Positions 1-23,288 of a stretch of DNA of 23,288 nt are shown piece after piece. The position numbers were made by a program, and so were the translations under genes. The first letter of the stretch is position 1, and each line of letters begins with the position of its first letter. The stretch is from Candidatus Heimdallarchaeota archaeon (GTDB lineage Archaea; Asgardarchaeota; Heimdallarchaeia; Hodarchaeales; Hodarchaeaceae): positions 1 to 23,288 of the forward strand of contig JBHLSH010000063.1 in NCBI GenBank assembly GCA_048881705.1, given 5' to 3'. The notes below the pieces were generated by a model, which saw nothing but the letters and a program-made list of their open reading frames with translations, was not told the DNA's origin and ran no database searches.

Positions 1-137
1 TTCAAGGATTTGAGGTATTGATTTAATTTCAATGAAGGAAGGCTTTGCTCCCGAGATGGAATAAAACTTTCTTACAACGTATCCTACTAAATAAGGACGT
101 AAATGATTTTCAAGTTGCCTGAGACGATTGTTTAAGC

Positions 138-956
138 ATGGATATCAAGACTACCGTCACTCTAAACAATCAGATTAAGATGCCAATGTTCGGCCTGGGC
201 ACATATACCCTGAGAGGAAAAGCAGCAGTTTCCGCGTTGCATGAAGCGTTCCGAAACGGTTATCGACTGCTTGATACTGCATCGTTCTACGGGAATGAGC
301 GCGAAATCGGTGAAGCAATTCGAACCTCCGAGATCCCGAGAGAGGAATTCTTTGTTACAACCAAATTATGGAACAGCGATCACGGGTTCCAGAAAACTTT
401 GAAAGCGTTCGATAGAAGTCTTCAACTCCTGCAATTGGACTATATCGATTTGTTTTTGATACATTGGCCGGTTTCTAATAAGCGAAAGGAATCTTGGAAG
501 GCATTCGAATCCTTATACGAGACCAATCAGGTCCAGGCAATAGGGGTAAGTAATTATATGATACACCACTTACAGGAACTTCTCCAGGATTGTATCATCC
601 GTCCCACTGTCAACCAGATTGAATTCCATCCCTTTCATTATAGGAAAGATCTTCTCTCGTATTGTAAACATCATTCGATCCAGGTAGAGGCGTATAGCCC
701 GTTGACGAAAGGGCATCGACTTCATGATCCCCGATTGGGTTCGGTAGCAACAAAATATTCCAAAACACCCGCGCAACTGCTGATTCGGTGGGTTCTCCAG
801 CATGATGTAATTGTTATTCCCAAATCTGGGAATCCAGAAAGAATTCGAGAGAACTCAGAAGTGTTTGATTTTGCTATCTCGAAAGAAGATATGGAAGCAT
901 TGGACACACTTGACGTTCAGTACATTTCAAGTTGGGATCCCACAGACACCCCTTAG
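138..956 (+). CDS. Aldo/keto reductase (AKR5-like, 2,5-diketo-gluconate/glyoxal reductase type)
   Basis: 272 aa. GLGTY, LDTASFYGNE (catalytic D and Y), TTKLW (K), LIHWP (H), IGVSN, NQIEFHP, YSPL and IPKS motifs. Confidence 0.95.
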   Translation: MDIKTTVTLNNQIKMPMFGLGTYTLRGKAAVSALHEAFRNGYRLLDTASFYGNEREIGEAIRTSEIPREEFFVTTKLWNSDHGFQKTLKAFDRSLQLLQLDYIDLFLIHWPVSNKRKESWKAFESLYETNQVQAIGVSNYMIHHLQELLQDCIIRPTVNQIEFHPFHYRKDLLSYCKHHSIQVEAYSPLTKGHRLHDPRLGSVATKYSKTPAQLLIRWVLQHDVIVIPKSGNPERIRENSEVFDFAISKEDMEALDTLDVQYISSWDPTDTP

Positions 957-1016
957 GGTGACATAGAGGCATGAAATTTCCGGATACTTCCAATTTCGTC
1001 TATACGGTGTCCAAAA

Positions 1017-1044
1017 TTTTATATACTGCGGTTACTACGCAGTA
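1017..1044 (+). promoter_or_regulatory. TATA-like box with adjoining inverted repeat (putative operator) upstream of the 1087 gene
   Basis: TTTTATATA at 1017-1025 overlaps the perfect 7-bp IR TACTGCG-N7-CGCAGTA (1024-1044). Confidence 0.45.
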
Positions 1045-1086
1045 AGACCATCAATACGGATAAAAAGTTTATTAGAGGTACATGAA

Positions 1087-1497
1087 TTGAAAAGATTTGA
1101 CCAAGATACTTATTTGAGAATTGGAATTATAATCGGTGGGATCTACGACTTAGTTCTTGGAGGAAGTCTCCTATTCCCTGATCTTATCCCCCCTGTATTA
1201 AGTATAGGCAAGCCTAATCCCGAAATCTACAGCTATGTCGTTGGTCTGTTCCTTATTGCGGTAGGATATTTGTTATTGATTTCCTCTCAAGATGTCACAA
1301 GACTTGCGTTCATAGGAGTCGGTTCGTGCTTTGTACGTCTGGGGTTTGCCTTAATCGCTGTTTTATCGTGGCTAACGATTGGGATTGAAACTGGATATTT
1401 ATTATTAGCAATGACAGATACAATAACAGCTGCTTTTATCTTAATTCCTATGGTTTTGACCGAGGGAATTTCGTGGACCAGTTTATGGCAGGTGTGA
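1087..1497 (+). CDS. Hypothetical integral membrane protein (~4 TM helices)
   Basis: 136 aa with four hydrophobic segments. TTG start preceded by GAGGT at 7-nt spacing. Confidence 0.75.
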   Translation: MKRFDQDTYLRIGIIIGGIYDLVLGGSLLFPDLIPPVLSIGKPNPEIYSYVVGLFLIAVGYLLLISSQDVTRLAFIGVGSCFVRLGFALIAVLSWLTIGIETGYLLLAMTDTITAAFILIPMVLTEGISWTSLWQV

Positions 1498-1573
1498 CAG
1501 GTTATTATCAGAAAGATCTGCAAAACACACTCTTATGATGGAAATAAACATGTTTTCCCTATTATTTGACTGG

Positions 1574-2533
1574 TTACATCGCGTTGTTCAAGACATGAAG
1601 CGCGTCTACTGTTATGAATTCATTCATACGTTTCTTGCCAGTTCCTCCCCAATTTACCAATGATCTCCCGCTCTTGTTAACGTTATCCGTGACTTGGTAA
1701 TACTTCCTTTCAGCAGGAAATCCTCCATCAGGTAGTTGTTTCGATTTCAATAGATTCAGTGCGTCCTGACATCTCTCATCAGGTAGGAATCCTCCCTCCA
1801 TCAAGACTTTTAGGCCGAACAGGATATTGTAGTGCCAGTAGTACGGATAATATAGCTGCACAAACTCCTTTCGTATGATTTGTCCATCCCGATGTCTCTT
1901 GTACATTTTACGCTTGAAGAAAATACGAGATGCCCGGCTAGCAATAGTTCTTGATAACTTGTCAGATTTGAAGTGAGAATACAGATTCAAACCTCGTAAG
2001 GGAAGAAGAGATTCCATAAAGGATGAATTCTGAGCTGTTGGACTTTTATCACAATTCCAACCACCATCCTCCCATTGCCACCGATTCAACCTATCCACCA
2101 GAATTCCAACCCTTTTATCTTCTAATCGCAATTTCAAAAGATAGTACAGAGCGTTTCCCTCCATTGACGCACATTTTCGATATCGACCATTGATTAGGCG
2201 CGCGTTTTTCTTCTCATACTCCTCAGAGAGTAACCATTGGAAGACTTGCTCCTTTAGAGGAACCAGGGATTCATCCCCCTCTGGATAATCAAGGTCTGCA
2301 ATTGCAGACAAGACCCAATGGGCCCCAAACCACTTTTTATACGGGTGATATGGGATTTTACCTTCAGAATCACGTTCTGAGAGAAGCTTTTCAACAAAAC
2401 TTGACGATCTGATATTATCTTGGAGCCTAAGCATTTCCGAAGACTGTGGATCCTTTCCCAATAGATATACATGGGTCTTATACACAATCGAAGGATTTTC
2501 TGATCTTAAAAGTCTGGCGAGGATACTCGGCAT
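1574..2533 (-). CDS. Prenyltransferase/squalene-cyclase (alpha/alpha barrel) repeat-like protein, function unknown
   Basis: QW-like repeats RWQWEDGGWNC and KQLPDGGFP, plus YPYYWHYNIL. Start placed at ATG 2533; the ORF track extends it to 2605. Confidence 0.72.
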   Translation of the reverse strand: MPSILARLLRSENPSIVYKTHVYLLGKDPQSSEMLRLQDNIRSSSFVEKLLSERDSEGKIPYHPYKKWFGAHWVLSAIADLDYPEGDESLVPLKEQVFQWLLSEEYEKKNARLINGRYRKCASMEGNALYYLLKLRLEDKRVGILVDRLNRWQWEDGGWNCDKSPTAQNSSFMESLLPLRGLNLYSHFKSDKLSRTIASRASRIFFKRKMYKRHRDGQIIRKEFVQLYYPYYWHYNILFGLKVLMEGGFLPDERCQDALNLLKSKQLPDGGFPAERKYYQVTDNVNKSGRSLVNWGGTGKKRMNEFITVDALHVLNNAM

Positions 2534-2711
2534 TGTCGTTGCATCAAGAAGATAAGTCTGGTTAATCAATTCCGAACAAATGAAGTGGGCTATAACTGTA
2601 ATCATCCAAAGCTAGAGAAGAATAGCAAAGGTTGAGAGATTTTAGCTGAATCACAGATAAATTTGTTATCAAAGATGTGCTCAATTGCCAGCTTGCGGGG
2701 ACGTGGGTTAT

Positions 2712-3815
2712 TTAGACACGAGCTTCTTTATGTGAAGACGCCGCCTTCATGGTTAGATCCACCAAATGATCCGTAGTGACACCAGGCATGTCAAAAGATT
2801 TCGTAGTCTTCTGAATTATGTTTTTCAATTCATTTTCTTCAACATGCACTCCTTTCAAGTCCTTTTCGAGAATACTAAGTCCTTCCACGGGTTCAACGGT
2901 AATGTCTCCTGATAAACTAGGTTCGTAGGTAATCACGTTATCTTCGGTCACATAAACACCTCTGATCAAACCCCCAGGAGTTTTAATCATGGATTCCGAC
3001 ACAAACATTCCCCCTTTTATTTTCACAGCACGTAATGCTGCGGAACGGCCGCTAATGGCGTATTTCCAGGCATCCGTTTTATAGGTAGTATTTAATTCCC
3101 CCATCTTGTCTTTTACTGACGGAGGTAGCGAAATTCTTTCGAATTCAATATCCAGAATGGATCCGAAGTTATCGAGAAAAGTTGTAATTAGGGTGGCGGT
3201 ATCAGGGATCGTCCCAAGTAATGAATGAAAACTTCCCACGCGGTCTTCTAGAGACTTGGCCACTTTATCCCTAAACTTTTCATCGGGAACTCGCAAAACC
3301 TGAGCCATTTCCGAGGAGGGAAAACTTAAAATGAAATTTCCGGTCAAAATACGAGAATCACCCAAGGTAGCGGCGCCATTCCCAGATATCTTTTTTCCTT
3401 CGGCAACTATATCATTGATGGGGGCAAATCGGGCATTGATACCTAGGTTTTGATAGGTTGAGACGACAGGCTGTAGTAGCTTTTGGTAAAAATCCAAAGT
3501 TCTTCCCCTCAAATTCGGATTCTTGGGGTCAGTAATCATGTGATAGAATATCTGATTCCCATCCAGGAAAACTTGTCCCCCGCCACACGCGCGTCGATAA
3601 ACTTCATATCCCCTTTGTTCGCAGGCAGCTAAATCAACTTCTATTTTTGGATCCTGATGATAACCCACACTAACGAATGGCCGATTAGGCCAATCGATCA
3701 ACAAGATGTTATCATATTTTGTTTCCTGTCTGGTCAGCGCCGCTGCATGCCACACGGTTTGTGTTTCAAGTGAAGCAATTTCATTTAATTGGACTAATCC
3801 CCAAACTTCCGTCAT
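2712..3815 (-). CDS. lplA: Lipoate-protein ligase, fused catalytic and accessory domains (Lpl(AB)/sLpl(AB)-like)
   Basis: VSVGYHQD, RRACGGGQVFLD and KKISGNG motifs; C-terminal KTPGGLIR...SGD accessory domain. Confidence 0.9.
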   Translation of the reverse strand: MTEVWGLVQLNEIASLETQTVWHAAALTRQETKYDNILLIDWPNRPFVSVGYHQDPKIEVDLAACEQRGYEVYRRACGGGQVFLDGNQIFYHMITDPKNPNLRGRTLDFYQKLLQPVVSTYQNLGINARFAPINDIVAEGKKISGNGAATLGDSRILTGNFILSFPSSEMAQVLRVPDEKFRDKVAKSLEDRVGSFHSLLGTIPDTATLITTFLDNFGSILDIEFERISLPPSVKDKMGELNTTYKTDAWKYAISGRSAALRAVKIKGGMFVSESMIKTPGGLIRGVYVTEDNVITYEPSLSGDITVEPVEGLSILEKDLKGVHVEENELKNIIQKTTKSFDMPGVTTDHLVDLTMKAASSHKEARV

Positions 3816-4013
3816 ATGCTATGCTTTCCTATTTAATGTAGAGTTAGAAACGGGAAGATGACTAGGTTAAAAAGGGACTTGTTCGAGTAAGAACGATAAA
3901 AGACGAAAGTTACTACACCAGAAGAAATGGTTTTTGGATAAACTCAAGGCTATGAGATAGGAAGACCTTTTACGTGTCAAAGATGGTGCACTGAGAGAAG
4001 CCTATTTAATTCG

Positions 4014-4051
4014 AACAGCTGTTGAAGTCAGCTTGTTACTTTAATGTAACA
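4014..4051. promoter_or_regulatory. Two palindromic sites in the divergent lplA/gcvH intergenic region
   Basis: AACAGCTGTT (4014-4023) and TGTTAC-N6-GTAACA (4034-4051), ending 13 nt before the gcvH start. Confidence 0.4.
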
Positions 4052-4064
4052 GAGTAGAATTAAA

Positions 4065-4532
4065 TTGTCTTATGCAGAGATATACAACTGCGTTTTACCC
4101 AATCAGCTATATTATAACGTAACTGATGATACCTGGCTTCGAAAGAATGCGAATGGAACTGTTACTATCGGGATTACAGATATCGGACAGACACTGGCTG
4201 GAACGGTGCTGCACGCAACTCCCAAGCAAATAGGAGCTGTCTTAAAAAAAGGTGACCCCATCACCTTAATAGAGAGTAATAAGTGGGTTGGCCCAATCAA
4301 ATCGCCAATTTCAGGCACAATCATTGATACGAATGAGGTAATCCTGGAGAAGGCCGATTTATTGAACAGCTCCCCATATAACCAAGGATGGCTAGCGGTA
4401 ATGCAACCATCCAATCTCGATGAAGAAATATTCCAGCTTAAATCCGGTGAGTCAGCCGTTGAGGCTTATAAGGCCAAAATGGACAAGGAAGATCTTAAAC
4501 GGTGCGAACATTCTGAAGGTTTTGAGATCTAA
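4065..4532 (+). CDS. gcvH: Lipoyl-carrier protein of the GcvH family (LbpA-like)
   Basis: LYY...TW, TIGITD, IESNKWVGPIKSPISG with lipoyl-Lys73, and NSSPYNQGWL. Cys9 and Cys147 at the termini. TTG start. Confidence 0.9.
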   Translation: MSYAEIYNCVLPNQLYYNVTDDTWLRKNANGTVTIGITDIGQTLAGTVLHATPKQIGAVLKKGDPITLIESNKWVGPIKSPISGTIIDTNEVILEKADLLNSSPYNQGWLAVMQPSNLDEEIFQLKSGESAVEAYKAKMDKEDLKRCEHSEGFEI

Positions 4533-4558
4533 AAGATTGTCCTTTATTAGCTTCCGAG

Positions 4559-5362
4559 GTGGCTCTGACGGATAATATTAAGGATCCGGATTTCACGCAA
4601 ATATCAGAGAAAATCTTGTATTTTCCAGGACACGCAAACATTACGGTCCTGAATTTGGATTCAAACAGCTTAATGATTGATTGTGGGAGGAACATCAATG
4701 AAGCAAAGGCAATAAAGAGGATTACAGGGGATATTTTTGGGAACGACATAAGATATGTTGCATTAACGCATTTTCATAATGATCACACCCATAGTTTGCC
4801 CTGCTTCTCTGATTGCGATATTATAGCGTCTGCCCGAGTTAGAAAGTTCCTAAGATCTGCAAAACGAAAAAGAATCAAAGAATGTACAGCGGATTGGCAA
4901 CAAATTCCGAATATTACCTTCACAGCTGATTACGTTCTCAAAGAAGCAGGTTACCAAATCCTTTGCAAACAAACTGGAGGACACACACCTGATTCATGTT
5001 ATGTGTATTCTTCTGGACACAAGGTTTTAGTAGCCGGAGACAATCTTCGTTCCGATTTTCTTTGGGGCGGTCGAAATTGTAATCCAGACCATTGGATTTC
5101 CGCGCTAAAGGAATTTGCTACCTTGGACGCGGATTACATTATAATCGGACATGGAGAGATTTTGACGACTGAAAATGTAAAGGCGGTTCTGGATTTAACG
5201 GTTGAGGTTAAAAGGAGAACAGAAAGTTTATTATCACAAAACGTCAGCGATCCCGAGATAATAGCGGATGTATCGAAGATGAAAACCCCAGATAAATATG
5301 GCATATTTATTCATGCCGATACCGTGCCTAAGTGGCTAAAATTCTGGAAAAATAGAATCTAA
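4559..5362 (+). CDS. Metallo-beta-lactamase fold hydrolase
   Basis: IDCG, THFHNDH (HxHxDH), GGHT, AGD and GHG motifs. GTG start 26 nt after gcvH. Confidence 0.87.
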   Translation: MALTDNIKDPDFTQISEKILYFPGHANITVLNLDSNSLMIDCGRNINEAKAIKRITGDIFGNDIRYVALTHFHNDHTHSLPCFSDCDIIASARVRKFLRSAKRKRIKECTADWQQIPNITFTADYVLKEAGYQILCKQTGGHTPDSCYVYSSGHKVLVAGDNLRSDFLWGGRNCNPDHWISALKEFATLDADYIIIGHGEILTTENVKAVLDLTVEVKRRTESLLSQNVSDPEIIADVSKMKTPDKYGIFIHADTVPKWLKFWKNRI

Positions 5363-5558
5363 TAGACGAGTATGATTTCCTTGAGATCTTTACCTGCTGA
5401 CACCCAACAAAAGTTCAAATCAAACTTTAATTCCATATGTAAACTTCTCGTTGTTAGAAATCTGAATTTCCTGAAGTAAATTCTGTTTATAAGCCCACTG
5501 ACGGTACCAACATATAATTCTTTTAAGTAGATAATAGAACGGAAATTGGTGCTAATTA

Positions 5559-6509
5559 TTGGCAAATTTTGACATCTCCGGTTCTGAAGAAAAGATTATT
5601 ACCACAATTTCCAATTTTATTGAAAATCAAAGCAGGGATCGGGGTGTTGATGGTGTCCTTATTCTTTTCTCTGGTTATATCGATTCCACAATAGTTGCGA
5701 GGCTTTCCTTGGATATTTTTGGAAAAGAAAAAGTAAAACTGTTTGTCAGGATGGACAGATTCAATAAGAATCAGGCCGAAATTTTGACCAATTCTTTTGA
5801 CTTCTTGGGCGTGGATGATGAAAATATCGAGAGCCTCAATATTGATCCAATTGTTGACCAACTAAAAACTACAAAAATCCCAACTAGTGCTATCAAGGAA
5901 GTCCAATCTATCTACGAACCCCTGAGCTATGATCTCCTAAAAATAACAATGAAAGATGAGATTTTGGAGAAAACCTACGGTATGATTGGCTCCATAGACT
6001 CTGAACGGGAGAGGCAACTCCGAAATATATTTGCTTATAATAAGCTACGCTCTCGTATCCATATGGCGGCCGCATACCTCTTTGCCGAACAGGAGAATCG
6101 TTTATTACTCGGTAGTATCAATAAAACTGAAATTCAAACGGGATTATTCACAAAATGGGGATATGGACACTGTTCAGATTTACTACCGCTTGGGGATCTA
6201 TACCGAACTCAAATACTGCAATTGGCCGAAAAGTTGGAGATTCCCCATTCCATTCGGGATTTAGCCAAGGCAGATTTGGTACCAGGTATAAAAAACAAGT
6301 ATCTGTATTTCTTTAATCTTGATTCGAGTCAAGTCGATACAATACTGATGAATTTGTCGGAAGGTCTTGACGCCAAGATGATAAGTCGGAAATACGAAAT
6401 TGAAATCGACACGGTAAAGCGAGTGGACTTTTTTTACAGTTCGGCCCCGTTTTCTACAGGGGATCCAATGATACCCAAAATAGAAATCGACTTCGGCTCG
6501 GAAAACTAG
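5559..6509 (+). CDS. nadE: NH3-dependent NAD+ synthetase (NadE)-like protein with degenerate motifs
   Basis: SGYIDS PP-loop variant, RSRIHM, NKTE, FTKWG, DLLPLGDLYRTQI and ADLVPG. Several catalytic motifs are altered. Confidence 0.78.
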   Translation: MANFDISGSEEKIITTISNFIENQSRDRGVDGVLILFSGYIDSTIVARLSLDIFGKEKVKLFVRMDRFNKNQAEILTNSFDFLGVDDENIESLNIDPIVDQLKTTKIPTSAIKEVQSIYEPLSYDLLKITMKDEILEKTYGMIGSIDSERERQLRNIFAYNKLRSRIHMAAAYLFAEQENRLLLGSINKTEIQTGLFTKWGYGHCSDLLPLGDLYRTQILQLAEKLEIPHSIRDLAKADLVPGIKNKYLYFFNLDSSQVDTILMNLSEGLDAKMISRKYEIEIDTVKRVDFFYSSAPFSTGDPMIPKIEIDFGSEN

Positions 6510-6591
6510 ATAGCAATCCAGAGTTTCATTCCTGTTTTCGTTGGATGAATATATCGTTCTTTTTCAAGTTCAGGTGAGTCTGAGGTTAATT

Positions 6592-6638
6592 TTCGTAATT
6601 TAATACGAATTTTGTATAAAAGTTCTTACTTATATAAA
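6592..6638 (+). promoter_or_regulatory. Inverted repeat plus TATA-like box upstream of the aminopeptidase
   Basis: TTCGTA-N6-TACGAA (6592-6609) and TTATATAAA (6630-6638). Confidence 0.35.
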
Positions 6639-6668
6639 ACAAATCCTTTTTTTCTTTGAGGAACCGAA

Positions 6669-7775
6669 ATGTACAGTGATTATTCGGAAAAATTAGCAAG
6701 TTTGGTTGTGAATTACGCGGTCCGTGTTGAATCAGAAGATACTGTGATAATTCAAGCCCCTAGCAACGCCCAGGAGCTTGTTCGAGAAATCTATAGGGAA
6801 GTATTGCAGGCAGGAGGGCACGTAATTCAAACACGTCTTTCTTTTGATGGGCAGCTAGAGACTTTCTACAAATATGCTTCCGATGGGCAGTTGGAGTATG
6901 TAGATACCACAGCTATTGACATTATCAAAAAAGTAAAAAAGTTGATCAACGTATATTCCTCCTTCAACACCCGCGCTCTTACTAATGTTTTACCTGAAAA
7001 AAAGGCTTTGGTCGCAGAGGCTAGAAAGGAAATAAATCAGATATTCATGGAAAGATCTGCGAAAAAGGAACTTGATTGGGTTATCGCGCCTTTTCCTAAT
7101 AATTCCTTTGCTCAGGAGGCCAATATGGGACGTTTTGAATATTTGGAGTTTGTGTATAATGCCCTACATTTACAGGAAGATCCTGTCAAATTTTGGAAAA
7201 ACGTTGAAGTTAAACAGGAGAAAATCATAGAGATTTTGAATAAAGGATCGGAATTTCGCATCATTGGCGAGGATACTGATCTATTTCTTGGTATAGAAGG
7301 AAGAAAATGGATAAACGCTTCTGGACATCGCAACCTTCCTGATGGAGAGGTTTTTACTGGGCCTGATGAATCCAGTACGAATGGATCCATTCGTTTCACC
7401 TATCCAGGTATCTATCAGGGTCAAGAGATTGAAAATATTAAACTTACCTTCAAGGATGGAAAGATAACAGATCATGACGCAGCAAAAGGGAAAAAATTAC
7501 TCGGGAAATTGCTGACCACCACAAACGCAGAGATTCTAGGTGAATTAGCAGTGGGAACCAATTACGGCATTCAGCGATTCACCAAAAATATGCTGTTTGA
7601 TGAAAAAATGGGAGGTACAGTCCACCTGGCCATTGGATCCGGGTATCCTGAAACTGGATCCAAGAACCAGAGTGCTATTCATTGGGACATTCTCAAGGAC
7701 ATGAAGGGACCTGAAGCGAAGATCCTCCTCGATGGCGATGTAATCTACCGACAGGGCAAGTGGATGATTCCCTGA
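6669..7775 (+). CDS. Peptidase M29 family aminopeptidase (AmpS/AmpT/PepS type)
   Basis: NLPDGEVFT, GELAVGTN, LFDEKMGGTVHLAIG and SAIHWD metal-ligand motifs. Confidence 0.93.
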   Translation: MYSDYSEKLASLVVNYAVRVESEDTVIIQAPSNAQELVREIYREVLQAGGHVIQTRLSFDGQLETFYKYASDGQLEYVDTTAIDIIKKVKKLINVYSSFNTRALTNVLPEKKALVAEARKEINQIFMERSAKKELDWVIAPFPNNSFAQEANMGRFEYLEFVYNALHLQEDPVKFWKNVEVKQEKIIEILNKGSEFRIIGEDTDLFLGIEGRKWINASGHRNLPDGEVFTGPDESSTNGSIRFTYPGIYQGQEIENIKLTFKDGKITDHDAAKGKKLLGKLLTTTNAEILGELAVGTNYGIQRFTKNMLFDEKMGGTVHLAIGSGYPETGSKNQSAIHWDILKDMKGPEAKILLDGDVIYRQGKWMIP

Positions 7776-8082
7776 GTCCAGCTCAACATGTTATATGCTA
7801 AACAATCACAAGTGAAAAACAAATCACTTTTTCGGGCAGACGATTATGAGCTGCGTCTCCTTTATGAAACTTACCTCCTCCATAGCCCATATATATGCGT
7901 AGGTCAAATCATCGCTACATTCCCAAAGGAAGGATCCGATTTGGCCGAGGAAATAACTTCTGTATATCAGCTAGAAAGGTTCGCCGTTAGGAGTCTCTTG
8001 GGTTTCCAAACGGTTTTTGAATTTGGAGTCGGCAGACGAATAGGCATCTTTGAATATTTCTATGAAAGGTGTGGGTGTTTTA

Positions 8083-8634
8083 ATGTTGATAATAGCCAAA
8101 AAAGATGATGTTATACTCCGTCATGCACGGCCAGAAGACTTCGTGGCAATCGATCGTATCACTATTACATGTTATACTCCGATTTATGAAAGTTTTATTG
8201 AAATGGTTGGTCGAGAAGCGTATCAAGAGATTTACTATGATCCGGAGAATCCTTGGCCCGAGAATAAAACATCTCAAAATCATCGCCTGTTTAAAGAACA
8301 CCCAGAATGGATCTGGGTTTTAGAAAAACTAGGCGAAATATTTGGTTATGTTTCCTTCAAACTTAGACCCGAAAAGAATTACGGAATATTCGATAATAAC
8401 GCCGTATTGCCTTCCCACGGGGGTCAAGGATGGGGAAAATTCATGTATCGACATGTTTTGAAATATTTTAGAAACTTGGGAATTCGTTTTGCGTTGGTTG
8501 AAACAGGATTGGATGATGCACACATTCCGGCTCGGAAAGCTTATGAAGGCGTTGGCTTTGACTATCAAGACCGAATTACAGTTTATTACCAGGATCTAGA
8601 CAATTTCAATGCAGGATCGGATCCCAAAGAATGA
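8083..8634 (+). CDS. GNAT family N-acetyltransferase
   Basis: LRHARPED, motif A AVLPSHGGQGWGK, and ARKAYEGVGF. Start placed at ATG 8083 after a purine-rich SD-like stretch. Confidence 0.87.
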   Translation: MLIIAKKDDVILRHARPEDFVAIDRITITCYTPIYESFIEMVGREAYQEIYYDPENPWPENKTSQNHRLFKEHPEWIWVLEKLGEIFGYVSFKLRPEKNYGIFDNNAVLPSHGGQGWGKFMYRHVLKYFRNLGIRFALVETGLDDAHIPARKAYEGVGFDYQDRITVYYQDLDNFNAGSDPKE

Positions 8635-8678
8635 GAGTCGTACTGCAAAACCATTTTGACCAACGGTTTAGAAAATTG

Positions 8679-9527
8679 TTAAATCAAAGGAGTGTGCGCT
8701 AAGTTTGCCCATTCTTTCATGGATCCGTCATAAACGCGAACATTAGGATATCCCAGCAATTCTAGGGCAAAGGCGGTGTGAGTTGCACGAATAGCTGATT
8801 GACAATAAGTTACGATAGTCTTATCCCTGGCAATTCCAAAACTCGAGAATATTTCTTCCAACTCGCTGGGAGAACGAAATTCTCTTATTGCTTCTTTGTT
8901 TCCACCGTTTTTTGCTAATTTGGTCCACTCTAAATGTAAAGCCCCAGGTATATGTCCAAGTCGTTTATTTGTTTCAGGTCGAACACCGTAATATTCATCC
9001 GTGGAACGAACGTCGATGAGTTTCCAATTAGGAGAGTTATGCTCCCTTACTAGAGTGTCGAGAGACACGACGAATTCCTCACGAAATCTGGAATGAAATG
9101 GTTTTTCCGGTTTTTCAGGCTTACCCATCTTATAAGAAACAGGAAGTTCACGAGACACCCACCCCTGCCACCCCCCATTCAGGATCTTTGTCTTCGTGTG
9201 ACCATAAACCCTGAGAGCCCACCATAAACGGGTGGCCCAAAGGGACCCCCACTCATCATAGCAAACAACATTGGTATCATTACCAACACCCATCTGGTTC
9301 ATCAAACTGGCGAATTCCTGAGGCGGTGGTAAATGAAGTTCAGGTTTTCCATTGGAATCAACGGACTTAATATACGGAGTACCAGGTCGCATGATTGCCC
9401 CCGGTATATGTGCTCTGGTATAGGCGTTACTATCGAAAACACAATCTATAAGCACAATATTTTCGTCATCCAAATGTTCCGCGAGCCAGAGTGGATCTAC
9501 AAGAAGACGATGATCTGGATAGTTCAT
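8679..9527 (-). CDS. Tandem-domain sulfurtransferase (rhodanese/3-mercaptopyruvate sulfurtransferase family)
   Basis: HIPGA twice, VVCYDE, LNGGWQGW, LIDVRS, active-site loop CQSAIR, and YDGSMKEW. Confidence 0.93.
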   Translation of the reverse strand: MNYPDHRLLVDPLWLAEHLDDENIVLIDCVFDSNAYTRAHIPGAIMRPGTPYIKSVDSNGKPELHLPPPQEFASLMNQMGVGNDTNVVCYDEWGSLWATRLWWALRVYGHTKTKILNGGWQGWVSRELPVSYKMGKPEKPEKPFHSRFREEFVVSLDTLVREHNSPNWKLIDVRSTDEYYGVRPETNKRLGHIPGALHLEWTKLAKNGGNKEAIREFRSPSELEEIFSSFGIARDKTIVTYCQSAIRATHTAFALELLGYPNVRVYDGSMKEWANLAHTPLI

Positions 9528-9657
9528 GTGTAAAGGTAGCGTGTTGGATTACTTAACTGCTTTGATCGATGGTATTGAAGGATAACTATCGTCCAACGAA
9601 TGCCCCATAAGAGAATTAACCCGAAGTTGTCCTCAAGAATTTGTGGGACATGGAACA

Positions 9658-10128
9658 CTAGCCAACTTGTTTTGGAATGCGATTCATCTTTCCTAACTTT
9701 GAATGATAATAGTGAATGTTCAAGAAGCGTTTCATGCCTGAAACCTCACGATGTCCCATCAGGCAAGATCTGGCATATTTCATCCCATTTTGCTCACAAA
9801 TATCAATGCTCTCCGGTGTATCCGTTCGGGGCATAAACCAAATCGCGGGTTTGGGATCCAACCTGCTGGCTTGTCTCACGATTTCTGTTGTTATCGAAGG
9901 TTTGTGTACTACAATAACCACATCTACTGGCTCTGGAAGCTCGCCAAGAGATTGATAGGCTTGGATGTCATCAACTCTATCTTTATCAGGGCAGATAGGA
10001 TAAACATTTTTTACGTTGAACCATTCGTCTTTCAAGGCCCGGAATCCCTTGCTTGACAGTCCCCCTGAAAATGTTCCTGCTATTGCATAGGTCATGTCAG
10101 TGTTAAATCCATGGTCTATTTCTACCAT
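9658..10128 (-). CDS. CoA-binding domain protein (YccU-like)
   Basis: YAIAG, VYPICP, AYQSLGELPEPVDVVIV and AIWF match the stand-alone CoA-binding family. Start placed at ATG 10128; the track gives 10167. Confidence 0.8.
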   Translation of the reverse strand: MVEIDHGFNTDMTYAIAGTFSGGLSSKGFRALKDEWFNVKNVYPICPDKDRVDDIQAYQSLGELPEPVDVVIVVHKPSITTEIVRQASRLDPKPAIWFMPRTDTPESIDICEQNGMKYARSCLMGHREVSGMKRFLNIHYYHSKLGKMNRIPKQVG

Positions 10129-10490
10129 TTGGTTGTCACCTCGATTTGACCAGTCAGGATAGTACATGTTTATAGATTTCGTAAATACAAGATAAACGGA
10201 ACTTAATCATATAAACAAGTTGAGCCGGGGATCCATTTGGAGACAGAAATAGGGAATACCATTTGAATTTCCATTTGAGCGCGCCGAATTTTTCCTCAAT
10301 GATCGAGTTGCGTATGAGTTATCGAGTATATCGTCAATCTCCACTTTGGCGACGTAGAACTCCAATCTCAAAAGTATATATGAAAAGTTTCTGAGGAGTT
10401 ATTTCTCCAACTATATCTCCCAAGTTCCCTCAAACTACACACAGCTAAGGACCACCCCATCTACATCAACTATAACCTAAATCCAATCAT

Positions 10491-11894
10491 TTATTGTATC
10501 TTGTGCAATTCTATCGCCCTCTTTGCCTCCATAATATATTCTGCAAATTTCACTTCCTCCAGTCTGTCTCTGATTGAGGCATTACTCTGAATGAGGGACT
10601 GCCATTTTTCAAATTGGCTTTCTAGATGCTGTTTCTCTACCTCAGCCCTCTCAGCATATGCTCCCAATCCCTTGTCTTCTGCAATAATTTTAGCCTGGTC
10701 TAAAAATTCCATTGCTGATGTCAAGTCTCCCTCGACGGTGGAAAACTTGGCCTGCAACAGTAACAATTGAATCATGAAGGAAAAGGATCGAGATCTTTGC
10801 GTTAACGAATAGACTTTTTGGGTGACAGCCAAAGCTTCTTGAAATACCGCCTGGTCTTCATAAATCTTAAATTCGTCTAAAAACAACTCACAGAGGTTAA
10901 GCAAGGCCTTGACCTTTAAATAGATAAAAGGAAAATTTTCCTCAACGAGTTCTGTAAGTATATCTTGAGCTTTCGCTTTGTCTCTAACTCTTGAACTCGT
11001 TTTCAGATACATTGCCTGAGCTAATCGATAAAACGGATCAACAATCGAGCTTTTATCACCCTCACGAAGCTGTTCCATTCGTTGGAGGAGCTGCTGCGTC
11101 TGGGCCTGAGAAGTCCTACCAAGGGTTGCGGCAAACCAACAAAAAAGGTCAAAGATAAGGTTGGATATTCCGCCACCTTTCTCGTTAAGAAGATAGCTTT
11201 TCTCGAAAAAAGTTGAGGCCTCTTCTATATTACCTGACTCCCAGTTGAGATCACCAAGATGATGGTACACATCAGCCATGCCCTCGGTGTAATCGCACTC
11301 CTTGAAGATCTTCAATGCTTGCTGATAAAAAACGGCGGCTTGGTCTAGGTCACTATTAGAATGGTAATAAAACCCTAGATTACTAGCAGAGGCGGCCATC
11401 ATGAATTTGTCCCCGATTTCTTTGCTCATGGTCTTGGCTTGATGCCCATACTCCAGGGCGAGTTTCAAATCGCCTTGTCCCCAAAAAACATAACCAATTT
11501 GGCCTAGGGTCATAGTCATGCCTTCCTTATCATCGATTTCTTTCGATAACGACAAACTTCGCTGATAATATTCCAATGCTCCCTTCAAATCGTGTTTCAA
11601 CTGGCAAATAATCCCTTTGTGACGAACCAGGTGAGCTTCTCTCTTTTTCGCCGCTTCTGGCTGTTTAATGAGAGTGAGGACATGTTCGCATTGTGTAATC
11701 ACCCCAAGGCTTTCTTCCAGTCTTCCAAGCTTCCACAAAGCCCTTTCCTTTGCAATGAGAACATCAGCTAATTGTTGACTCTCAACAGGTTCTGTGTACA
11801 GTTTCTCTAATCTTTCCGCCTCTTTTAAGAGTTTTTTGAAATTACCTTGCTTGAATATTTCAACTAAATACTCTAGTTCTCCCGACTCAGTCAC
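10491..11894 (-). CDS. Tetratricopeptide-repeat (TPR) protein
   Basis: About five consecutive TPR units (e.g. GIICQLKHDLKGALEYYQRSLSLS, GFYYHSNSDLDQAAVFYQQALKIF) followed by a helical C-terminal region. GTG start with GGAGG SD. Confidence 0.9.
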   Translation of the reverse strand: MTESGELEYLVEIFKQGNFKKLLKEAERLEKLYTEPVESQQLADVLIAKERALWKLGRLEESLGVITQCEHVLTLIKQPEAAKKREAHLVRHKGIICQLKHDLKGALEYYQRSLSLSKEIDDKEGMTMTLGQIGYVFWGQGDLKLALEYGHQAKTMSKEIGDKFMMAASASNLGFYYHSNSDLDQAAVFYQQALKIFKECDYTEGMADVYHHLGDLNWESGNIEEASTFFEKSYLLNEKGGGISNLIFDLFCWFAATLGRTSQAQTQQLLQRMEQLREGDKSSIVDPFYRLAQAMYLKTSSRVRDKAKAQDILTELVEENFPFIYLKVKALLNLCELFLDEFKIYEDQAVFQEALAVTQKVYSLTQRSRSFSFMIQLLLLQAKFSTVEGDLTSAMEFLDQAKIIAEDKGLGAYAERAEVEKQHLESQFEKWQSLIQSNASIRDRLEEVKFAEYIMEAKRAIELHKIQ

Positions 11895-12206
11895 CTAGAT
11901 TGCCTCCTTTCATATTGGTTTTCGATAACAGGAACAGGGCAGCTATGTCTCCAACTTCTCGTATAGTAAATCGTTTTCAGTTTAATAAACTATTGCTCTC
12001 TTTTTAATAAATCCCTTGATCCAAATCAACTCTGAAGTCACACAAAAACCTGTTTCTCCTAAACAGACGCGGAACATATCCCTACTGACAGTTTCTTGGG
12101 CCCTAAGAAACTTAGGAAGGTTGATTTGCATGATGAAATATTTACATCATCCTTACTTCTCAAATTCCGCCAAATTGACTGTCCCAGAGATTGAAAAACG
12201 TGACTG

Positions 12207-12746
12207 CTAATTCCTTGCCATGTGACCCTTTTTCATGAATATCTGACAGACCAGCGTAAATTCATCATCTTTCCCGAGCAGGAACCATTCAGGTTTTTCT
12301 CGGTTCGTAACAAACTTCCCAATCAATTTGGATATACCAAAATTAAGGCACTGATCAATTCCCAGATACTTTATACTTCTTTGCGGCAATATTTCCTTCA
12401 TTGCTTGGTGTTCGGAACGATAAAACGAATTTAGTGTTATTTTTTCTTCAATGACTACCTGAAAGCCCCGTAGGATTACCGCATTTTTGAACGTATAACT
12501 TTCGTCGAATCCCATCCCCTGGGTATATGGAGGAACTTCAACAGATACTGTAGAGTGAGTCTGTGCGAAAAGCTGGACGGGTACAATAAATGGATAGAAA
12601 TTCACCAGTAATCCTCCTGGTTTCAACACTCGCCATGCCTCATCAAGGCCGCCTATCATCTTGTCCAACGATGGAAGACAGCAAAGAGAATAATTAAAGA
12701 ATACGATGTGTGTTGTATGAGATTCTTGAGGGATTCTCTCACCCAT
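12207..12746 (-). pseudogene. N-terminally truncated class I SAM-methyltransferase-like ORF (pseudogene or half-domain protein)
   Basis: IVFFNYSLCCL...LDEAWRVLKPGGLLV is present but motif I (GxGxG) is absent. ATG 12746 has a GGAGG SD at 7-nt spacing. Confidence 0.5.
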
Positions 12747-12918
12747 CGTACATCCTCCAACCATGCCGAAAATCAAGTTTATAACGCCCCTATAATAAAT
12801 AGTCAAATATAAAGTATCTGCCAGCATTAATAAGTTGAACTAAAGAATCTCTCCCCCTTAATGGGCGATTTTCCCTCTGCTTGAAGAGTTCTAATATTTT
12901 CCGGGAAAATACCTTCTT

Positions 12919-13365
12919 TTAGGAAGTGCTATAGATTAAATCCTCGATGTTTTTTATTATCATCTTGAACACTCGTTTCATGAATATTTTTATCGTAATT
13001 TGCTCTTCCAGCCATCCCAAGAATCCTGATTTTCGAACATAATCCATTCTGATTGTTACAGTAGAGATTGACTCAGTTACCCTATTTAATCCAAACAAGA
13101 CTCTTGATTGAGACACTGCATGAAAATGAGCTTCATCTACGGTTATACGTTCTTTTTCAATCCACTCGACCACCTCTTCAACCACGAAAGTGTTGTCATT
13201 CATATCACATCGACGTTTCGCGCCAATCCCTTGTTTTTGATCACTTAACAACTGTGTTTTGATGATATAAGGGTGGTATCGATGGGGTTGTTCAAAATTT
13301 GAAATCACATTCCAGATTTGATCTACCGATGCTTCCACCTTTGATGTTACAGTTACTATTGGCAT
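12919..13365 (-). CDS. SRPBCC/START-like (polyketide cyclase/dehydrase family) protein
   Basis: ASVDQIWNVISNF, GIGAKRRC and EEVVEW motifs with a C-terminal helix; 148 aa. Confidence 0.87.
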   Translation of the reverse strand: MPIVTVTSKVEASVDQIWNVISNFEQPHRYHPYIIKTQLLSDQKQGIGAKRRCDMNDNTFVVEEVVEWIEKERITVDEAHFHAVSQSRVLFGLNRVTESISTVTIRMDYVRKSGFLGWLEEQITIKIFMKRVFKMIIKNIEDLIYSTS

Positions 13366-13547
13366 ATGTTTTCCCTACTGTTACGAGAAGAGCGTTACCT
13401 TTCCTATTATTGTGCCAAAGATGAGCAATTAAATAATTAAGATTCCGACGAAAGTCAAACCAATGGATAAAACTGAGAGGAATGAAATCATTCTGCCCGT
13501 TCATCTACGGAACTCACTCTGTTAAAGACGATTAAGAGGTATTTTGG

Positions 13548-14822
13548 TTGAAACTTGGTAAAATGCAAGGTCCTAAGCCTTATAAGTTTCTCCAAGAACA
13601 GGTTTTTGATGGCGTCTGGCCTCTGAATAAATTTAAGTCGCCTTTAAACGTAGGATTGTTGACAGTTCTCTATTTTCTTTGGGGTTTGGCAATTTTCATA
13701 ATTTATTCTATTCCTCCCTATTTTTTTATATCAGGGATCATGGCAGCACTCAGTATTAGTGTTTGGACCTTAGGCATTTTCAGGTACGCTAGGACTTTAC
13801 GAGAAACCCAGATTGAAAAACTCAACAGCGTGAACAGGAAATTCTTGGTTCAATATTTAGATGCATTATTTCACCCCTCCAGTATCGTTATTGGTGTAAT
13901 TATATATATAGTAACTCTTGTCTCCTTGTTGGCTCCTCACTCGCTAATTGTGACACTTCAGGAAGAATTACAACTTACTTCTCTTCCTCCGTTTATCCTC
14001 TTATACGTATTTCTTGTTTCGTGGGATATTTGCTATCGAATTGGCCTTTCGACGTACGTGATGTTCACACAAATCCGTAGGAATATTTGGTTAGGACGGA
14101 TTATCCATAACGCAAAACTAAAGGAGAATTTCCTCCCCAATAACATAAAAGTTTTGGAAGAAGCCGATAAATACCATTATTTGGCTCTAGGCGGTGGGAT
14201 TTTTCTATTTCCTTTCCTTATCTTGGATCCCGTTCTAATTCTTGGCTTGTATTTGTATTTGACGGTGGCCTTTATCTCTGCAACTGTTAATCTTCTTCAA
14301 CTAAGAATTCTCCACGCCAAGGCGATTCCCGAAAACGTCATTCGCCTTTTAGCGTCGACTCGATTTGCCTATGTTGGCACCAGATCGAAAAATCGTATGC
14401 CTCACGTTACTCCAACGCTTTTTGTGTTTGATGGGAGAAATGTGTTCTTTGCCACTTCCATTAAAAGCGCAAAAGTTCGGCATTTACGTAGAAACCCCAG
14501 AGTGGCTGTTTGTATAGAAAGAAGGGATAAAAAAGAGCTTGCAAAAAGTCAAGGAGTATTAATTCAAGGCAGGGCAAGAGTTTATGGACATGACCTCTTT
14601 ACTGCGGTTTTATACGTAATGGTTTTTGGGGTTAGACTTCTTTTGATTAGAAGGCTATTTTACAAGAAATATCCCGAGTATCTTAAGCAGTATGAGGAAC
14701 AACGCCGTTTCCTACCAAGTGCGTGGCGAACACGGCCGATCTTAAGTCGCACTGTTGTTGAAGTCCTTCCCTCTCGTGTAATTTGGTGGAAAGGAACAAA
14801 ATATACTCAAATAGCTTTTTAA
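13548..14822 (+). CDS. Multi-pass membrane protein fused to a C-terminal pyridoxamine-5'-phosphate-oxidase-like (flavin/F420 split-barrel) domain
   Basis: About six hydrophobic helices in the first ~255 aa, then FAYVGT...MPHVTP...FFATSIKSAKVRHLRRNPRVAVCI. TTG start with GAGGT SD. Confidence 0.85.
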   Translation: MKLGKMQGPKPYKFLQEQVFDGVWPLNKFKSPLNVGLLTVLYFLWGLAIFIIYSIPPYFFISGIMAALSISVWTLGIFRYARTLRETQIEKLNSVNRKFLVQYLDALFHPSSIVIGVIIYIVTLVSLLAPHSLIVTLQEELQLTSLPPFILLYVFLVSWDICYRIGLSTYVMFTQIRRNIWLGRIIHNAKLKENFLPNNIKVLEEADKYHYLALGGGIFLFPFLILDPVLILGLYLYLTVAFISATVNLLQLRILHAKAIPENVIRLLASTRFAYVGTRSKNRMPHVTPTLFVFDGRNVFFATSIKSAKVRHLRRNPRVAVCIERRDKKELAKSQGVLIQGRARVYGHDLFTAVLYVMVFGVRLLLIRRLFYKKYPEYLKQYEEQRRFLPSAWRTRPILSRTVVEVLPSRVIWWKGTKYTQIAF

Positions 14823-14837
14823 AACCGAGAGATCAAT

Positions 14838-15368
14838 TTGCAGCAAAATTCAAGCAAAAGAACTATCACAATCGAGTGTTCAGATAACAAGCACTTTTGT
14901 GATATTTCCAGAGACAACCTTGGATTTTTGATAAACAGTCGGCTTTTATATTGCTGTACTCTATCTCGGGGGATGCCCCACATAACGCCGATCATGTATT
15001 ATTATGAAATGAACGAATGCAGCTTATCATTCCTCATTGGCAAGACATCCGTCAAGGCAAGAAATCTAAGGAAGAATCCTTTTGTTTCATTGACTACTGA
15101 TACCACACATCCGTCTAATCCCCTTGAAAACTCTGGAATTATGATTACCGCGGTTACGGAACTAAGTGATTCTTGGGAAGATATCTCAGAATGCCTGGAA
15201 CGGCTTCGGAGACGATACAGTTCCCACTTAATACCCATGTTGGTAGAAACATTCGCCTCAACGAATGATCTTTATGTTAAAGCAGAGATAATTCGAATTG
15301 TACACTGGAAGGGCCCTTTCTTTGAGAGATTTGAGTGTCCGACCAGAAAATTACGATTTAAGATCTGA
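14838..15368 (+). CDS. Pyridoxamine-5'-phosphate-oxidase-like split-barrel protein, Cys-rich
   Basis: MPHITP and SVKARNLRKNPFVSL motifs. Starts 15 nt after the preceding paralog. Confidence 0.82.
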   Translation: MQQNSSKRTITIECSDNKHFCDISRDNLGFLINSRLLYCCTLSRGMPHITPIMYYYEMNECSLSFLIGKTSVKARNLRKNPFVSLTTDTTHPSNPLENSGIMITAVTELSDSWEDISECLERLRRRYSSHLIPMLVETFASTNDLYVKAEIIRIVHWKGPFFERFECPTRKLRFKI

Positions 15369-15435
15369 ATACTCTCTTCCTCGACTTTACGTGAGATCTG
15401 ATTCGTTCACGACTTTAATCAAAACTCCTTCAGGG

Positions 15436-16245
15436 CTAGATTTCGTTTATCTCGATTTCGTTTGGATCAAAAAGCTTTCTTCCCTCCATTCCACCCGCCA
15501 CAGTAACTATTTGCCCAGATATGTGTCCCGCTAACCTATCTGAAGATAGGAACAAAACCGTGTTCGCAATATCTGAAGGTAGGGCAATTTTTCTTAATGG
15601 CATCGTTTGAAGAGCAGATCTCACCAAAGTTTCATCCTTTAGAGAATTTTCAGCCATTGGCGTTTTTGTCCAACCCGGAGCAACCATATTTACACGCCCC
15701 CTGTATGCCAGTTGTACAATTTCATTTTTTAACGATAGCATTAATCCCAGAAGACCTGCCTTTGAAATGGCATAATCTGCATGTCCGGCTTCCCCAAAAA
15801 TCCCGGCAGTACTACCGATATATACAACACTTCCTGTTGCTTTTGGAAAGGTTGCTAGATTCTGCATGTAGAACTTACTGCATATAAAAGCCGCTCGAAG
15901 GTTGATTCCAATTGTTCTATCCCATTGATCTAACTCCATTTCATGAACAGGGGTGGAGATTTCTGGCCAAACACCATGATTTATTACTAGCCTATCGATC
16001 CGCCCATTAGCGCTTATACCATCCTGGAATAGCTGTTCGGTTTGCCTTTCCGAGGTTAAATCTGCCTTGAGTACACAACAATCGTCATTCAGGGTCTGGA
16101 TTAGCTGAGTAATCCCCTTTTCGTCATTATTATAATGAAGCGAAAGTTTACACCCTTCGCCATCAAAAGCTTTGGCTATTGCCTGCCCGATACCTCCACT
16201 AGCTCCTGTTATTAAAACATGCTCTCCATCAAGACCTGAATCCAT
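15436..16245 (-). CDS. Short-chain dehydrogenase/reductase (classical SDR)
   Basis: TGASGGIG, INHG, IGS, YAISK (YxxxK) and VNMVAPGWTKT motifs. Confidence 0.94.
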   Translation of the reverse strand: MDSGLDGEHVLITGASGGIGQAIAKAFDGEGCKLSLHYNNDEKGITQLIQTLNDDCCVLKADLTSERQTEQLFQDGISANGRIDRLVINHGVWPEISTPVHEMELDQWDRTIGINLRAAFICSKFYMQNLATFPKATGSVVYIGSTAGIFGEAGHADYAISKAGLLGLMLSLKNEIVQLAYRGRVNMVAPGWTKTPMAENSLKDETLVRSALQTMPLRKIALPSDIANTVLFLSSDRLAGHISGQIVTVAGGMEGRKLFDPNEIEINEI

Positions 16246-16510
16246 AACAATTCACCTTTGAGTCTGTTGAGATTTTTTTCCCGTAGTAAGACCAGTACGT
16301 TCTAATTTCAGTTTTGATAGAAAGCGATATTGACTCCAGTTATATGAACATATTCGGGCGATACCCAAATCATAAAGAAAGATCATGAGACACTTCAGAA
16401 AGGCATTCTTATCCCGTTCTCGAAATGTTTATTTGATTCAACTTAATTATTGAAAAGAATTACCATAAAATTTATTGGAGAGTATTTTTTCACCATAATT
16501 GGTTCATTCA

Positions 16511-17833
16511 ATGCAGCTAAGTGATCAGAAACGATCGAAAGAGAGGGATTTTTGGAGCAACAAGACTGGATATGCTATGATAAATGAGGATTTTTCGCAG
16601 TTCTCTCAAAAGAACGTGATTTTTTCCCGTGTTAAATGGGATCGTTCATATCGAGCATACGGGAAAACTTTGGCTGAAAAGCAGGGGAGAAGGGTTGGAA
16701 AAAAAGGGTATAGTCGAGTGGGTTATGCTGTACAATCGGCAGCATGGACAATTTATGATAAATACCCTCATTCGTTCTCCTGGGATCGTATCCCGTATCC
16801 TGGAACGGTCGAATTGACTCAACTTAGTACTTCCCTCCCTAAATATGAATCCAAGGATCTTGGAAAGAATTCGAACACCGTTAAACGCGTTGGGCAGATC
16901 TTTGGTGCGGCCGATGTGGGGATTTGTGAGATAGATCCCAAGTTAATCTATTCACATGATGACGAGGGAAATCCGTTAAAGTTACCAGAAGGGGTCAAAT
17001 ACGCAATCATTCTACTCATAGAGATGGATGGAGAAGCCTTGAGAACGTCACCCGAACTTCCTGCTAGTATTACGACTGGAGATGCGTACTCTAGGATGGC
17101 TTTTTCGATATCGCTTATGGGAGAATTCCTTCGGAATCTGGGATATATTGCCATTCAAGCGGGAAATGACGTTGGCCTCTCGGTTCCTCTTGCCATTAAG
17201 GCTGGATTGGGCGAATTTGGAAGGCACGGTATGCTTATTCATCCCAAGTTTGGTCCGAATGTCAGAATATGCAAAGTATTGACAGATTTTCCGATGAAAT
17301 CAGACTCCCCAATCTATTTTGGCGTTCGAAAATATTGCCAAGTTTGCCAGAAGTGCGCCAAATATTGCCCTCCCCAGGCCATCCCTTATGATAAAAATCC
17401 TACTTGGGAGAGTCCTTGGAAAACACCCTCCAATAATTCCGGTGCCACCTATAAGTGGTACGTGAACGTTGACACGTGTTATCAATACTGGACATTAAAT
17501 ACCTCCGATTGTTCGAATTGCCTGGCCGTTTGCCATTTCGGCAAACCACGCAGTCTGTTTAGGAAGTTTAAACTGTTCATGGTAAGAAGGTTACCGGTTT
17601 TTAATCCGTTTTGGGTGTGGCTAGATCGTGCAAAGGGAAAACCTAAGATACCAAGAAGAACTGTTTGTGGGGAAGAACCGAAGATTGGATTTTTCAAACG
17701 GAATTATGAATCACTTAAGAGAAGCATTTCCAAACGTCCAAAAGATGGCAAGAAATGGTGGAAGCGCGAAACAAGGGATTCAGATGAATTTTGGGAATCA
17801 GATGAATATCTAGGTAAGAAAATGCCGATATAG
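16511..17833 (+). CDS. rdhA: Reductive dehalogenase-like cobalamin/2x[4Fe-4S] protein without a TAT signal
   Basis: FGAADVGI, RNLGY, AGLGEFGRHG, FGPNVRICKVLTD, CX2CX2CX3CP and CX10CX2CX3C motifs. Start placed at ATG 16511; the track starts at TTG 16499. Confidence 0.87.
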   Translation: MQLSDQKRSKERDFWSNKTGYAMINEDFSQFSQKNVIFSRVKWDRSYRAYGKTLAEKQGRRVGKKGYSRVGYAVQSAAWTIYDKYPHSFSWDRIPYPGTVELTQLSTSLPKYESKDLGKNSNTVKRVGQIFGAADVGICEIDPKLIYSHDDEGNPLKLPEGVKYAIILLIEMDGEALRTSPELPASITTGDAYSRMAFSISLMGEFLRNLGYIAIQAGNDVGLSVPLAIKAGLGEFGRHGMLIHPKFGPNVRICKVLTDFPMKSDSPIYFGVRKYCQVCQKCAKYCPPQAIPYDKNPTWESPWKTPSNNSGATYKWYVNVDTCYQYWTLNTSDCSNCLAVCHFGKPRSLFRKFKLFMVRRLPVFNPFWVWLDRAKGKPKIPRRTVCGEEPKIGFFKRNYESLKRSISKRPKDGKKWWKRETRDSDEFWESDEYLGKKMPI

Positions 17834-17906
17834 GGATATAATCCAACAATATATCTATCCTAGGCCTATTAAACTCCAAATACCGACGAAAAAAGATATG
17901 GTTTTT

Positions 17907-18005
17907 TCAATCCATATTAAAATAGAAGAAAGCAATTAATCCTATGATAAATATGACCGCAAATACTAGGAATAAGGCTGCACGAAGAAGTTTTGCATAC
18001 TCCAA
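17907..18005 (-). CDS. Small single-TM protein, 32 aa (MEYAKLLRAALFLVFAVIFIIGLIAFFYFNMD), absent from the ORF track
   Basis: TTG start at 18005 with GGAG SD at 6-nt spacing, basic N-terminus, an uninterrupted hydrophobic run of about 20 residues, and a TGA stop at 17907. Confidence 0.5.
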   Translation of the reverse strand: MEYAKLLRAALFLVFAVIFIIGLIAFFYFNMD

Positions 18006-18176
18006 GTTAATCTCCGCTTTCAGAAACACAAGGTTTAGAGGATTTATTACTTTTTCAATGGTGGCCGCTGGTCAGGAAAGCTAGACCTGCAAACCTTGCG
18101 CAACAAAAAAGCGTAGAAATGAGGTCTTCTCTTAAAACTTGCCAAATGACGGGAATAAAGTAAGGATGGAAGGTTT

Positions 18177-19205
18177 TCAAGAGCCTATTTTGGATTTTGT
18201 CGCTCGAATATTGGCGGCAGAAATTGAGGTAGATAATTCCTTGATTTCTTCGGAAGAGATATCTATTTCAATGGGTTCTCCATCCAGAATGACGCGAGCC
18301 TTCCTTGTTCCTTCAAAATTCTCTTCTGATAGTTTCTTATTCTGCGGATCCCGAGGAGAAAGGATCATCTTATCCAATATTTCGACATTAGCAAATCCAG
18401 CGGATTCTATAAGACTGAGGTACTCTTGTTCTGTTTGCGATCTTGTAAGACATCCAGGAACGTTTTGAATTGCATCTCTTACAACCTTTGGAAGTTCCTT
18501 CTCCAAGATTATGTCGGAAATCACCAATCGGCCGCCAGGCTTTAGAACTCGATATGCATCACGGAATACTTGCGATTTATCAACGGATAGATTAATGACG
18601 CAGTTTGATATAATAAGATCCGCTGTATTGTCTGCAATAGGTAAATGTTCGATTTCACCAAGTCGAAATTCGACGTTGTCGTAGTTACCTGATCGAGCAT
18701 TGTTACGTGCCTTATCAATCATTTCTGGAGTCATATCCACTCCTATGACTTTTCCGTTGTTCCCCGTCTTCTTTGAAGCGAGAAAGACATCCACGCCCGC
18801 TCCTGATCCAAGGTCCACCACAACCTCGCCTGGTTGAACTGAAGCCAGTTTTACGGGATTACCTGAGCCCAAGCCTAGATTAGCCCCTTGCGGAATACTG
18901 TCCAATTCTTCTTCAGAATACCATGTATAGTCGCTTTCTTCAATGTTTTGCTTGAGGATTTCAGATCCAATGTCCTCAGATTTGTGAGTCTTAGTTGCAA
19001 TTGATCGATATTGGTTACGAACTTCTTTCCGCACGGCAGTCTCATCAATTATCTCCTGTGAACTTTTCTCAGAAGTTGATGTAGACCCGCAACACGAGTA
19101 GCTGCGATCAGAAAGGGGTTCTATCAGTGGTGATTCGAGATTAATTTTCGATTCGATATTTTTTTGGTTATCGTTAACCTTTTTGGAATTTTCCAGATCT
19201 TTCAT
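18177..19205 (-). CDS. arsM: Arsenite methyltransferase (ArsM-like), variant cysteine set
   Basis: [51 protein letters not shown], a PGC motif and an N-terminal CC. Confidence 0.85.
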
Positions 19206-19245
19206 ACGATTTCCTTCTTTTAATTCACGAATGATTCCGTCAGTA

Positions 19246-19300
19246 AATATTCATCATCAATATTCTTATGGAATATTCCCGAGAAACAAATATTTATATA
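19246..19300. promoter_or_regulatory. Array of AATATT palindromic boxes plus TATA box between arsM and padR
   Basis: AATATTC at 19246, 19259 and 19272 (13-bp period), GGAATATTCC palindrome at 19270-19279, a fourth AATATT at 19289, and TTTATATA at 19293-19300. Confidence 0.5.
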
Positions 19301-19364
19301 GATTGAGGTCAAGGTAAACAGCATACATCACTTCGAGAATTCCTTAATTGCGCACAAACTCAAT

Positions 19365-19787
19365 GTGTTGAGCATGATCGGTAAGAATATTGAGGTTACA
19401 TCTTTAGAAGCCCTGTTCTTAATGACCCTCTACAATTCCTCATCCTTATCGGGAACAGAAATTGTACAGAAAATTAGAAATGATCTAGGAGAGAACTGGA
19501 CCCCCACCACTGGAGCCACATATAAGATCGTCCAGTCATTAACAGAAAAGGGCTATATCAAAGAAACAACATTGGATGCCCGAAAAGACAAGCGGATTCG
19601 AACGTATGCGCTGACAGTGAAGGGTAAGGAGATGGTAAGCGAAGTAACAATGCGAGTACAAAAATTACTGGGTTTTTTGGCTGATTGTTGTCCAGATGTA
19701 TGCGAAGGCGTAGTTATGATCGTTAGAAAAGATAAGGATTCTGATTTATCTATGATTGGCTTTAGACAAGAAGATGGCTCGCAATAA
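19365..19787 (+). CDS. PadR-family winged-helix transcriptional regulator with C-terminal CC-x3-C motif
   Basis: LSGTEIVQKI, WTPTTGATYKIVQSLTEKGYI and RTYALTVKGK match PadR. The start could be ATG 19374. Confidence 0.85.
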   Translation: MLSMIGKNIEVTSLEALFLMTLYNSSSLSGTEIVQKIRNDLGENWTPTTGATYKIVQSLTEKGYIKETTLDARKDKRIRTYALTVKGKEMVSEVTMRVQKLLGFLADCCPDVCEGVVMIVRKDKDSDLSMIGFRQEDGSQ

Positions 19788-19832
19788 TCTGGAATTCTGC
19801 TGAATTTGCTCTGTCTAGTTATTACAACTTCC

Positions 19833-20129
19833 CTACAATTCCTTACCATAAAAACTAGTTATATCAAAATAGATCGTCACTTCAGATCCATCTTTCTTCT
19901 GTATGTCCATCCGATCATAGAACTTCCCATCTTCCGAGAGTAAAGATTGCTGTATCAATACCCATTCTTTTCCTCGGCGACCGAATAGTTCGGCCAGATA
20001 TCGATATTCTTTTTCAATTCCCTCGAAATGATCTCCAACCTTTTTTATGATGATTGAATCTTGTGTTGAATGACCTCTTCTGGCAGGTTTCTCCGGTATG
20101 CCGCTTCGTTCCCAATTTACTTCATTTTC
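19833..20129 (-). CDS. Conserved-looking hypothetical ~95-aa protein with no in-frame canonical start (possible frameshift or ATA start); absent from the ORF track
   Basis: 98-codon open frame ...GHSTQDSIII...EGIEKEYRYLAELFGRRGKEWVLIQQSLLSEDGKFYDRMDIQKKDGSEVTIYFDITSFYGKEL*. It resembles an uncharacterised family I recall ending in YFDITxFxGK. Confidence 0.68.
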   Translation of the reverse strand, partial: ENEVNWERSGIPEKPARRGHSTQDSIIIKKVGDHFEGIEKEYRYLAELFGRRGKEWVLIQQSLLSEDGKFYDRMDIQKKDGSEVTIYFDITSFYGKEL

Positions 20130-20709
20130 TCAAAGTAGGATCAACAAACTTCCACCTAGTGATGTCATTATTTTCATAGGCCATTCTCTCTTCTTCAGTT
20201 GTTGGAAGAACGTCAAATGAACAATGATCATCGCCGCATGTAGCACACGTCAAATGAATGAACTTTTCTTTTGGATTTGATGCCATACTCTTGGCCGCAT
20301 CCACGTAACAGTAGAAACGCCCAAATTCGAGCTCGTTTTGATCACGAAAGATTTTTGCAAGTGTACAACCATACGCAGTAAGTTTACCATCTTCATTTTC
20401 GATCAATTTCGAATACACTCCCCATCTTGGTAAATCCTGGCCCCCTTTCTTAACTGAGTCAATGATTCTACGCCCATATTCCTTGATTGATTTAATGATG
20501 AGGTTCTCGCCACGCTCACGGCCGAGCTCTTCAATGATAGTTTTAGAGAACGATAGGTGCAATAAGGCCAAACGGGTCAGTGCAACTTGCACTTCTTTTT
20601 TCGCATCTTCCAATGAAACATATTCTGAATCGCTAGACATAATTGCCGCATTCACCTTGCTTGTCTCTAAAGGTTTTGTCATACCTTTAGGAAATGGGTG
20701 TTTAGTCAA
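20122..20709 (-). CDS. L-2-amino-thiazoline-4-carboxylic acid hydrolase family (V4R/HNOX-like fold) protein
   Basis: IKEYGRRI, GCTLAKIF, GRFYCYVD and CATCGDDHCSF pattern. The start could be ATG 20682. Confidence 0.78.
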   Translation of the reverse strand: MTKHPFPKGMTKPLETSKVNAAIMSSDSEYVSLEDAKKEVQVALTRLALLHLSFSKTIIEELGRERGENLIIKSIKEYGRRIIDSVKKGGQDLPRWGVYSKLIENEDGKLTAYGCTLAKIFRDQNELEFGRFYCYVDAAKSMASNPKEKFIHLTCATCGDDHCSFDVLPTTEEERMAYENNDITRWKFVDPTLRK

Positions 20710-20792
20710 CTCTGTTGATTTGCGAATTAGCTTTCGTTTCCCAAGCTCTCAGAGCAAAGATATAAGAAAAAATCGCGTTGAAAGTCTGAATT

Positions 20793-21323
20793 ATGGCCAG
20801 TGACCGAAAGGTTGTACCTGTCCTAGAACAGGAATTAGAATACCGTTTTCAGGAATTACTAAACCAGCTAGCTATGCTGTCGAAAACAGAGGCCAAGTGG
20901 TTACCAACTCGTAATTCGATGACGTTGGAAACTATAAAAATGTGGAATGCCAAAGGGAGCGATTGGCTTGAGGCACAAAGGTTTGATCCTCTTTCTACTA
21001 TAGAATTTAAGGTGATACATTTAGCACATTGCAAGATAATGTACGATGACTATGCTTTCAGAGAAGGTAAGTTAAAGTGGAGTACGTTGGATTCGCCCGA
21101 ATGGCCTGTCTGTGTTAATTACTTAGAAGAGACTCAAAATCGATTAATGGAAAGTATTCGGTTGTTGACAGATCAACAACTGAAGCAGGAGGTTTCTACA
21201 AACTGGGGGGACTTGTGGCCTATTAAGAAAATCATTTTCACGATGATTCATCATGATTCCTATCATCACGGCCAAATAAATACTATTAGAAAACTCTATC
21301 GAACCAAGAAGGAAAGCTTCTGA
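20793..21323 (+). CDS. DinB/YfiT family protein
   Basis: His metal motif IHLAHC...MIHHDSYHHGQI, plus LMESIRLLTDQQL. Confidence 0.85.
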   Translation: MASDRKVVPVLEQELEYRFQELLNQLAMLSKTEAKWLPTRNSMTLETIKMWNAKGSDWLEAQRFDPLSTIEFKVIHLAHCKIMYDDYAFREGKLKWSTLDSPEWPVCVNYLEETQNRLMESIRLLTDQQLKQEVSTNWGDLWPIKKIIFTMIHHDSYHHGQINTIRKLYRTKKESF

Positions 21324-21623
21324 CCCATGCAACATTCAAGCTTAATACAGTTCTGGAAAAAAACGGATGAAAGCGGACCACATGGACAAAAAAAAGGATT
21401 TTAATCTTTAATAAAGCCAATAAAAATCAATCAACAGGATATGAATTGTTTTCCTTCGATTCTATCCTAATTTTTCGCTTTGAATACATTCTGTCTGTGG
21501 CTAGTGGTTACAGACAATACTGACACCAAAATGGGCGATTACTACGATTTCAGATTCTCTAGGATGTTTATTCTTTTTCAGGGCCACCCAATGCTAAAAA
21601 ACCTCAAGCTCTCTGAGGCAAAC

Positions 21624-22724
21624 ATGCGAGCTAGGCAATTGGGTATCCCGTTTCGAGGAACTCCAGGCAAGTTCAATGCGATAACCGATGTGCAGGGAGT
21701 AGAAGTTGGCCATTGCACAATAATTAAAGGTGAAGGTAAGCTTATTGTGGGCCAAGGACCGATCCGGACAGGTGTTACAGGAATCTTTCCTCTTGGTAAG
21801 ACTCCGACAGAAGTTTTCGCCGCTTTTTATTCTTACAACGGAAATGGAGAGATGACAGGGGCAGCTTGGATCGAGGAGACTGGTCACCTTAAGGGTCCTA
21901 TCTGTATCACGAATACGCACAGTGTTGGTACTGTGAGAGATGCTGTGATCGAATGGAGACTAAAACGTAATCTGATCGGTAAGGACGAGGAATTCTTTTG
22001 GGAGCTTCCGGTTATTGCTGAAACTTACGATGGGATCCTCAATGATATTAACGGATTTCACGTAAAAAGCGAACATGTTTTTCAAGTATTAGATGATGCA
22101 TCCTCCGGCCAAGTAAAGGAAGGAAACGTAGGGGGTGGAACAGGTATGGTATGTCATCAGTTCAAAGGGGGGATCGGTACTAGTTCGAGAAGGGTGCTGG
22201 ATAAATTTATGTTAGGAGCCTTAGTTCAATGTAACTATGGTATTCGTCAAGATTTAACCATTGCCGGCGTTCCGGTGGGTGAGGAATTAGCTGGTCTCTT
22301 ACCAGAAATTAACACACCCAGGTTTGAAAGGGATTATAGAGTCGGTTCGATTATTGTAATCCTTGCAATTGATGCACCATTACTGCCATATCAGCTGAAA
22401 CGCTTGGTGAAAAGGATTCCCGCGGGTATCGCCAAGGTTGGAGGTTATGGAGGGCATTTTTCGGGTGATCTATTCCTTGCTTTCTCGACGGCAAACATTC
22501 TCAACAACGGATCTGGCCAAGAAAATCCCGTGATGAATGTAAAGACATTGGGAGACCCCCACATGACTCCGTTATTCAAAGCCGTTGCGGATGCCACCGA
22601 AGAAGCTATAATCAACGCCTTAATTAGTGCAAAAACAATGACAGGGATAAACAATAACACCGTTTATTCTCTCCCGCATTCGGAATTGAAAGAAGTCTTA
22701 GAAAAATATAATAGGCTACTATAA
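21624..22724 (+). CDS. dmpA: P1/S58 family peptidase (DmpA, L-aminopeptidase/D-esterase)
   Basis: NAITDVQGVEVGH, NGNGEMTG, TNTHSVG, EGNVGGGTGM, autocleavage G|SII and SGDLFLAFST. Start placed at ATG 21624 (GAGG upstream); the track gives 21480. Confidence 0.92.
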   Translation: MRARQLGIPFRGTPGKFNAITDVQGVEVGHCTIIKGEGKLIVGQGPIRTGVTGIFPLGKTPTEVFAAFYSYNGNGEMTGAAWIEETGHLKGPICITNTHSVGTVRDAVIEWRLKRNLIGKDEEFFWELPVIAETYDGILNDINGFHVKSEHVFQVLDDASSGQVKEGNVGGGTGMVCHQFKGGIGTSSRRVLDKFMLGALVQCNYGIRQDLTIAGVPVGEELAGLLPEINTPRFERDYRVGSIIVILAIDAPLLPYQLKRLVKRIPAGIAKVGGYGGHFSGDLFLAFSTANILNNGSGQENPVMNVKTLGDPHMTPLFKAVADATEEAIINALISAKTMTGINNNTVYSLPHSELKEVLEKYNRLL

Positions 22725-22750
22725 AGGTTTTAAGTGGATGTGCAGAATAA

Positions 22751-23288
22751 ATGACATATCTGGAGAAGCCGTGGCAGAAAAGTTACTTTATTGGCCCCTT
22801 TAAACTAAAAAAAACCATGGCTCCTTATCCCAAAATCAATGTATATAAGTTCTTGAAGGATGCTACTGAAGAATACCCGGACAATATCGCCCTAGCATAT
22901 TTAAACACTGAACTTACGTACACACAGCTTTTGGAGGACGTTAACAGATTTGCAAACGCTTTACTTAGTCTAAATGTCCAGAAAGGGGATATGGTTTCTA
23001 CCGTACTACCAACATGTCCTCAGTTTGTAATTGCGGACTATGCCATTATGGGCATCGGCGCTGTCCATGTTCCTCTTAGTATATTGCATAAGGCCCCTGA
23101 ACTAAGGTATGAATTGGCTACTTCTAAATCCAAAGTACTTATCTGCTCCTCACGACGATTAGAGAGAGCTTTATCCATAAAGGATGAGACGAGTCTGGAA
23201 CATATTATTCATACTCCAGTCCCAATCTTTCCTGACTATGAACTTCTTGATATGGAAACAACTCCCAATGTTCTCTCTTTTGAGGAGT
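22751..23288 (+). CDS. Long-chain fatty acid--CoA ligase / AMP-binding enzyme, 5' partial (runs off the window)
   Basis: Translated by hand: MTYLEKPWQKSYFIGPFKLKKTMAPYP...YPDNIALAY...LTYTQLLEDVNRFANAL...QKGDMV...LPTCPQF...IGAVHVP. No stop before the window end. Confidence 0.9.
   Translation, partial: MTYLEKPWQKSYFIGPFKLKKTMAPYPKINVYKFLKDATEEYPDNIALAYLNTELTYTQLLEDVNRFANALLSLNVQKGDMVSTVLPTCPQFVIADYAIMGIGAVHVPLSILHKAPELRYELATSKSKVLICSSRRLERALSIKDETSLEHIIHTPVPIFPDYELLDMETTPNVLSFEE

Follow-up and report, generated by a model that had tools for sequence, protein, structure and literature searches.

Arsenic regulation has been described almost always in terms of ArsR repressors, and the effectors known for regulators of PadR subfamily 2 are drugs and phenolics that occupy a hydrophobic pore, not thiol ligands. 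ArsR repressors possess two or three cysteines, C-terminal vicinal pairs among them (PMC11868830). For example, the type 2 site of AfArsR from Acidithiobacillus ferrooxidans consists of C95, C96 and C102, and the two-cysteine SpArsR from Shewanella putrefaciens responds to MAs(III) only (PMC11868830). PadRars from Azospirillum halopraeferens Au 4, a bacterial member of the PadR family, represses an operon for resistance to trivalent metalloids (ars) and has the operator CCTTGA-N11-TCAAGG (Zhang, Wu, Tang, Chen, Rosen and Zhao, 2022, Environ Microbiol 24:5139, pmid 35880613). Bacteria thus already provide an example of an arsenic repressor built on a PadR scaffold, and the initial annotation of the DNA studied here, which had proposed a new arsenic-sensing regulator, overstated its novelty.

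The DNA in question, hereafter the window, is a stretch of 23,288 nucleotides from a Candidatus Heimdallarchaeota archaeon, in which a PadR-type gene lies head to head with arsM. The arsM gene (positions 18177-19205, minus strand) encodes an arsenite S-adenosylmethionine methyltransferase of 342 amino acids that matches NCBIfam NF008823 with 300.3 bits (cut-off 263). On the plus strand, the open reading frame running from a GTG at 19365 to 19787 matches the Pfam PadR profile PF03551 with 40.5 bits (cut-off 27) over residues 24-91, and the head-to-head arrangement of a PadR-type winged helix-turn-helix (wHTH) gene and arsM described initially is confirmed. The probable start of the regulator gene is the ATG at 19374, because all homologs begin with M-[IFL]-G-K; the gene, which we call padR-CC, then spans 19374-19787 and encodes 137 amino acids, with the GTG at 19365 as an alternative start. 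The intergenic distance of 159 bp given in the initial annotation holds if the GTG is used, but becomes 168 bp with the more likely ATG.

The regulator in the window belongs to the PadR family (PF03551), subfamily 2, which has a single C-terminal helix, and is not an ArsR protein. The ArsR-type HTH_5 profile gave no match to it at E-values up to 0.01, and matched 23 proteins elsewhere in the same genome; in a profile search of the PDB, the matches were PadR proteins, with 5dym as the best (E = 1e-08). The earlier description of the protein as a non-ArsR regulator is thus upheld. PadR-CC contains exactly three cysteines, C105 and C106 (codons 19686-19691) and C110 (19701-19703), within the motif ADCCPDVCEG, and there are no others, as had been stated. 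The candidate sensor motif C105-C106-P-D-V-C110 (19686-19703, plus strand) begins with the last residue of helix 4, the remainder following immediately.

In the AF2 model of PadR-CC (pLDDT 84), helices span residues 10-20, 27-38, 46-58 and 82-105, and strands at 62-64 and 77-80 form the beta wing. This layout, a wHTH followed by one long helix, is that of PadR subfamily 2, whose members are about 110-130 amino acids in size. LmrR, the Clostridioides difficile PadR 5dym and the Bacillus cereus PadRs resemble PadR-CC in this size range and in the single C-terminal dimer helix; they repress a neighboring detoxification gene, the same role that we propose for PadR-CC. The PDB alignments end before the Cys-Cys motif. 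A fold search against the PDB returned only generic MarR, PadR and winged-helix matches with TM scores of about 0.5-0.6, which added nothing to the sequence profile.

PadR dimers have been solved structurally, and a homodimer was likewise predicted for PadR-CC, with an ipSAE of 0.49 (best control 0.00), contacts at least 69% consistent across runs and a partner pLDDT of at least 72. Among proteins of solved structure, this dimer mark is passed by 20 of 30 that form pairs of one chain and by one of 23 that are single chains; in the case of PadR-CC, the pass may stem from likeness to the PadR dimers already solved. The modeled interface is formed by residues 88-110 and 1-21, with the two-fold axis near residue 99. 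In this model, C105 and C106 contact M17, T18, Y20, K33 and D37 of the partner subunit and hence touch its wHTH, which places the cysteine pair at the junction between helix 4 and the DNA-binding domain of the partner. The initial annotation had called the C-terminal cysteines ArsR-like, and their position at the C-terminal end of helix 4 is indeed topologically like the AfArsR type 2 site. AfArsR and SpArsR share with PadR-CC a vicinal cysteine pair that ends the C-terminal dimerization helix of a winged-helix dimer, with an optional later third cysteine, although they are members of the ArsR/SmtB (HTH_5) family and PadR-CC is a PadR protein. The spacing also differs, being CC-x3-C in the window protein and CC-x5-C in AfArsR.

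The PadR-CC family is small, and in our searches its members were almost exclusively archaea labeled as Asgard. A word-indexed search recovered 12 relatives, all from Asgard metagenome-assembled genomes (MAGs), and an exhaustive HMMER search of 1.8 billion representatives found about 20 clusters at E-values below 1e-8 and no more. The archaeal origin suggested initially agrees with these results, in that the close relatives were without exception from Asgard MAGs or genomes. Among the named records, the module occurs in Heimdall-, Hod- and Hermod-archaeal MAGs and in the chromosome of the cultured Candidatus Lokiarchaeum ossiferum Loki-B35.

In the exhaustive search, every match down to about 27% identity carried Cys-Cys at position 102-115; below about 27% identity the pair vanished abruptly, except in PadR-TRASH fusions. 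Across an alignment of 40 sequences, C105, C106, G47, Y50, Y78 and G84 are invariant. The third cysteine is variable, with the family taking the forms CCPxxC, CCPxCC, CC with a C-terminal cysteine, and CC alone; in about eight of the members linked to arsM, the pair represents the only cysteines of the protein, and several other members have CCPxCC or additional terminal cysteines. The L005 protein, for example, is a two-cysteine member, and that of L. ossiferum has CCPxCC. An ArsR-like C-terminal triad, proposed in the initial annotation as the binding site, is therefore ruled out as a conserved site: CC-x3-C is not kept among the homologs, and what is conserved is the Cys-Cys pair ending helix 4. 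Judged by the alignment, the triad is a trait of the window protein and does not define the family. With its third cysteine variable, the family cannot have a canonical three-sulfur As(III) site as its common mechanism.

A separate PadR clade has a C-terminal CxxC...CCxHC, similar to TRASH/YHS metal-binding domains (L029, L031-L033 and L035, from the Asgard genomes G161, G206, G243, G255 and G169). Proteins P0043 and P0076 belong to the PadR clade with this TRASH/YHS-like extension.

Linkage to arsM is the most consistent feature of the genomic context. Among 25 distinct family members with context, 21 adjoin an arsM-type gene, which confirms the co-occurrence anticipated for the homologs: the arrangement is divergent in 20 cases and co-directional in one, while one further member lies on a contig too short to tell and three distant members have no arsM on the contig examined. 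In each of the first six contexts, an ArsM-type gene lay head to head with PadR, and the remaining neighbors were all different. Searching 400 Asgard species genomes yielded about 20 strong matches, with arsM adjacent and divergent in 16 of 16 close-homolog loci. Altogether, the pair recurs in about 20 further genomes or contigs at species level, where its other neighbors differ. At the margins of the family, P0015 (L073, about 44% identity) is divergent from a truncated arsM N-terminus, and P0023 (L076, 39% identity) is followed by a co-directional gene for an ArsM-like protein, which at 216 bits falls short of the cut-off; the contigs of P0017 and P0020 are too short to show neighbors. Three members with Cys-Cys and 34-45% identity (L024, L025 and L027) have neither arsM nor the box array described below within the contig examined; therefore, the cysteine pair by itself does not imply arsenic.

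The pairwise distances of PadR and ArsM co-vary (Mantel r = 0.81, a value reached by none of 5000 permutations), which is consistent with joint inheritance of padR and arsM, with some contribution of shared species history to this correlation. Taken together, these comparisons indicate that the padR/arsM pair is a real, conserved regulatory module that is very probably related to arsenic. As for the wider surroundings, genes for MerB (organomercurial lyase; L007:698-1408, plus strand) and DinB_2 (L007:4335-4802, plus strand) occur near padR-CC and arsM in L007, and the window itself has a DinB_2/MST-like gene at 20793-21323. The window also encodes a protein of the reductive dehalogenase family (16499-17833, plus strand; TIGR02486, 198 bits) that has no obvious partner gene, and a counterpart of about 440 amino acids is found at the syntenic position in a relative that is 85% identical (L001).

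Between the two genes of the window lies a putative operator, an array of three boxes (19245-19278) whose starts are exactly 13 bp apart: box 1, AAATATTC (19245-19252); box 2, CAATATTC (19258-19265); and box 3, GAATATTC (19271-19278), which is contained in the palindrome GGAATATTCC. The putative TATA box of padR, TTTATATA (19293-19300, plus strand), for which a promoter role is inferred, is located 22 bp past the start of box 3, and in most loci a TATA-like element recurs at this constant distance of about 21-22 bp past box 3. With up to two mismatches allowed per box, 20 of the 25 family loci have three GAATATTC-like boxes ahead of padR, spaced by exactly 13 bp; counts per locus were also made at one mismatch. 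One locus (L022) has just two boxes. In L076, where the ArsM-like gene comes after padR, the three boxes are weaker but keep the 13-bp spacing, and they lie between the two genes, in front of the methyltransferase gene and not of padR; the array follows arsM. At the level of sequence, the boxes can also be read as AATATTC-N5-GAATATT inverted repeats, which are palindromic and conserved. In most loci, 31-39 nt separate box 1 from the start codon of arsM, a distance at which an archaeal TATA box would be expected if the arsM transcript has a short leader.

The array occurs as a single copy in the window's own genome (G000, 3.96 Mb), in the closed 4.9-Mb genome G067 and in G074; in L. ossiferum, whose genome is AT-rich, there are three near-matches, the padR/arsM site among them. 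Scanning G000 and four other genomes for a wider regulon revealed no further convincing site, and the single copy per genome supports a local regulon of one locus. The window's genome also contains acr3 on another contig (C13; L038:1435-2502, minus strand; TIGR00832, 414 bits); it has no regulator gene next to it and lacks a GAATATTC array within 1.5 kb. Because acr3 stands alone, arsenite efflux and methylation are unlinked in this genome. In L024, a 34-codon cysteine-rich micro-ORF (L024:2019-2120, plus strand) with a metallothionein-like character ends in NCCPECCGGCCGTGCC and is divergent from a distant PadR-CC (L024:1483-1842, minus strand) with the tail SSCCSEYCEPCTYCC; the gap between them contains two exact GAATATTC boxes, the spacing of which is not 13 bp.

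The methyltransferase partner departs from the canonical enzyme in one respect. The window ArsM contains an N-terminal SCCGS, GLG-S-GNP, SNCVINL and PGC, and in an alignment of 19 partner ArsMs, a serine replaces the cysteine of the canonical GLG-C-GNP in the window protein and in most partners. By these motifs, the window ArsM is not a four-cysteine ArsM, and the substrate range of the partners is uncertain because of the serine at this position in most of them. PadR-linked ArsMs, including that of the window, mostly keep SCCGS and have a conserved C-terminal extension of about 60 amino acids, and the partner methyltransferases of L005, L006 and L007 also score above the ArsM cut-off. The GLG-C-GNP cysteine is kept in four partner ArsMs, all four of which accompany CCPxCC regulators (L006, L018, L020 and L022), and the partner of every two-cysteine regulator is the serine variant. 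Since phylogeny confounds this pairing, it is no more than a lead.

PadR-CC shares with PadRars the PadR scaffold and probably the class of stress. The bacterial PadRars has CCTTGA-N11-TCAAGG as its operator and controls a resistance operon, whereas the Asgard PadR-CC is associated with three boxes at 13-bp spacing and faces a divergent arsM. PadRars reportedly uses conserved cysteine pairs. Our exhaustive search, seeded with the window protein, found no PadR with cysteine pairs outside positions 105-115 other than the TRASH-domain fusions, which suggests that PadRars is not a close relative. PadRars and PadR-CC are probably separate recruitments. The concept of PadR-CC is thus not new, and the Asgard family differs from PadRars in operator, target gene and domain of life. 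A literature search of limited reach found no archaeal or Asgard link between PadR and arsM. Overall, the initial annotation was right in the PadR regulator, its linkage to arsM and the cysteines at the helix end, but not in the conserved triad or the novelty.

We hypothesize that PadR-CC serves the divergent promoters of arsM and padR as their dedicated, local repressor and is released by a trivalent arsenical, a reading that we consider the most likely one and reasonably probable as a whole; within it, the repression, the ligand and the allosteric coupling are inferred. In such a circuit, a PadR-CC homodimer would bind the three boxes between padR and arsM. The boxes abut the putative BRE/TATA region of padR, and box 1 is close to the arsM start; therefore, occupancy should block both promoters, and bound PadR-CC should prevent access of TBP/TFB and repress arsM together with padR. 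As(III) and/or methylarsenite, MAs(III), would bind to the Cys105 and Cys106 thiolates, which lie where dimerization helix 4 ends, and Cys110 could complete a three-sulfur site in the window protein. The cysteine site is predicted to pack on helices 1 and 2 of the partner wHTH, and the bound metalloid would shift the two DNA-reading heads such that PadR-CC leaves the operator and ArsM is made. By analogy with SpArsR, members with two cysteines may be sensors of MAs(III) alone, or their response to As(III) may be weak.

Alternatively, the cysteine pair might sense another thiol-reactive cue, such as Cd, Hg, Cu(I), Sb, an electrophile or disulfide oxidation, with the ArsM-type enzyme being induced as part of a broader response or acting on another substrate. 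Vicinal thiols are not specific for arsenic, and it would be consistent with such a role that distant Cys-Cys members do not adjoin arsM, that the one in L024 faces a cysteine-rich micro-ORF of metal-binding-like character, and that MerB and DinB-type genes are found near the module in L007. However, arsM is the sole gene invariably linked to padR-CC in the main clade, and the operator tracks arsM in L076. Further, vicinal Cys-Cys disulfides are strained and rare, and oxidative disulfide switching is less likely in archaea of anaerobic sediments. We therefore regard this explanation as unlikely.

It is also conceivable that the cysteines are structural or hold a cofactor (Zn or Fe-S), in which case the protein would be a ligand-independent autoregulator, or would respond to some other cue, and set the level of arsM. 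The CCPxCC motif and the extra terminal cysteines of several members form a pattern known from metal-cluster sites. Yet many members have only two cysteines per subunit, and in the dimer model the antiparallel helices keep the two pairs apart at their opposite ends, so that the cysteines are too few and too scattered to form a cluster; the dimer interface, for its part, is supplied by helix 4 without the cysteines. Such a role thus appears improbable. Chance adjacency of arsM and a generic PadR drug or phenolic sensor, as PadR proteins usually are and as the generic fold matches would allow, is hardly credible given that the pair is kept in about 20 loci with differing neighbors, that the loci share a conserved operator whose array is single-copy per genome searched, and that PadR and ArsM distances co-vary.

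PadR-CC adjoins arsM in a minority of the Asgard genomes that carry it: arsM was found above the cut-off in 189 of the 400 genomes, and PadR-CC accompanied it in only about 18. Among 30 other Asgard arsM loci, the upstream gene encoded an AbrB/MazE-like protein in 16, a cysteine-rich MarR in three, a TrmB-like protein, a TetR and an ArsR with SCCKDYC in one each, and acr3 in four. The AbrB/MazE-like proteins are about 95 amino acids long, match PF04014 with 24 bits, just under the cut-off, and contain an N-terminal CC...(G/S)CC(K/R/H)VE and, in many cases, a VCC near the C-terminus (e.g., L043:1171-1461, plus strand; likewise L045-L047, L049, L051, L053-L055, L058, L059, L062, L063, L065, L068 and L071). 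By these features, the AbrB/MazE-like protein is a second candidate for a non-ArsR arsenic regulator. The window's own genome provides a further case on contig C31, where a second ArsM-like gene (L041:625-1410, minus strand; 235 bits, below the cut-off; motifs SCCG, SFGC, SNCVINL and CSCLGG) is divergent from a gene for a TrmB-family regulator of 261 amino acids (L041:1498-2244, plus strand) with the C-terminus SSSACCKEEVKTCP, containing ACC-x6-C. The AbrB/MazE-like, MarR and TrmB-like proteins beside Asgard arsM have vicinal cysteine pairs in common with PadR-CC, whereas their DNA-binding folds are unrelated, which is suggestive of vicinal cysteines having been added to several scaffolds for arsenic control in Asgards.

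A more far-reaching scheme, which we put forward tentatively and with some doubt, is that a two-cysteine PadR-CC together with an ArsM lacking the GLG-C-GNP cysteine might constitute a sense-and-methylate module dedicated to methylarsenite in anoxic sediments, while CCPxCC regulators paired with a four-cysteine ArsM might sense inorganic As(III). In this scheme, Asgards would have repeatedly grafted vicinal cysteine pairs onto PadR, AbrB/MazE-like, MarR and TrmB-like scaffolds for the control of arsM, largely replacing ArsR in the 30 loci sampled. The natural two-cysteine and four-cysteine variants could then separate MAs(III) from As(III) sensing and be of use in biosensor design, and the components are small, with an operator as compact as three boxes within 34 bp and a very small sensing motif.

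If our hypothesis is true, PadR-CC would be an archaeal arsenic switch on a PadR scaffold, extending the single published bacterial PadR example. The module is present in the cultured L. ossiferum and is therefore testable, and the PadR-CC/arsM circuit is among the few simple transcription circuits open to test in the closest prokaryotic relatives of eukaryotes. With about half of the sampled Asgard genomes carrying arsM, alongside varied cysteine-decorated regulators, the modes of arsenic sensing in anoxic sediments may be underestimated.
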